DNA of 64,000 nucleotides from Promethearchaeota archaeon (GCA_019057795.1 JAHLWS010000079.1:1-64000); one strand, 5' to 3'. Counted from the stretch's first letter, positions 1 to 64,000 are shown. Numbers and translations: made by a program. The notes: generated by a model from the sequence alone, not told the origin.

Positions 1-34
1 GCATCGTTCTATTGCCATAATTTCTATTAGACAT
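1..34 (-). CDS. 5' end of a gene running off the left edge (MSNRNYGNRTM...)
   Basis: ATG at 34 on the minus strand, frame open to the edge; only 11 codons visible. Confidence 0.35.
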   Translation of the reverse strand, partial: MSNRNYGNRTM

Positions 35-371
35 ACTTTCACCAAATTTTAATTTTATACTTGAAACCTTGAAATATCTCTGTTCAAGCATGTAAGATAT
101 ATTTTTAAATTTAATAAACCTTGGTATTATGAAAAATACATGAATCAAGGGGCTGAATCATCAATTTCTTATTTGCTTACTAAACTTTCACTTCAAATAT
201 CAAAAGGTTCTATTGCTTTTTAGTATTTATGAACAATAACCGTTTCACGATCAAAAATAAAAATGATACCTTACTAAATATTGTGTAACCACTGTTGCAC
301 GTTAAGAAAATATAAGGATAAATTACTAATTAAATTATAGTCATTATTAATCTGATATAAAAGATATAGCC

Positions 372-1355
372 ATGCAAACAATAGTAATTGTATTAATTGT
401 AATAGTAATTTTCATGATTCTTATGATAATTGGTTTTATGAGGTGGAAAAAATCCGCAATTAGAGTAATGGATGATGGAGAGGTAATGGAGACAGCGATG
501 GGGAAAATACATTACAAACTAACTGGAGAGGGACCAGTGTTATTTTTTATGCATGGGGGACCAGGAGGGATTGACCAAGCAATCTTCCTTGATGATATGA
601 TTCAGGAAGGATATTCAATACTCGCTGTTTCAAGGCCTGGATATCTAAGAACACCTTTTGTTCCTCTGTCTTATGAGGAACAAGTTGATCAGTATGTGGA
701 ATTATTAGACAAGTTAAAAATCGGTAAGGTGGTTACCATGGGATACTCAGCTGGGGGTCCTCTTGCACTTAACTTTGCTAACAAATACCCTGAGAGAACT
801 CATGCTCTGATGATGGAGGCTGGTGTTAGTACGGTATACGAGACGCCAAGTGAGGCACCAGATTCATTTTGGATGAAATTGTTTATGAGGGACAGAATAC
901 AAGATTTGGTAAGCTGGATTACTATAATAGCTATTAGAATAGCTTTCAAGATGATATTCAAGAGTATAATCCGCCTGGAAACTTTACTTGACAAGGAAGG
1001 AATTAAGAAATTTGCTGATCTGGTTTCAAATGATAAGGAGAGAAGGAGGTGGTTAATCAAATTTATGGATACAACCGTTCCAATGAGTATACGAAAACTT
1101 GGTTTAAATCATGATATTGAGCTCTTAACATCAATCGAGAAGATTCCAGTTGATAATATTAATGTAAAATCCTTAATAGTCTATAGTAAAGAAGATAATG
1201 ATGTTAAATGGTTAAATGCGGAATATCTCGAAACCAATCTCAAGGATTTTGAGCTATTGGTGACACATGGAGGCCATTTCATGTGGATAGGAGAAGATAT
1301 GGAAAAAATAAAATCAAAAAGAATCGAGTTTTTAAAATCAATAAATTTTGAGTGA
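372..1355 (+). CDS. Membrane-anchored alpha/beta hydrolase
   Basis: N-terminal TM helix, HGGPGG oxyanion motif, GYSAG nucleophile elbow, C-terminal GGH. Confidence 0.9.
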   Translation: MQTIVIVLIVIVIFMILMIIGFMRWKKSAIRVMDDGEVMETAMGKIHYKLTGEGPVLFFMHGGPGGIDQAIFLDDMIQEGYSILAVSRPGYLRTPFVPLSYEEQVDQYVELLDKLKIGKVVTMGYSAGGPLALNFANKYPERTHALMMEAGVSTVYETPSEAPDSFWMKLFMRDRIQDLVSWITIIAIRIAFKMIFKSIIRLETLLDKEGIKKFADLVSNDKERRRWLIKFMDTTVPMSIRKLGLNHDIELLTSIEKIPVDNINVKSLIVYSKEDNDVKWLNAEYLETNLKDFELLVTHGGHFMWIGEDMEKIKSKRIEFLKSINFE

Positions 1356-1593
1356 CTGATTATTTCCAGTATAGGATTGATCTAGCTGAAAAAATAAAAC
1401 AACTCAAACAGCATGTTACTGAACATGCTATGTTTCATATTATTTATAAAATTCATTCTTAAATATATTATATTAAGTTTTAATTGTCAATATCATTAAA
1501 AATATTTATTAATGGAATTCTAACCGTTTCACGAAATTTCTTCTTTTGCTAATCATCATGATTAATTACCTCCTTAATCTTTTCTTTCTTTTC

Positions 1594-2448
1594 TTAGGGA
1601 ATCTCAACACCTGGGACATCAACATTTAAAAATTCAATTCTCCCACTTGATCTTTTACCCTCTAAATATTGACTGGTGCAAAGAAAAAGAGTTCTCCCCT
1701 CATCTCCCCCCAGAGCGCACGCATAAACATTTGTATCTTTAAGTTTAATAGTAGAAGCGATTTCACCTCCTTCCAAAACACGTAAGACTTCTGCTTTGGA
1801 TGGATTTGCGACCCAGATGGCACCTTCTTCATCAAGACATATACCATCTGGTGTAAAATCTTTAATTTCCGCCCAAATTCTTCGATTTATTAGATTTCCT
1901 GAATTTTCAATATTAAAGGCAGTTAACTTACTTCCAAAAGTTTCTGCTACAATAAAAGTTTTGCAATCGGGAGTTATAATACATCCATTGGGAAAAAGAA
2001 GATTTTCTGCTACTATTCTTGCGGCCCCATCTTTTGTAACCAGGATGAGGCATGTGGGTTCAGCTGGGGATTCAAGGGATTTAGCACCCCAATTTCCTAA
2101 GTAAGTTCGTTCATGGGTATCCGTTACGGAGTCATTGCAGTTATATTCTGTAAATCTACTTAAATCTGCATGAATTTTCAATCCTTCTGGGTCTAAACGC
2201 ATTAGGTAGCGTCTTTGCATTGAAACTATAAGCATCCTACCATCATTCAAAAAACCCAATCCCGACGGAGAATCCTGTAATTCTACAATAATTTCTGATT
2301 TACCATTTTCATCAACAGCAATGACTTTTTTTCCAACAAGATCTGAAAAGAACAACTTTCCGTTTCGCCACCGAGGGCCCTCTGGAAATTCAAGACCGGA
2401 TAATAATACTTTAGTTTCCATTTTCATATTTATTAATTTGATTCTCAT
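1594..2448 (-). CDS. SMP-30/gluconolactonase/LRE family protein
   Basis: FPEGPRW, CND, FPNG and PDGICLDEEGAIWVA motifs; real start may be 2427 or 2421. Confidence 0.92.
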   Translation of the reverse strand: MRIKLINMKMETKVLLSGLEFPEGPRWRNGKLFFSDLVGKKVIAVDENGKSEIIVELQDSPSGLGFLNDGRMLIVSMQRRYLMRLDPEGLKIHADLSRFTEYNCNDSVTDTHERTYLGNWGAKSLESPAEPTCLILVTKDGAARIVAENLLFPNGCIITPDCKTFIVAETFGSKLTAFNIENSGNLINRRIWAEIKDFTPDGICLDEEGAIWVANPSKAEVLRVLEGGEIASTIKLKDTNVYACALGGDEGRTLFLCTSQYLEGKRSSGRIEFLNVDVPGVEIP

Positions 2449-2598
2449 ACTAATAAAGTTAGCTTTTTATATATTCACCAAAACACTAATTTTGATGGTT
2501 ATTTCACGAAAAATGGCTTGAAATTTCAGTCATTTAAACGGGAGCTAGATTAATATATAAGTTCATCCTATCTAACTTTAATTTAATTCAAATAGAGA

Positions 2599-3033
2599 TT
2601 GATAAATTTGGATAATGATGAGGGATTCAAGAATTATTATAACAAAGGGCTGGAAGATACACGTTTGGATCTTGATTCTAATAGATTAGAAAAAATTCGC
2701 GCGCTGGACATATTGGAACGATACCTCCCGAAGCTTCCAGCAGTGATGCTAGATATAGGGGGTGCGACGGGGATTTATTCTTTCAAGCTATCAGAACTCG
2801 GCTATGAAGTCTATTTAGTTGATGTGGTTCCCCTTCATATTACCCAAGCCAAGGAAAAAAATAGTTTAGCTGAATATAAATTAAAAGACGTCATATTAGG
2901 AGATGCGCGTCAATTACAATTTCCAGATCATTTTGCGGATGGCATTCTGCTCTTTGGACCTTTATATCATTTAGTTGATAAGGAAGATAGAGAAAAGACA
3001 TTAAAAGAAGCATACAGAGTGTTAAAACCTTAA
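2599..3033 (+). pseudogene. Class I SAM-dependent methyltransferase, C-terminally truncated
   Basis: LDIGGATG motif I, GDARQL, GPLYHL; stops abruptly at RVLKP, where the family continues with GG and further strands. Confidence 0.75.
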
Positions 3034-3063
3034 ATAATATGGGAAAATGACATTAGCGTAGTC

Positions 3064-3876
3064 TTATTTCAACATGGTATATTTTTTGGTCATTTTTTGC
3101 AGAAATTCATCCAACCCGATTCTAGATTCTCCTTTCAGCCCGGCAAAATAGTACTCTCCATAATCTTTTTCGAGGTTATAAAACTCATTGGCCAACCGCG
3201 TGGACATGGTATTTATGGCATTTTTGGTAAGAGCTAATATTTCAAGAGATTTTCGTGAGAGTTCTTTAACATAACTCTTGACCGCGTTGGGTAGATCTTC
3301 GGGAGGGTCGACTATCTGATTAATTACGCCCCAAGAATTGAATTCTTTTAAGCTCACTCTCCTTCCGGTAAATAACATGTCTTTTGCCCTGGCGTTCCCT
3401 AGGAGCTTTACAGCTCCAACCGTGGGGCCCGTTGCAGGAAAAATTCCTGGACCAATGATCAACTCGGGCAGTTGAAAAAAGATATCTTTCTTGTTTGCCA
3501 CGATCCTCACGTCTGCGAGCAGCGTAATGATGGTGCCTGTGCCAACTGCGGAACCTTGGATTTGCATGATCACGGGCTTCTTCAGGAAATGAATTTTTTT
3601 AGAGATGCGCGCACCATCATTGAGCAATATATCGATATTTTTTTGATCCACGGATTCAAACATTGCTAAGTCCCATCCCGCGCAAAACACGTCATCGCCC
3701 GTGCTTCGAATGACCAGGCATCGGGCTTTAGGATCCGCATCCACCTCATCCAGAAACTCTAAGAACTTATAAATCATTGGAACTTCAATCGCATTTTTCT
3801 TTTTTGGGTTGTTGATGGTGATATATGCAACTTTTCCCTTCCTTTCCAGCATTAATTTCTCTTCTTGTTCACTCAT
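3064..3876 (-). CDS. Enoyl-CoA hydratase/isomerase (crotonase) family protein
   Basis: VAYITINNPKKKNA, FCAGWDL, KPVIMQIQGSAVG, FQLPE. Confidence 0.92.
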   Translation of the reverse strand: MSEQEEKLMLERKGKVAYITINNPKKKNAIEVPMIYKFLEFLDEVDADPKARCLVIRSTGDDVFCAGWDLAMFESVDQKNIDILLNDGARISKKIHFLKKPVIMQIQGSAVGTGTIITLLADVRIVANKKDIFFQLPELIIGPGIFPATGPTVGAVKLLGNARAKDMLFTGRRVSLKEFNSWGVINQIVDPPEDLPNAVKSYVKELSRKSLEILALTKNAINTMSTRLANEFYNLEKDYGEYYFAGLKGESRIGLDEFLQKMTKKYTMLK

Positions 3877-4429
3877 TTTCTATAACACTCAAATTTAATT
3901 TTACTAAATTTCACATTTTAATGTATTATTCTACCTAATCAAATTCATAATGATATATCTAAATAGCTTATTGTTTAATTAATAGTTTTTACAAAAAGTT
4001 ACTCTCAACTTAGACAAGAAAGAGGTGGTGGATGGATTTAAGTTGAGAAGTAAAGTAAAGTTTTATATAAATTATCCTATTAGAACACATACTAAAATTA
4101 CTTAAAATCCATAGGTGTTATAAAGCAGCATTTCAATAACCATATATTCTCTACAATTAGATTATTTTTAATTTACTTTTATCCTGAAATCTCGGTTATT
4201 TCACGATTAATTTATTATATTAAATACTCTTTTTCTTTATTCCATAATAAAGTCTTATGGTTTTAACAATTTCACTTGTTTTAAAATAAGGAATTAATTT
4301 AAGAACCTGTTTAATGAATATTATTATTTCAAATTTATTATTAGTTTTCTTAATTTGATCAAATTTAGGATTATTAAGAGTGATGATAGATTTTAGTTTT
4401 TTAAAAACAAAAAATAAAAAAAAAGTAAT

Positions 4430-5710
4430 TTAAGAAATATGCTGGGTTAAGTAAAGGAATCTCTCTAAATAATACATCCAGACTTGTCCTATGTTGGAAC
4501 TCAAGACAAAATCATTCGCGTGAGCTGCGAATGGAAACTTAAGAAGACAGCAATCTACTCCTTTAGATTCGAGATCTGTTTCTAATTTCTCCACCCTCTC
4601 AATCCACACTTGGGCATCACTGGTACCTTGAAAAATCAGTGCTGGAGGGTCTTGAATATCAGCTAAATGAACTAAATCATAGGCGTTATAAAGATCGGGA
4701 TTAACAGTCTTGTTTTCTTTTAGGAGAAAGTCTGGGGCTGCAGAGGGCGGATATAATGGAATTATCCCTTTTACTGTAATATCAGGACTAAAAGTAGTAT
4801 TATGGAAATCATAATTATAACCTAGTCCCGCAACTCCCGCCAAGTGTGCACCAGCTGATCGCCCCATAAAATAAACAGAGTCTAGATTACCTCCATAGGT
4901 TGTTGCAAATTCACTTACACATCTATTAGTAAATATGCCGATATGGCGAACTTGATCTTCGATCGTAAAGTTTCCCATAACATATTCTGGAGTGTCTGGA
5001 GCTTCAGCAGCATACTCGAACCAATCAATTAATCCGTACTCAATATCAAAAACCACATATCCTTGACCCGCCAAATATTTACTGGTAGATATCATATTCC
5101 ACGTCCCCTTTCCTCCAGACATCCAAGCACCTGGATGCAGATTAATGATGATACTACCGTTACCTGGTAATTGGGAAGGGAGTTCTACAGGTCTATAGAC
5201 ATCAAAATAAAGCGTTATATTTTCTCCGGAGTAAAATAATACATCTGTTTCTATTGTTATGGGTTTTTCTGGGATGGAAAGGAAATGAGAAGAGATAAAG
5301 TAAGGTGTTGGTAGAAAATAATTTTGAACATTTGCCGGGATATTGTTTTCCCAATCAAGACCGAAAGCATCATCAAACTCTTGATTAGCATTTATTATGG
5401 TATAGGGAGTTGAAAGTAATGAAACGGCGTTGAACCCCGAAATTATAAATCCAATGATAATTATCACATAATATTGCTTAGGATGGTTAATTCTTCTTGA
5501 TGCTAACAGCCTCATGAGTAAAATTGTGACAGTAATGCATAACCCTAGCATTAAAACTGAACTCTGAGCCACATACTGTTCAATAACAATGGTTATCCCT
5601 CGCAAAACTCTGCCTCCAAAAAATAACATGTACGCCCAAAATGCTCCTCCAATAAGAATTAAAATACATAGGATTCCTATAATTACCTTAATAATTTTGA
5701 GTTTATTCAA
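4430..5710 (-). CDS. Membrane-bound alpha/beta hydrolase (esterase/lipase)
   Basis: Three N-terminal TM helices, HPGAW, GRSAGAHL, GTSD, HAND; likely TTG start at 5710 after GAGGT, overlapping the upstream stop. Confidence 0.85.
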   Translation of the reverse strand: MNKLKIIKVIIGILCILILIGGAFWAYMLFFGGRVLRGITIVIEQYVAQSSVLMLGLCITVTILLMRLLASRRINHPKQYYVIIIIGFIISGFNAVSLLSTPYTIINANQEFDDAFGLDWENNIPANVQNYFLPTPYFISSHFLSIPEKPITIETDVLFYSGENITLYFDVYRPVELPSQLPGNGSIIINLHPGAWMSGGKGTWNMISTSKYLAGQGYVVFDIEYGLIDWFEYAAEAPDTPEYVMGNFTIEDQVRHIGIFTNRCVSEFATTYGGNLDSVYFMGRSAGAHLAGVAGLGYNYDFHNTTFSPDITVKGIIPLYPPSAAPDFLLKENKTVNPDLYNAYDLVHLADIQDPPALIFQGTSDAQVWIERVEKLETDLESKGVDCCLLKFPFAAHANDFVLSSNIGQVWMYYLERFLYLTQHIS

Positions 5711-6149
5711 ATTTCCATACCTCCCGATTATCAAGAGCTTGTATATTAAAATATGAGAAAATGGCTCCATAAACAAAGAAACTGAAAAATCCGACGAATA
5801 TTAATAAATATTGAAGTAAGGGTGAAAACCAATTAGCATGTAGAAGAAATAGCCCCCCAACTAAAAACAAAATCGCTATAATCTGAACAACAAGAAAGCC
5901 GTATCCTAATCGGTTGATTCGCTTTCCCACGGGATTACTCTTAACGATTTTATAATCAGTAAAAATAAGTAATGAGATGTCCAAGAACCAAGAAACTACT
6001 ATGAGAATACTAAAGAGAGTTCCAACAACAATGTTGAGACCAATGATATAATGTAAAAATCCCAGTATAATTGAACAAAGATTTGTTGCTAACAAAAAGA
6101 TGCATAGGTATTTAAAATGCTTTTTTCCAATTTTTATCATTTTCCTCAT
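5703..6149 (-). CDS. 4-TM membrane protein, translationally coupled to the hydrolase
   Basis: Four hydrophobic segments; stop overlaps the next start. Confidence 0.75.
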   Translation of the reverse strand: MRKMIKIGKKHFKYLCIFLLATNLCSIILGFLHYIIGLNIVVGTLFSILIVVSWFLDISLLIFTDYKIVKSNPVGKRINRLGYGFLVVQIIAILFLVGGLFLLHANWFSPLLQYLLIFVGFFSFFVYGAIFSYFNIQALDNREVWKFE

Positions 6150-6505
6150 TATTATACATTATTCTAAAATATATAGAACAATAGATATATCGTCTTAATT
6201 CAATATAAAGGTTTTTTATGGATATAAATAATATAATGAAAAATATTTTGGAAGAACATCGGTTATTTCACGAATCTATGTTTAACCGGATTTTAATATC
6301 ATTTTCAGGAATTTTTTCAATATTCAGTTCTCAGAGCTTTCTTTTCAAAAAAAAAAAGAAGTTAAAATTAAGTTAACACATTGATATCTTATTCTGGTTA
6401 GTCAAAAACTCCCATTAAATTATGCCAAAAATGCCCGCTCCAGTTGGTACATTTTCTGCAAAAAAATGCACTATGTGGTAGGCTGTTGCATTTCTCGGGT
6501 TTAAT

Positions 6506-6715
6506 TTGTCTAATCTTTTACAAGCGTTAATTTATTCTCTGATGCACTTTGGGGCAACCTATACTTCAGAGAGCCTTGTATTTTTTGTAATAACATTAGC
6601 ACTTGGTATTTTATATGGATATATTATTCTAAAAACAGATTCTCTCTTAGGAGCTATCTTGTTTCATGCAGGTACAGATAATGCTATTATTATAGGAATC
6701 TTTTCAACATTATAA
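6506..6715 (+). pseudogene. C-terminal fragment of a CPBP (CAAX protease/Abi) intramembrane protease
   Basis: LIYSLMH and SLLGAILFHAGTD motifs present, but the N-terminal EE-xxx-R motif is absent. Confidence 0.7.
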
Positions 6716-6871
6716 GGGAAAATATTAAAAAAATATTGGTTAATGGAAATAATAAATCAGAAAAAGTCAAAAAATAAACTAAATATAGTTTAAATCTATC
6801 TTTTGGTATATCAGTAAGGTTAATTATAATAAAAAGAATTTTAGATTAAATTTAGTTCTTGAGGGAGTTGA

Positions 6872-7090
6872 ATAGCTACTTCACAGGTTTCATCTCCTTT
6901 TAAGATTTCAAATCAGTTAGAAAATAAAGCAGAAAAAAAAAACATTCATGTGAAAATCATTGGTAGAAACATACTCGAATCTATAAAAATATGTAAAATT
7001 TGCCGGAAAGCTTATGACTTTAAAGAGCTAAAATGCATTTTTTGTAAATCTGAGGAAGTGCTCGAAATTATAACTTTAAAATACCCATAA
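6872..7090 (+). CDS. Small Zn-ribbon protein (CKIC...CIFC), missing from the ORF track, probable ATA start
   Basis: Open 72-codon frame ending ...LEIITLKYP*; GAGGGAG at 6861-6867 precedes ATA, which follows an in-frame TGA. Confidence 0.5.
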   Translation: MATSQVSSPFKISNQLENKAEKKNIHVKIIGRNILESIKICKICRKAYDFKELKCIFCKSEEVLEIITLKYP

Positions 7091-7129
7091 ATTGGTATTT
7101 ACTCAATAAGAAGTCGTACTTTTATAAAT

Positions 7130-8179
7130 CTATTTTTCTCTCAATAAATTAAGGCTTAAAAAATTATTTAGTTCTTTAACTCTTGTACGTAATGTAACCT
7201 CGGTTATATCTGCGATTGTTGCTATCATATGTTGATTAATCCGATTTCTTACTGCTTTTGAGCTAATATATATTGCAGCAGCAGCGATTCCTTTAGGATC
7301 TTTTCCTGAAGAATAAAAACCTTCATTCTGTGCTAATTTAATTGTTTTATAAGAAAGTTGCTTTATCTCTTCACTTAAATCGAGATCATTAGAAAATTGA
7401 TTGATGTAATCATTTATTGACAATCTTTTTATTTGATAATTTAACAATGGTAATATATCTCTGTATAATAATTTATACTTCTTATACAGTACTTTCGATG
7501 GTATTCCAGAAACTTTAGCAAACTTTTTTAAACCAACATATATCCCTTTTATTTTTGTCAAGAGATATAATGAAACAATAATCAAAATTCTAATATCCGT
7601 TGTATATCCATTTTCAACTGCTATCCTGCAAATTTCATGAGCATCTTGAAGATCGATATTATAAAGCTTTAGCTTTTCCTTTATATCTTTGAGATCCTGA
7701 CTTGAATTTTTAATTTCTATCCTTTCTATTTGTTTGGGCTTTTGATAGATATACTTCTCGTTTGTAGTAATTTCCAATTTTAACAGATTGCCAAGTTTGG
7801 TACTTCTAATATCGAGTTTATATTTACATACTGGATAATTCATACAACCTATAAATTTTCCGTATCTACTATCTCTTATAGCTAAATTACTCCCACATTC
7901 AGGACATTTTACTTCATATTTTTTAGTATTTAAAAGAAATTTGCATTTTGGATAATTTGAACAACCTAAAAAGAAGAAATTATATTTTTTTGCTTTTCTA
8001 ACTACTAGAATATTACCACATTCAGGGCACTTTATTCTTGTATAATTACTGATATTAAATATAAATTTACATTCTGGATATCCTATACAACCTAAAAATG
8101 GCCCATATTTCCCTAGATTTGATTTTAAAGCTTTACCACATTCGGGACATGCTTTTGGAATTTCCCAAGGGTTTTTCAT
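7130..8179 (-). CDS. Three topoisomerase-type C4 Zn ribbons fused to TFB/TFIIB cyclin repeats
   Basis: 3x CPECG...F(L/I)GCxxYPxCK; C-terminal GKDPKGIAAAAIY...ITEVTLRTRVKEL typical of the second TFB cyclin repeat. Confidence 0.85.
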   Translation of the reverse strand: MKNPWEIPKACPECGKALKSNLGKYGPFLGCIGYPECKFIFNISNYTRIKCPECGNILVVRKAKKYNFFFLGCSNYPKCKFLLNTKKYEVKCPECGSNLAIRDSRYGKFIGCMNYPVCKYKLDIRSTKLGNLLKLEITTNEKYIYQKPKQIERIEIKNSSQDLKDIKEKLKLYNIDLQDAHEICRIAVENGYTTDIRILIIVSLYLLTKIKGIYVGLKKFAKVSGIPSKVLYKKYKLLYRDILPLLNYQIKRLSINDYINQFSNDLDLSEEIKQLSYKTIKLAQNEGFYSSGKDPKGIAAAAIYISSKAVRNRINQHMIATIADITEVTLRTRVKELNNFLSLNLLREK

Positions 8180-8328
8180 AATTCATATTTTCTGATTTTT
8201 ATAATAGCAAAAATTTTGAGTTCTTCTCAAATTTTATAAAGAAGATAATCGACTATATAATTATAATTCAAAACTCTTTAACTTTGTTAAGGATACGAAT
8301 CGAATAAAAAAAATCTTTATTTGGAGTT

Positions 8329-10101
8329 ATGGCAAATTTCCTTAGTCAACCCCCTATTACGGCAACGGATGGCGAGAGAGCATTTTATAGTCGGATTAAA
8401 TCTGTTTTTATTGGAGAAGATCACATATTAGGGTATTTTGAGCCAGATATCGGAGGAATTCATCCAGATTTTCTTTTACTTTCTCCTAAGTATGGTATTA
8501 TAATCGTAGAAATCAAGGATTATTCTGAAAAATATCTTAAAACGATTTCGAAATCAGGGAAATGGGAATGGCTGAAACATGAAAAATTAGTGTCAATCAA
8601 TAATCCTTTTGATCAGATATATCAATATTATCGTGCTGTAAAAGGCAAGATTGATAATTGTCATTTTCCAGAAGGAACTGATATACCAATTAGTAGATTA
8701 GTCGTTTTCAGTCAAATCCCGCAAACTGGATATATCGCTGAAAAAATAAGGAAAATCTCTCCAGAGAAAGTTTATTTATGCTTTAAGGAAACGCTTGGCA
8801 GAAATGAGAAATTTAGGGATTTTTATTTTGATATGATACCTTTGAATTGTGAACTTACTAATGATCAATTCAAACATATTCGGGCTAATCTCATACCTAC
8901 TTGCCGATTACCCTCTCTAAAACAATCAAATTTAATGGAATATTTTAAAAGTGAAGACCAGGTCAAACTATTAGATGAAGAACAGGAAAAACTGGCAAGG
9001 GAACTAGGGGAAGGACATCGTTTAATTTTTGGTGTAGCAGGTAGCGGAAAAACAGTTCTTTTAATCGCGAGAGCGAGAATATTAGCTAAAAGACATCCTG
9101 ATTGGAAGATTCTAATCTTATGTTATAATAAATTACTGAGAAAGCAAATTTTCAATATGCTCAATCCTCAAGATTACGATGCTGATATAACCATTAGTAC
9201 ATTTCACGGATGGGCAAGGAATTACATTCTCAATGCTGACGATGAGTTCTCTTCGTTATATCACGAAGCTAATAAAAGGGCAAAGGAGGAAGATAAGAAG
9301 GATGACTTCTTTCAGGAATTTGTACCAAAAATATTGAATCAAATGATAAAATCTCAGGGGGAAAACCAGCTTCCTTACGATGCGATCTTAATTGACGAAG
9401 CTCAAGATTTTGAAAAAGTATGGTTTGAACCTATAATGCAACTATTAAACCCAGATACGAATTCGTTATTGATTACTTGTGATGGGCTTCAAGGAATTTA
9501 CGCTCGTAAGAGATTTACTTGGTCGAGTGTTGGAATACAAGCAAGAGGAAGAGTTAAAAGATTTGATAAATCATATCGAATTCCAATTGAAATAGGAATA
9601 ATAGCTCAAAAAATATTGCCTAAGAATATTACAAACTTAATAGGTCAATTTGATGAGTTTATGTCAACGAAGCATTTTATTGGAAATCATGGAACTGTTG
9701 AAATTTTCGTATCTGACACTCGAGAAGACGAATACATAAAACTTGTGGAAAAAATAGCTCGTTCTTTAAAGAGCCCTCAAGAAATCTTAGTGCTTTTCAA
9801 ATTAAATATGAAGAAGATAAATTATAAACACCCGTTCTTCGATTATCTTAAAAGTCACAATATTAAATGGAAAGATTTACAAGATTACAATTACGAATCA
9901 CCGGGTTTAGTAATAGGGACCCTTTATGGAACTAAAGGTTTAGAGTCTGATACAATAATTATACCTGAATTAGATACATATAATTCAAATCAAGATCGAC
10001 AGTTATTATATGTAGGCATAACTCGCTCTCGTAAGAAGTTAGTTTTGAGCGCTAATAAATCAACAAAATTGATGAAATTATTGGAACCACATTCTAGCTA
10101 A
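8329..10101 (+). CDS. NERD nuclease-domain / UvrD-like SF1 helicase
   Basis: HPDFLLL...IVEIKD and NPFDQ (NERD); GVAGSGKT, IDEAQD, KGLE, LYVGITRSR (SF1 motifs). Confidence 0.92.
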   Translation: MANFLSQPPITATDGERAFYSRIKSVFIGEDHILGYFEPDIGGIHPDFLLLSPKYGIIIVEIKDYSEKYLKTISKSGKWEWLKHEKLVSINNPFDQIYQYYRAVKGKIDNCHFPEGTDIPISRLVVFSQIPQTGYIAEKIRKISPEKVYLCFKETLGRNEKFRDFYFDMIPLNCELTNDQFKHIRANLIPTCRLPSLKQSNLMEYFKSEDQVKLLDEEQEKLARELGEGHRLIFGVAGSGKTVLLIARARILAKRHPDWKILILCYNKLLRKQIFNMLNPQDYDADITISTFHGWARNYILNADDEFSSLYHEANKRAKEEDKKDDFFQEFVPKILNQMIKSQGENQLPYDAILIDEAQDFEKVWFEPIMQLLNPDTNSLLITCDGLQGIYARKRFTWSSVGIQARGRVKRFDKSYRIPIEIGIIAQKILPKNITNLIGQFDEFMSTKHFIGNHGTVEIFVSDTREDEYIKLVEKIARSLKSPQEILVLFKLNMKKINYKHPFFDYLKSHNIKWKDLQDYNYESPGLVIGTLYGTKGLESDTIIIPELDTYNSNQDRQLLYVGITRSRKKLVLSANKSTKLMKLLEPHSS

Positions 10102-10388
10102 GAATTAATTTGACAAATAAGGCAAAGGTGTGAACCAATTAAAATAAAACGATCTGTTGGAATAATCAATTCTGATTCAAAAAGCTTTTGAGCAAGATTT
10201 TTATTTTCAGAATAATCCTTAAGAATAAATTCATCTGGAGCAAGTTCTACTGAATTACACATAATAGAAAGCTCAGCTAACGGCTCGTCATTATAATTAT
10301 AAACAAAAATTGCAAGTTGACCATTTGAATAATGCTTTTTTTGTATTTTTCTGTTGAGTGCTATTTGTGTATTTATCATTTCTTTCAT
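10098..10388 (-). CDS. Hypothetical protein (96 aa)
   Basis: Plausible globular ORF; stop overlaps the helicase stop. Confidence 0.65.
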   Translation of the reverse strand: MKEMINTQIALNRKIQKKHYSNGQLAIFVYNYNDEPLAELSIMCNSVELAPDEFILKDYSENKNLAQKLFESELIIPTDRFILIGSHLCLICQINS

Positions 10389-10539
10389 AAATCAAAATAA
10401 TATCATTCTTTATAAATGAAAAAAGGGTTATCAAAAAATGATTTGTTAAAAAAATTTTAATTAAATTAGAGAAGAATTCAAAAGGCATTGAATGAATATA
10501 TTAAATATAAAAGATAAACTCAGTTTTAAGTATGATAAA

Positions 10540-11109
10540 ATGGTTGATTTAAATAAGCTTACTGTTAAATATTTAGAAAAATTAGCTGAAGAGTGTAGAA
10601 TCACATTTAAAAAGTCTATTAATAAACCTGCAAAAATTAAAACAATATTAAACGCAGGAATTCCAAGTAATAAAATTGAAAATTTATTTGAAAAATATTT
10701 AGCTGAAATCAAAGCTAAAAAAAAGCCAAGTAAAGTAGCCAAAAAAAAGCCAGAATCAACAGCAACTACAAAAATTGTAGGACGTGTAAAATTACTTGAA
10801 GATCAGGTAAGATTTTTAATGTCTAAAATAGATAGTGTTGAGATTAAATTAGCAAATTTAAAAACATCTAATTTAATTGGAACAGAGACAGATTCACTTG
10901 AAATTAAAAATATAATAAAATCAAAGATACTACCTGGAAACTCTATTGCTATAGATGATTTACTTGATACTAGAAAATTAAAAAAATATTCTTTCGAGCA
11001 AATTGAAAAAGCAATAATAGATTTAATTGATGATGAGATTTTTGATGTATCAGAAAGTAGTTCTAAAACAAAAATTGAAGGAAATATAGGGCGTTTAATT
11101 AGAAGATAA
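10540..11109 (+). CDS. Putative nucleic-acid-binding protein (Rho-N/SAP-like N-terminus, coiled coil, winged-helix-like C-terminus)
   Basis: LNKLTVKYLEKLAEECRI...KIKTIL helix-extension-helix pattern; heptad segment; start taken as ATG 10540. Confidence 0.65.
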   Translation: MVDLNKLTVKYLEKLAEECRITFKKSINKPAKIKTILNAGIPSNKIENLFEKYLAEIKAKKKPSKVAKKKPESTATTKIVGRVKLLEDQVRFLMSKIDSVEIKLANLKTSNLIGTETDSLEIKNIIKSKILPGNSIAIDDLLDTRKLKKYSFEQIEKAIIDLIDDEIFDVSESSSKTKIEGNIGRLIRR

Positions 11110-11130
11110 AAAATTTAAGGAGTTTTTAAT

Positions 11131-13578
11131 TTGATACTTCAAAAAAGATTAACATGGCCTTCTCATAGAGATTGTCAAAGATTAAATGATATCATTTTTG
11201 AAACAAATTTACATCCATTTGGGATAGCAGCATACAATCCTAGTAAGCTTGTTACTGATTTTGTTGGAAGGAGAGAAGAACTTCAAAAAATAAAAGTACA
11301 AATTCAAAATGTTATTAACCATAAAATGAGTAGATCTATACAATTGGATGGTCCAGCTGGTGTTGGTAAATCTACATTATTTAATTTTTTAAAAGAGTCA
11401 ATCCAAAAAGAGAGATCTCCAAAAACTATAAAAACAGAATATCTATTTAAAGATTGTGATATCTTCTCTACCTATTTTGTAATACCCGATAAGATCTCAG
11501 AGTTCTCTAATCTTTGGAGGTCTATGTTAGAAGGTCTAAGCTCTGGGTTCGATATTGAAGTTGGATATGATATAAGTCTTCCGGAGTATATCGCATTTCA
11601 TTTAATATATCGCTTGTTTCAAAATGATAAAGAAAATATCGCTAAAATAATTTGGACAGAGGAGACTCGTCCAAAAAATCTATACCGCGTAGAATTTAAA
11701 GACATAATTGATCCACTTTTTTTGAAAGGATCCTCAGCAGTTAAAGCAATTCAATTCTATTTTACAGAAAATAAAAGAGAGCTTCGTAATATTTTTAGAG
11801 TTAAAATTAAGGATAAGTTATATGAGATTAAAAGAGCGGATAATAAATTCATACTTAATTTATTTAGAGTTATTGATGAGGATGATCCAGAAGATTATTT
11901 AGATTTAATTCTTAATGCAGATAAAAGTTTATTTCAAACTAATGATAATTTGATTGATTATTTTAATGATTTAATGCGATATTACGCATGTAGCGCGAGG
12001 AAACAACCAATATTGCTTATTGGTATTGATGAGTCTGTAAAAGCAGATCCTCAAGATCGTGAAGATTATTTTTTAAGATTAGCAAATTTATTTGTAAAAT
12101 TAAGAAACAAATTAAAGGATATATTATTTGTTTTTATTTCAACAACAGAAGACTGGGCAAGCTTTAATGATGTTTTAAAAAAGAAAACAGATTTACAGAG
12201 CCAATTGAGTGAATTTATGTATAAAATATCTCTTACTCAGTTAAGTGTGGAAGAAATGATTCAAGTTTTCAAAAATCGAATGAATAGATTTTGGCAAAAT
12301 TATTCCTCCAATCGACCATTAGAGGCTCACTATTATCCATTTTCGGAAAATCTATTTGAATATGTGTATCGTTTTAAATTGAGAGATTTACGTGGATCAA
12401 TCCATTTTTTAAATGATATTTGGATGAAATTTAGGTACTCACATGAAATACCTAAATTTGAGAAAATATTTGAATGTATGAGAGAAGTACGGAAATTTGA
12501 TCGTAAACCTTTTGATCCTCATACATTGAAAAGATTTGAGTGGACAATAATTAATAAATCATTTAATGAGCAATCCAGATTTAATAGCAACTCGGCGAGG
12601 TCTTCGTCAGTAGAAAAAGGACTTGAAAATGCATGGAAATGCTTACTAAGTGAAAATCCCCCAACAATAACGAGAATTGAAAATAACTGTGTGATTAAAA
12701 CTTCAAGTGGCAATCGTAGACCCGATGTATATTTAGAGATTCATGGAAATTTAGGAGCAGAATTTCGTCGCAATGTTGAATTTCAAGTTAAAGCCTACAA
12801 TCAAAAAGGTACGGTATCCTTAAAACATATAGAATCATCTTTAGAATTATTTGAAGAAAATTTTACTGATTTTATTTATTTTATTATTACTGGAAGAGGT
12901 TTAGAACCTAGAGCTGAAGCAAGAGTAAAAGAATTGGAAGTAAAATATACAAATCGTATAAGGCGCCCAGTATTAACTGAAGATCAAGAAAATCGTTTAT
13001 ATTTGTTAGCACTCTATAAAGAGATCACAAGTATGAATTTAGGTGATATACATCAAAATGATTTGCAGATAGCTAAAGAAGCTTTAAGTTTTATTATAGG
13101 GCAGCCAGTAGAAAAGTTTTTGGCAGAAATAAAAAATCTAGCTTACAGAAGAACAAAAATTGAAGGTGAAGTTATATCCCCACCAAAACCCCCTGTAATT
13201 ACTCCACCTCCAATAGATATAACTTCTTTTACTGAAGAAACTTCAGAAATTACACCACCAGAACCACCAGAACCACCTTCTCAAGTTAAATGGTTGGTTA
13301 AATACCCCGATTTTAAACCTTACCGTTATGAAGCATGTGCTTTATGTGGATATTTAAAAAACCGAGAAACAGGTAGATATCAATTTAAATTTACAATCCC
13401 TACAGTACAAAAAAATGTTATTATTAGTAATGCGTTATTAAGTAAAGATTTATTTAAAAAATTAGTGAACTTTATGAAAAATTATAGATATATTGTTCCA
13501 GAGAAAACTTCTTTTAAGCTTACTCAATTGGGAGAGGAATTCTATCAAACAGTTAAAGCAGAAAATTATAGATGTTAA
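11131..13578 (+). CDS. P-loop ATPase fused to a PD-(D/E)xK nuclease-like domain, Pro-rich linker and C-terminal winged helix
   Basis: DFVGRREEL, Walker A GPAGVGKS, Walker B LLIGIDE, RPDVYLEI...VEFQVK, PPKPP/PPEPPEPP linker, FKLTQLGEEF; SD AAGGAG before TTG. Confidence 0.8.
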   Translation: MILQKRLTWPSHRDCQRLNDIIFETNLHPFGIAAYNPSKLVTDFVGRREELQKIKVQIQNVINHKMSRSIQLDGPAGVGKSTLFNFLKESIQKERSPKTIKTEYLFKDCDIFSTYFVIPDKISEFSNLWRSMLEGLSSGFDIEVGYDISLPEYIAFHLIYRLFQNDKENIAKIIWTEETRPKNLYRVEFKDIIDPLFLKGSSAVKAIQFYFTENKRELRNIFRVKIKDKLYEIKRADNKFILNLFRVIDEDDPEDYLDLILNADKSLFQTNDNLIDYFNDLMRYYACSARKQPILLIGIDESVKADPQDREDYFLRLANLFVKLRNKLKDILFVFISTTEDWASFNDVLKKKTDLQSQLSEFMYKISLTQLSVEEMIQVFKNRMNRFWQNYSSNRPLEAHYYPFSENLFEYVYRFKLRDLRGSIHFLNDIWMKFRYSHEIPKFEKIFECMREVRKFDRKPFDPHTLKRFEWTIINKSFNEQSRFNSNSARSSSVEKGLENAWKCLLSENPPTITRIENNCVIKTSSGNRRPDVYLEIHGNLGAEFRRNVEFQVKAYNQKGTVSLKHIESSLELFEENFTDFIYFIITGRGLEPRAEARVKELEVKYTNRIRRPVLTEDQENRLYLLALYKEITSMNLGDIHQNDLQIAKEALSFIIGQPVEKFLAEIKNLAYRRTKIEGEVISPPKPPVITPPPIDITSFTEETSEITPPEPPEPPSQVKWLVKYPDFKPYRYEACALCGYLKNRETGRYQFKFTIPTVQKNVIISNALLSKDLFKKLVNFMKNYRYIVPEKTSFKLTQLGEEFYQTVKAENYRC

Positions 13579-13581
13579 GGC

Positions 13582-13590
13582 TTTTTTTTT
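13582..13590 (+). terminator. Oligo-T archaeal terminator after the ATPase gene
   Basis: T9 run starting 4 nt after the stop codon. Confidence 0.5.
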
Positions 13591-13600
13591 GTAGCATTTT

Positions 13601-13695
13601 TCGAATAATTAATTTTAAATTTGACTATTTAGCCAATCTCTAAGGTCATTTAATACTATTCTTCTATCTTTTTCGATTTCATTATATACTTCATG
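13601..13695 (-). repeat. Diverged duplicate of the 3' end of the lysophospholipase gene (15280-15374)
   Basis: Near-identical TATTTAGCCAATCTCT...ATTATATACTTCATG at both sites. Confidence 0.9.
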
Positions 13696-13827
13696 CATAC
13701 ATTTGCACCCAATGTGGTTAGTGATAGGAGCAATTACCAAACATATTTTTAAATACTATTATATATATATTGTAACTAAGTTTAAGACAAAAATTAAAAA
13801 GCGATTGATTGAAAAGGGTGTATTAAA

Positions 13828-14169
13828 ATACCACGAACAGGAAGAGAACATTCACTTTCTTTTATTTGCTTAGGTTTTATGGTGTTATATGGGTTAATTT
13901 TCATTTATTTTTCAAATACAATTGAAATATTAGCAATTCCCGTTATTTTGACATTTTTTTTGTTTATATCATTCTTTACTTGTTGTCACCTTTTTGGATA
14001 TAATCCGCTAATGATAAATGCAATATTAAATAGAGTTGATAAAGGTTCAGCAAAATCTCCGTTAATTTGTCCTAATTGTGGTTTAATGACAATACAGAAT
14101 GATATAACCTGCCCCCGATGTGGTGCATCTTTAAAATCATCATTAGAGAGATGGGGAGATAAAAAATGA
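13828..14169 (+). CDS. Small membrane protein with C-terminal Zn ribbon
   Basis: Two TM helices, CPNCG...CPRCG; frame is open upstream of ATG 13879 to ATA 13828, behind AAGGGTG. Confidence 0.65.
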   Translation: MPRTGREHSLSFICLGFMVLYGLIFIYFSNTIEILAIPVILTFFLFISFFTCCHLFGYNPLMINAILNRVDKGSAKSPLICPNCGLMTIQNDITCPRCGASLKSSLERWGDKK

Positions 14170-14777
14170 ATATTATAGATATTATAATAAAAAAAAGATT
14201 AAAGTATGAACAAAGATTAGGTTCAATTTTTTATAGACTGCTAGCCCCAATTAAACTATTAATAATTCTTGGAGCAACTGTATTCATACTTCGTACTATA
14301 TTTACAGGAAATTTATTGGAAAATTCAACAGTTATTACTATTTTAACTATCATGATTATTGTGGGTATAATTTATTCCTTTGACTTTTTATATGTGATTG
14401 CATATGTTATAGCTAAAAAATCAATTAAATCCCAAATAATTGAAACGAAATACAAACGCGAAATGGGAAAATCCATACGGAAAATGGGAAAATACAAACA
14501 GGAAATGGAAGAAAGTAAGCAGGAACTAGAACAGATTGAGTTAATACAACAAATTTCGCATGGGATAATTCTCGGAAAAATTAGTAACTTTTTAAGAGAT
14601 AATAAAGGGAAGGCTTTTACATTTAGAGCTTTAGATAACAGAATAGAAAAAATTTTTGAAGATCCAAATGAAAAAGAATATTGCAAAAGAAATCTTCAAA
14701 ATATTCTAAAGGAACTGACATCTAAGGGTTCGATAAAATCAGTTCAACGTGGAGATGTAACCCATTACTTCTTTTAA
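14166..14777 (+). CDS. 2-TM membrane protein with coiled coil and winged-helix-like C-terminus
   Basis: Two TM helices, E/K-rich helix, ISNFL...LKELTSKGSI...HYFF; start overlaps the upstream stop. Confidence 0.7.
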   Translation: MNIIDIIIKKRLKYEQRLGSIFYRLLAPIKLLIILGATVFILRTIFTGNLLENSTVITILTIMIIVGIIYSFDFLYVIAYVIAKKSIKSQIIETKYKREMGKSIRKMGKYKQEMEESKQELEQIELIQQISHGIILGKISNFLRDNKGKAFTFRALDNRIEKIFEDPNEKEYCKRNLQNILKELTSKGSIKSVQRGDVTHYFF

Positions 14778-14838
14778 AAAGTTAAAAAATCTTAAATAAT
14801 AGAATTCAAACCTTAAACAATCCATAAGAAAGAAATGT

Positions 14839-14922
14839 TTTACATTCTTCTAAAACGCTTAATACTTCGTCAATAGCGCCCCATAGTTCGTGCCCATATA
14901 CATTTATCTCCAAGAGACTCAC
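14839..14922 (-). pseudogene. 5' fragment of a second Smr-domain gene
   Basis: Near-identical to 16597-16680, then homology breaks off. Confidence 0.85.
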
Positions 14923-14982
14923 GCAGTTTTCATAAGGAATTTAGGAATTAATTTTTTCCATTTTCCATTATTTATTAATCTT

Positions 14983-15123
14983 TTATTTTTTTAAATTAAA
15001 AGTAAATTTACAACTTGGATAGTATGAGCACCCTAAAAAAGGGCCATACTTTCCACTGCGGGCTACTAAATGTTTTCCACATTTTGGGCAAGGAATAAAT
15101 ATATATTTACTAAGATTAAAATT
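14983..15123 (-). pseudogene. C-terminal fragment carrying a topoisomerase-type Zn ribbon (IPCPKCGKHLVARSGKYGPFLGCSYYPSCKFTFNLKK*)
   Basis: Manual translation; no ATG/GTG/TTG start; homologous to the Zn ribbons of 7130-8179. Confidence 0.8.
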
Positions 15124-15293
15124 AAAATTACTAAAGATTGTTATTTTCAGTTAAGTTAAAGCTCTAACATCAAAAGTCTTGAATTGAAGTTTTCGATACA
15201 AAATACATCAGAGACATTAGAAATGAAATATTGTTAAAAAATTAAATTTGATAAGGTTTTAGAAAAACGATTGTTTCGGTCGAATATTATAAT

Positions 15294-16127
15294 TTAAATT
15301 TGGCTATTTAGCCAATCTCTCAGGTCATTTAATACTATTCTTCTATCTTTTTCGATTTCATTATATACTTCATGGTATAAACCTTCATAAATTTTAATGG
15401 TTTTGTCATGCATTTTAAACAGGTTATCAAGTTCGTCGCTACCTTTAAGTAATTTATCTTCTGAGCCGCACTGAACCAGCAAGTTAATTTTAAAATTGCT
15501 TACAACTGCCTTGAGATTTTTGAAATTTTTTATCATTTCATATCCTAATCTTGCGGTAATTTTATCTGCGTTGACTAAAGGGTCGGTTTTATAATTTTTT
15601 ACTACTTCTGGGTCGTGACTTAAGAATTTTGAATCAATTCTAGGATTAAATTTCATTTTAGGGGCAATTTTTGAGAAAATTTTAGCTATTAATTTAAGGA
15701 ATCCACTAGTTTCTTTACCAGGGCTAGTACCCGTTCCCGAAAGAATAAGCCCATCTAAAAGATGCTCGTATTTTTTAGTGAAATAAATGGCGATAAATGA
15801 ACCGAGTGAGTGACCTAGCATAAAAATTGGTAAATCAGAGTGTTTTTCTTTTATTAAATCGTAAAATAATTTTTCATCTTCTATGAATTGGTCAAAAGAA
15901 TCTACATAATTACGTAATCCCTCGGATTTACCATGACCGAGATGATCGTTAGCATAAATTGCAAAACTTTCCGGAATTAATTCATTCACAACATTTTGAT
16001 ATCTACCAGAATGTTCAAATCCTCCATGTACAAGTTGAATAACTGCTTTAGGGTTATTTGGAATCCATGCTTGATAATAAATGTTTAAATCTTTTACTCC
16101 TTTAAATTTTCCCTCTATATGTTTCAA
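15294..16127 (-). CDS. Lysophospholipase / monoacylglycerol lipase (alpha/beta hydrolase)
   Basis: VHGGFEHSGRY, DHLGHGKSEG, GHSLG, YEGLYHEVYNE. Confidence 0.93.
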   Translation of the reverse strand: MKHIEGKFKGVKDLNIYYQAWIPNNPKAVIQLVHGGFEHSGRYQNVVNELIPESFAIYANDHLGHGKSEGLRNYVDSFDQFIEDEKLFYDLIKEKHSDLPIFMLGHSLGSFIAIYFTKKYEHLLDGLILSGTGTSPGKETSGFLKLIAKIFSKIAPKMKFNPRIDSKFLSHDPEVVKNYKTDPLVNADKITARLGYEMIKNFKNLKAVVSNFKINLLVQCGSEDKLLKGSDELDNLFKMHDKTIKIYEGLYHEVYNEIEKDRRIVLNDLRDWLNSQI

Positions 16128-16274
16128 ATACTCATCTCACTGTTTTTTATTTTAAATAGAAAGATACAAATTATAAAATTATATCGTCTTATTTAGTTAA
16201 AATTAATAATTAATTAATGATTTTGCATCACAATTTTGGGGATTTAAATTACAAATTTAATAGAGTTTGAGATA

Positions 16275-16415
16275 ATTATTACTTCTAAAAAGCCTCAAAT
16301 GGGATGGATATGTTCATATGCTCCATTAGAATTGGTCTATGCAACAGGATTTCTTCCCTATCGTATAGTTGGTCATTCAAATTCCATAACCGATGCTGAT
16401 TCCTACATACGATGA
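16275..16415 (+). pseudogene. N-terminal fragment of a 2-hydroxyacyl-CoA dehydratase (HgdB/BcrC-like) subunit
   Basis: Manual translation GWICSYAPLELVYATGFLPYRIVGHSNSITDADSYIR*. Confidence 0.65.
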
Positions 16416-16428
16416 CATTAATTCGCGA

Positions 16429-16680
16429 TTATAAAATTACAAAGGATGATATGGCAGGATCAGAAATGTCTTTCATTTTTAATCGGAACCCTTCACGAGC
16501 CATTTCCACTAGAAATTTATTCGATCTAAAGAAATTCTTTAGAACTTGCCCGTGCTTATAACCGTGGATGATATTGATTTCCCCATGGCCATTTATTTTA
16601 CATTCTTCTAAAACGCTTAATACTTCGTCAATAGCGCCCCATAGTTCATGCCCATGTACATTTATCTCCAATAGACTCAC
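16429..16680 (-). CDS. Stand-alone Smr/MutS2-domain protein
   Basis: INVHG...AIDEV...INIIHGYKHGQVLK. Confidence 0.8.
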   Translation of the reverse strand: MSLLEINVHGHELWGAIDEVLSVLEECKINGHGEINIIHGYKHGQVLKNFFRSNKFLVEMAREGFRLKMKDISDPAISSFVIL

Positions 16681-16740
16681 GCAGTTATCATTAGGAATTA
16701 ATTTTTTCCATTTTCCATTATTTATTAATCTTTTATTTTC

Positions 16741-17112
16741 TTAAATTAAGTCTCTAATAATTGCTATTCTTTGATCAATGTCAAGTGGATACTTCAAACC
16801 GTCATCTGTACCTTCGAAGAAGGAATCGTAATCCTTTAAACGCCGAGCAATAAATTCTTCATTATATTCTATTATTTTACGTTTTGTGTAATGCAGCTCT
16901 TTTTTATGTTTTCTTATCTTAAGGAAATCCTTTAAACGGAACCAATATATTCGTGGATACTTGAGTAAATAGTCCAATTCTGTAATAAATTGATCTTTTT
17001 CATGAAAAGTTAAGTAGGTCTCTTTTTTCAAGAAATTGTGCCAGCTGTTTTCCCACTTCTTTTTGAGTTCATTTTTTTCATGAAAAACTTGCTGGATTTT
17101 ACGCTTAGGCAT
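16741..17112 (-). pseudogene. Internally deleted helicase IV (HelD)/UvrD-like gene: N-terminus joined to the gene's last bases
   Basis: Ends KYPLDIDQRIAIIRD, the Q-motif just before Walker A; junction runs into TTAATTTAAGAAAATAA, which matches the end of the Zn-ribbon remnant at 14983. Confidence 0.65.
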
Positions 17113-17307
17113 GAATAATTTCAATCAACCACAATTAAAAAATATGATTAATCTATCTAAAATAGTCTAAAACAAGTTAAAAATTATTTGTAAGCATTTT
17201 TTCAACCATAAACATAAATATTTATATAATTTTTAAATACTAAAAATCAAGTTTACTTATTATACAATAGATATTTATAACTTTTTCACTATATTATATC
17301 ATAGAGA

Positions 17308-17496
17308 ATGTCAGATATTATTGAAAGTAATCCCGCGATCCTTGGAGGAAAACCTATTATAAAAGGAACCAGAATTCCAGTTGCTTTAATTTATGAACTA
17401 ATAAGATTGAATTATTCAATAAATGATATTTTAGAAGAATATCCCCATCTTAGTAAAAATATCATTTTAACTCTTCTTAACAATAAGAGTGTTTAA
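17308..17496 (+). CDS. DUF433 antitoxin-like protein
   Basis: IESNPAILGGKPIIKGTRIPV...ILEEYPHL. Confidence 0.9.
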   Translation: MSDIIESNPAILGGKPIIKGTRIPVALIYELIRLNYSINDILEEYPHLSKNIILTLLNNKSV

Positions 17497-17534
17497 TATT
17501 TGAGTAAAATAATAATATTTAAGTGTAAAATTCA

Positions 17535-17993
17535 TTGAGATATAAGTTAAAATTATATTTAGACACATCAGTTATCTCAGCGCTTTTTGATGAGAGAAAT
17601 CCTGAAAGAAAAGCTCTTACAGAATCCTTTTTCAATGAGATTGTAAACTTCGAAATATATATCTCTGATATTACTCTTGCTGAGATTGAAAAAACGCCTG
17701 ATAATGAGATTAAAAGAAAAATGGAGGAAAGAACAACAGAATTTTCAGTTCTTAATAGTTTAATAGAAGTTGAAGAATTAGCAAAAAAGATTATTCAAAA
17801 AGGGGCAATTAGTGAATCATATTCTGAAGACGCTTATCATATTGCTATAGCTATAATAAATGAAATGGATTTTCTTTTAAGTTGGAATTTTAGACATATA
17901 GTAAGAAAAAGGACGAAAGATATAGTGAGAATGATTAGTACTTTAAACAATTTAAGACAAATAGAAATAATAACTCCTGCAGAATTATTATGA
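17535..17993 (+). CDS. PIN-domain (VapC-like) ribonuclease
   Basis: YLDTSV, EIE, EDAYHIAIA, LLSWNFRHIV. Confidence 0.9.
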   Translation: MRYKLKLYLDTSVISALFDERNPERKALTESFFNEIVNFEIYISDITLAEIEKTPDNEIKRKMEERTTEFSVLNSLIEVEELAKKIIQKGAISESYSEDAYHIAIAIINEMDFLLSWNFRHIVRKRTKDIVRMISTLNNLRQIEIITPAELL

Positions 17994-18008
17994 AATAGGT
18001 GAAGAATC

Positions 18009-18191
18009 ATTTTAGATAAAAAAGAAATTGAAAAAATAGAAAAAGAGATCGAACTAGAATTCCCATATGATATGGCATTGCAGCAAATTCATATAGCCAG
18101 AAAAATCATTGCTAAGGAGGCAGAGAAGAAGGGGTTAAAATATCTTGATTATATTAAACTAATTACTAAAGATATTCGAGCAATTCAATAA
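18009..18191 (+). CDS. Small PIN-associated protein (60 aa), missing from the ORF track, probable ATT start
   Basis: (M)LDKKEIEKIEKEIELEFPYDMALQQIHIARKIIAKEAEKKG...; AGGTGA SD 6 nt upstream of ATT. Confidence 0.65.
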   Translation: MLDKKEIEKIEKEIELEFPYDMALQQIHIARKIIAKEAEKKGLKYLDYIKLITKDIRAIQ

Positions 18192-18319
18192 ATTAAAATA
18201 TAAAAAACATACCGCCAAACTCAAGAATAATCCCCCTTGCTCTTAAGTATCCTTTTAAACTTCCTGATTCTTGGAATTAAAATTTCCAACTTTTATTAAT
18301 AATCTCTAATTTAACATTT

Positions 18320-18874
18320 CTAACTTTCTTTAATAAATTCCTTAATGGTTTTTCCCGTTTCCTTAATCGAATTATATTCTGTTTCTAATTCTCCATCTAA
18401 TAAACTTAAAATATTACTTTTTTTGAAGATCTCTTGTTTAATTTTTGAATAAATTGTTGTCTTAGGATACCAGAAATAGGAAAATGACATAATATCATCT
18501 TGACTTTTATCCAGAAATCTATCAATTATCTGGATATAATCTAGCTCTCTAGATAATAAATTTTCATATAATGTTTTAGCAATTTGTTCTCCTTTCCTAG
18601 TAAGCTTAAAAATATTAATTTTCTTGTTCTCATCAAAAGGTAGTTCTTTTTTAGAAATCCATGAATTATCAATAAAGACTTGAACTACATCATTAGTTTG
18701 TTGTGAAAAGTCGCCATAATCATAAGGAGAATAATTTACATCAACTTCTAATTCACTATCTAATCTAATAATATCAACTAATTTCTGTAATGTAGTGCTA
18801 CCTCTTATTTCTCCTTTGAATTTATAAAATAAGATAAAAATTAAATCTCCTAAATTAATTTTTTTAGTTTTCAT
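18320..18874 (-). CDS. YwgA/SocA(Panacea)-like winged-helix antitoxin-type protein
   Basis: IRGSTTLQKLV and YSPYDYGDFS motifs, FKLTRKG wing. Confidence 0.7.
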   Translation of the reverse strand: MKTKKINLGDLIFILFYKFKGEIRGSTTLQKLVDIIRLDSELEVDVNYSPYDYGDFSQQTNDVVQVFIDNSWISKKELPFDENKKINIFKLTRKGEQIAKTLYENLLSRELDYIQIIDRFLDKSQDDIMSFSYFWYPKTTIYSKIKQEIFKKSNILSLLDGELETEYNSIKETGKTIKEFIKES

Positions 18875-18923
18875 TAGGAATTAATTTTTTCCATTTTCCA
18901 TTATTTATTAATCTTTTATTTTC

Positions 18924-19293
18924 TTAAATTAAGGCTCTAATAATTGCTATTCTTTGATCAATGTCAAGTGGATACTTCAAACCGTCATCTGTACCTTCGA
19001 AAAAGGAATAATAATCCTTTAAACGCCGAGCAATAAATACTTCATTATATTCTATTGTTTTATGTTTTGTGTAACGCAGCTCTTTTTTCTGTTTTCTTAT
19101 CTTAAGGAAATCCTTTAAACGAAACCAATTTATTCGTGGATACTTGAGTAAATAGTCCAATTCTGTAATAAATTGATCTTTTTCATTAAAAATTAAATAG
19201 GTCTCTTTTTTCAAGAAATTGTGTCAGCTGTTTTCCCACTTTTTTTAAGTTCATTTTTTCCTGAAAAACTTGCTGGATTTTACTCTTAGGCAT
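18924..19293 (-). pseudogene. Second copy of the deleted helicase IV-like gene, further decayed
   Basis: 18872-19323 is near-identical to 16689-17143; TGG>TGA at 19224-19226 and a 1-nt deletion in an A/T run. Confidence 0.85.
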
Positions 19294-19523
19294 GAATAAT
19301 TTCAATCAACCACAATTAAAAAATTAAATAGAAAAGAATGAGACATTTAACTTTTCTGTCAAATTGATTTTTCTTTAGGATAAGAGAATTTTTTCCTAAT
19401 TAATATGATAATCATCCTAAATTTTCTATTAATAAATTATGCTAAATTTGAAGGTATAATTATTATTTAATTATTGTATCTCCTTCTAGTTAGGCTTTAT
19501 ATGGCGTATATGAGCCTATTTCT

Positions 19524-21848
19524 CTAATTAATATCTTTAAAATACTTTCTCTTATTTTTAGATAACTTAATCTTCTTTCTGGGCTTAGAATTAGGCCCTT
19601 TCTTAGTATGATACCATTGATTCCAACTTGAATAATTTGAGCTCCATTCTATAAGTCGCTCTCTCTGATTTTCAGTATCCTTTTTAGATTGTTGATAACT
19701 CTCGAAACATTCTACAAAAAACCCTTGTGAATTTAAGATTTGTCGGATCTCTTTTATCTCTTCCTTTGAAAATACATTAAAATATTCCAGCATGAATGTC
19801 ATAAAATGTTTCACGCTTCGACATAATTTAATTAGAGCAGTCTTGGAGCCAATAACTTTTTGATATATACACCAAAATCCTAAGAAATTTAAGATAATTT
19901 CACCGTCTAACTCTCCTTCATCTAACAATTGTTCAAGATCAGGATATTTACAACGTGAAATTACATAATTTAAAAATTTTATCGCGTGGTTTTTTTTCTC
20001 TTCTCTATTCTGCTTATTTAGATCTTTTTCAGATAAGTAGGACTCATATTCCGAGATAAGGCTATCTCTTAAACGCATTCTTTCTTTTTCATCTTCCAAA
20101 AATTCAATCCTTCTTGAAATCGTTTCTTTTACTGAATCATCGATTTCTAAACCTTTTATATATAATGATTTGGCTTTTTCAAAATTGAAATAATTCTTTC
20201 GAAAATGTGAATATTGGTCGCCCCAGCCAATATATCCCCAAGGATTCTTGGGAAATCTTTCGACTAGGTCTTTAAACTCCTTTTCACCCTCTTCTATTAG
20301 ATCTAAAGCAAATAACGCGTCTGCTATATATCTCAGGACGTTGTGAATGAAGAGATCACTCGAATCGGGAAAATATTCCAGTAATTCTCGGCATATTTTA
20401 ATCAATTCCTGGAGTAAACTGGCGTTCCATAATGCCATCATGAGATCTTGGCTCCAATCCATGATATATTCAAAGAAATGATATATACCATCAGCATCTT
20501 TTATATCTTTTATTTCGAGCTTAAATCTTTCTCTTAAATATTCCCATGCTTCAAGCCAGACCTTGCTTGCCTTCTCATCCTCTTGATTATCGACAAATTC
20601 ATAACCCCTTTCCATCATCTCATCTATTTTCTCGGAATTGATAATATCGGGAGCCAACCTTTCCCATAAGATTGTCGCAGCTAAGAAAAGGAAATCTAAT
20701 TCGATACACTCAGGATCGATCGAGTATGAGGTTTCCCAATTCTTTACCAATTCTTCCACAGAATAAAAACGATGTACATCCAATAAAAATTGCTCCTTTT
20801 TAAATTCAATGCCGTAATCTCTCAATTCTTTAATAATTTCTTCAGTCGTGAAAGATTCAACTCGCTCCATTGTAAAATGGGGAATGATGTTTAAATTATG
20901 TTTTAGCATTTTCCAGCGCACGTATGAGTTTAATTTTTCCTCATCCTCCATGTCTATTCCAGCTTCCATGGCTTCCATCAATGTGGTCTTCATAAAACCC
21001 CAATTTGCTGGAATTAAAGCTACTTCCACTAATAAATCACTCATTTGGTAAATGCTCATCCTAAGTTGCTCCGCAAGTGTATCTGTTATAATCCCCTTAT
21101 TCTTAAGAAATGGTATATAAGCCATTAAAACGGGCACAATGGCTTTAAAATATTCCTGGTCGGTCACGATTTTTTTTGGAAGCACATCGAGACAGATATA
21201 TTCAAGAGCTGATGGTTCCCACTCTTCATGCATCTGAAGAAAGTACATATACATATATTCCGTGACGTTATATATGACCCAGTATGTCTCATTAATTTGA
21301 ATGCTTGAGAGGTTTCTTGATTCACTGCTATTAATAAAAGTATCGATCAAATTTTCGGTTTTTTTCATGAGTTTATCCAATTTTTTTTCCGAATAAGGGA
21401 TCTCAGAAAAAGGGATTTGATCGGTATCTCTTTGAAATATTTCCTTAGCTTCTTTCATTTTATTTGATGATGGCGTTGGATTAATGGTATACGATTTCAG
21501 AATTTCCTTCGCAATGGATTTCTGCAAGATGTCTTGCAAAGATAAATAATTGATAAAATTGGTGATAATAGATTGAGTTTTAAGAAAAGTGACCCCCGAA
21601 AGTTCGGGCCAATGAGTAGGAGCTAATTTTTGCATAAAAGTATTTATGAAATCGACGTTAAATCGAGTGCGGTTGAATTTATTGTTGTTATGTTTGATGT
21701 ATTCCTTTAAAAACAATATAATTACTTTTTTTGTTAGCTTTAATTCTTGATTTGGGATATTATTTTTTTTTAAAGTGGCAATATATCTTGGAAATGTTAT
21801 CTTGCACTCTTCCATGAAAGTCTTTACATTGAAGATTGATTTATCCAT
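19524..21848 (-). CDS. Large acidic alpha-helical protein with TPR-like repeats
   Basis: YIADALFAL...FPKNPWGYIGWGDQY TPR pair; helical composition. Confidence 0.75.
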   Translation of the reverse strand: MDKSIFNVKTFMEECKITFPRYIATLKKNNIPNQELKLTKKVIILFLKEYIKHNNNKFNRTRFNVDFINTFMQKLAPTHWPELSGVTFLKTQSIITNFINYLSLQDILQKSIAKEILKSYTINPTPSSNKMKEAKEIFQRDTDQIPFSEIPYSEKKLDKLMKKTENLIDTFINSSESRNLSSIQINETYWVIYNVTEYMYMYFLQMHEEWEPSALEYICLDVLPKKIVTDQEYFKAIVPVLMAYIPFLKNKGIITDTLAEQLRMSIYQMSDLLVEVALIPANWGFMKTTLMEAMEAGIDMEDEEKLNSYVRWKMLKHNLNIIPHFTMERVESFTTEEIIKELRDYGIEFKKEQFLLDVHRFYSVEELVKNWETSYSIDPECIELDFLFLAATILWERLAPDIINSEKIDEMMERGYEFVDNQEDEKASKVWLEAWEYLRERFKLEIKDIKDADGIYHFFEYIMDWSQDLMMALWNASLLQELIKICRELLEYFPDSSDLFIHNVLRYIADALFALDLIEEGEKEFKDLVERFPKNPWGYIGWGDQYSHFRKNYFNFEKAKSLYIKGLEIDDSVKETISRRIEFLEDEKERMRLRDSLISEYESYLSEKDLNKQNREEKKNHAIKFLNYVISRCKYPDLEQLLDEGELDGEIILNFLGFWCIYQKVIGSKTALIKLCRSVKHFMTFMLEYFNVFSKEEIKEIRQILNSQGFFVECFESYQQSKKDTENQRERLIEWSSNYSSWNQWYHTKKGPNSKPRKKIKLSKNKRKYFKDIN

Positions 21849-21945
21849 GAATGTTAAAGGATCGGTATTAGATTAAAAATCATTTGATATTCCGTTAATA
21901 ATCTTAAGGAAATAGTTAAAAATAATTCAAAAGGAGGATAAAAGA

Positions 21946-22233
21946 ATGACAAAACAGATGAATTTAAGGTTAGATGAGGAATTAATCAAGGAATTTGAAG
22001 AACTTGCCGAAAACGAAAATCTTGACCACTCAGCACTAATAAAGAAAGTATTAATAGAAGGAATTCAACAGGAACGATTCAGTTTTGCTATAAAAAAATA
22101 CGTGCTGCAAGAAATTTCACTTGAGAGAGCAGCAGAAATCGCAAAAATATCTATTCATGAGTTAATTGCCAAAATCAGCCAATTAGGAATTCCATCTAAT
22201 TTGACTATAGAGGATTTCAGAAAATTAATATAA
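21946..22233 (+). CDS. UPF0175/RHH antitoxin, orphan near-identical copy of 39222-39509
   Basis: MNLRLDEE...ISLERAAEIAKIS; GGAGG SD; only the last ~30 bp of the PIN partner are retained upstream. Confidence 0.88.
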   Translation: MTKQMNLRLDEELIKEFEELAENENLDHSALIKKVLIEGIQQERFSFAIKKYVLQEISLERAAEIAKISIHELIAKISQLGIPSNLTIEDFRKLI

Positions 22234-22239
22234 AGCAAT

Positions 22240-22405
22240 TGATAGATTGGTGAGAAAAAAGCTATAAATTTAGCACAAATTCTTAAGATTGAGCATCAAA
22301 CGACCTTAACAACCATGTTGGAACTACTAATTGCAGGAATTATTAATTCTTCAGAATATATTTCAAATGTAAAAAAGTATGCTGAAGATAGTTGGGTTTC
22401 AGAAG
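22240..22405 (+). pseudogene. Degraded PIN-domain gene fragment
   Basis: GEKKAINLA-like segment; shares GAATATATTTCAAATGTAAAAAAGTATGCTGAAGA with the fragment at ~39603. Confidence 0.6.
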
Positions 22406-22447
22406 TTGGAAATTGCATTAAAAGAATATCTTAACTACTTTTTTTCT

Positions 22448-22936
22448 TTACCACTTAATTTCTTCACCTAAACGTTTCTGTGGCCAGATCCAATACATTT
22501 TCCTTTTTTTAACACCTTTTTCTTCCAATTCTTTAAATAATTTTGTTCTAGAATCTCGTAAATAGTTGTTTTGATCGTATAAAATAATCCCCTCATCAAG
22601 AATGCTTAAGATTAAATCTCTTTTATTCTCAATTGATTTTTTAAATTCAGATTTTCTCATCCAAATGGAGTCGATACCTGATAAGGAGAGTCCCATTAAT
22701 GTTAATTTAAGATTAGTTCGTTCTCTATGATCGATTGGCAATTGGTTATCCGCGAAAATAACAAGCAGATCAATATCACTTATCTTATCAGCGGAAAATT
22801 CTGCATTTTCAGTAGCCAAAGATCCAAACAATACGATTCCTACTATTTCTTTTTCACTCTTAAATAAGCTTTCCAAATATTCTGTTAAAGATGAAGCAAA
22901 ATAATCAATTTTTATGAAAGAAAGGTCTATATCCAT
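22448..22936 (-). CDS. Minimal nucleotidyltransferase (MNT antitoxin)
   Basis: IVLFGSLA...SDIDLLV. Confidence 0.9.
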   Translation of the reverse strand: MDIDLSFIKIDYFASSLTEYLESLFKSEKEIVGIVLFGSLATENAEFSADKISDIDLLVIFADNQLPIDHRERTNLKLTLMGLSLSGIDSIWMRKSEFKKSIENKRDLILSILDEGIILYDQNNYLRDSRTKLFKELEEKGVKKRKMYWIWPQKRLGEEIKW

Positions 22937-23448
22937 TTAATAATATCCTCCTTTATATCTTTCAGAATCTTTAAATCTTTAAATTCAGTTTTAGGAATTT
23001 GGAAAACATCTTGAATTATAACAATATAAAGTGAAATAATCTTTTCCAAATTAATAATAAAAGGTTTTATATCTTCTAAAGAAGTATAAATTTCTTCTGC
23101 TACTAAAAACTCATCTTCTTTATAAAACCCGTATCTTGTTTTTGTACCTTCTTCTTCAAATATTAATGAGTATGTAATGATCTCTTTAATCAATTCCTCA
23201 GATTTCTCATCAAATGTCCTATAATCTTTATCTTTAAGGACATCTTTTAAAATTTTTGTGGGTTCATGAGTTTTTTGAATCTTTACACCTAATAAAACTA
23301 AAATTGACTTATTTAGCTTTTCTACAGCGAACTGACTCCGAAATGCTACATCAGCAAAATCTTCAACTTCTAGAGCTTTTAAAAATCTTTTAATGTCTGC
23401 TATTGCTGAAATAATCCATTTTTCTGCTAATGATATATTTGTTTTCAT
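22927..23448 (-). CDS. HEPN-domain protein (partner of the MNT)
   Basis: W...A..D, AFRSQFAVEK, KTHE, TRY motifs; overlaps the MNT start. Confidence 0.88.
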   Translation of the reverse strand: MKTNISLAEKWIISAIADIKRFLKALEVEDFADVAFRSQFAVEKLNKSILVLLGVKIQKTHEPTKILKDVLKDKDYRTFDEKSEELIKEIITYSLIFEEEGTKTRYGFYKEDEFLVAEEIYTSLEDIKPFIINLEKIISLYIVIIQDVFQIPKTEFKDLKILKDIKEDIIKWI

Positions 23449-23726
23449 TTTCTCTAAACTTTAATATCAATTAATACCTTATAAAACCTCTCAAATTTAA
23501 ACCTTGAAAAGATTATTCATAAAGTTAACTTTAAAAGTCTCATATTTATGAAAATGTCCAATTAATTTAATATTAAATAAATATATCTCTTTAAAAAAAT
23601 CTTATTTCAAATTTTATATATAAATCATTATTGTTGTTTGGGTTTTTTTCAATAAACCTAATATATAAGGCTTTACTATTTTGTAACTTAGTTTTTTAAA
23701 GCAAAAAAATTACATAGTGAAATAAC

Positions 23727-24650
23727 ATGGAACAAAAAAGAGAGAAAGTGAAATGTCCGGTTTGCGATTTTAAATTTATTCCAGAATCTTTTCATTTTGA
23801 AAAAACAAGTTATGATCAGGTAGAAAGTAAAGGGGAACTTATAGAATTTCCAAATGGAAAACATCAGCTTGAGCTGAAGCCATTCACTTCGATTCGGGGG
23901 TCATTTGTAACTTATTGTCCTCAATGTAAATATCTGATAAAATTTGCTGCGGAAATAGGCAGAAAAGAAGTAGTAGAAGACCCCTCTCTTATAAAAAAAT
24001 TGGGTGCGATTAAGGAATTTGGGAATGTATATAAATATAAGTATGATCCAAGTGAGAAACCCTACATGGATTATTCAGATTATTTTTTAGAAAAAGCAGA
24101 TAATATTAAAAAAAGCATTAAAAATGCTTTAGATGAAGTTAATTTGGTTCAATGGGGTACCTCCTATAACCAATGGAAAGAGAATAAATCTATTGACTCG
24201 TTCAAATTCTTGATACACTTCTTTTCTACTTTAATAGATTATTTAGATTCTCAAGTTGATGATTCTGATAACAAGACAGTTATACAAAAAATAGAAGAAA
24301 TAAATCTATCGAAGAACCTTGAGATATTAATTAAAAAAGTAAGAGAATTACGGAATAAAATAACGCATAGAGTTTATGAATTAAGTGAGGAGGAGGAAGA
24401 ATTAGTTGAGAACTCCTTTACTCAATTCATGAAATATTTAATACTGAAACAATTAACTCCTTTAAATCTAAACAAGATTAACATTGAGCAAGATTATAAC
24501 TTCATTGATATAAATAAAATCAATTACGAAATCTTAAGATTTCTCCATTTATATTTAGGAAATTTGTTGCATATAAAAAATTTTTATCATGAATTTCTAA
24601 CCCCGTTATTTAAAGATCTTAAAATACAATACTCTGATTATAACCCCTAA
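23727..24650 (+). CDS. Zn-finger protein with a putative HEPN (RxxxxH) domain
   Basis: CPVC...CPQC; VRELRNKITH within a helical domain. Confidence 0.65.
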   Translation: MEQKREKVKCPVCDFKFIPESFHFEKTSYDQVESKGELIEFPNGKHQLELKPFTSIRGSFVTYCPQCKYLIKFAAEIGRKEVVEDPSLIKKLGAIKEFGNVYKYKYDPSEKPYMDYSDYFLEKADNIKKSIKNALDEVNLVQWGTSYNQWKENKSIDSFKFLIHFFSTLIDYLDSQVDDSDNKTVIQKIEEINLSKNLEILIKKVRELRNKITHRVYELSEEEEELVENSFTQFMKYLILKQLTPLNLNKINIEQDYNFIDINKINYEILRFLHLYLGNLLHIKNFYHEFLTPLFKDLKIQYSDYNP

Positions 24651-24712
24651 AGTTTTTTTTTCTTTTTACTTATTTCAGGTAAGTTCAAGAAAGATATATG
24701 ATTTTTCTGAAA

Positions 24713-24744
24713 TTTTATTTTCTTAAATTAAAAGTAAATTTACA
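24713..24744 (-). repeat. Fourth remnant of the helicase-Zn-ribbon gene 3' end (CKFTFNLRK*)
   Basis: TTTTATTTTCTTAAATTAAAAGTAAATTTACAA matches 14981-15013. Confidence 0.75.
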
Positions 24745-24890
24745 AACCTTTTTAAAAAATCTCCTATAATAATTAAACCTGATTATATAACTACACAATA
24801 GCTAGAATTTAGCTTGAAAATATGTTAGGACACGCCGAAGACATTTATTGGCGCTGGTAAAAGAAGTAGAAAAACTAATTTATTTTTATT

Positions 24891-25799
24891 TTAATGATTT
24901 ATAATAACCTCATAGGAATGTTGTTCAAACAGCTTAGTGATTTCATTTAAATTTTCATCTGTTAAATCTCCCATATCCTTATATAAGTCTCCCATTCCAA
25001 CTTTCTCATACTTTGTTTTTGTTAGTTTGTTATACGGCATTAAATGTATTTGACCATTGTAATTAATTTCAAGTAAAAAGGTTATTATATGTTGAATTGT
25101 ACTTACATCTGTATTAACTCCCGGGATTAAAGGGATGCGGGGTATGATTCTTTCACTCCCTACTTTAGAGAGAATTTTAGAGAAATTTGTGAGAATCTTT
25201 TCGTTAGATACATCAGTAAATTCCTTATGCTTTTCATTATCAATCAATTTGATATCAAATAGGAATAAATCTACGTATTTAACTAATTCGCCGATTAAAT
25301 CTTCATTAAAGTACCCACATGTTTCTATTGCAGCGTGTATCCCTTGTTTTTTTAATGCTTTAAGTAGTTCTAAAAGAAAATTGATTTGCATGGTAGGTTC
25401 TCCCCCGGAAATAGTTGCGCCTCCACCAGAATTATCGTAAAAGGGTTTATCCCTTACTACAATTTCTACTAGTTCTTCGAGGGAGATATTCCTACCGACA
25501 ATTTCCATCACTTGGTTCGGGCACTTTTCAGAGCAAATTCCACACATAGTACAGAGGGCTTTATCTCTCTTAATTTCGTCAATTAATAACTGAAGAGCAT
25601 TATTAGGGCACGCATTAACGCAAATTTCACATAGTTGACATTTCTCTTTAAAATAAGATATTAGAGGATTAAGTTTTTGTGATTCTGGATTTTGGCACCA
25701 ATCACACTTTAGAGGGCATCCTTTCAAAAAAATTATAGTTCTAATACCAGGACCATCATATATTGCATAATTTTGAACGTCAAATATTATACCTTTCAT
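24891..25799 (-). CDS. Glycyl-radical enzyme activating enzyme (radical SAM with ferredoxin insert)
   Basis: DGPGIRT, GCPLKCDWCQNPE, two CxxCxxCxxxCP motifs, SGGEP. Confidence 0.96.
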   Translation of the reverse strand: MKGIIFDVQNYAIYDGPGIRTIIFLKGCPLKCDWCQNPESQKLNPLISYFKEKCQLCEICVNACPNNALQLLIDEIKRDKALCTMCGICSEKCPNQVMEIVGRNISLEELVEIVVRDKPFYDNSGGGATISGGEPTMQINFLLELLKALKKQGIHAAIETCGYFNEDLIGELVKYVDLFLFDIKLIDNEKHKEFTDVSNEKILTNFSKILSKVGSERIIPRIPLIPGVNTDVSTIQHIITFLLEINYNGQIHLMPYNKLTKTKYEKVGMGDLYKDMGDLTDENLNEITKLFEQHSYEVIINH

Positions 25800-25807
25800 T
25801 TAAATGT

Positions 25808-28393
25808 TTAAACCCTAGTATGTTCTGTTCTAGAAATGATCTCCTCTTGAATTTCAATTCCTAAGTCAGTGAAATAAGCGGAGTACCCTCCAACTTTAAC
25901 GATTATATTCCTATACGGTTCTGGGTTTTGCTGAGCTGCTTTTAGCATTTCTGTAGATACAACAGTAGGTTGAAGCTGTTGACCTCCTAAATTAAAGTAA
26001 GTTTTTATAAGAGAAATCCACTTTTTTCTAGTTTCTCTTGTTTTTCCAATCCCAGATGGATGCATTCTTATGTTAACTGCACAGCCGCAAACATGCTGAA
26101 AATCAAGAGCAGCTACTGATCGAATGACGCCTGTTGGTCCATTCTTCTCAACATTGTATGGATTACAGCTTGCTGCAAATGGTTTTCCTGCAAGTCTACC
26201 ATCTGGCGTTGCGATACCTATTCGCCCATCGTATGTGTGAGAAGTCATTGATATAATAAAGGGAGCATAAACTCCACCTCTATAAGTTTTATAATTATAA
26301 GTTTCTTCAAATATCCGTGTGGTAACTTCTCGAGCAAGTTCATCACATTCTGGGTTTCCATTCCCCCATTTTCCATCAAGGTCCATAATCATTTTATGGA
26401 TTGTTTGATAATTATCAGTGAAATTATTATCAATTGCTTGTATTAGTTCTTTAAAATCGAATTTTTTTTGCTCAAAGATTAGTTTTTTAATTACATATAA
26501 TGAATCAACCATATTTGCAATACTATTCATTATAAGAATTCCTTCCGCATCGTAAAAAGCACCTCCTTGAGTTACATCTTTTTTCCTTTTAAAGCATCCT
26601 CGCATGAATGCAGATATGAAAGGTGCTGGAAAATAATTGGCAAATAGTTTATCACGTATAGTAGTGGCTTCTACAATTTTCTGAATAACAAAATTTAATT
26701 GTTGGTAAAAAGCATCGAGAAATTCGTCGAATGTATCAAAGTTATCTGGATTTCCTGTCTTCAATCCTACATTATTTACTAAGCCCCCGATTGTTAAGCA
26801 GTTGCCATTCCGAAGAGTCATATCAAGAGTTCTACACAATAAAAGAGCAGAAAAACCAATTCCTCCTGTTTTCCCTGGGCTACACATATCTACACATCCA
26901 GTGATTGAATAAGCATTTGCATCTTTTTCTGTAATACCTCGATTCTTTAATGCTTCAATACATACATTATCATTTAATATAGATATACTTGAATATCCAT
27001 TGTATTGGATTTCAGCAACCTTCATATATAGTTCTTCAGGACTTTTATCATGAAAACGAACAGCAAAATTAAGAGAGGCTTTTGATCTGTCTGCTGCTTC
27101 TAATATTAAATAAGTAAGTTCGTTTGTGGTATCCTTTCCCTCTTCATTTAAACCTCCTACTGTTACCGGTTCTGAACCTTCAAATCGTTGGCTAAAATCA
27201 CTCACAGCGTTAGAATAAGGACGGATATTATGACTCATTATATTCAGAACTAACTCTTCAAGTAATTCTCGCGCTTCTTCTCGAGTGATAAGACCTTTTT
27301 TAATATCTGAATGGTAAAAAGGATAAAAAAGTTGATCTAAACGACCTGGTCCATGCACATTAAAGGGTATGGCTAAATCCACAGTTGTTTTAACAATCCA
27401 AAATGTTTGTAATGCTTCACGAAATGTAGTTGGAGGAAAAGTTGAGATTCGTTTACATGTTTCATACATATCTGAAAGTACTTTTTTTCTATCAACATTG
27501 TTAGTCTTACTTAATTCTTCTTTTACCTTTTCTGCCAATCTACGCGAATAAATCAATACAGCCTCAATTGTTATTTCAATAGACCGTAAGAAATCTTTTT
27601 GTTCATCAGTTAAATCCTTATTTTTTTCTATCTCATCCTGGACTTCCTTCTGCATAGTTAAGAGTCCTTTTTTCAAGACCGTTTCAAAATCAAGAACTAA
27701 ATGACCTTGCCATGTGCCAATTACCGCACAGGGGGATATAACTATATCATTTTGAGCTGTTTTTAAAGGTAGGTGAGATAAAAATTCATACGATTCACCT
27801 GTATATACATCAGAATTAGCATATTCTTTCTCTAGAATATCAGCGAGTGTTTTATTTTTCCAATAAGGAATAAGTTCTTCCAATAGAATTTTTTTATCTT
27901 CTTCTCGAATTTTATACGGATTGATTTTTCTCTTATCAAGAGTATCAGTTCCAAGAGTTGTAATAGGAGCCCCTATTTTTTTAGTTTTTTCAAGTAATTC
28001 AAGAAGACCATCAGGTCCAATTTTATTTATCATATATAACATGTAGTTTTTATTACTTTCTTTCATATACTTGTTCATTGTTTTTGTATCAAGTTCAACT
28101 TCAAAAACTTTGTTCCATATTCCACGTTCTATGTCAATAGGTATTCCGATAAAATTTTCTGTCCATTTTCCTGCGATTCGATCATCAGGATCTAAATAGA
28201 TCGTCACATTTTTAAGAACATTCTTCATTGAAAGAGCAACTCTTACACCAAGAGATAACTCCTTATTTTCAGTTTCCTTCCATTTCTCTGTATAAAGTTG
28301 TGCTCTCTCTATAGAAATTAAAGGAATCTCATCAAGGAATCTTCTTCTTATTCTTTTTATTCTCTCACTCGCATTATCAATTAATTCAATAAT
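25808..28393 (-). CDS. Glycyl radical enzyme (PflD-like, substrate unknown)
   Basis: GRLDQ, Cys loop GCVD, ATPDGR, Gly loop IVKVGGYSAYF; conserved N-terminus (ERIKRIR...ISIERA) extends 55 codons upstream of the track ATG to ATT 28393/28390 behind AAGGTGG. Confidence 0.93.
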   Translation of the reverse strand: MIELIDNASERIKRIRRRFLDEIPLISIERAQLYTEKWKETENKELSLGVRVALSMKNVLKNVTIYLDPDDRIAGKWTENFIGIPIDIERGIWNKVFEVELDTKTMNKYMKESNKNYMLYMINKIGPDGLLELLEKTKKIGAPITTLGTDTLDKRKINPYKIREEDKKILLEELIPYWKNKTLADILEKEYANSDVYTGESYEFLSHLPLKTAQNDIVISPCAVIGTWQGHLVLDFETVLKKGLLTMQKEVQDEIEKNKDLTDEQKDFLRSIEITIEAVLIYSRRLAEKVKEELSKTNNVDRKKVLSDMYETCKRISTFPPTTFREALQTFWIVKTTVDLAIPFNVHGPGRLDQLFYPFYHSDIKKGLITREEARELLEELVLNIMSHNIRPYSNAVSDFSQRFEGSEPVTVGGLNEEGKDTTNELTYLILEAADRSKASLNFAVRFHDKSPEELYMKVAEIQYNGYSSISILNDNVCIEALKNRGITEKDANAYSITGCVDMCSPGKTGGIGFSALLLCRTLDMTLRNGNCLTIGGLVNNVGLKTGNPDNFDTFDEFLDAFYQQLNFVIQKIVEATTIRDKLFANYFPAPFISAFMRGCFKRKKDVTQGGAFYDAEGILIMNSIANMVDSLYVIKKLIFEQKKFDFKELIQAIDNNFTDNYQTIHKMIMDLDGKWGNGNPECDELAREVTTRIFEETYNYKTYRGGVYAPFIISMTSHTYDGRIGIATPDGRLAGKPFAASCNPYNVEKNGPTGVIRSVAALDFQHVCGCAVNIRMHPSGIGKTRETRKKWISLIKTYFNLGGQQLQPTVVSTEMLKAAQQNPEPYRNIIVKVGGYSAYFTDLGIEIQEEIISRTEHTRV

Positions 28394-28962
28394 TTTTATC
28401 CCACCTTAAAATAAACTGTTAGAGAATCGAAATTCTATGAAATTGCTAAATATAACATAAATTTTCTTAAAATTAATTAAAAGCTATTAAGTAGAAATAT
28501 TTATAATTTTCTATTTTGGAAGAAAGTAAGAGTTTTTTTCTCCACTTGTTATAAATCAATGTTTTTTACAAAATGGTAGAAGCAGTAACTAGCGGATGGA
28601 ATTGTCTTAAATTTTGAAAAACTGTAATTACCGTAATTTGCAACTCTAGAGGAATATTTATTAATTATTTCTTTTCTAATTAAAGAATTTATTTAATCTC
28701 TTTTATCTAAAAAAGACTTTTGTAAAAAACTTATTAGCACGATAGAAAGATCTATATATTAAATCATTAAATAATTTTACTGCTGTTTCATAACATCATG
28801 TAATTGAGGAAATATTAGAAGTTATAATATAAAAAAAAGATGCATCTAGAAAAACCTAAAACCTTAAATATTTAGAATTCCTAAATACTTTAAGCGAAGT
28901 AATACATGTAGTTTCGAAATAAATATAATTGATATCTAATAAATTAACAATGGAGTAAAAAA

Positions 28963-29523
28963 ATGGAGTTTTTTCCCCAATTAGAATTTGGATTATTAAA
29001 TGGATTAGTGTTTATAATAATATTTGGATTAATTGAATTAATTATTATAATAACTTGTCCAAAAGATGTTAAATTAAGGCTTTTTGATAGAAAAAATTGG
29101 ACTAAGACACAAATCATATTGACGGGAATTGGTAAAGTATTCAGTATAATTAATCTCATTTTAATTGTCCTTATGCCATTAAAAATTGGAACTGTTGAAT
29201 TTTTAATAGGTTTAATATTTTTTCTAATAGGATTAACTGGATTTGCTATAGCATTATTCAATTTTAAAAACGCACCATTAAATCAACCAATCACATCAGG
29301 TTTATATAAAATATCTCGGAATCCTCAAATGGTAATGATGTATTTGATCTTTTTTGGAATGATATTAATGATTGGATCATGGTTTAATTTAATTCTCTTA
29401 GTAGCTTCAATTTCTTGTGTACATTTCAGCATTTTAGCAGAGGAAAAAAGACTTACAGACCAATACAAGGAACAGTATTTAGAATATAAGAAAAAGGTAT
29501 CAAGATATTTTTTATTCTTTTAA
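28963..29523 (+). CDS. Isoprenylcysteine carboxyl methyltransferase / PEMT family membrane protein
   Basis: ITSGLYKISRNPQ, EEKRL...Y.EYKKKVSRY. Confidence 0.9.
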   Translation: MEFFPQLEFGLLNGLVFIIIFGLIELIIIITCPKDVKLRLFDRKNWTKTQIILTGIGKVFSIINLILIVLMPLKIGTVEFLIGLIFFLIGLTGFAIALFNFKNAPLNQPITSGLYKISRNPQMVMMYLIFFGMILMIGSWFNLILLVASISCVHFSILAEEKRLTDQYKEQYLEYKKKVSRYFLFF

Positions 29524-29623
29524 AATAATTTGTTTTAACAACTTCAAAATGCTCTAAAATCATGATAAATTAACTAATACTTATAAATAATATAACGATT
29601 CAACGTTTCAAATGGGTGATGTA

Positions 29624-30073
29624 CTACTTTTCATTATTTTTTCTTAGCTTGATGATACAATAAACCAAAGCGCCGATTAGAGTCCAAAAAAAGAACGAAA
29701 TTATCCAGCCTATAGTCAAATCAAGAGTGAGAGTGCCAAACACGAAAGAAAAGCACGCAGCATATTCTAAGATGATATAAGGAACATGTCTACTCGTTTT
29801 TGATCGAAAATCGATTTTGAAAACGATATCAAGTAAGAGTTCTGCCATTAGATAACTGAGGATTAAAATGAGGTAAATGGTAAATTTCAGTTCTTTACCA
29901 GTAGCAATATAATTTATCAAAATAGCGATGATTGGAAGCATCAGAAATGCAAGGATCACACCAAATAATTTAATAGTCTTCCATTTCTTATTGGCCATCA
30001 ATAGTACTGCACTAATCATTGAAATGAAAAAAATAAAGCCTGAAACTATAAACATCCAATCGAATAAATCCAT
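29624..30073 (-). CDS. 5-TM membrane protein
   Basis: Hydrophobic; paralogue of the neighbour (ELLLD...FR...HVPYII). Confidence 0.8.
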   Translation of the reverse strand: MDLFDWMFIVSGFIFFISMISAVLLMANKKWKTIKLFGVILAFLMLPIIAILINYIATGKELKFTIYLILILSYLMAELLLDIVFKIDFRSKTSRHVPYIILEYAACFSFVFGTLTLDLTIGWIISFFFWTLIGALVYCIIKLRKNNEK

Positions 30074-30157
30074 ATTAATTTCCCTACTAATATAAAGTTA
30101 AATTCTTACATTTGCCAATATTACATCGTTTTTAAATATTAAAATCATTGACACCTT

Positions 30158-30607
30158 TTATCCCACAAACCTGTAAATCAAGCATCCCAGCAATATAAAG
30201 AATGTTACCAGTACCACAAATCCCATTTTCTTGTTTTTATCGAAAGTCACACCTATCATGCTGAAGTCAGCGGCATAAAATACTATAATGTAGGGGATAT
30301 GAAGTGCTAGTATATCTCTGAATGGAATTATGAGGATATAGTCTAATAATATTTCCAAAAAGAAATAGAATAGAATAACTACTAAAGATATGATAATCTT
30401 TTTTTCCTCCTTTTCTTTAATATATCCTATCAATGTGAGAGTGAAAGGGATTATCAGAAAAAGGATACTAATACCAATGACCTGCACGAATTCCATGTTG
30501 CCAAATTTTGTTGCAATGTACAAAATACTCACTAGAATGTTGAAAATAATAGAGGAAATAATGAAGATAATATCCATTGATTTACCTAAAGTTATTGGCT
30601 TATTCAT
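30158..30607 (-). CDS. 5-TM membrane protein (paralogue of 29624-30073)
   Basis: EILLDY...FR...HIPYII; GGAG SD. Confidence 0.8.
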   Translation of the reverse strand: MNKPITLGKSMDIIFIISSIIFNILVSILYIATKFGNMEFVQVIGISILFLIIPFTLTLIGYIKEKEEKKIIISLVVILFYFFLEILLDYILIIPFRDILALHIPYIIVFYAADFSMIGVTFDKNKKMGFVVLVTFFILLGCLIYRFVG

Positions 30608-30882
30608 TTTACTGACTCCTTTTATATAATATTCTGATCTTGAGATAAACTATCAGGTCTATAATTCTAACTCTTTATGGAATTATTATCAAAAAGTATT
30701 AATAAATGAAATGGGAGCCAATATTATTCTTTAATTTTACTTACTAGTTCGTTCTTTCAAGAATTTACTGCATTCTGGACATATAAGGGGTTTTTCAAAT
30801 TTCTTTTCAACTAAAAAGTATATTAATATATTAAATATATTAATTTTTTAACGTTTAGTATTTAAATATCGAAGCCAATAGA

Positions 30883-31143
30883 ATGTATATTGATAAGAAA
30901 AGAGAGATAAAATTGAATAAAAAAGAGTTAGAAAAGTTTTTCAAGAGATTAGCAGAGTTATTGGAAGTTAACGGCTGTAATGCCCGAGACCTATCCAATG
31001 CTCAGATAATCTTAGACGAGATGGGCGTTCCAGAAGACGAGCAAGATGAATTCTTAGAGGGATGCAGGTATGCTGGTGGATTCTGTGATTGCGAAATTTT
31101 TCTAAATGCTGAAGAATATCTAAGGGAGAAATACTCTGATTAG
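30883..31143 (+). CDS. DUF2695 family protein
   Basis: C-terminal GGFCDCEIFLN signature. Confidence 0.85.
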   Translation: MYIDKKREIKLNKKELEKFFKRLAELLEVNGCNARDLSNAQIILDEMGVPEDEQDEFLEGCRYAGGFCDCEIFLNAEEYLREKYSD

Positions 31144-31192
31144 TGATTTTTATTTATCTGTATTTGTAAATATTAATAAAATTTTTGTAGAT

Positions 31193-32266
31193 CTAGATTT
31201 TGAATAGTTGGTTAGTGAAATCAGCTATCTTACTAATGGCATCTTTAACTTCCGGAATAAGTTCGTATCTAAATCCTTGAAATACATGTGGCATATCATC
31301 CCATGATTGTAATATTGCGTTTGTTCCTGCCTTCTTAGCTTTTTCAACAAAGCGAGTAGCATCGCTATAAAGCATTTCACATGTGCTAGCTTGTACTAAT
31401 ATTGGAGGTAGTCCCTTTAAATCCGCGAACAAAGGCGAGATATATGGATTGCGAGGGTCTTCTTCAGCAAAATAGGCGACATACCACCAAAATGCTCCGA
31501 GATCAGCCATCATGGAATCGGTTTCTGCATTTTTGAAATAGGATTCATCAGCTATAGTAAAGTCTGTCGCAGGTGATAGGCAAATCGCTCCAGCAGGTAA
31601 ATCAATTCCCTGATCTCTTAATTTTAGAAGAGTGGTTAAGGTTAGATTTCCTCCGGCAGAATCTCCCGCGATGATTATATGGTCATTTTTAAAACCATTT
31701 GCTAATAACCATTTGTAAGCATCAATGCAATCTTCTAATGGTTCGGGGAATGGATGTTTTGGGGCAAGGCTATAATCTATACTGAGAATTCTTATTTTTG
31801 TAGCTTCAGTTATAGCAGCATTTAATCTCCGGCAAGTTAAAGGAGAACCCATTATCCATCCGCCCCCGTGAAGATATAGAATTACATGATCTTTTATTGG
31901 ATCTGAGGGAATAACCCACTCAGCAGGAGTTTTATCAAGCTTTATAGATTTGATTTCAATCTCCGCCGGAATGGGATAATTTTCTAATTCTAGAATTGTT
32001 GAATGTTCAAACGCATAACGATATAATCTTGTTATATAATTCCTTTCCTCGTCAGTTAATTTATCATGGAGCTCAACCATTCCAGCTTTTTTTTTAAAGA
32101 AAAGTTCATTTAAATCCAGAAGTTTTTTATAGGTTTCTTGAAAATTAAATCGCTTGTTTTCTTCGAGTTCCATAAATTGAAGCACAAATTTCATTTGTTC
32201 TTTAAACGCATCATCTTGAATTTTGAGAATATCAGGTCGAATTTTTTTTCGGTTTACAATTGGCAT
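31193..32266 (-). CDS. Hormone-sensitive-lipase family esterase
   Basis: HGGGW, DYSLAPKHPFP, GDSAGGNL, MPHVFQ. Confidence 0.95.
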   Translation of the reverse strand: MPIVNRKKIRPDILKIQDDAFKEQMKFVLQFMELEENKRFNFQETYKKLLDLNELFFKKKAGMVELHDKLTDEERNYITRLYRYAFEHSTILELENYPIPAEIEIKSIKLDKTPAEWVIPSDPIKDHVILYLHGGGWIMGSPLTCRRLNAAITEATKIRILSIDYSLAPKHPFPEPLEDCIDAYKWLLANGFKNDHIIIAGDSAGGNLTLTTLLKLRDQGIDLPAGAICLSPATDFTIADESYFKNAETDSMMADLGAFWWYVAYFAEEDPRNPYISPLFADLKGLPPILVQASTCEMLYSDATRFVEKAKKAGTNAILQSWDDMPHVFQGFRYELIPEVKDAISKIADFTNQLFKI

Positions 32267-32332
32267 TTTTTTTCCTTCCTCTCTTTTCTTAGATTTTTCA
32301 TTAGTTAGTATATAAAATAACTTTTTTGTATA

Positions 32333-32389
32333 AAAAGATTTACAGTTGAATCGACTAAGAATTCTTGAAGTTTAAAGATTAAATTTTGA
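32333..32389 (-). repeat. Diverged partial copy of the 3' half of the putative ncRNA at 40113-40250
   Basis: ~35-bp identity AAAAAGATTTACAGTTGAATCGACTAAGAATTCTT continuing into four in-register TYAA-NNN heptamers. Confidence 0.85.
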
Positions 32390-32435
32390 ATATTTTGATT
32401 AGTGATTTTTATTATTATTTACTAATTATTTAGAT

Positions 32436-32768
32436 TTATTCTAATATATCATCTATAAAAGATTTAAGTTCGGGCAGCCTTTGATGGATGGTTTTCCAAA
32501 CTAGATTTAAATCAACTTCAGAATAAGCATGAATTAATTTATCTCTCATTCCTGCAATATCTTTCCATGGAATTTTAGGATATTTCTCTTTAATCACATC
32601 AGGAACATTTTTAGTTGCTTCTCCAATAATTTCAAACTTACGAATTACAGCACTCGATGTTTTATCATCGTTTATAAATTGTTCGAAGTTCATTCCCTGA
32701 ATAAATTTCTTGATACTATCAATAGCGTTGTTTATATCCTTTAAATAAATCAAAAATTTTTCACTCAT
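32436..32768 (-). CDS. hepT: DUF86/HepT-like HEPN toxin
   Basis: AVIRKFEIIGEA, IPWKDIAGMRDKLIHAY. Confidence 0.93.
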   Translation of the reverse strand: MSEKFLIYLKDINNAIDSIKKFIQGMNFEQFINDDKTSSAVIRKFEIIGEATKNVPDVIKEKYPKIPWKDIAGMRDKLIHAYSEVDLNLVWKTIHQRLPELKSFIDDILE

Positions 32769-33057
32769 ATATAACCTCTTCGAGGATTTGTTGCTTCAAT
32801 TCTTCTTTTAAACTTGGTTTTGATATTACATCTACTTTTGTATTGAAAATTTCTTCTAAATAGCGTGAAAGCCCAACAAAATGAAATAAATCGGCATCAT
32901 TATCGAACTCTACTAAAAAATCGATATCACTAGTAGCTGTTTGATTATTACTTACATAGGACCCAAAAAGACCAATCGATTTTACTTTGTATTTTATTTT
33001 GAGTTTTTTTTTTACATTTTTAAGCTTATCGAGAATTTCTTCCTTACTTTTTACCAT
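32761..33057 (-). CDS. mntA: MntA-like nucleotidyltransferase antitoxin
   Basis: GLFGSY...SDIDFLVEF, KVDVI; overlaps hepT. Confidence 0.93.
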   Translation of the reverse strand: MVKSKEEILDKLKNVKKKLKIKYKVKSIGLFGSYVSNNQTATSDIDFLVEFDNDADLFHFVGLSRYLEEIFNTKVDVISKPSLKEELKQQILEEVIYE

Positions 33058-33184
33058 TTTACTGACCCTTTTTATATAAAACTATGATTAAGAGATTAAT
33101 TATTAAGCATATAAATTCGAACTCTTTAAAGAATTATTATTAATTAAAATTAATAAATGAGATGGAGATTAATATAAATTTTTT

Positions 33185-33243
33185 AATCATGAAATGAAAA
33201 AAATAAAGCTGGAAGCGATAAACATCCAATCGAATAAATCCAT
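33185..33243 (-). pseudogene. 5' fragment of a paralogue of the 29624-30073 gene (MDLFDWMFIASSFIFFIS)
   Basis: Near-identical to 30021-30073, with its own GGAGTG SD. Confidence 0.8.
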
Positions 33244-33261
33244 ATTATTTTCACTCCTAAT

Positions 33262-33876
33262 CTATTTTTTTTGAAGATATTTTATTGTAAAACCTAATAA
33301 ATTAGACACATAGTCAACCAAGTCCTCATCATTTTGAAATAAATCCATAAATACGATGTGGTGATAAATAATGGCATTAATAATATTATATATGAATATA
33401 AAACTCCTAATTAGCCGTTTTTTTTCTCTAGATTTAAAGAATTCGCTTGTTTCTTGTAATTCATTTACAAATCCAGTAGAAATTTCAACCACTCTTTCGT
33501 TATGAGCTTGAGCTAAACTTTCATCAGATAATATGGCAGATCTAAATGCGATATAATAAGCCTTATTCTCTTTATGGTTTCTCAATATATTTGAGACAAA
33601 CGCTCTAAATACGGTTGAAATATTTGACATATTTAATTTTTTAAATTCTTCAAGATCAAACGATGTTTCTACAGAATTTTCAAAATATCTTCTTATTATT
33701 TCTTTCTTACCCTCAGGAAAATGATGATATAGTGTTCCAATACTTATTTTAGCTTCTTTAGCTATTTTATTTGTGCTCGCTTTGTGAAAACCTTCTTCTA
33801 AAACTAATTTGAAAAAAACATCATATATTTTTTTAATGGTAGCTTCTTTATTTCTTGCTTTTTTTTTGTTTGACAT
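33262..33876 (-). CDS. TetR/AcrR family transcriptional regulator
   Basis: EEGFHKASTNKIAKEAKISIGTLYHHFP. Confidence 0.95.
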   Translation of the reverse strand: MSNKKKARNKEATIKKIYDVFFKLVLEEGFHKASTNKIAKEAKISIGTLYHHFPEGKKEIIRRYFENSVETSFDLEEFKKLNMSNISTVFRAFVSNILRNHKENKAYYIAFRSAILSDESLAQAHNERVVEISTGFVNELQETSEFFKSREKKRLIRSFIFIYNIINAIIYHHIVFMDLFQNDEDLVDYVSNLLGFTIKYLQKK

Positions 33877-33901
33877 GATATTTTATTTCATTTCATTTTT
33901 A

Positions 33902-33973
33902 ATCGAATAGTTACTCGATAATTTTATATGTAATGGGTGATATTAATAATTATCGACCGAGCACTCACTCGAT
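33902..33973. promoter_or_regulatory. Two candidate TetR operators: ATCGAAT-N4-ACTCGAT (33902-33919) and ACCGAGC-N4-ACTCGAT (33956-33973)
   Basis: Imperfect palindromes of identical geometry in the divergent TetR/target intergenic region. Confidence 0.65.
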
Positions 33974-34016
33974 TAAAATCATAAACATTAAAAAATATCA
34001 ATTAGAGGTAAAAAAA

Positions 34017-34652
34017 ATGGAAAAATTAAACAGTTTTTATGAGAAATTCCCTGGAAGTTATATAGCTTATATAGGCTTTATATTTTCAGTAGTTTTCATG
34101 TCGATTGCTATAATCTTGTATAACGATCCTAGTTTTACAATATTTACTCATTACATAAGTGATCTTGGGGCTTCTACAAGGGATTCAGCGCTATTTTGGA
34201 ATATTAGCATGATATTTACGGTTCCTATTCGACTTTTATTTGGGTTTTATATACTTAAATTCTTAGAAAAAAGGGGTGCAAATAAAAAAACTATTAAGAT
34301 TACGGCTTATTTTATGGTGATTTCTGCTATTGGTACAACTTTTATAGCATTGAATCCTCACGATATCTCACGGCTTTTCCACCTGCTTGGAGCTTTTACA
34401 TATTTTATTGGAGTTGTAGTCATTCAAATAAATATTTCTAGAATGGAGTTAAAAGTCGAAAATATACCTAAATACTTACCCTTAGTAGGATTTATCGTTG
34501 TTGCGTGTTATTTATTGTTTCTCGGTTTTGAAATTTCAGAATTAATTTCAGAATCCTTCAAACTCTTAGCCTGCTTTTTTGAATGGATGGCTTTTTTTTC
34601 ATTAATGGCTTGGTTAGTACTTCATGGGTATTATACTCAGGTAGCAAAATAA
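34017..34652 (+). CDS. DUF998/Frag1-DRAM-like membrane protein
   Basis: HYISDLG, HLLGA, FFEW; start moved to ATG 34017 after GAGGT. Confidence 0.8.
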   Translation: MEKLNSFYEKFPGSYIAYIGFIFSVVFMSIAIILYNDPSFTIFTHYISDLGASTRDSALFWNISMIFTVPIRLLFGFYILKFLEKRGANKKTIKITAYFMVISAIGTTFIALNPHDISRLFHLLGAFTYFIGVVVIQINISRMELKVENIPKYLPLVGFIVVACYLLFLGFEISELISESFKLLACFFEWMAFFSLMAWLVLHGYYTQVAK

Positions 34653-34958
34653 TTATAAAATAACTTTTTTGCTTTAAAAAAATTTGCTTGTAGTAGATGT
34701 CTGCTTTAATTGCAAAATAATAAAAGTTTACGAGCATAAGCCTAAAGTAATAAGATCATTTTAGAAATTGTTGGCTTCAATTTTTATTGTTTCAATCTTC
34801 GTTTGCGCGATCGTAGCATTTTTATACTTCCGCATTCGAAAAAAGACTTTAATTCGAAAATTGAAGGAAAAGTACCTAAATGATGATGAAGTTTAATATT
34901 TTAATATTAAAAAAAAAAGAAAAATGGTATGATTAACTACGGTTCTACCTTTTTCTTA

Positions 34959-35765
34959 TTAAAAAAAGACTAAAACAATTATTATAATCCCAAGACCGGA
35001 TCCAAGAGCGATCTTAATTACAGACCAGCTTATCGGAGAGGTTTCCGAATGGGATAATCGATCTAAAAAGGGAAAAATGGGCTTATATATTGCTGTAAGC
35101 AGAAGGTTGAATACAATTGAGGAAAAAAGGGCAATTAATCTATTATCACACACAGATAAATCAAATATTGAGGTATAAATGACTGATAATAGGAAATAAA
35201 ACGATATAGCTGTTGTTATTAGATACCTTTTCCAGAATAAATCACGATGAGAAACGTTTTCCAAAGGCAATAGGAGGAGCATAAATATACTCCCAATAAT
35301 TATAAAGACAAAACCCATAATTCCTATAATTAAGGGAGATACACCTCCGATAATGATTACTTTTCCCCAATCGGTTAAAATGGGTAATCCTGCTATATCA
35401 ATAAACATAGCCACACCTTCAGCAATGTATGCTGTTCCAGCCCACATTAATAGAGGTAAGAGTTTAGGATTCCGTATACGCCATAATGAGAGATAGACAA
35501 TCGTCGCACAGAATACATTAAAAAATGGCCCCATACACCCCGTAAATGGCTGTACTTCTGTAGGGCGATAGCCATGGGAACAATGGGATAATGAAAATGG
35601 ATGAACATGAATTTCTATATCAGTAACTCCTACTATGGTGTAAGCGAGAGCATGTCCAGTTTCGTGAAATATGAGCCCCAAACAATAACTAAACGTATAA
35701 GCTCCAAACACTAGGAGAATTGATTTAAAGGTGGATAAATTAAATATTTTTGATGATTGACTCAT
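34959..35765 (-). CDS. Membrane metallopeptidase (M50-like)
   Basis: HETGH inside a TM segment, MGPFFN, TDW. Confidence 0.75.
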   Translation of the reverse strand: MSQSSKIFNLSTFKSILLVFGAYTFSYCLGLIFHETGHALAYTIVGVTDIEIHVHPFSLSHCSHGYRPTEVQPFTGCMGPFFNVFCATIVYLSLWRIRNPKLLPLLMWAGTAYIAEGVAMFIDIAGLPILTDWGKVIIIGGVSPLIIGIMGFVFIIIGSIFMLLLLPLENVSHRDLFWKRYLITTAISFYFLLSVIYTSIFDLSVCDNRLIALFSSIVFNLLLTAIYKPIFPFLDRLSHSETSPISWSVIKIALGSGLGIIIIVLVFF

Positions 35766-36060
35766 TTTTTCTACTTTTTTATTTTTATTCTAATATGTAA
35801 TTTTTAACATCTATCTTTAAAAAAAATTAGGAGTCCAATACTTAATTATCACGATTAGCTCATTTTAATTTTCTATGAATTTCTTCTGTAAAATATTCCT
35901 AAACTTGTTCCCCATCTATTCCGATTTTGGAAGTAATGCATTTTGTCAAAAACTTTAAAGATTTTAAATCTTAGGAAGATATTTAACTATTGAGAAAGAA
36001 AACTATAAATACAATAAGAAAAAATTTTAATCATATACTAAAGATTTGAGGTATTTTCAA

Positions 36061-37164
36061 ATGTCGGAAAAGGTATGGTATAAAGCCGCTAAATTGATTG
36101 TGAGGGCAAGTGGGAATCCACTTTTCCAAGCTAATGAAACATTAGTCGAGCTCCTCCAAACGCTTTTAAATGAAGAGCAAGTGAATTTCTTGCTGAATTT
36201 TAGAAAGCCTAACTTAACATTTCAGGAGTTAAAAGAAAAAACAGGGATGAATGACACTAATCTAATGGAAATGTTAAATTCCTTAATGGATAATGGAATT
36301 CTGATGGATGTGCCGATTGAAAACACGAATATAATGGAATATCGTCTATTGGCACCAGTTGCAGATACATTTGAATATTCTCTCATTAAATTTGATCGTC
36401 CAATTGAACAAAAAAAGAAATTAGCACTGATTTACGAGAAAATGTTTAAAGAAGCAACTGAGTTGACTCAAACTAATTATGAGGGATTATTACCGATATT
36501 TAAAGATAAAATTCCTATTTTTGCCAGGATTATTCCAATCGAAAAAGAATTGATCGTACCTCAAGAAAAAGTATTACCTTTACTTGAAGCCTCTAAAATT
36601 ATAGATGAGCAAGATATAATATCGATCTCCGAATGTCCTTGTAAGCTGGAAAGAGCTCTCTTAGGCGATCCTTGTAAAACAGCAAGTGATATATATAGGT
36701 GCCTTCATTTTGGAAATTTTGGTCGTTATTTTATTGAACATAATCTTGGTAAGCCGATCTCAAAAGACGAAGCAAAGCTAATTTTAAAGGAAGCAGAAGA
36801 AGAGGGACTTGTTCATAAGATTTTTCATGATGATTTCAGTCTCGATAAGAAAGAAAATGCGATATGCAATTGCTGCAAGTGTTGTTGTATTCTTTTTCAG
36901 AGCTATTATCGTGGAGTTTTTGCCTACCATACTTTAACTTCCTACATCGCGAAAATAGATGAGAGTAAATGCGTAGGGTGTGGAATATGTGTCAAAAAAT
37001 GTCCAATCGAGGCAATTACTTTGATAGATGGGATAGCCCATGATGATGAAAACAAATGTATAGGTTGTGGAGTCTGTGTTCACCATTGTCCCGAAAATGC
37101 TAGGACCCTAGAACGAACAGAACAAAGAGAAATCTATCTTCCACCGTTAATCAAAGATCAATAA
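36061..37164 (+). CDS. 4Fe-4S dicluster protein with an N-terminal winged-helix-like region
   Basis: CPCK, ICNCCKCCC, two CxxCxxCxxxCP motifs; ATG 36061 after GAGGT. Confidence 0.9.
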   Translation: MSEKVWYKAAKLIVRASGNPLFQANETLVELLQTLLNEEQVNFLLNFRKPNLTFQELKEKTGMNDTNLMEMLNSLMDNGILMDVPIENTNIMEYRLLAPVADTFEYSLIKFDRPIEQKKKLALIYEKMFKEATELTQTNYEGLLPIFKDKIPIFARIIPIEKELIVPQEKVLPLLEASKIIDEQDIISISECPCKLERALLGDPCKTASDIYRCLHFGNFGRYFIEHNLGKPISKDEAKLILKEAEEEGLVHKIFHDDFSLDKKENAICNCCKCCCILFQSYYRGVFAYHTLTSYIAKIDESKCVGCGICVKKCPIEAITLIDGIAHDDENKCIGCGVCVHHCPENARTLERTEQREIYLPPLIKDQ

Positions 37165-37273
37165 TTTTTCCCTCGATAGTCCATTCAAGATTGAGTCCAT
37201 TAGAATGAAATCCAATGGAATTTTATTAAAAATAATCTAAAAGGAGGATAATGAGATGTTTCTTCTTTAAAAT

Positions 37274-37798
37274 CTAACGAGCCTCTACGATATCTTTAAG
37301 CGCGTCTTCAACAAAACAGTATATATCTGATGACAAATACATGACTTCATTGATTTTTTTCAGGTATTGTAGGGCTTCAGGTAGTCCAAATAAGTTACGC
37401 TTGAATAACTCTATAAGAATCCCTAACGTCCCAGAGACTTTAATGCCTAATTTACGAGCGAAGATTCTAGCTTCTTCGTCATCTAATAAAATAATTTTTA
37501 CTTTTGGTTGTAATGATATAATAATTGCATTAATTTCTCCTTCATGTAATTTTGAACTAGTTATTTCTGTATTGCTCTTTTTAATTGCTTCTACTTTAAT
37601 TTTTTCATTAATAATGGTACGTTCAAGAACAAAAGCGTCGGAGTGTCCTTGTTCTTTACCTTTTACAATTATTTCATTATACACCGATGGGGGAATTAAG
37701 ATTAAATCATAAAGCTCAAAAACTAAATCAAGTAATCCCGCTAGTGTAAGATGAATTAATGGACCTGAATTACTTACCGCTACTCTCATTGATTTCAC
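37274..37798 (-). CDS. PIN-domain protein, DUF3368 type
   Basis: VSNSGPLI, LHEGEINAI, LLDDEEAR, GTLGIL. Confidence 0.92.
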   Translation of the reverse strand: MKSMRVAVSNSGPLIHLTLAGLLDLVFELYDLILIPPSVYNEIIVKGKEQGHSDAFVLERTIINEKIKVEAIKKSNTEITSSKLHEGEINAIIISLQPKVKIILLDDEEARIFARKLGIKVSGTLGILIELFKRNLFGLPEALQYLKKINEVMYLSSDIYCFVEDALKDIVEAR

Positions 37799-38072
37799 GT
37801 TCTAATTCTTGAGTGGAAATTGGAAAGGGGACGTTTGCTTCACGTAAAATGTGTAAAAAGGAACGATAAGATTCATCACAATATTCAGCAGCTTTCCAAA
37901 CAGTCCATTCTTTCGTTCTCACCTTTTCTAAAGCTTCTTTTCTCTTTAACTCCTTGATTCCTAATTCAAGAGCTTGACGTGCAACATTAGATTTATCTGT
38001 TTTGAGTTTTTTTGCGATATTCTCAAGCTCTTCATCTTCTTTCTCATCAATGCGAACCGATAGAGTCTTCAT
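37770..38072 (-). CDS. UPF0175/RHH antitoxin
   Basis: LSVRID...DKSNVARQAL, TVWKAAE. Confidence 0.88.
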   Translation of the reverse strand: MKTLSVRIDEKEDEELENIAKKLKTDKSNVARQALELGIKELKRKEALEKVRTKEWTVWKAAEYCDESYRSFLHILREANVPFPISTQELEREINESSGK

Positions 38073-38320
38073 GACTATGTATACAATATCTTAATTTGTA
38101 TATAAATATGATTAAAAATTAAAAGATAATTTGAGAAGATAATTAATGATTCATACTATTTGGGCATAATCTAATCAAATCAGAACTTTTCTATATAGGT
38201 TATAAAATCTAACTGGAAGGAGGGTATAGCTGGGAAGTTTATTTCTTACGTTTTTTGGAGCCTTTCTCGCACCAGGTCTAACACTGTATTTAAAAGCAAA
38301 ACTGATTTTTTCATAATAAA

Positions 38321-38479
38321 TCAGTAAAAGCAGTAAGTGGCAGATGGAATTTTAGAAATAACTATATCCTGATCTTCATATTTTTTTGCCAGTTCTAGAA
38401 TGACTTTCATTTCTAAATTTCTCTCAATGATTTCATCATCCTTCATTATAACCCATTCTCCACTTAATTCTTCTGTCAT
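38321..38479 (-). CDS. DUF5678-like small protein (52 aa), missing from the ORF track
   Basis: MTEELSGEWVIMKDDEIIERNLEMKVILELAKKYEDQDIVISKIPSATYCFY; GAGTGA SD. Confidence 0.65.
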   Translation of the reverse strand: MTEELSGEWVIMKDDEIIERNLEMKVILELAKKYEDQDIVISKIPSATYCFY

Positions 38480-38704
38480 ATTCACTCAACTTGGTTTTAT
38501 TTTATTATTGAAAAGAAGTTCCCAATATATTATTATAACAGAATTATTTAACTGATAAATATTTATATCTGAAGGCTTATAATATTTTCTGAATACTTAA
38601 AAATTCAAACCAACCATGATATTGGAGAGCTTCAACGCTCTATACACTATTGATATGAAATGATATCATTAAGTATTTATGCTAGCATTGCTATATTAAT
38701 CTTA

Positions 38705-39217
38705 ATGAAAATTTTCATATATGATGCTTGCTCTCTAATTTATTTAACGAAAATTAATGTTAAAGAAAAATTAGTACAATTAGGGTCAGTAAACGTTAGT
38801 CCGATAGTAAAGAGTGAATTAATTTCAGAAAAAGAAAAATATTCTGATGCTAAAGTGCTAAAAGAAAACTTAGATAAGAAAATAATTGAAGAAATGAAAC
38901 TTGAACGAGGAATGAGTATTTTTTCAAAAGATGTAGGTAAAGGAGAAAATGAATCTATACAATTATGCTTACAAATCGATGCAACTTTAGTAACAGATGA
39001 TCACCACGCAGTAAATATAGCCTCAAATGCAGGATTAAAACCCAAAACATCAGAAATAATCTTAATTGATTTACTGAAGGAAGGGATAATAAGCTATGAA
39101 GATTTCAAAAATTATTTTAGAGAACTAGCACAAATTAAGGTATTAAAACCCGAAATTGTGCTATTTTTTACTGATACAGCTATGGAAATAGTTAAAAATA
39201 ATTCAAAAGGAGGATAA
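38705..39217 (+). CDS. PIN-domain protein
   Basis: IYDACSLI, GKGENESI, VTDD; start ATG 38705. Confidence 0.88.
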   Translation: MKIFIYDACSLIYLTKINVKEKLVQLGSVNVSPIVKSELISEKEKYSDAKVLKENLDKKIIEEMKLERGMSIFSKDVGKGENESIQLCLQIDATLVTDDHHAVNIASNAGLKPKTSEIILIDLLKEGIISYEDFKNYFRELAQIKVLKPEIVLFFTDTAMEIVKNNSKGG

Positions 39218-39221
39218 AAAA

Positions 39222-39509
39222 ATGACAAAACAGATGAATTTAAGGTTAGATGAGGAATTAATCAAGGAATTTGAAGAACTCGCCGAAAACGAAAACCTTG
39301 ACCGCTCAGCACTAATAAAGAAAGTATTAATAGAAGGAATTCAACAAGAACGATTCAATTTTGCTATAAAAAAATATGTGCTGAAAGAAATTTCACTTGA
39401 GAGAGCAGCAGAAATCGCAAAAATATCTATTCATGAGTTAATTGCCAAAATTACCCAATTAGGAATTCCATCCAATTTGACTATAGAGGATTTCAAAAAA
39501 TTAATATAA
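39222..39509 (+). CDS. UPF0175/RHH antitoxin
   Basis: Directly downstream of the PIN gene, GGAGG SD. Confidence 0.9.
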   Translation: MTKQMNLRLDEELIKEFEELAENENLDRSALIKKVLIEGIQQERFNFAIKKYVLKEISLERAAEIAKISIHELIAKITQLGIPSNLTIEDFKKLI

Positions 39510-39584
39510 TTAAAGTAGTTGACTAAATACCAAGCTTTTCCAACCAATCATTCGAATCAATACTTGAGTGTATATGGTTGAGTT

Positions 39585-39702
39585 TGCTGGTATAATCGGA
39601 TGTGAATATATTTCAAATGTAAAAAAGTATGCTGAAGACAGTTGGATTTCAGCAGATGTTATCCAAGAATATATAGAAAAGGGTGAAAAATTTGGGAGAT
39701 AA
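39585..39702 (+). pseudogene. C-terminal remnant of a PIN gene
   Basis: EYISNVKKYAEDSWISADVIQEYIEKGEKFGR*, overlapping the next antitoxin start. Confidence 0.6.
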
Positions 39703-40009
39703 AATTTCAATTATATTACCAGATGATTTAAAAGAAGAGATTGACAAATTAAGAGATTTGATTCACGAAGATCAATCCTCATTCATAAGAAAATTATTAT
39801 GGAAAAGTGTTACCCATGAAAAGTTGGAAATTGCATTAAAACAATATCTTAGTAATAAGATATCTCTGGGGAGGGCAGCTGAAAATGCTGGAATATCCAT
39901 ATGGGAAATGCTAGATGAATTAAAAAGCAGAAATATAATGTTGAATTATAAGATTTCGGAAACAGAATTAGAAATTGAAAAAATATTAAAGAAATATAAA
40001 AAAATTTAG
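39692..40009 (+). CDS. UPF0175/RHH antitoxin
   Basis: ISIILPDDL...DQSSFIRKLL, ISLGRAAENAGISIWEM; TTG start after GGGTGA. Confidence 0.88.
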   Translation: MGDKISIILPDDLKEEIDKLRDLIHEDQSSFIRKLLWKSVTHEKLEIALKQYLSNKISLGRAAENAGISIWEMLDELKSRNIMLNYKISETELEIEKILKKYKKI

Positions 40010-40112
40010 ATTAAAAAATAGTACAACTCCATCTCGAGTCCATTATACTGAAACCTAATGGAATGCACATTCAAAAAAAATAGGGATTTATTAATTAAAT
40101 AGAAAAAGATTT

Positions 40113-40250
40113 ACAGTTGAATCGACTAAGAATTCTTAAAGCGTAAGGCTTAAATCTTGATTTTTAAACGTTAATTGCACATTAATGGCACAGCAATCAG
40201 CCAAGCTTTTCAACAAGGCGCTCGAAACCTTATGGAGTCGATACAACTGC
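40113..40250 (-). ncRNA. Predicted structured non-coding RNA downstream of the DIP1984-family gene
   Basis: Closing stem GCAGUUGUAUCGACU/AGUCGAUUCAACUGU (one U-U mismatch), internal hairpin AUAAGGU..GCCUUGU, six heptamers at 40133-40174, U-tract after the stem. Confidence 0.7.
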
Positions 40251-40311
40251 TCACCTAAAATAATGACAAATGAAATCGATTAATTAGATGAGTGTGATTA
40301 TATATTTGGGG

Positions 40312-40833
40312 TTATTCTATGAGTTGAGTGTTTGCATTGTGAATTTCTAAAATATTTTCGAGCTTCATTTTTCTCTCTTCTAACTTTTTTATAAGAAATT
40401 CTAATTGCAAATCTGTTAATTGCGCAACTTCTTTTTCCTCTTCTTCGGTGGTCGCAATTCGTCTACGTCTGAAACCAAATGAATCTCTTTCGTTAATAGT
40501 ATCGAGTTGTGCTAGTTCACTTCTAATATCATCAATTACTAGTTTTAATCTTGATAATGTCATAGTTCTATCGTCTACATCAATTTCAGTATGAATATTA
40601 GTTCTCATTATTCTTTCTCGTAAATTGCTAATTTTTTCGGCAATTACATTTATTTCTTCTGAAATATTCTCAAAGTTTACAAATTTGGATACTTCTTCGA
40701 CATTCTCTTTGAGATCCTCTAAAGTGCTATCTTTAGGAATAACTACAAAGAAGTTTTCTCTTCTCATTTTGATTTTTCTCTTAAGCTCGTTTTTCAATTG
40801 TTTAACTTGTTTTAACGCTCCTGAAATATTCAA
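40312..40833 (-). CDS. DIP1984/DUF6847-family helical protein
   Basis: MNISGAL.., IMRTN.HT..DDRTMTL and HNANTQLIE match the family pattern MKLAEAL..INRTN..T..TLT..NWTTELIE; TTG start 8 nt after GGAGGTGA. Confidence 0.8.
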   Translation of the reverse strand: MNISGALKQVKQLKNELKRKIKMRRENFFVVIPKDSTLEDLKENVEEVSKFVNFENISEEINVIAEKISNLRERIMRTNIHTEIDVDDRTMTLSRLKLVIDDIRSELAQLDTINERDSFGFRRRRIATTEEEEKEVAQLTDLQLEFLIKKLEERKMKLENILEIHNANTQLIE

Positions 40834-40877
40834 TATCTTTTTCACCTCCTTTTTTGATTTTTTATATATTTCATTTT

Positions 40878-40950
40878 TACTCCCGACATGATTCGAACAT
40901 GTGTTTCCGAGTCCAAGGCTCGGTGTAATTGGCCCCTATACTACGGGAGT
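40878..40950 (-). tRNA. tRNA-Gln(UUG), atypical (C33)
   Basis: Acceptor ACUCCCG/CGGGAGU plus A73, anticodon stem CCGAG/CUCGG with loop CCUUGGA, T arm ACAUG-UUCGAAU-CAUGU; no encoded CCA, no intron. Confidence 0.9.
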
Positions 40951-41414
40951 TTGTTTTCTAAATATAACTATCATATTAATTTTCGTAGGAACATATCCTA
41001 AATTCAAATATCCTATTGTTGGTTCATCTGATCCCTTTGAAAGCTAAATCCATATGAATGTATCTATTAAAAAGCTCTAATATTCTCGTTTAATACTTAC
41101 ATAGATGGTGATAACAAGTATTATATTAAACTCGTGGAATCTAAAAATGCAGAAAGCAAGATAAGAAAGATCATTGTTAAAAACGAGACGAGCTTATTGT
41201 ATTTAATGGATAGAGCATTCGCTAAAGTTAAACCCTCTCTGCAGGGTGGGGGGTTGCAAATACCATGTATCTCGGCTCATAATATTAATAAGATCAATTC
41301 GTTCGCATATAAATTTTTCGATCATAATTTCAATTTATGATCTAAATATTAATTTTTTTTGATAGTTGTATACAATCGTAACTTATTTAAGTATATTGTT
41401 GTATATATTAATTA

Positions 41415-41921
41415 ATGAGATGGATTTTAGATGCATGTACTCTCATCTATTTAATTAAAGCGAAAATTTTTACAAAATTTATGGAAATCATAAATTATCC
41501 CGTAGTAATAGATTCCAGTGTTTATCAAGAAGTTGTAATTGATGGTAAAGCAAACAATTATCCAGATGCAATTGAAGCTGAAAGGCTTTTGAATAATTAT
41601 AGAATTCCCATTATCTCTATTGATGTGTCAAAAGAATTATTCCTTTTCGTTGATCCTGGGGAAACGAGTTGTTATCTTTTAGCGATGGAAGATGGTATTT
41701 GTTTGACATCAGATGATAGAGCATATCGAAAATTTATGAAAGAGAATTTAAAAGCAATGAAAATTGATTCTTTTTATTTTGAAAAATTCAATGGAAATCA
41801 CATAAAAGAAGCTGAATTTCTAAAAATCCTAAATAAATTAGAATCAGTGAATGCAACAAAGCCAAAATCCATATTATTTTTTATGAAAAAACTTCAAGAG
41901 AAAAAAGATGATAAAAATTGA
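41415..41921 (+). CDS. PIN-domain protein
   Basis: ILDACTLI, VYQEVV, DPGETS, TSDD. Confidence 0.9.
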   Translation: MRWILDACTLIYLIKAKIFTKFMEIINYPVVIDSSVYQEVVIDGKANNYPDAIEAERLLNNYRIPIISIDVSKELFLFVDPGETSCYLLAMEDGICLTSDDRAYRKFMKENLKAMKIDSFYFEKFNGNHIKEAEFLKILNKLESVNATKPKSILFFMKKLQEKKDDKN

Positions 41922-42244
41922 CTGATGTAGTTTCAACCAGATTAGATGAAAAAGAAATTGAAGAATTAAACAAGATCTGTAAAAAAGAACGAATGGACCG
42001 TTCTTCTTTAATTCGAAAATTTTTACTTGCTCAAATTGAAGAATATAGATTGAAAGACGCAGGTGAAAAATATAGAAAAGGATTAGTAAGCTTAGCAGAA
42101 GCAGCCATCTTGGCAAAAGTATCGATTTATGTAATGATGGATTATGTGGATCGCGAGAAAATCCAACCTCCCTCTTTAACTGATGTTGAAATGGAGGAGG
42201 AATTGAAGTGGGCTAAAAAATTATTTGAAGAAATGAATCAATAA
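41918..42244 (+). CDS. UPF0175/RHH antitoxin
   Basis: VSTRLD...DRSSLIRK, VSLAEAA; overlaps the PIN stop. Confidence 0.9.
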   Translation: MTDVVSTRLDEKEIEELNKICKKERMDRSSLIRKFLLAQIEEYRLKDAGEKYRKGLVSLAEAAILAKVSIYVMMDYVDREKIQPPSLTDVEMEEELKWAKKLFEEMNQ

Positions 42245-42415
42245 AACACTGAGAATAATTTCTTTTTTTATTTCTTTAGATTGTAGATTGTATTTGTGAA
42301 AGTCTAGAGAGGTTGGATTGGGAAATAGCTAAATTATTCAATTTTATTCAATAATGAATCGAAAAATTTGTGGGAATCTAATTAGGAGTAGAAAATATTG
42401 AATGAAGGACCCCAT

Positions 42416-44623
42416 CTAATTATCGAAATATAATAACATTCCTTTTGATTGAAGTGAAAGTCTAGCATTCAAGTAAGAAATTGATGATTCTGCCCCTTGA
42501 TTCATGTTTAGAGAAAACTCTCCAATACCATCGTGGCAACCACCCGTTAATTCGTTATAAACTTCTTGATTCAGAGAATTTTTTCCAAGGAACCAATTAA
42601 ATGCTTCAATTGCGAGTTTCATATACCTATTCTCTTTAGTGGTATCATATGCAACAATTAATGTTTGTACCATTGAAGCAGCATCAACTGGTTGTTGGTC
42701 ATAACGAGCATTATGCCCATTTTTATGATACCATCCGTTCTGACCAACAGTAGCAAATTTTCCGTCTTTAAACGAAATAGAAATGAGAAAGTCTAAAGAT
42801 TCTTTGGCAATTATTAAATATTTGTCATCTTTAGTTGTTTTATAGCAAAAAAAAAGAGCCTCAGGCAATTTACTATTTGAATAAGTAAGGTAATTTTCGA
42901 ACCAGTGCCATTTCTCACTATTACAATCCTTATAGAGCTGGGATAGATAATCGGCTAATTTTTTAATTCTAATCACTTCAGAATTTTTTATTACATTATA
43001 GAAATAGAGTCCTATCAAAATAAAAGAAATTGCTCTTGGAGATCTAATCTTGTCTACAGCTTTTTTCGCATCTTCAAAAATCAGTTCTGCTTCTACTCTT
43101 AATTCCATTGGGATAATTTTTGTAGCAATTAAATAACCAAGAGCCATCATTGCTCTTCCATGGGCGTCCTCGCTCCAATGCTCGAGATTTACAATCTTAT
43201 TGTAATTAACAAAATTATACAACTTATTTTCATTTTTGTGGACATACTTTATAAAATTCAGATAAATTTTCATCAATTTCAATTTAGTATTATCTTTAAA
43301 TAACTTATAATATAGCGTACAAGCTAATAAGGCTCGAGCATTGTCATCTAGAGTATATCCCGATAATTTATCTGGTTTTGCATAATTTGCAAATTGTATT
43401 ATTCCAAAATCATCCGTAAGATTCATAATATGATCAAACTTGATTTCTGGATATGACATTTCACATTTTTCTAAATCATGATTAACTCGCTTGAAAACAT
43501 TACAATAAGATATTGCTACATTTGGCCATATCATGCACCTAGAAAATGAATAATTGTTTCTTTCCATTTCTTCTTTTAAGAGGGGATTTGATAATATTTT
43601 TATTAGAGCATTAGTATATGAATTAGGATCTCTGAATTTTACTAAAAGACCTCTTTCAGGTGTAATAATATCTTTAGCATAAATGAAAGGTGTAGAGATA
43701 ATCGCTCTACCGCAGGCTATTGCGTACGCCAAAGTGCCACTAACAATCTGATTAGGATTCAGATTTGAAGAAATATAGATATCCGTTGCTAGTAGAAATT
43801 TTACTATTTCTTCTAGCGTCAAGTATCTATCATAGAATTTTACATTTTTTTCGAGATCAAACTCCTTCACTTTTTCCTTGAGAAAATTTCTATACTTTTC
43901 TCCTTCTTTTTTCCTTACTACGGGATGTGTTTCGCCAATTATTAAATATAAAATATTAGGATATTTTTTAACAACCTCAGTTAACGACTCAATTACATAT
44001 TCACAACCTTTTCCGGAGTTAATAAGGCCAAAAGACGATAATACAATTTTATCATCGATACCCATTACTGTTTTTTCTTTTATACTCTCATCAAATGACA
44101 CTGTTGGCGTTCCATGATGTATTACAATTATCTCTCTTTTAATATCATAATCTTTTCTTAAAATATCGATCCCCTTGTTAGTCATAACAACTAAATAAGA
44201 AGATTTTTTTGCTAGTTCACGAACGATTTTTTTTAATTTATCCTCTGGATTTGGGATAACTGTATGGAATGATATAACGACTGGTTTTTTTACAATTTCT
44301 AGAAATTTTATTAAATAATTTCCATATTCTCCACCAAAAATACCAAATTCGTGTTGTATATTTATCAGCTTTATAGCATCTATCTCATTTACTCTTTTCG
44401 CAGCCTTTTTATATGCTGAAATATCATTATCAGTAATATCAAATAAAACATCTTCAATATTTTCATAATTACAATCGCTATTATTATTAATAACGATTAT
44501 TTTTGATTTTATAGAAGGAGAAAATTTCTTATCCATTGCTGTCATTAAATCTTTTGTAAAAGTAGCAATACCGCACATTCTGGGAGGATATGTGGCCATA
44601 TAAAGGATCCAATTAGATTCCAT
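42416..44623 (-). CDS. GT4 glycosyltransferase with C-terminal alpha-helical (six-hairpin-like) domain
   Basis: TYPPRMCGIATFT, QHEFGIFGG, SGTLAYA, GYTLDDNARAL, NQGAES. Confidence 0.92.
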   Translation of the reverse strand: MESNWILYMATYPPRMCGIATFTKDLMTAMDKKFSPSIKSKIIVINNNSDCNYENIEDVLFDITDNDISAYKKAAKRVNEIDAIKLINIQHEFGIFGGEYGNYLIKFLEIVKKPVVISFHTVIPNPEDKLKKIVRELAKKSSYLVVMTNKGIDILRKDYDIKREIIVIHHGTPTVSFDESIKEKTVMGIDDKIVLSSFGLINSGKGCEYVIESLTEVVKKYPNILYLIIGETHPVVRKKEGEKYRNFLKEKVKEFDLEKNVKFYDRYLTLEEIVKFLLATDIYISSNLNPNQIVSGTLAYAIACGRAIISTPFIYAKDIITPERGLLVKFRDPNSYTNALIKILSNPLLKEEMERNNYSFSRCMIWPNVAISYCNVFKRVNHDLEKCEMSYPEIKFDHIMNLTDDFGIIQFANYAKPDKLSGYTLDDNARALLACTLYYKLFKDNTKLKLMKIYLNFIKYVHKNENKLYNFVNYNKIVNLEHWSEDAHGRAMMALGYLIATKIIPMELRVEAELIFEDAKKAVDKIRSPRAISFILIGLYFYNVIKNSEVIRIKKLADYLSQLYKDCNSEKWHWFENYLTYSNSKLPEALFFCYKTTKDDKYLIIAKESLDFLISISFKDGKFATVGQNGWYHKNGHNARYDQQPVDAASMVQTLIVAYDTTKENRYMKLAIEAFNWFLGKNSLNQEVYNELTGGCHDGIGEFSLNMNQGAESSISYLNARLSLQSKGMLLYFDN

Positions 44624-44919
44624 TCTAAATCACAATTAAAAAATGAATACAACTAGCAAAAAAAATGGGATTTACTTTTTTCATTAGAAATAAGACAATT
44701 ATCTTATAATCTTGACACTTTTAAATTTTTAGATAGTATCGTTCCTAATCTTATTTGATAAGGTTCAATTTCTTTGAATACAATGACATTAAACTTCTGA
44801 TCTTTAATAATACAGAAAAACAGCTCCATAATATGAAATTCGATAAATTAATTTAAGAAAAGACTAAAATATTAAAAAATTTAAGATCTTAGATAATAGA
44901 AATAATTTTTTGTTAATAG

Positions 44920-46134
44920 TTACCTTATAGATCTAATGAATAAATCATCTGAATCAAATCTACACAGAACTTTATTTTCCCTTGTTAGCCAACCAATTGC
45001 CATCAGTAAAACTTTTTCGTTTTGATGCAATAAATTCTGAAGGTGAGTTAAACTTTGTTCTTCTTTAATTGTAAGATTATAAATCTGTCCTGCTAAAAAA
45101 CCAATCCCAACTTCTACTTCAGACGCCAAGAGTTCGTGAAGAAGTTTATGTAGATTTACCGATGCTACGGCTATTCTCTTATCAGCGGCACCATAATAAA
45201 TATATAGTCTCTCTCCAAATATTGCGGTGCCTGTGGGGAAAACAACATTATTTACATCTCCAACTTTTTCAAAATCTTCGATTGGCGAAAAAAGAGGTTT
45301 TTTAAGTCGTCCTATTACCTTAAACGGATCGTTTTTATCAAGGAGGGCGGCACTTGCGTGATACACCTTACCTTTATTAGAATCCTCTACAGAATGATAT
45401 AACATGAGCCAACCTCTATCAGTTTCTATCAATGGTGCTCCAGCACCGATATTTCTTGATTCGTATCCAAATTTTGGCTCTATTACAACATGTTCACCTA
45501 ATGTTTTTAGATAATCCTTCCAGAAATCGGTTGTCAAATCTTTAAAATCATCGAAATAAACAATTTGAATATCAGGTAATACTCTATGGAACAGTGCGAA
45601 CTTATTATTAAATTTTTTTGGTATAATGAATGAATCTTTTTCCCATAAGAGTACATCTTCGCCAACGACATCCTTATAATATGATATAAAGAAATAATAC
45701 CTTTCTTTAAGTTTTGATAAGCGGAAAAAATCCCCTGCTTCATCATATCTCATTTTAGGCGAAATTATTCCATGCTTTTCCCAATTTTTTAAATCTTTAC
45801 TAGTTGCGTATGCTATTAATGCATTTCTTCCATCATAGGCCGTGTAAAACATGTAATATGTACCATCAAGAAAAACAATTCTAGGATCTTCTGTACCATG
45901 GATTTCATAATCATGTTCAGGAAACAAAATAGGGCTATTTCTCCTTTCTACGATATTCAAGGGCCCTTCCAATTTACAATAACCAATACTTGAATAATTT
46001 CCTTCTTTTACAGCGCGATAGAACATATGTAATGTATCTCCTTGCTGAACCACCGTAGGGTTTAATACAGCTTGATTTTCAAACTCGTTCCCAGTTGCTT
46101 CCAAAAGAACTCTTTCTCTTCGTACTATTACCAT
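44920..46134 (-). CDS. GH130-like glycosidase/phosphorylase fused to a DUF2582-type winged helix
   Basis: VLNP, EDPRIV, GDVNNVVFPTG, YYGAAD; C-terminal IGFLAGQIY...MAIGWLTRENKV. Confidence 0.9.
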   Translation of the reverse strand: MVIVRRERVLLEATGNEFENQAVLNPTVVQQGDTLHMFYRAVKEGNYSSIGYCKLEGPLNIVERRNSPILFPEHDYEIHGTEDPRIVFLDGTYYMFYTAYDGRNALIAYATSKDLKNWEKHGIISPKMRYDEAGDFFRLSKLKERYYFFISYYKDVVGEDVLLWEKDSFIIPKKFNNKFALFHRVLPDIQIVYFDDFKDLTTDFWKDYLKTLGEHVVIEPKFGYESRNIGAGAPLIETDRGWLMLYHSVEDSNKGKVYHASAALLDKNDPFKVIGRLKKPLFSPIEDFEKVGDVNNVVFPTGTAIFGERLYIYYGAADKRIAVASVNLHKLLHELLASEVEVGIGFLAGQIYNLTIKEEQSLTHLQNLLHQNEKVLLMAIGWLTRENKVLCRFDSDDLFIRSIR

Positions 46135-46259
46135 AATTTGGTATAACGATCTCTTTCTTATTAATTCATGGATATTCCTTTATTATCCCTTTATTATCCA
46201 AAATTCTTGATTATTAGTAATTTTTGGTTAAAACACTCATAAAAGCTTTATAAATTAGT

Positions 46260-46895
46260 TTGAATATTTTAATACAGATGAATTATAGATTCGTAAAACT
46301 AATATATCCTTATAAATCTAAAGATGGAAATTTAACGCGTATTTCATCGTTAAAAGTTTATTTAAGAAATAAAAGCAATACCATTTATGATATTGTAGAT
46401 CAGTATGAAAAAGTATTAGGTCCAAAAATAAAAGAGACAATCAAAGAAGTTAAAAAACTAGTTTTATTGAGAGAAATTATTAACCTCCATAATATTAATG
46501 GCATTAAAAGCGTGAACCAGATAAGAACAATGGTTAAACAAATAAAATCTGGAAAAGAAATCCTATCTCCACATGGATTACCAAATATTAAATTAGTAAA
46601 GACATAGCAATCGGAATGGATTCTATTTGATGGACACCATTCTTTACTTTCTTACATGATTGCTGGAAAGACATATTTACATGAGGTCCCTCATTTTGTT
46701 ATTGAAGACGAGAATGGTCATGTAAATGATAAAGAAATTCTTATATTTTTTGGAATTCATTCCAAAATCTTAAATGATTCTAATTGGAGAAAATTTGTAA
46801 TAAATTGGCAAGCACCGAAAGAAAGACAATTGTGTAAACGAGAGCAAAAAAATATGGGTGAGCTCTTAGATTCAATTAGTGTTTTTTACAATTAA
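46260..46895 (+). pseudogene. ParB/sulfiredoxin-like gene interrupted by one in-frame TAG (46605-46607)
   Basis: The two track ORFs share a frame; read-through gives LPNIKLVKT*QSEWILFDGHHSLLSYMIAG. Confidence 0.75.
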
Positions 46896-46919
46896 ATTTT
46901 CAGCCTTATTTATTTAAGG

Positions 46920-47006
46920 AATATTGAAAAAATAGCAGAAGAATTAATTGAAACATGGGTTGAAGATTTAGTAATAAATAAAACTTATTTAGGCTTAAAT
47001 TTCCAA
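46920..47006 (+). pseudogene. Fragment of an MjaI-family restriction endonuclease gene
   Basis: NIEKIAEELIETWVEDLVINKTYLGLNFQ resembles the WVEDLVI.KT..GL.FQ motif. Confidence 0.55.
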
Positions 47007-47148
47007 ATATCATCATTTATAAACGAAAAAAGTGTAATATTAGACAGAGATCAAAAGAATTAATGATTGAAAGAAAAAATCCTTGAAGTTATCCAATTTC
47101 CGAACCAAAGGAATATTTTTTAAAATAATAACCATTTCTTTTTATTGA

Positions 47149-48444
47149 ATGAACCTACCCGCAATCATATTGATTTTGGTTTTATTTTCGATTTTGATGG
47201 CTTTTTTTTCTCAGAACAAGATAGATTATTTCCCTATTGCATTAATCGTAGGAACCATCGCAGTAGTTTCAATGACCACGCTTGGTAATGTTGAAGAGAT
47301 AGAAATTCTTGGATTTATCAATTTTAACACGTTAATCTTTATATTTGCAATGCAGATAATCATCTATTTTGCAACTTATAATCGAGTTTTAGAATATACC
47401 GCGATCAAATTGATTCATATCACGAAAGGGGATAACCGATTATTTTTCATTATGATTTGCGTGTTTACAGGTACCATGGTAGGCTTTATCGAGGATGTAA
47501 CTCTCTCGTTGATAATGGTTCCTTTGATATACAGAACATGCCGAATTTTAGAGATACCTGCTGGTACATACATGATGGGGATGACCATTACTATAAACAT
47601 CGGCGCAATACTCACGCCTGTCTCGAGCTTAAAAAACTTGATAATTGGCCAGGAATTTGGGTGGGGTTTTGGTGAGTATCTTGCCAATATGGGTATTCTG
47701 TTTTTAATCGCGTTAATATCCACCATTTTCTTGATGGATAAGTTCATATTAAAAAAAGAAGAAAAACCAACTGAAAAAAACAAGGAGATACTATTATCAA
47801 TGCTCGACCCGGGAATTGTAATTCGGGATAAAAGATACTTTTTAATGACAATTATAATTATTCTAGCCACTTTCGGCTTCATGTTCTTAGGATTTGAACC
47901 TGCCCTTGTCACGATCATATCTGCCGCTATACTTCTTCTTATTCACTCTAAGAAATCTAAGTTTTCGGATATTAAGAACGATATCGATTGGAAAATCATC
48001 ATTACATTTGCGATCTTGTTCATTCTTTCGAATTCTTTATCATATTTTGGCTTTTCAGAGTTGATCTCCACAGGTTTGGTAAGTTTGTTAAATAATAACA
48101 TTTATCTGGCCGTGTTGATAACATTGGGTGCCACTACTCTCTTGTCCGCATTTCTTGCGGGTACACCCGTTACCATCATCCTTCTCCCGATTTTTTCGGC
48201 AATCATAGGAGAAGGTTTCTTTCCTAACCCGATTATTATTGCTTTCATCGGCGGCGTTAATATGGCAGGTAATTTCCTACCGCAAGGTTCTGCATGCGAT
48301 CTTCTCACCCTGAATTTGGCAAAAAAATACAAAGTGGTGAATTTGGATTACAGACGCTTACTAAAAAATGGCGCACTTTTCGCAACGCTTCACTTTGTCA
48401 TCATTTTGGGATATACAATGGTGTACACTTTAATATTAAGTTAA
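47149..48444 (+). CDS. ArsB/NhaD/SLC13-like (IT superfamily) permease
   Basis: About 11-12 TM helices, NIGAILTP, DIDWK, NMAGNFLPQGS. Confidence 0.88.
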   Translation: MNLPAIILILVLFSILMAFFSQNKIDYFPIALIVGTIAVVSMTTLGNVEEIEILGFINFNTLIFIFAMQIIIYFATYNRVLEYTAIKLIHITKGDNRLFFIMICVFTGTMVGFIEDVTLSLIMVPLIYRTCRILEIPAGTYMMGMTITINIGAILTPVSSLKNLIIGQEFGWGFGEYLANMGILFLIALISTIFLMDKFILKKEEKPTEKNKEILLSMLDPGIVIRDKRYFLMTIIIILATFGFMFLGFEPALVTIISAAILLLIHSKKSKFSDIKNDIDWKIIITFAILFILSNSLSYFGFSELISTGLVSLLNNNIYLAVLITLGATTLLSAFLAGTPVTIILLPIFSAIIGEGFFPNPIIIAFIGGVNMAGNFLPQGSACDLLTLNLAKKYKVVNLDYRRLLKNGALFATLHFVIILGYTMVYTLILS

Positions 48445-48488
48445 GAGACTTTTAGTTTTATAAATAAATTCCCTACTAACAAGACAGA

Positions 48489-49379
48489 TTATTGTGCTAA
48501 CTTCTCTTTTATTTGAGCAACCAATTTTTCGCTTTCTTCAGAATCAGTTAAAAATTCAATATCTAAGGGTGATGTAATCCCTAATTCTAATTCAACGGCT
48601 CTTTTAATTTGATCTTGTTCAAAAATCGATCCGTCTGTAACCTCTGGTGTTGTTCCAAGAATTCGCAATATTGCGACTCCCACGGCGTCAATAGCTATTT
48701 TATCTGTGCTAGAAACAAATACATTTGCTTCTACGCGCGTACCTTCAATAGGTCCACGATCGACAAATGTAATAACCCCATCCATAACGATCAGGTCAGG
48801 TTTATAAACGCAGTTAATCTCTGCTATCATTTCCCTTTGATACTTTGAGGAGTGTAACTCTGACATGTTTTTTTTATTGACTAATCCTACTGCGTTTTTT
48901 AGCGAGATAGTAAATTGCCCACCATACATGTGAGTTTTTAAGCAGCATGTTTCAATAATACATTCTGCTTCGTCGTAAATTTTGGCAAAAAGGAATCCTT
49001 CTTTCCAATGATTACCATCAGGGTTTTTATGGGCATACTCATCCTTGCTTACATCTGTTAAATCAACTATTTTAAATCCTAATTCTTTTGCTAAAGCGTT
49101 TAAACCTTTTTTCTCGAAAACCTCTGAAGTTTTCGCTGGACCAGCTCGCTCCGCAAGTGTTATCGATTCTGCACCCATTTCCTTTAGCTTTAAAACGAGT
49201 TGCTTCACAGTTTCCATTGAGCTTGAGGCAGGAGGAGGATCGGCAGTATTAAAATTTGGTTTAAGAATTACGTTTTTGCCCTTAACGGGATTAATATCTA
49301 ATAATTCGATGGACTTAGTTACGCCATATACGCGATCTTTAGTCGAAACAACTGCTACTTTAGTCATTATATCCACCAT
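48489..49379 (-). CDS. DUF362 family protein
   Basis: VILKPNFN, LKTH...FTISLKNAVG, PDLIVMDG, AIDAVG. Confidence 0.92.
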   Translation of the reverse strand: MVDIMTKVAVVSTKDRVYGVTKSIELLDINPVKGKNVILKPNFNTADPPPASSSMETVKQLVLKLKEMGAESITLAERAGPAKTSEVFEKKGLNALAKELGFKIVDLTDVSKDEYAHKNPDGNHWKEGFLFAKIYDEAECIIETCCLKTHMYGGQFTISLKNAVGLVNKKNMSELHSSKYQREMIAEINCVYKPDLIVMDGVITFVDRGPIEGTRVEANVFVSSTDKIAIDAVGVAILRILGTTPEVTDGSIFEQDQIKRAVELELGITSPLDIEFLTDSEESEKLVAQIKEKLAQ

Positions 49380-49759
49380 ATATTAAGTAGCTAATTGGAT
49401 GAATACATTAAAATTTGACTGTTTTAAAAATAATATATATTGAAAAAGCAATTATTTCTGCGATGAATTTTTTGCTGGCTCTGGTTATACCAAAGTAATA
49501 TTTCTGAAAATGACGACACATCGGAATTTACATCTTCAATTCATTGATAACGGCGGAGTTTCTTTACCAGATGATCCTAGATCTCTTTGGAATGAGACTC
49601 AGTCGATATTATATGTTCGGTAAATTTTTATCTCTCTAAAATACAACTATAGTTTATAAATAATAAGTAAAACCTTGATATATTTTAAAATATAATCGTA
49701 ATTAGAATGAAAATTGAACTATTAAGGTAACCACTAAGAATGAGTTGATAACATAAATT

Positions 49760-50596
49760 ATGAGTATGGAAGGAAAGATTTGTATAATAACCGGCGCAAA
49801 CTCTGGCATTGGTAAAGCTACAGCTATTGATTTAGCAAAAATGAATGCTACAATAGTAATGATGTGTCGTAGCAAAGAGCGTGGAGAAGAAGCGCAAAAA
49901 GAGATAATTGAACTCACCGGTAATAAAAAAGTGGATTTGCTTTTATGCGATTTATCTTCTCAGGAATCCATACGCAAATTCGTTTCCGAATTCAAGAGTA
50001 AATATCAGAAATTACACATATTAATAAATAATGCTGGAATTATGCTCTCAAAGCGAGTAATATCCGTGGATGGATTTGAAATGAATTTTGTCGTGAATTA
50101 CCTTGCGTCCTTTTTATTGACGAATTTATTGCTTGATGTGTTAAAAAAGAGTGCTCCAAGTCGTATTATAAATGTAAGTTCTGCAGCGCATAGAATGGCA
50201 AAAATGGATTTTGACGATCTTCAGAGCGAAAAAAGGAAATACCGCTTATTTAAAATATATGGAACCTCAAAATTAGCATTGATGCTATTTTCTTATGAAT
50301 TAAGCAGAAGATTAGAAGGAACCAGTGTAACTGTTAATACCCTCCATCCTGGTGTTGTTAATACTAATTTAGGTCAAGATCAATCCTCATTTAGCAGGGG
50401 ATTCGCCAAGCTCTTCTTTAAAAAACCGGAAAAAGGTGCAGAAACATCCATTTATTTAGCATCGTCGCAAGAAGTAGAAGGGATAACAGGAAAATATTTC
50501 ATAAAAAAGCAACAAAAACAATCTTCTGAAGAATCTTACAACGAGGATTATGCTAAGAGGTTGTGGGAACTTAGCACAGAAATGACACGCCTCTAA
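49760..50596 (+). CDS. SDR oxidoreductase (retinol dehydrogenase/WWOX-like)
   Basis: TGANSGIG, NNAG, YGTSK, LHPGVVNT. Confidence 0.95.
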   Translation: MSMEGKICIITGANSGIGKATAIDLAKMNATIVMMCRSKERGEEAQKEIIELTGNKKVDLLLCDLSSQESIRKFVSEFKSKYQKLHILINNAGIMLSKRVISVDGFEMNFVVNYLASFLLTNLLLDVLKKSAPSRIINVSSAAHRMAKMDFDDLQSEKRKYRLFKIYGTSKLALMLFSYELSRRLEGTSVTVNTLHPGVVNTNLGQDQSSFSRGFAKLFFKKPEKGAETSIYLASSQEVEGITGKYFIKKQQKQSSEESYNEDYAKRLWELSTEMTRL

Positions 50597-50753
50597 AATG
50601 AATAATGTAGGAAAACCTATTTTATTTTTCTTTTCATTCTTTTGAAATTAACTATAAGTTAGTTTGGAACTCTTCAATAATATTAACAAAATAAAAATTT
50701 AAGAACAAATTGAGATCAAATCTTTTTTATATTGGAGTGTTTTATCTTATTTT

Positions 50754-51911
50754 ATGAGTATCCTAAACTTGTTCATTGAAATTGAGCTTAAACTTAAGCA
50801 ATACAAGTTACAGTTTGTATTTCTATTTTTATTTTGGTTTGGCGGTTTCATTTCTTTCATTATTATCGAACCCAATCATAGTTTGTATGAATACATCCTA
50901 TACTCCTTGACTGTACGCCGTCCAGTAAGTGCTGTGGATTTCACTAATTTTTACGCATTATTGTGGCCGATTTTATTAGAGGTGATTGTTTTTGGATTTA
51001 TCATGGGGGAATTAATGGAAAAATATAACCCTGTTATTACCAGTAGAATTCTTGCTAAATACAAGCGCAAACATACTGTAATCATTGGATTTAACCATAT
51101 ATCTGAGAGGATAATTGAATATTGTGTTGATAATAAAGAATCATTTTGTATCATAGAGGATAATTTAGAATTAGTCGAAGATTTAATCAGTACGGGGTAT
51201 CCAGTAGTCGTTGGTGACCCTACTGAGACATCTAACCTTGCATATGCGAGCATAAAGCGAGCTAGGGAAATTTTTATAAATTCAGATGATGTTAGAATAG
51301 TAATAATTTGCACAGAAAAGATCCGCAAGGTCAACCAAATATGCCCAATTTACGTACGCGCATTTGAAGACCACGTGCAAGAATATCTTAAACAGCCGCC
51401 TTTAAACGCAATTCCATTTTCCACTTCAAAATGGGCAATGGATGGCATCCATAAATGGACCAAAAACAAAACAGGAAAGGCAATTGTAATTGGACACGAT
51501 AGTTTAACCCATCGAATTGCACATCACATTTCTTTGAATCCAGAGAGAGAAATATTCCTTTTTGACGATATACACGATGGCATTGAGTTTGTGGTAAATC
51601 CGAACTTACATATCATAAATGAATTCGCTTGTTTTTTAAGTGATTTACTACAACATGTAAATTTAGACTATGTGACCCAGGTATTTATTTGTTGGAAAGC
51701 TGATTCAGAATTTGATGAATCGTTGTATTTAACTTCAAAACTTAATCTACGATATCCACATATTAAGATATTTGTGCGAATATTTGACGAAGAATTCATA
51801 GATTTAGTTGAAAAATATAATGCAAAAACCTTTTCAACTTCTAACAACGCGTTTAAAATGCTCCAAAAAGTAGTTGCTTCTAATTCCGCAATTGCTCATA
51901 AAAATTTTTGA
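50754..51911 (+). CDS. 2-TM potassium-channel-like protein with two RCK/TrkA-N domains
   Basis: Two TM helices, KHTVIIGF, VVVGDPT, second AIVIG; no TVGYG filter motif. Confidence 0.8.
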   Translation: MSILNLFIEIELKLKQYKLQFVFLFLFWFGGFISFIIIEPNHSLYEYILYSLTVRRPVSAVDFTNFYALLWPILLEVIVFGFIMGELMEKYNPVITSRILAKYKRKHTVIIGFNHISERIIEYCVDNKESFCIIEDNLELVEDLISTGYPVVVGDPTETSNLAYASIKRAREIFINSDDVRIVIICTEKIRKVNQICPIYVRAFEDHVQEYLKQPPLNAIPFSTSKWAMDGIHKWTKNKTGKAIVIGHDSLTHRIAHHISLNPEREIFLFDDIHDGIEFVVNPNLHIINEFACFLSDLLQHVNLDYVTQVFICWKADSEFDESLYLTSKLNLRYPHIKIFVRIFDEEFIDLVEKYNAKTFSTSNNAFKMLQKVVASNSAIAHKNF

Positions 51912-51936
51912 TAGATGTAACTAAAATAGGTATTTC

Positions 51937-53001
51937 TTAAAGTTTTGAACCACAAACCTCACAATATACAGATAAACCCTTCATTTTTTTCTTAATAAGC
52001 TCTGGGGGTAATTGTTCCTTGCAGTCAGGACAAGCTTGGGGATATTCGGCGTTTTCAAATTCGGATTTTATAGACGCGCTTTGTTTAGTAGTCGATGAGT
52101 CTATTTTTGGTTCCTCTTTGTCGATTGGGATTTGCTGTGGTTGAGCGTCGATTTTACTTAGTGTTTGAGTTAGATCTGTCGTTTTTCCCTTGCTTAACTT
52201 GAAGAGAGTCATATTTTCTTTTGAAGCTGCAACCAAAAACACATCTTCATTCGGTACAGTAGAGATGTTAGAGTTAGCAAGACAAGAAATTTTAGTATCG
52301 AGCTCATATTCTCCAATAATTTCTTTATCGGAATTAATTAGTTTTATAACCCCGCTATTATACCCCACGATCATAGTAGGTTGGTTGTAAAAATTACAAA
52401 ATGTTAGACAGGTAGGTTGATTATCTAATTGAACAAATAATTTCGAATTCCCTTTATTATCGACATTAACGATCTTCCCGGATTTTAATAGGACAAAGAT
52501 TTTCCCTACATAATCGTCAGATAGGTAACCAATGGTGCAATCTACGATTAATTCCTTGGCTTTAAACTCGAGAAAGCTTTTCCCTTCATTGTCTAATCCA
52601 ACTAATCGTTGATCTTCCAAGCCAACTAAAATCTCACTTCTATTATCCTCCCTTAAATCCCCCGTTTCCATACATATTACAGGAGACTTTAAATTTGTTG
52701 TCCAAATTGGATTTCCTTTTATATCCATTACGTATACTGTTCCATCTAACGAGCCTGATATTAATTCTATGTTTTTCTCTTTACTGACTGAAGCTATGTC
52801 GAAACAAGTTATGTTCGAAGAGAATTCAGTGAGGAATACTTGCTTACCGTATAAATCAAAAGCCTTCATTTCAGCACTAAATGAACATCCTATTACTTCC
52901 GGCTCAGAATCTCCTATTAAATTTGCTATTATGCAAGAATAGACTGCTCTTTTAAAACGGTGGCTCCATATTGGTCGTACATTAATTAATTGCGTTGACA
53001 T
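51937..53001 (-). CDS. Beta-propeller protein with C-terminal Zn ribbon
   Basis: ~41-aa repeats (ELISGSLDGTVY, GDLREDNRSEILVG), low-complexity linker, CPDC...CEVC. Confidence 0.8.
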   Translation of the reverse strand: MSTQLINVRPIWSHRFKRAVYSCIIANLIGDSEPEVIGCSFSAEMKAFDLYGKQVFLTEFSSNITCFDIASVSKEKNIELISGSLDGTVYVMDIKGNPIWTTNLKSPVICMETGDLREDNRSEILVGLEDQRLVGLDNEGKSFLEFKAKELIVDCTIGYLSDDYVGKIFVLLKSGKIVNVDNKGNSKLFVQLDNQPTCLTFCNFYNQPTMIVGYNSGVIKLINSDKEIIGEYELDTKISCLANSNISTVPNEDVFLVAASKENMTLFKLSKGKTTDLTQTLSKIDAQPQQIPIDKEEPKIDSSTTKQSASIKSEFENAEYPQACPDCKEQLPPELIKKKMKGLSVYCEVCGSKL

Positions 53002-53165
53002 TTGTTATCTCCATATAAGAAAATAAATTTTATTATTCCATAATTCTAGTAGATTTAATCACTTAAATAAATATTAGAGAGTTATATTGGAATTTTACAA
53101 CTCTAATCGAAGTAATAAAGTTGAGTAATTCAAAGGAACAATTGCTTTAATCGCAAGTACAGGCT

Positions 53166-53618
53166 CTATTCTATATCCTCTTTAACTTTTTTCACTAACT
53201 TTTTAAAAGCCTCTGTTAAGTTACCTATTTCTGTATTCTGCACATCCACCTCTTCATCAAAATCTGTGTCAATCTCTTCAAAAGAAACCGTTTTTAGATC
53301 GTGTGTGCATAACTTTAAAGCTATGTTAGTTAACTTATGGATTGGTTTTACTACCGAGTCAGCTAGTTTTAAACCTACAAAAAGAGTTATTACGATAATT
53401 TCCCATAGTGAGACAAATATTATAGCCAGCTGTATCTCTAAGTTCTCAACTATTTTCGCTTGTTCTGCAGGTGTAGCACTAATTATGCTAGTACCGATCA
53501 AATTATTAAATATTGCTGCGGTGATAGCAATACTTCCTAAGGAAATTAAGCACAAAATAATGAAACTCATAAGAATTTGTTGTCTAATTCCAAATTTGCG
53601 TTGTTTTTGTGTAGCCAA
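53166..53618 (-). CDS. 2-TM HAMP-domain protein with no output domain
   Basis: Two TM helices, VVKPIHKLT...[12 protein letters not shown]. Confidence 0.85.
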
Positions 53619-53620
53619 TT

Positions 53621-55348
53621 TTATCCCTCCTCCGGCATGAAACCTTCTATTTCAGATGACGCCATTATTTCCTTAACTGTTTTAAAAGCAATTTCTATTC
53701 GCTTTTGAACGTTTTTAGCAGAATAAATGGTGATATATTTACCAAATGGGGTGGCACTAACCATTTCTGTCATTTTATTATGATGTTTTTTAAGTTCGGG
53801 ACCAATTCCTATTAAAATAAAATTCAGGGGTGGTTTGATAGTTTTAATTAAACTTGCAATCTTTTTTGGATTATATTTTCTACTTTCGTTGTCTTCTCCA
53901 TCTGTTAAAGTTACGACCCATTTCTGGCGTTCTTGAGTTTCTTGACCATGAATAACTGGTGCCTCTCTCAACATTTCTATCGCACGTGCTATTGAATCGT
54001 ATAAGCGTGTATTAAATGGTAAGGCTTTCAAATTATTAAAAATTTGGGCAATATCAGAAATACCACTTTTTTTCTCAGTCAATTTTAGATGTATTAATGT
54101 GTTCGAATGGAAACCTATAATTGCTATTCGATCTCCAATATTAATAGTTTCATCAAAAACTCCTAAAGCTCCCCTTCGAGCTGCTGACATTTTATCCCAT
54201 TCATGCATGCTCCCAGATTGATCTATTACGAATATTACATCTTTTTTACGAACGAGTACGACATTTATCTTTGAAAGCTCGTTCTCAGCTTTATGATGGA
54301 GTGTTGTATTTCCTTTACTTTCATACAATTTAACCAATGCTTCAAGAATATTTTTCATTAATGGAAAGTTTCTAAGACTTTCAGCAAATTTCAAAGAATC
54401 TTTAAAATGCTCTTCTGCTAATTCCGGATTGTTCTTTAATAAGGTAAGTCTTCCTAGTTGAAACTCATCTTCCGCTAATCCAATATTATATTCCCATTTA
54501 CTGTCTAGCTGAATCGCCTTATCGAGGTACTCTTGAGCTAGATCTAACTCATTCTTAAGCATGTGAAGTATCCCTATATTTCTGTTTCTTGAAGCTATTC
54601 CTTCCTCATCTCCCATTTCCTTATCAATCTCGAGGGCCTTGTTAAAATCATTCATTGCATTTGTCCAGTTTTCTTCTGAAAGGAAAAGAAGACCCCGATT
54701 ATTGTAGCGAGGACCTAAACCCGCCATATCATCGTGTTCTACACCAATCTCAATGGCTTTATCGTAGGATTCCTTAGCTTTAGTAAAATCGCCCCAATTT
54801 CTATATATATTTCCAAGGTTATTCAAACACATTCCTTGTCCATGGTGTTCTTTTGTCGATTTAAATAATTCTAAGGCTGAATTGTAGTTTTTGAAAGCGA
54901 GAGCCATATCTCCTTGATAATAACTTATATTCCCCAAACGCATTACTACTAATAAATTTTGAAAGGATTGGGCGAGAATACCAAGCTCGTTTCCTCTGAT
55001 CTTGCCATCAATAAGAATTTCTTGAGTTAAATCTCCTTCAGTAATATTTTCTATTGAATGGGTTAAATCGATAATAGGTAACGTAATGCTTCTGGCGATT
55101 ATAGTTACCGCGAAAAGCACTATGATAATAATTCCTGCCGCAACAAGAGAGAAAGTTATAATCATCGGCACCTTAAGTACTTCAAGTTGAGTATAACCCA
55201 AACCAACAAATTCGTCAATATTCGTAATTAACATTAACAATAATACTAATGTTAAAATTATAAACGGAATTAAAATACAAACGACCATAGTCTTCATGAT
55301 ACGTTTTTTTAACGACTTGCTTTTAACTAATCTTTGCTCAATCTCCAT
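53621..55348 (-). CDS. Membrane HAMP-TPR-von Willebrand A protein
   Basis: Two TM helices, ITLPIIDL...ELGILAQSF (HAMP), ~5 TPRs ([15 protein letters not shown]), MIDAS DQSGS / T / LTDGEDN. Confidence 0.9.
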
Positions 55349-55383
55349 TAAAATCGTCTCTTTTTATTTGTGATATTTTAAAA

Positions 55384-56121
55384 TTATGTTCCTTTATCTA
55401 TTCCTTCATAAATTAGAAATATGGATGTAAAAATACCGGCTTTAACAATAGCTAAACCGATCAAGGGAAGACCTGAAACAGCCGCATCAATAATTCCAAA
55501 AAAAGATCCCATTGTTAGCCCTATACCCAAAAAAAATCTCCTCCATTTAACACTTTTGTCATCCAGTTTTAACCCAGTCATAATAACAATAGGTCCTAGA
55601 AATACCATCATAATAACCAACATCACTCCCAGTGTTAACATTGCTGCACCTCTAATTCCTGTTTCAGGTAAACCACCACCCTCAGATGGATTCCAGGAAG
55701 TAGAAACTGAAGGGTTGGAATAGACCAAAAAAGCAAAAATAACACCCAGTATTACAAATATACCCGTAATAGGGATTTTGTACCGACCATCTTTGTATAA
55801 ATCCGAAGAGATATACGCCCAAATAGGTATTCCTAAAGCTGGTCCCCATGCATATGCAAGAACTCCAATATTTGGGTCACCAGCTGGGTACCCTAATGGA
55901 GGAAATCCTAATATCATTAATAAAAAACTTGCTGAGACGCCAAACCACGCTTGAAAAAGTGAGATCAAACCAATTCCGCTTAATATAATATTTTTTTTAA
56001 CTTTTTTGTTTGGTGCTTTTCTTGCATGCTTGAAAATGAGGATAAACCCTAATATATAACCACTAAGAATAATTTCTAGACCAGTAATTCCATTCAATAT
56101 ATCAATATTCGGAAGAGCCAT
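55384..56121 (-). CDS. 7-TM membrane protein
   Basis: About seven hydrophobic helices; 35 bp upstream of the HAMP-TPR-vWA gene. Confidence 0.8.
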   Translation of the reverse strand: MALPNIDILNGITGLEIILSGYILGFILIFKHARKAPNKKVKKNIILSGIGLISLFQAWFGVSASFLLMILGFPPLGYPAGDPNIGVLAYAWGPALGIPIWAYISSDLYKDGRYKIPITGIFVILGVIFAFLVYSNPSVSTSWNPSEGGGLPETGIRGAAMLTLGVMLVIMMVFLGPIVIMTGLKLDDKSVKWRRFFLGIGLTMGSFFGIIDAAVSGLPLIGLAIVKAGIFTSIFLIYEGIDKGT

Positions 56122-56399
56122 TTAATTTAACGCCTTTTATGTATTAAGATTTTAAATATAATTTTAGTATTTAAATCTTCTACCATCTTTGTTAATAAAA
56201 CTATCTCTTTTACCACCAAAAATACCACTTTTTGTTAAATTTGCAGGTAAAATGATCATTCTACCTTAAATAAACCTATTAAATATGCTAGTAATTGTTA
56301 TATAGGTATTTTAATTACTAAAATCTGCAAAAAATGAAATAAGACTATTAAGTGATAGTGACTAGCTTTATTTAATTAATATTACATAGAATAGATAAG

Positions 56400-57332
56400 A
56401 TGGATAAAAATAAAATAGTCCAAGATTTTTACGAAAAATTAGAAGCTAAGGGTTATAAAGGAAAAATTGTCTCTGCCAAACACATTCCAGAGTTGCAAAG
56501 GTCTATCAAGAATTTTCACGAACAAAAGTTATTGGATCCAGAATTCTACGAAGAGTACAAGAGCTATTTCGAATTTCAACCAGAAGCGGAATTCGGCGAG
56601 ATTAAGTCTCTCTTTATTATAACTGTACCACAACCTCAATACAAAGTTATTTTTCATTGGAATAACAAAGAAGTTCCTCTGATCGTTCCCCCTACCTATT
56701 TACACGGTATGGCTATAATAAAAAGAATTAAAGCATTTCTAACGGAAATTTTAAAACCTCCGGGTTATAATGTAGAATTTGCTCGAGTTCCTCAAAAAAC
56801 TCTTGCAGTGCGTGTTGGATTAGCAGAATACGGTAGAAATAACATTACTTATGTGCCCGGTATGGGTAGTTTTCATCGACCTTCTACATTTTATTCGGAC
56901 TTCCCTATTGAGCAAGATGACTGGCAGGAACTACAAATGATGGATTTATGTAAGGAATGCTCCGCTTGCGTTCGAAATTGCCCAACTGGAGCCATCCCTA
57001 CCGATCGGTTCCTCTTACGCGTCGAACGATGTTTGACTTTTCACAATGAACATCCCGCAGACGTTCCTTTTCCGGATTGGATCGATCCATCTTGGCACAA
57101 CTGTTTAGTTGGATGCATACATTGCCAAAAAGTATGTCCTGCAAACAAAAAAGTCATAAATTGGGTAGAACCAGGACCCACATTCAACGAAGAAGAGACA
57201 AAATTGCTCTTGAGCGGAAAGAGCGTAGAACAGCTTCCTGAAGAAACTAGAAAAAAAGTTGAAAAGCACGACTTAGCTAACTATTTAAATGTTTATCCTC
57301 GGAATTTAGGTGCTATTCTTAATCGAGAATAA
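56400..57332 (+). CDS. Epoxyqueuosine reductase (QueG)-like Fe-S protein
   Basis: KTLAVRVGLAEYGRNN, CKECSACVRNCPTGAI, VERC, GCIHCQKVCPAN. Confidence 0.85.
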   Translation: MDKNKIVQDFYEKLEAKGYKGKIVSAKHIPELQRSIKNFHEQKLLDPEFYEEYKSYFEFQPEAEFGEIKSLFIITVPQPQYKVIFHWNNKEVPLIVPPTYLHGMAIIKRIKAFLTEILKPPGYNVEFARVPQKTLAVRVGLAEYGRNNITYVPGMGSFHRPSTFYSDFPIEQDDWQELQMMDLCKECSACVRNCPTGAIPTDRFLLRVERCLTFHNEHPADVPFPDWIDPSWHNCLVGCIHCQKVCPANKKVINWVEPGPTFNEEETKLLLSGKSVEQLPEETRKKVEKHDLANYLNVYPRNLGAILNRE

Positions 57333-57439
57333 TTTAGAGATATATTTTAAAACAAGAATGCCCGATAATAATTTAGATGTAAAATTTTCGAATAAAATAA
57401 GTTTAAATATTATTTTATCATTTATTCTAAAAGAAAACG

Positions 57440-57826
57440 ATGATTACACGCTCGAAAAGAATTACTAAATCGCATAAGTTTTACGTTTTAATAATAATTC
57501 TGGTAATTATTGTAAGTATTGGGAGTATACCTATAGTAATTCTCGCGTTTAGCATTTTTGAAACAATTAAAGGTAGTTCAGGGCTACCCTGTGAGGAGCT
57601 TCCTGATATCGAAACTGTTAGGCAAATTATAGAAGATCATCAGGATTCTATTGAAGAGATTGAAAATACAAGTCCTGGAAATGTGTGGGTTGAAATAAAT
57701 GAGAGATGTGATGGAAAGGGAGAACTTTTCATTTATTACGATACAATTTCTACAAAGAATAAAATAAAAGAAATAATTGGTGGAGATACTTTTTTCGGAG
57801 TACCATATAGAATGTTTAATGTTTAG
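57440..57826 (+). CDS. Membrane-anchored hypothetical protein
   Basis: One N-terminal TM helix plus a soluble domain ending TFFGVPYRMFNV. Confidence 0.75.
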   Translation: MITRSKRITKSHKFYVLIIILVIIVSIGSIPIVILAFSIFETIKGSSGLPCEELPDIETVRQIIEDHQDSIEEIENTSPGNVWVEINERCDGKGELFIYYDTISTKNKIKEIIGGDTFFGVPYRMFNV

Positions 57827-57902
57827 GCGTAGAATTTCATTATTCTTTTTGAATCTTGAAAATTATTTTCCTAAAACAAATTTTTCCTAGTATTTTAAGC
57901 GT

Positions 57903-58313
57903 TTATGAATTATTTTTAATTTTAAATATTGAAAATGTTCCTATTGCTTTAGCGACTAATTGTTCATCATTTATAATTTCTGATTCCATTGTAGCAATTT
58001 TTTTACCTTTATGGATTACTTTTGTATCGCAAATGAGAGCGCCTGATTTAACGGCTTTAAAGTAGATAATTTTAATTTCTATAGTTGCGCAAAGTTCATT
58101 TTTATCTAAATTGGAATAAAGCGCAGCCCCCATACCAGTATCTGCCATCGAATATAGCACACCACCATGGACGACCTTGTGAGGATTTAACAACTTGTCA
58201 ACAACATCTAAAGTGCATTGAGAGTATCCATTCTCGAATTTTGTAAAACTCAAGCCAAGTAAATCCCCAAATGGGTGGAATCCTTTTAAATTCATAGGAA
58301 AATTTTTCGGCAT
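57903..58313 (-). CDS. PaaI family thioesterase
   Basis: NPHKVVHGGVLYSMADTGMG. Confidence 0.95.
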   Translation of the reverse strand: MPKNFPMNLKGFHPFGDLLGLSFTKFENGYSQCTLDVVDKLLNPHKVVHGGVLYSMADTGMGAALYSNLDKNELCATIEIKIIYFKAVKSGALICDTKVIHKGKKIATMESEIINDEQLVAKAIGTFSIFKIKNNS

Positions 58314-58430
58314 ATTAAGGTTTAATAAAATAATGTTTAAGAATGTTCTGTTTAAAGCTGCTTTTTACTTTGGTTTTAACCTTCTCTCCTATTGGTAACA
58401 AACTTTCTAGATTTCAAAATATTTAAATAC

Positions 58431-58451
58431 GATATAGGATAGTACTATATC
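58431..58451. promoter_or_regulatory. Candidate MarR operator GATATAG-N7-CTATATC
   Basis: Perfect 7-bp inverted repeat just downstream of TATA-like ATTTAAATA, upstream of the operon that encodes MarR. Confidence 0.55.
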
Positions 58452-58506
58452 AAACAATATAATTAAAATTAGTATACAAGATTGAAAGTATATCTAGGTG
58501 AATGTA

Positions 58507-58845
58507 ATGGGAAAAATGTTATCGTTTTGTGGCATAAATTGTGCCGAGTGTCAAGCATATTTAGCAACCCAAAAAAACGACGAAGAAGAAATAAAAAAGA
58601 TTGCAAACGAATGGTCAAGTGATGCGATGAAGTTCACACCCGAGGAAATTTATTGCGACGGGTGCAGTAAGGAGGGACGACATTTTAGCTGGGTTCCAAA
58701 CTGCGATATTAGAATTTGTTGCATAGAGAAAAAATTAAACAATTGCGCTTACTGTGAAGATTATATTTGCGATATTCTGAAAAATAGTCTTGATAAATCT
58801 CCGAGTGCTAAACAAAATATAGAAGAAATTCGACAAAAATTATAA
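58507..58845 (+). CDS. DUF3795 Cys-rich protein
   Basis: CGINCAEC, CDGC, CDIRICC, NCAYCEDYIC. Confidence 0.9.
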   Translation: MGKMLSFCGINCAECQAYLATQKNDEEEIKKIANEWSSDAMKFTPEEIYCDGCSKEGRHFSWVPNCDIRICCIEKKLNNCAYCEDYICDILKNSLDKSPSAKQNIEEIRQKL

Positions 58846-58867
58846 CTAAAATTTAAAGGACAAAGAA

Positions 58868-59347
58868 GTGAAAGAAGTGATAAAAACAGATTTGGAAGAA
58901 GCTAAAAAATCGGGATTAAAATTAATGGAAGAATCAAAAGCTGCAATTCTAACAACAATTGATCCAGATGGTTTTCCAATAACGCGAGCAATGTTTAATC
59001 TAAGAAATAAGGAGCAATTCCCTGAATTTTCAGAATTTTTTGAAAATCAACAAAACCAATTTACAATCTACATTTCAACTAATACTTCTTCAAGTAAGGT
59101 TGCTCATCTAAGCAAAAATCCTAAGATGTGTGTATATTTCTGCGATGCAGAAGATTTTAAGGGTTTTATGTTAGGAGGTTCAGTAGAAATTGTTGATGAT
59201 ATGGAGTTAAAGAAGACTATCTGGTTAGATTGGTGGACACGATATTATCCAGAAGGAGTAGAAGATCCAGATTATACACTACTTCGATTGGAGCCAAAAA
59301 ACGCAAAGTATTATTATAAATTAAATCAGGTAAATTTTGAGTTATGA
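58868..59347 (+). CDS. Pyridoxamine 5'-phosphate oxidase-like FMN-binding protein
   Basis: LTTIDPDGFPITRAM, STNTSSSKV, DPDYTLL. Confidence 0.92.
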   Translation: MKEVIKTDLEEAKKSGLKLMEESKAAILTTIDPDGFPITRAMFNLRNKEQFPEFSEFFENQQNQFTIYISTNTSSSKVAHLSKNPKMCVYFCDAEDFKGFMLGGSVEIVDDMELKKTIWLDWWTRYYPEGVEDPDYTLLRLEPKNAKYYYKLNQVNFEL

Positions 59348-59811
59348 GTGAGAACATGAAAGATCAGCGTGAGGGTGGATTCCTCATAGCAAAAATACAC
59401 CAAATCACAAATAGAATCTTTAAACAGATGTTAAAAGAATATGGAATTAAAGAGTTAAACCCAGGACAAGGGCGGATATTATTTGCTCTTTGGCAGAATG
59501 ATAATATATCGATACGTGAACTGTCACTAAAAACTCAATTAACTAAATCTACGTTAACAACAATGCTAGATAGGCTTGAAAACGCAGGTTTTCTGAAGCG
59601 AAAGAAAGGTAAAGATAGAAGAATCGTCAAAGTCAAACTTTCTGAAAAGAGTATAAATCTTCAAAAAAAATATGTAGAAGTTTCAAAAAAAATGACTGAA
59701 GTGTTTTACGGAACGCTAACCGAAGAAGAAATAGATGAATTTGAAGATTATTTAAGAAGAATATTAGATAACCTAATAAAAGCTAAAGATTTTCGAAAGG
59801 ATTCAAAATAG
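59344..59811 (+). CDS. MarR family transcriptional regulator
   Basis: QGRILFALW, LTKSTLTTMLDRLE, DRR. Confidence 0.95.
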   Translation: MSENMKDQREGGFLIAKIHQITNRIFKQMLKEYGIKELNPGQGRILFALWQNDNISIRELSLKTQLTKSTLTTMLDRLENAGFLKRKKGKDRRIVKVKLSEKSINLQKKYVEVSKKMTEVFYGTLTEEEIDEFEDYLRRILDNLIKAKDFRKDSK

Positions 59812-60012
59812 AAGAATTATATTTTCTTTTTTTTTCTTTATTATTATTTATTTTTTATATTTAGAAGTTAAAAAAGTTATTGAACTACCATAAATTAAGA
59901 AATAATTGATAAATATTGGTCTATACTTTTTTTAAATTAATTAAGGAATTATAGACTTTAATTATCAAATAAGAATTAAAATAATATAAAAATAGAATTT
60001 GTTGAAATCAAA

Positions 60013-60588
60013 ATGAAAGCGTTAATTTTAATTGGAAGTAAAACGGACGACAATGAATCAGCGAAGATTCACGAAATAATGCTGGAAGAGCTTAAAAAGT
60101 TAAATTGGGATGCGACTTCAATAGGTCTTGAAGATAAAAATATTGCGTATTGTACTGGTTGTTTTGGATGTTGGGTTCAAACGCCCGGTGAATGCATAAT
60201 TAAAGATTATGAAGAAATCATTGTAAAGAAGATGGTTCACAGCGATCTTATCATATACCTTACTCCAATAATTTTTGGGGGGTACTCGTCAATTCTAAAG
60301 AAAGCATTAGATCGCCAAATCTCTCGGGTTTTACCTTATTTTACGAAAATTGATGGGGAAGTTCACCACAAAAAGAGGTACGAAAAGGAACAATCGTTAT
60401 TAAGTGTAGGAATTTTAGATAATCCTGATGCTGAAAAAGAGGAAGTTTTTAAAACTTTAGTTGCTCGCAATTCAATTAATATGTGGAGCCCATATCACAA
60501 AGCGATGATATACACAAGAGGTCAAGGTTCGCTAGAGTTTGTTAATAATTTTAATAAAGCATTAAGAGAGGTAGAGGCGATTTTATGA
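60013..60588 (+). CDS. Iron-sulfur flavoprotein / flavodoxin family protein
   Basis: CTGCFGCWVQTPGEC, TPIIFGGYS..LK..LDR. Confidence 0.9.
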   Translation: MKALILIGSKTDDNESAKIHEIMLEELKKLNWDATSIGLEDKNIAYCTGCFGCWVQTPGECIIKDYEEIIVKKMVHSDLIIYLTPIIFGGYSSILKKALDRQISRVLPYFTKIDGEVHHKKRYEKEQSLLSVGILDNPDAEKEEVFKTLVARNSINMWSPYHKAMIYTRGQGSLEFVNNFNKALREVEAIL

Positions 60589-61262
60589 AAAAATATGAAA
60601 ATGCTTTATTACTTGTTGGTAGTCCTAAGGGCTCATTAAGCAGTTCTGTTTCTCTTGGAAATTCCTTAACCTTAAGTTTAGAAGAATTAGGGTTATCTAT
60701 AGATACGGAATATCTTTATAAACTCGTTAAAAAAGAAGATGGACAGAAAAAATTAATTTCTAAGGTGGAAGATGCTGATCTCATAATTTTAGCGTTCCCT
60801 CTTTATATTGATTGTTTGCCTGCTGGGGTTATTAAAGCGCTAGAACTCATTGCTATTTACAGACAATCAATGAGCAATCCGAAAAAACAAGGATTTGTCG
60901 TGATAATCAACTGTGGTTTTCCAGAAACACAGCATAATAATGTTGCGGTGTCAATCTGTAAAATTTTTGCTCGTGAAGTAGGATATGAGTGGAAAGGTGC
61001 TTTAGCGCTTGGAATGGGTGGAGCATTTGGTGGTAAATCCTTAGAAGAACGCGGAGGAATGGTGAGAAATGTAATAAAAGGATTTGATATTGCAGCGCAA
61101 GCTTTATCCGAAGGAGAAAAGATTCCAGAAGAAGCTATAGAGCTTGTAGGAAAAAAGTTCATGCCCATTACCCTATATACAAAAATGGGAAATCTAGGTT
61201 GGAACATCCAGGCAAAAAAATTCGGAGCTCGCAAAAAAATTCGAGATCAACCTTATTTGTAA
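60585..61262 (+). CDS. Flavodoxin-like NAD(P)H-dependent oxidoreductase
   Basis: GSPK, AFPLYIDCLP, NCGFPE. Confidence 0.88.
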   Translation: MKKYENALLLVGSPKGSLSSSVSLGNSLTLSLEELGLSIDTEYLYKLVKKEDGQKKLISKVEDADLIILAFPLYIDCLPAGVIKALELIAIYRQSMSNPKKQGFVVIINCGFPETQHNNVAVSICKIFAREVGYEWKGALALGMGGAFGGKSLEERGGMVRNVIKGFDIAAQALSEGEKIPEEAIELVGKKFMPITLYTKMGNLGWNIQAKKFGARKKIRDQPYL

Positions 61263-61476
61263 TTCTTTTTATTTAAAATTTTTAAATTTAGTTTTTCGGG
61301 AGAACCATGATGTGGTTATTCATTATTCCCTTTTTTGTGGCTCTTATTATGAACTAATTCAAAGTTATTCTTTATAAAAAAATCAATTTCTAAACGTTTA
61401 ATTGTTTAAATGTTTTATTTTGGAGTAATATTGGATAAAAAAGTATATAATTAAAATATAAGAGTGATGATTAAAG

Positions 61477-62853
61477 ATGTCAAAATATGATGTTGTTATA
61501 ATTGGTGGTGGAGTTGGAGGTACAGCTTCTGGAGCTATTCTGGCTTCTAATGGATTAAATACTCTCCTTATCGAGAAAAATCAATTTATTGGTGGTCGTT
61601 GTAGTACATATGAAAAAGAGGGTTTCAAAATAGATATAGGTGTGCATTCCTTTGGAAGAACGAGTAATGGTCCCCTTGGAACAGTATTAAAAATGATTGG
61701 TATGGAAGATGCTATTGATTGGGTTCTAGCGCGAAATCCAGGACCGGTACAGTATTATCAGGGGAAATTTTGGAAATTTCCTAAAGAACTTGAAAAATTA
61801 ATTCCTCCCTCCGATTTTTCCAGCCTTATAAAAATACTTAGAGACATAATGCGAATAAAGGATACAAAAGATCTTGATAATATTAGCATTAAAACATGGT
61901 TATCAAAATATTCCGATAATAAACTTGTCCACTCGTTTATTAATATTCTCTGCGGTTTATATTTTGTAGTTTCTTACAACGAGGCTTCTGCTGGTGAATT
62001 TGTGAGATGTTTATCTTCACTTGTGCAAAATAGGAGTACTGGGTATCCTAAAGGCGGATGTATAGCAATACCTCTTGCTTATGCTAAAGCCATTGAAAAA
62101 TTTGGGGGTACTGTGGAAACAGGGGTCACGGCCAAAAAAATTATCATCGAGGATGGAAAAATCCAAGGCGTTGAACTCGATAACAATAAATTTATTTCAT
62201 CTCAATTGGTCATTAGCAATGCAGGGATAAAAGAAACAATAAATAATATGGTTGGTAGAAACTATTTCGATAAAATATATCTTGAAAAAATTGACAAACT
62301 AAAGTATTCGATGAGCGCTTTTTCTCTTAAATTGGCATTAAAAAAACCAATAACTCATTTTAAAGTAATTAATTCAATGTCTCTAGACTACGAGGAAAAA
62401 GTTAGGTCAGTTTTGGAAGGAGAAGTCCCTGACAAAGTAGATTTATTCGTTCCTATCCCTTCGAATTATGACCCAGAACTAGCACCAAAAGAAAAGCAAC
62501 TAATTATCGCGGGAACGGCAGTACCTCGGGAAAATTTTGAAAGAAATAGAGAAAAATGGATAAGTAGTACAATGGAAACTCTTGAAGAAATGTTCCCAAA
62601 ATTCCAAAATAACTTAATGTGGATGGAAGTCACGACACCAAAAGATATCGAATCAATAGGCGGAAAAGAAGCATCCGTTGTTGGGATATCACAAACTGTA
62701 GATCAGACAGGAGTAAATAGACCCGCCACATCTCTACCAATAAAAGGGTTATATATAGTTGGCGGAGACGCAGGTGGTTGGGGAATTGGAACTGAACTAG
62801 CAGCAAAAAGCGCTATCGATTGTTCAAAAATCATATTAAAACAAAAAAAGTAA
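61477..62853 (+). CDS. Phytoene desaturase-like FAD-dependent oxidoreductase
   Basis: DVVIIGGGVGG, EKNQFIGGRC, YPKGG, TTPKD, GLYIVG. Confidence 0.92.
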   Translation: MSKYDVVIIGGGVGGTASGAILASNGLNTLLIEKNQFIGGRCSTYEKEGFKIDIGVHSFGRTSNGPLGTVLKMIGMEDAIDWVLARNPGPVQYYQGKFWKFPKELEKLIPPSDFSSLIKILRDIMRIKDTKDLDNISIKTWLSKYSDNKLVHSFINILCGLYFVVSYNEASAGEFVRCLSSLVQNRSTGYPKGGCIAIPLAYAKAIEKFGGTVETGVTAKKIIIEDGKIQGVELDNNKFISSQLVISNAGIKETINNMVGRNYFDKIYLEKIDKLKYSMSAFSLKLALKKPITHFKVINSMSLDYEEKVRSVLEGEVPDKVDLFVPIPSNYDPELAPKEKQLIIAGTAVPRENFERNREKWISSTMETLEEMFPKFQNNLMWMEVTTPKDIESIGGKEASVVGISQTVDQTGVNRPATSLPIKGLYIVGGDAGGWGIGTELAAKSAIDCSKIILKQKK

Positions 62854-63097
62854 TTAAACGCATATCGATAGGTTGGAATATCCAAGCAAAAAATTCGAAG
62901 CACGTAAAAAAATAAAAGACCAAAACAGAAACTCTCAAATAAGGTTTTGAAACAGATAAGTATATAACATTCACAAATACTAAATAGATATTAGGGAAGT
63001 GCGTCACTTTTTTAATCTTTTGGTATAAGAATAGTGCTTAACAAGTTTTTTATCAACTAACAGCGTTAATTCAGACCTTATGTGGAGAATTTGACTT

Positions 63098-63637
63098 ATG
63101 GAAAAACTTAATTTGGCGTTCAAAATGTGTATATTTGGAGATTCAGGTGTTGGTAAATCAACATTGATCAACCGATATATTACAGCCAAATTTGATCATG
63201 ACCTAAAGCCGACTTTAGGAGCAGCAATTTTGATGAAATTCATAGAAACGGAAACTATGAGAATAACACTTCAAATTTGGGATTTTGCCGGAGAGGAAAG
63301 GTTCAGATCTCTTTTACCTAGCTATGCTCAAGGATCTTCTGCAGCTATTTTTATGTGCGACATTTCTAATCGCGATAGTATTACGAATATAGATAAATGG
63401 CTTTTGACATTTAACGAAGGAATGAACGTTCGGAACCCAAAATTCCCCTTAATAGTAGTTGGTGGAAAATTAGACTTAGAAGAAAAACGATCTTTTAGTA
63501 AGAAGGATATTGAAGATATACTTACAGTACGAAAAGAATTTGATTACATCGAATGTTCTTCAAAAACCGGAGAAAATGTGGATTTGCTATTTCAAACTAT
63601 AGTCGATAAAATGTTGATTTATGGAAACCATCTATAA
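63098..63637 (+). CDS. Rab-like small GTPase (Asgard type, no C-terminal prenylation cysteine)
   Basis: G1 GDSGVGKS, G2 PTLG, G3 WDFAGEERF, G4 GKLD, G5 CSSK. Confidence 0.95.
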   Translation: MEKLNLAFKMCIFGDSGVGKSTLINRYITAKFDHDLKPTLGAAILMKFIETETMRITLQIWDFAGEERFRSLLPSYAQGSSAAIFMCDISNRDSITNIDKWLLTFNEGMNVRNPKFPLIVVGGKLDLEEKRSFSKKDIEDILTVRKEFDYIECSSKTGENVDLLFQTIVDKMLIYGNHL

Positions 63638-63708
63638 GATAGAATCTAATCTCAATTTTCCTTTTCGGCATAAATTAACTTTTTTAGTAGTGGATCTTTT
63701 AATTTTAT

Positions 63709-63822
63709 AAGAAGGAAGGGGAAAACATTTGGGAAAATGCCGAATGGACCGTACAGGCACGAAAGATAATTAAAGCTCTTAAGCATTTCCCAGAAAGCTC
63801 TAAAATAATTCTAATAGTAGTT
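63709..63822 (+). pseudogene. Possible N-terminal fragment of a histidine-phosphatase-family gene
   Basis: IWENAEWTVQARKIIKALKHFPESSKIILIV breaks off where an RH motif would follow. Confidence 0.35.
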
Positions 63823-63938
63823 AGATTAACTAATAAAATTTTATTAATCCAATTTTCTACCATATTTTAATAAATTAACATATAAAATAACATATGACTA
63901 AATTTTAAATTTCAAAAAAATAAAATATTAATTGAACG

Positions 63939-64000
63939 ATGAAAGAACTAGAACAAGATTTCGAGCCCTCGCCTGAATTTCACTTATCAAAAAAGAAATT
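63939..64000 (+). CDS. 5' end of a gene running off the right edge (MKELEQDFEPSPEF...)
   Basis: ATG at 63939, frame open to the edge. Confidence 0.5.
   Translation, partial: MKELEQDFEPSPEFHLSKKK

Follow-up and report, generated by a model that had tools for sequence, protein, structure and literature searches.

The window, that is the whole 64,000-nucleotide stretch of DNA that we analysed, lies on contig C79 of a metagenome-assembled genome of 4.95 Mb with 30% G+C. Its minus strand carries, one behind the other, a tRNA-Gln(UUG) gene, a gene for a 173-amino-acid protein and a non-coding RNA at about 40292-40103 (Table 1). A preliminary description of this DNA had named a tRNA, a Shine-Dalgarno (SD) sequence, a gene, a stem, a U-tract and heptamers, all on the minus strand, and each of these elements was located where it had been placed. 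The SD sequence AGGAGGTGA follows the tRNA after 27 A-rich nucleotides and precedes the TTG start codon at 40833 by 8 bases; the spacer between tRNA and gene holds no oligo-T run. Alignment with 18 relatives identifies this TTG, and not an upstream GVG-type GTG, as the true start. Beyond the RNA, the neighbouring gene is convergent with the module and ends at 40009.

Table 1. Features of the module and its upstream region, in positions of the window.
Feature	Position	Strand	Basis
tRNA-Gln(UUG)	40878-40950	-	ARAGORN and Rfam
A-rich spacer with SD sequence AGGAGGTGA at 40842-40850	40834-40877	-	read from the sequence
173-amino-acid gene, TTG start at 40833, stop codon 40312-40314 (coding 40315-40833)	40312-40833	-	alignment of relatives
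Hairpin P-alpha	40250-40292	-	kept across 15 loci
Stem-enclosed RNA core, closed by P1	40113-40249	-	alignment, covariation, covariance model
T-arm-like hairpin P2	40213-40233	-	sequence and homologous loci
In-phase heptamer array, nine 7-nt slots	40127-40189	-	periodicity and register among homologues
AAAUC, then oligo-U tract (40103-40107); presumed archaeal terminator	40097-40112	-	T-run in homologues
RNA-U, a separate upstream conserved RNA-like block	41184-41279	-	conservation among loci

The module sits in an island of small toxin-antitoxin-type genes, which comprises three pairs of PIN-like and RHH/UPF0175 genes and one HepT/MntA pair. These PIN/UPF0175 and HepT/MntA cassettes vary between strains that are 98% identical, and we found no flanking gene that is conserved among the related loci. 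Upstream of the tRNA, a previously proposed TATA-like element is not conserved as such; conserved there instead are a palindrome, TTAGGA-N5-TCCTA, and the block CATTTAGAAA. RNA-U has a BRE/TATA of its own at 41307-41316 and a U-tract at 41178-41182, matches no family in Rfam and occurs alone in two other genomes. It may lie outside the system.

For comparison we used 25 related loci from genome and metagenome collections, and further ones found by whole-genome search. The same RNA, with its closing stem and repeats, stands behind the gene in 22 loci, which are all those detected by BLAST and a covariance model; since the loci are related, such counts overstate their independence. Nucleotide identity to the window's copy is 65-81% in the RNA, 64-77% in the gene and 48-56% in the flanks beyond the terminator. 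The RNA is thus conserved as strongly as the coding sequence. Among its pairings, G-U cells (36) far outnumber A-C cells (5), which indicates that the pairing works only on the strand of the gene, that is, as RNA. A T-run lies no more than 10 nt past the closing stem in all 15 loci that have sequence there. Rfam holds no match to the RNA tail, at permissive thresholds too (the best non-tRNA hit, at E 0.55, falls far below the cut-off). The downstream element of about 138 nt that had been described is hence a real, conserved and strand-specific structured RNA; it starts earlier than had been thought, with a hairpin at 40292-40250.

That hairpin, P-alpha, forms between CUCAUCUAA (40292-40284) and UUAGGUGAG (40258-40250) around a 25-nt loop, 19 nt past the stop codon. 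The hairpin recurs in 15 of 15 loci, where 7-11 base pairs follow one another without a break; G-U pairs number 13 in total. Its AAA/UUU pairs are swapped to GUG/CAU in L021 and L004, and L003 has a short version with an 8-nt loop. The conserved UAGAUGAG before the closing stem is its 3' strand, and the 5' strand, CUCAUCU(AAA), begins 5-26 nt after the stop codon, so that the RNA runs on from the mRNA without interruption and measures about 190 nt. The closing stem, P1, pairs 40249-40237 with 40126-40114, to which the pair G40250-U40113 can be added. It is a covarying stem of 12-13 bp in which 91% of the cells are paired, compared with 26-49% when the partner strand is slid, and four of its pairs change on both sides across loci; the covariation is modest because the sequence set is shallow. 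A stem of 15 bp had been proposed here. The stem is present (40250-40237 with 40126-40113), as is the U-tract at 40103-40107, but its outermost G-U pair competes with P-alpha.

Inside P1 lies the expected internal hairpin, P2, which resembles a T-arm: AUAAGGU and GCCUUGU form a 6-7-bp stem around the 7-nt loop UUCGAGC, and in L021 the stem reads CAGG/CCUG. CGAGC in this loop could pair with GCUUG at 40201-40205 (GCUUG/GCUCG downstream), which makes a candidate H-type pseudoknot. As an alternative to P-alpha, the AUCU that follows the closing stem can pair with AGGU at 40256-40253, and AGAU/AUCU changes to AGGU/ACCU. Apart from the closing stem, RNAalifold returned no consensus internal structure; P2 and P-alpha were identified by visual inspection and scripting. 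At its base the RNA has a symmetric 2x2 loop (GA/AA), or else P-alpha stacks directly on P1, and a bulge-helix-bulge (BHB) motif of two 3-nt bulges and a 4-bp helix is absent there. An excised or circular RNA flanked by such motifs was also considered and set aside: minimal hBHBh' patterns number 6-21 against 6-15 in shuffled sequences, which is chance level, and the base has no conserved one.

The 3' part of the core is filled by the heptamers. Seven units are clear between 40175 and 40127 (AUUAACG, UUUAAAA, AUCAAGA, UUUAAGC, CUUACGC, UUUAAGA and AUUCUUA), and the array comprises 7-9 units. Six heptamers (40174-40133) had been read initially; they are real and in phase, and the array is longer than six. 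In 16 homologous RNAs the units keep register with the 3' arm and share the consensus W-U-U-A-A-G-A, in which U2 (93%) and A4 (92%) stand out. L006 is short by exactly 14 nt, that is, by two units. The 7-nt periodicity is significant in the single sequence: self-match at period 7 is 0.50 in the repeat segment, which was picked post hoc, against 0.29 in dinucleotide shuffles (z 3.8, 0/1000), and across the whole interior of the RNA z is 2.5 (11/1000). The heptamer array is a conserved modular feature.

The RNA travels with the gene. Besides one complete copy, the genome contains a 61-nt fragment: at 32329-32389, behind a gene unrelated to this one, the last 60 nt of the RNA are found a second time. 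A search of 135 family genomes with the RNA model gives one match each in G000, G185, G196 and G199, exactly the genomes with a close copy of the gene, and none elsewhere. The module is patchy, with 16 carriers among 400 genomes of the phylum and none among 41 congeners. The concern that the element might be a MITE at many unrelated loci is therefore answered by a single copy found only where the gene is. We also weighed a role at the DNA level, with the heptamers acting as iterons and the arms as a protein-binding inverted repeat, a MITE or a recombination site. The recurrence of the last 60 nt and the palindromic unit TAAGAATTCTTA would fit such a role, but the palindrome is lost in L021, L004, L003 and L017, the U-tract is always there and no integrase lies nearby. 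Strand-specific G-U pairs, together with a single copy in this genome and in each relative, nearly exclude it. As an integration site, the 60-nt duplicate was likewise discarded, as the ORFs scanned at 29.6-37.2 and 37.3-46.1 kb include no integrase.

More distant Asgard homologues of the gene (E 1e-29 to 1e-5) give no match to the RNA model and have a non-coding tract of their own behind the gene. In seven of nine such loci, period 7 is strongest, over the whole locus of roughly 3.4 kb, in a window no more than 300 nt downstream of the gene, with 7-nt units of the type (G/A)AUUAAA. A canonical T-arm, GGUUCGAnUCC, occurs in four of the nine, about 90 nt after the stop codon (235 nt in L034), and occupies the same place as P2. 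Judging from these sequences, the RNAs found with this protein family seem to be characterised by a T-arm combined with a 7-nt array.

Being contiguous with the mRNA, the tail could act purely in cis, as a 3' UTR that governs mRNA stability, 3' end formation, translation or termination and is not bound by the encoded protein. The short distance from stop codon to P-alpha, the U-tract behind the closing stem in every locus and a spacer between gene and RNA in which no conserved promoter is visible are all in keeping with this. Stability or termination, however, would require neither a T-arm nor a 50-60-nt array in fixed register with conserved U2 and A4, nor conservation equal to that of the coding sequence, and deeply diverged homologues have different RNAs with the same two features. 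We consider a purely cis-acting element unlikely.

The tRNA-Gln(UUG) is the sole tRNA in the 64 kb and scores 54.8 bits against RF00005. It has the T-loop and the G18G19 of a canonical elongator cloverleaf, an A1-U72 pair, the anticodon loop CCUUGGA with C33 and no encoded CCA. In 15 homologous loci a tRNA lies 40-60 nt before the gene, and its acceptor, D and anticodon stems show compensatory changes; 13 of the 15 have C33, and L012 and L019 have U33. L003, L004, L017 and L021 lack the tRNA, and all four keep the RNA. None of 41 congeners has this tRNA, compared with 39 of 41 for a control tRNA-Arg(UCU) sought by the same method. Five of the 135 family genomes have it: G000 and G196, which carry the module, and three genomes of another genus, where the copies are 76-84% identical, have C33 and are embedded in arrays of 17-18 tRNA genes without introns. 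The neighbours of these arrays are ordinary genes of the chromosome and not of viral type. In the genome of the window only 28 tRNAs are detectable, many with introns, and the housekeeping tRNA-Gln was not identified among these.

The early reading of this tRNA as a variant was thus right, in that it is an accessory C33 form and not a core tRNA. Its standing as a defining part of the system was not borne out: it is linked to the gene in only one clade, which makes it a clade-specific passenger or helper. A metatranscriptome contig (RNA-library run X20) covers 40519-40912 and thereby joins the 3' half of the tRNA to two thirds of the gene across the spacer. This contig, which stops short of the RNA tail and belongs to a kind of evidence that cannot prove transcription, hints at co-transcription of tRNA and gene. 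Runs X23 and X24 gave no contig here, an outcome that does not speak against transcription. The heptamers (UUAAG) could pair with C33-G37 of the tRNA if two wobbles are allowed; we dropped the idea because loci without the tRNA have the same heptamers.

The T-arm invites a further explanation, in which the RNA is a tRNA-like decoy or substrate for tRNA machinery or nucleases, the protein is its chaperone or a co-inherited neighbour, and the C33 tRNA-Gln serves the same purpose in this clade. The T-arm and its loop are conserved, ranging from the degenerate UUCGAGC to the canonical GGUUCGAAUCC; the accessory tRNA has an altered anticodon loop and is putatively co-transcribed, and PIN-domain genes flank the module. 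Yet the position of the T-arm, after the 5' strand of the closing stem, departs from tRNA topology, and nothing mimics a D-arm or an anticodon arm. Neither the Rfam tRNA model nor ARAGORN matches the tail, and the four loci without the tRNA retain the RNA. This explanation strikes us as distinctly unlikely.

The AlphaFold model of the 173-amino-acid product (pLDDT 76.5) predicts a four-helix bundle that includes a beta hairpin; its N-terminal helix is basic, and a conserved RRRR stretch lies in a disordered loop, RRRR-IATT-EEEE. The basic patch noticed at the outset, FRRRRIATTEEEEKE, is present in the protein. Across the homologue alignment R23, K24, R28 and R127 never vary and R126 and R128 hardly do, a pattern that would suit RNA binding. 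Searched directly, the protein matches nothing in Pfam or NCBIfam at E <= 0.01 (PF20935 and NF038048 included), nothing usable in PHROGs and nothing in a profile search of PDB sequences, and the viral contigs that we searched hold no relatives. An exhaustive phmmer search gave 50 cluster representatives, and the named relatives come from Promethearchaeota (Loki-type Asgard archaea) and marine-sediment metagenomes. Five remote phmmer relatives, P0065, P0072, P0074, P0077 and P0081 (E 4e-9 to 5e-4), match PF20935 and NF038048, and the distant relatives, at 29-36% identity, are members of DUF6847/DIP1984. The best match among solved folds is 3KDQ, the crystal structure of a DIP1984-family protein of unknown function from Corynebacterium diphtheriae, which has the same fold (Foldseek probability 1.00, TM 0.68/0.77; VIA-align Z 14.2 and rmsd 3.4 over 150/152 residues, with the next entry at 9.8). 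Since remote relatives and fold agree, the proposed DIP1984 assignment holds at the level of the superfamily, by transitive sequence matches and fold and not by a direct HMM match. From DIP1984/DUF6847 (PF20935, NF038048) the window's protein differs by the inserted RRRR/EEEE loop. The literature searched contains no text on DIP1984 or DUF6847 and no RNA partner for the family, nor anything that ties septicolysin-named proteins to a structured RNA.

The only oligomer predicted by modelling is a symmetric homodimer, not a ring or filament. The homodimer model scores 0.55, against 0.00 for the best control, with at least 91% contact agreement between runs and a partner pLDDT of at least 82; the mark for this score is reached by 20 of 30 proteins whose solved structure is a pair of the same chain and by 1 of 23 solved as single chains, and the pass may reflect memory because 3KDQ is already solved. 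In the predicted interface, residues 31-38 face residues 136-143 of the other copy. By itself, a symmetric dimer does not account for the reading of an array that has a direction and 7-9 units.

The setting of the module suggests yet another possibility, namely a toxin-antitoxin-like or defence module in which the protein inhibits growth and the RNA neutralises it, possibly in response to infection. PIN/UPF0175 and HepT/MntA cassettes surround the module, its occurrence is patchy (16/400 in the phylum, 0/41 in congeners), and the nearest shape cluster in the ESM atlas (TM 0.76) is automatically named Siphovirus Gp157, the family to which the GinA toxins belong (PMC3337138). Against this, the repeats are 7 nt long as opposed to about 36 nt, the RNA follows the gene and does not precede it behind a terminator, and hhalign against orf157 of phage Sfi21 gives a probability of 0.1%. 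The fold matches, of which 3KDQ is the best, include no ToxN/AbiQ-like fold, an absence from a list that does not exclude the fold. We judge a module of this kind very unlikely. The Gp157/GinA link in particular was abandoned, as its sole source is the automatic cluster name and there is no PF05565 match besides the hhalign result. In phage Sfi21, an 'origin/PER' element lies 5 kb from orf157, and the gap before orf157 looks coding.

The module looks like an undescribed protein-RNA particle. From the co-inheritance of gene and RNA, the modular array with its two fixed positions and the conserved basic patches, we infer that the protein binds the RNA at the heptamers. An accessory transcription unit of Loki-type Asgard archaea would then consist of a promoter region, the tRNA-Gln (UUG, C33), a DIP1984-fold protein and an RNA tail of about 190 nt that runs to the oligo-U. 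In the tail, P-alpha would stack on P1, and the T-arm-like hairpin, with its possible pseudoknot, would precede 7-9 in-phase WUUAAGA units. A homodimer with two conserved basic patches would bind the RNA that follows its own gene, and U2 and A4, spaced evenly along the heptamers, would offer repeated docking sites for several copies of the protein, yielding a defined ribonucleoprotein particle. As a whole, this pairing of a protein with a cognate RNA bound at the heptamers is the best-supported reading and has about an even chance of being correct. Nothing ties the module to tRNA damage or translation stress, as had been suggested.

A broader version can be put forward only tentatively, and we regard it as doubtful: DIP1984/DUF6847 proteins could supply the protein of a widespread class of ribonucleoproteins that has not been described, in which dimers sit side by side on a 7-nt array within a closed RNA that carries a T-arm and is encoded next to the gene. 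In the Loki clade, a co-expressed tRNA-Gln whose C33 loop escapes an anticodon nuclease would tie the particle to tRNA conflicts. DIP1984/DUF6847 has a solved structure and no known function, and an obligatory periodic RNA partner, if real, would give it a testable biochemical role. It would also mean a new RNA family for archaea, in which, to our knowledge, very few protein-partnered small RNAs are known besides guide RNAs. With a single protein and an RNA of about 190 nt, the module is small enough to be rebuilt directly in vitro. Why Asgard archaea retain surplus tRNAs that lack introns and have altered anticodon loops is a question raised by the C33 tRNA-Gln and its relatives in arrays.

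In the literature searched we found neither a published description nor an Rfam family for this pairing of protein and RNA, and several known systems resemble it in part. Type III toxin-antitoxin systems (ToxIN, CptIN, AbiEi-like RNA antitoxins) likewise join a protein gene to a repetitive RNA gene in an accessory, island-like setting. There, however, the toxin processes repeats of about 34-36 nt, a terminator separates the toxin gene from the RNA upstream of it, and the toxin has an endoribonuclease fold, features that are not seen here; the type III analogy drawn at first therefore fails on repeat size and gene order, and probably on toxin fold. The coat protein of tobacco mosaic virus is a four-helix bundle, and the period of its origin-of-assembly RNA equals the number of nucleotides bound per subunit. 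A four-helix-bundle protein and a periodic RNA site are thus common to both, but there is no homology, the period is 3 nt as opposed to 7, and the locus bears no sign of a virus.

Closer in layout are Ro60 (Rsr) and its Y RNAs, including the bacterial YrlA, in which a small RNA with a long terminal stem and an oligo-U end is encoded beside the protein gene; YrlA also contains a tRNA-like T-arm module. The module shares with them a protein gene next to a stem-closed small RNA that ends in oligo-U and, with YrlA, the T-arm. It differs in that its protein is a small four-helix bundle and not a TROVE/HEAT ring, and Y RNAs have no heptamer array; the neighbouring ORFs scanned (29.6-46.1 kb) contain no TROVE domain, and the locus has no Rfam Y-RNA match. 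For the array itself, the nearest parallels are TRAP and HutP, two oligomeric proteins that recognise short RNA triplets placed at regular intervals, those of HutP being NAG triplets 7 nt apart. Their folds are unrelated to the one found here, and their arrays lie in 5' leaders that control attenuation, whereas the present array is enclosed in an RNA behind the gene, with no ligand or attenuator evident. What the systems have in common is a periodic array with only 2-3 conserved positions per unit and, in the case of HutP, the same spacing of 7 nt.

Behind the module's structured heptamer RNA (the RNA tail), the window carries a PIN-like/UPF0175 cassette of 2 kb (38073-40087) that is missing from two related loci, L008 and L009. 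Because the strains that lack it encode a DIP1984-like protein 97% identical to the window's, the site behind the RNA terminator is an insertion hotspot. In a single lineage represented by L017 (2349-3030) and L024, an insert of ~700 nt with two or three small SD-led ORFs separates the gene from its RNA, which is nevertheless retained. The window also holds a partial second copy of the RNA tail behind the HepT/MntA pair, comprising the last heptamers, the 3' arm and the U-tract; the 5' arm is missing. Among the ORFs scanned beside or between the RNA tail and this duplicate, we found no integrase.

Upstream of the tRNA-Gln gene lies a second conserved RNA-like block, which we named RNA-U. Its closing stem pairs UGAGCCGAG with CUCGUCUCA, and it also displays three small hairpins and a U-tract. 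RNA-U has no match in Rfam, and it is also found by itself in two other genomes (G196:C39 and G181:C84). A 68-aa ORF on the opposite strand, 41134-41340(+), is probably a shadow of RNA-U. Closer to the tRNA, a palindrome that is unchanged across 8 loci is a candidate operator or hairpin of the tRNA-gene unit.

Features around the module and in other contigs and genomes
Feature	Position	Strand	Remark
RNA-U	41184-41279	-	~97 nt
RNA-U promoter	41307-41316	-	textbook BRE/TATA CATAAAATTTATATA, ~25 nt ahead of RNA-U
Palindrome TTAGGA-N5-TCCTA	40985-41002		35-55 nt upstream of tRNA-Gln
Duplicate of RNA tail's last 61 nt	32329-32389	-	89% identity
Second tRNA-Gln(UUG), bacterial type (L052)	G000 (window's own genome), contig C50:14243-14316
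Packed intron-less tRNA arrays	L071 (G171:C308), L072 (G173:C14), L073 (G169:C22)		17-18 genes each; three Loki-family genomes

The RNA-library contig ends inside the tRNA-Gln, at window 40912 (tRNA position 38/39), where 8 letters do not match. Possible causes are reverse transcriptase halting at a modified base 37, anticodon-loop cleavage or an assembly artefact.

Like the C33 tRNA-Gln(UUG), the bacterial-type one was not found in the 41 congeners. It bears U1-A72, G73 and an encoded CCA at 58% G+C, on a 19-kb contig of 28.5% G+C, and may have come from contamination or gene transfer. C33 tRNA-Gln is also contained in the three packed tRNA arrays, two of which carry a C33 tRNA-Tyr as well. 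Some of their tRNAs are separated by short ORF-like inserts preceded by an SD, and the arrays are flanked by chromosomal genes (Snf7, DHQS-II, GH57).
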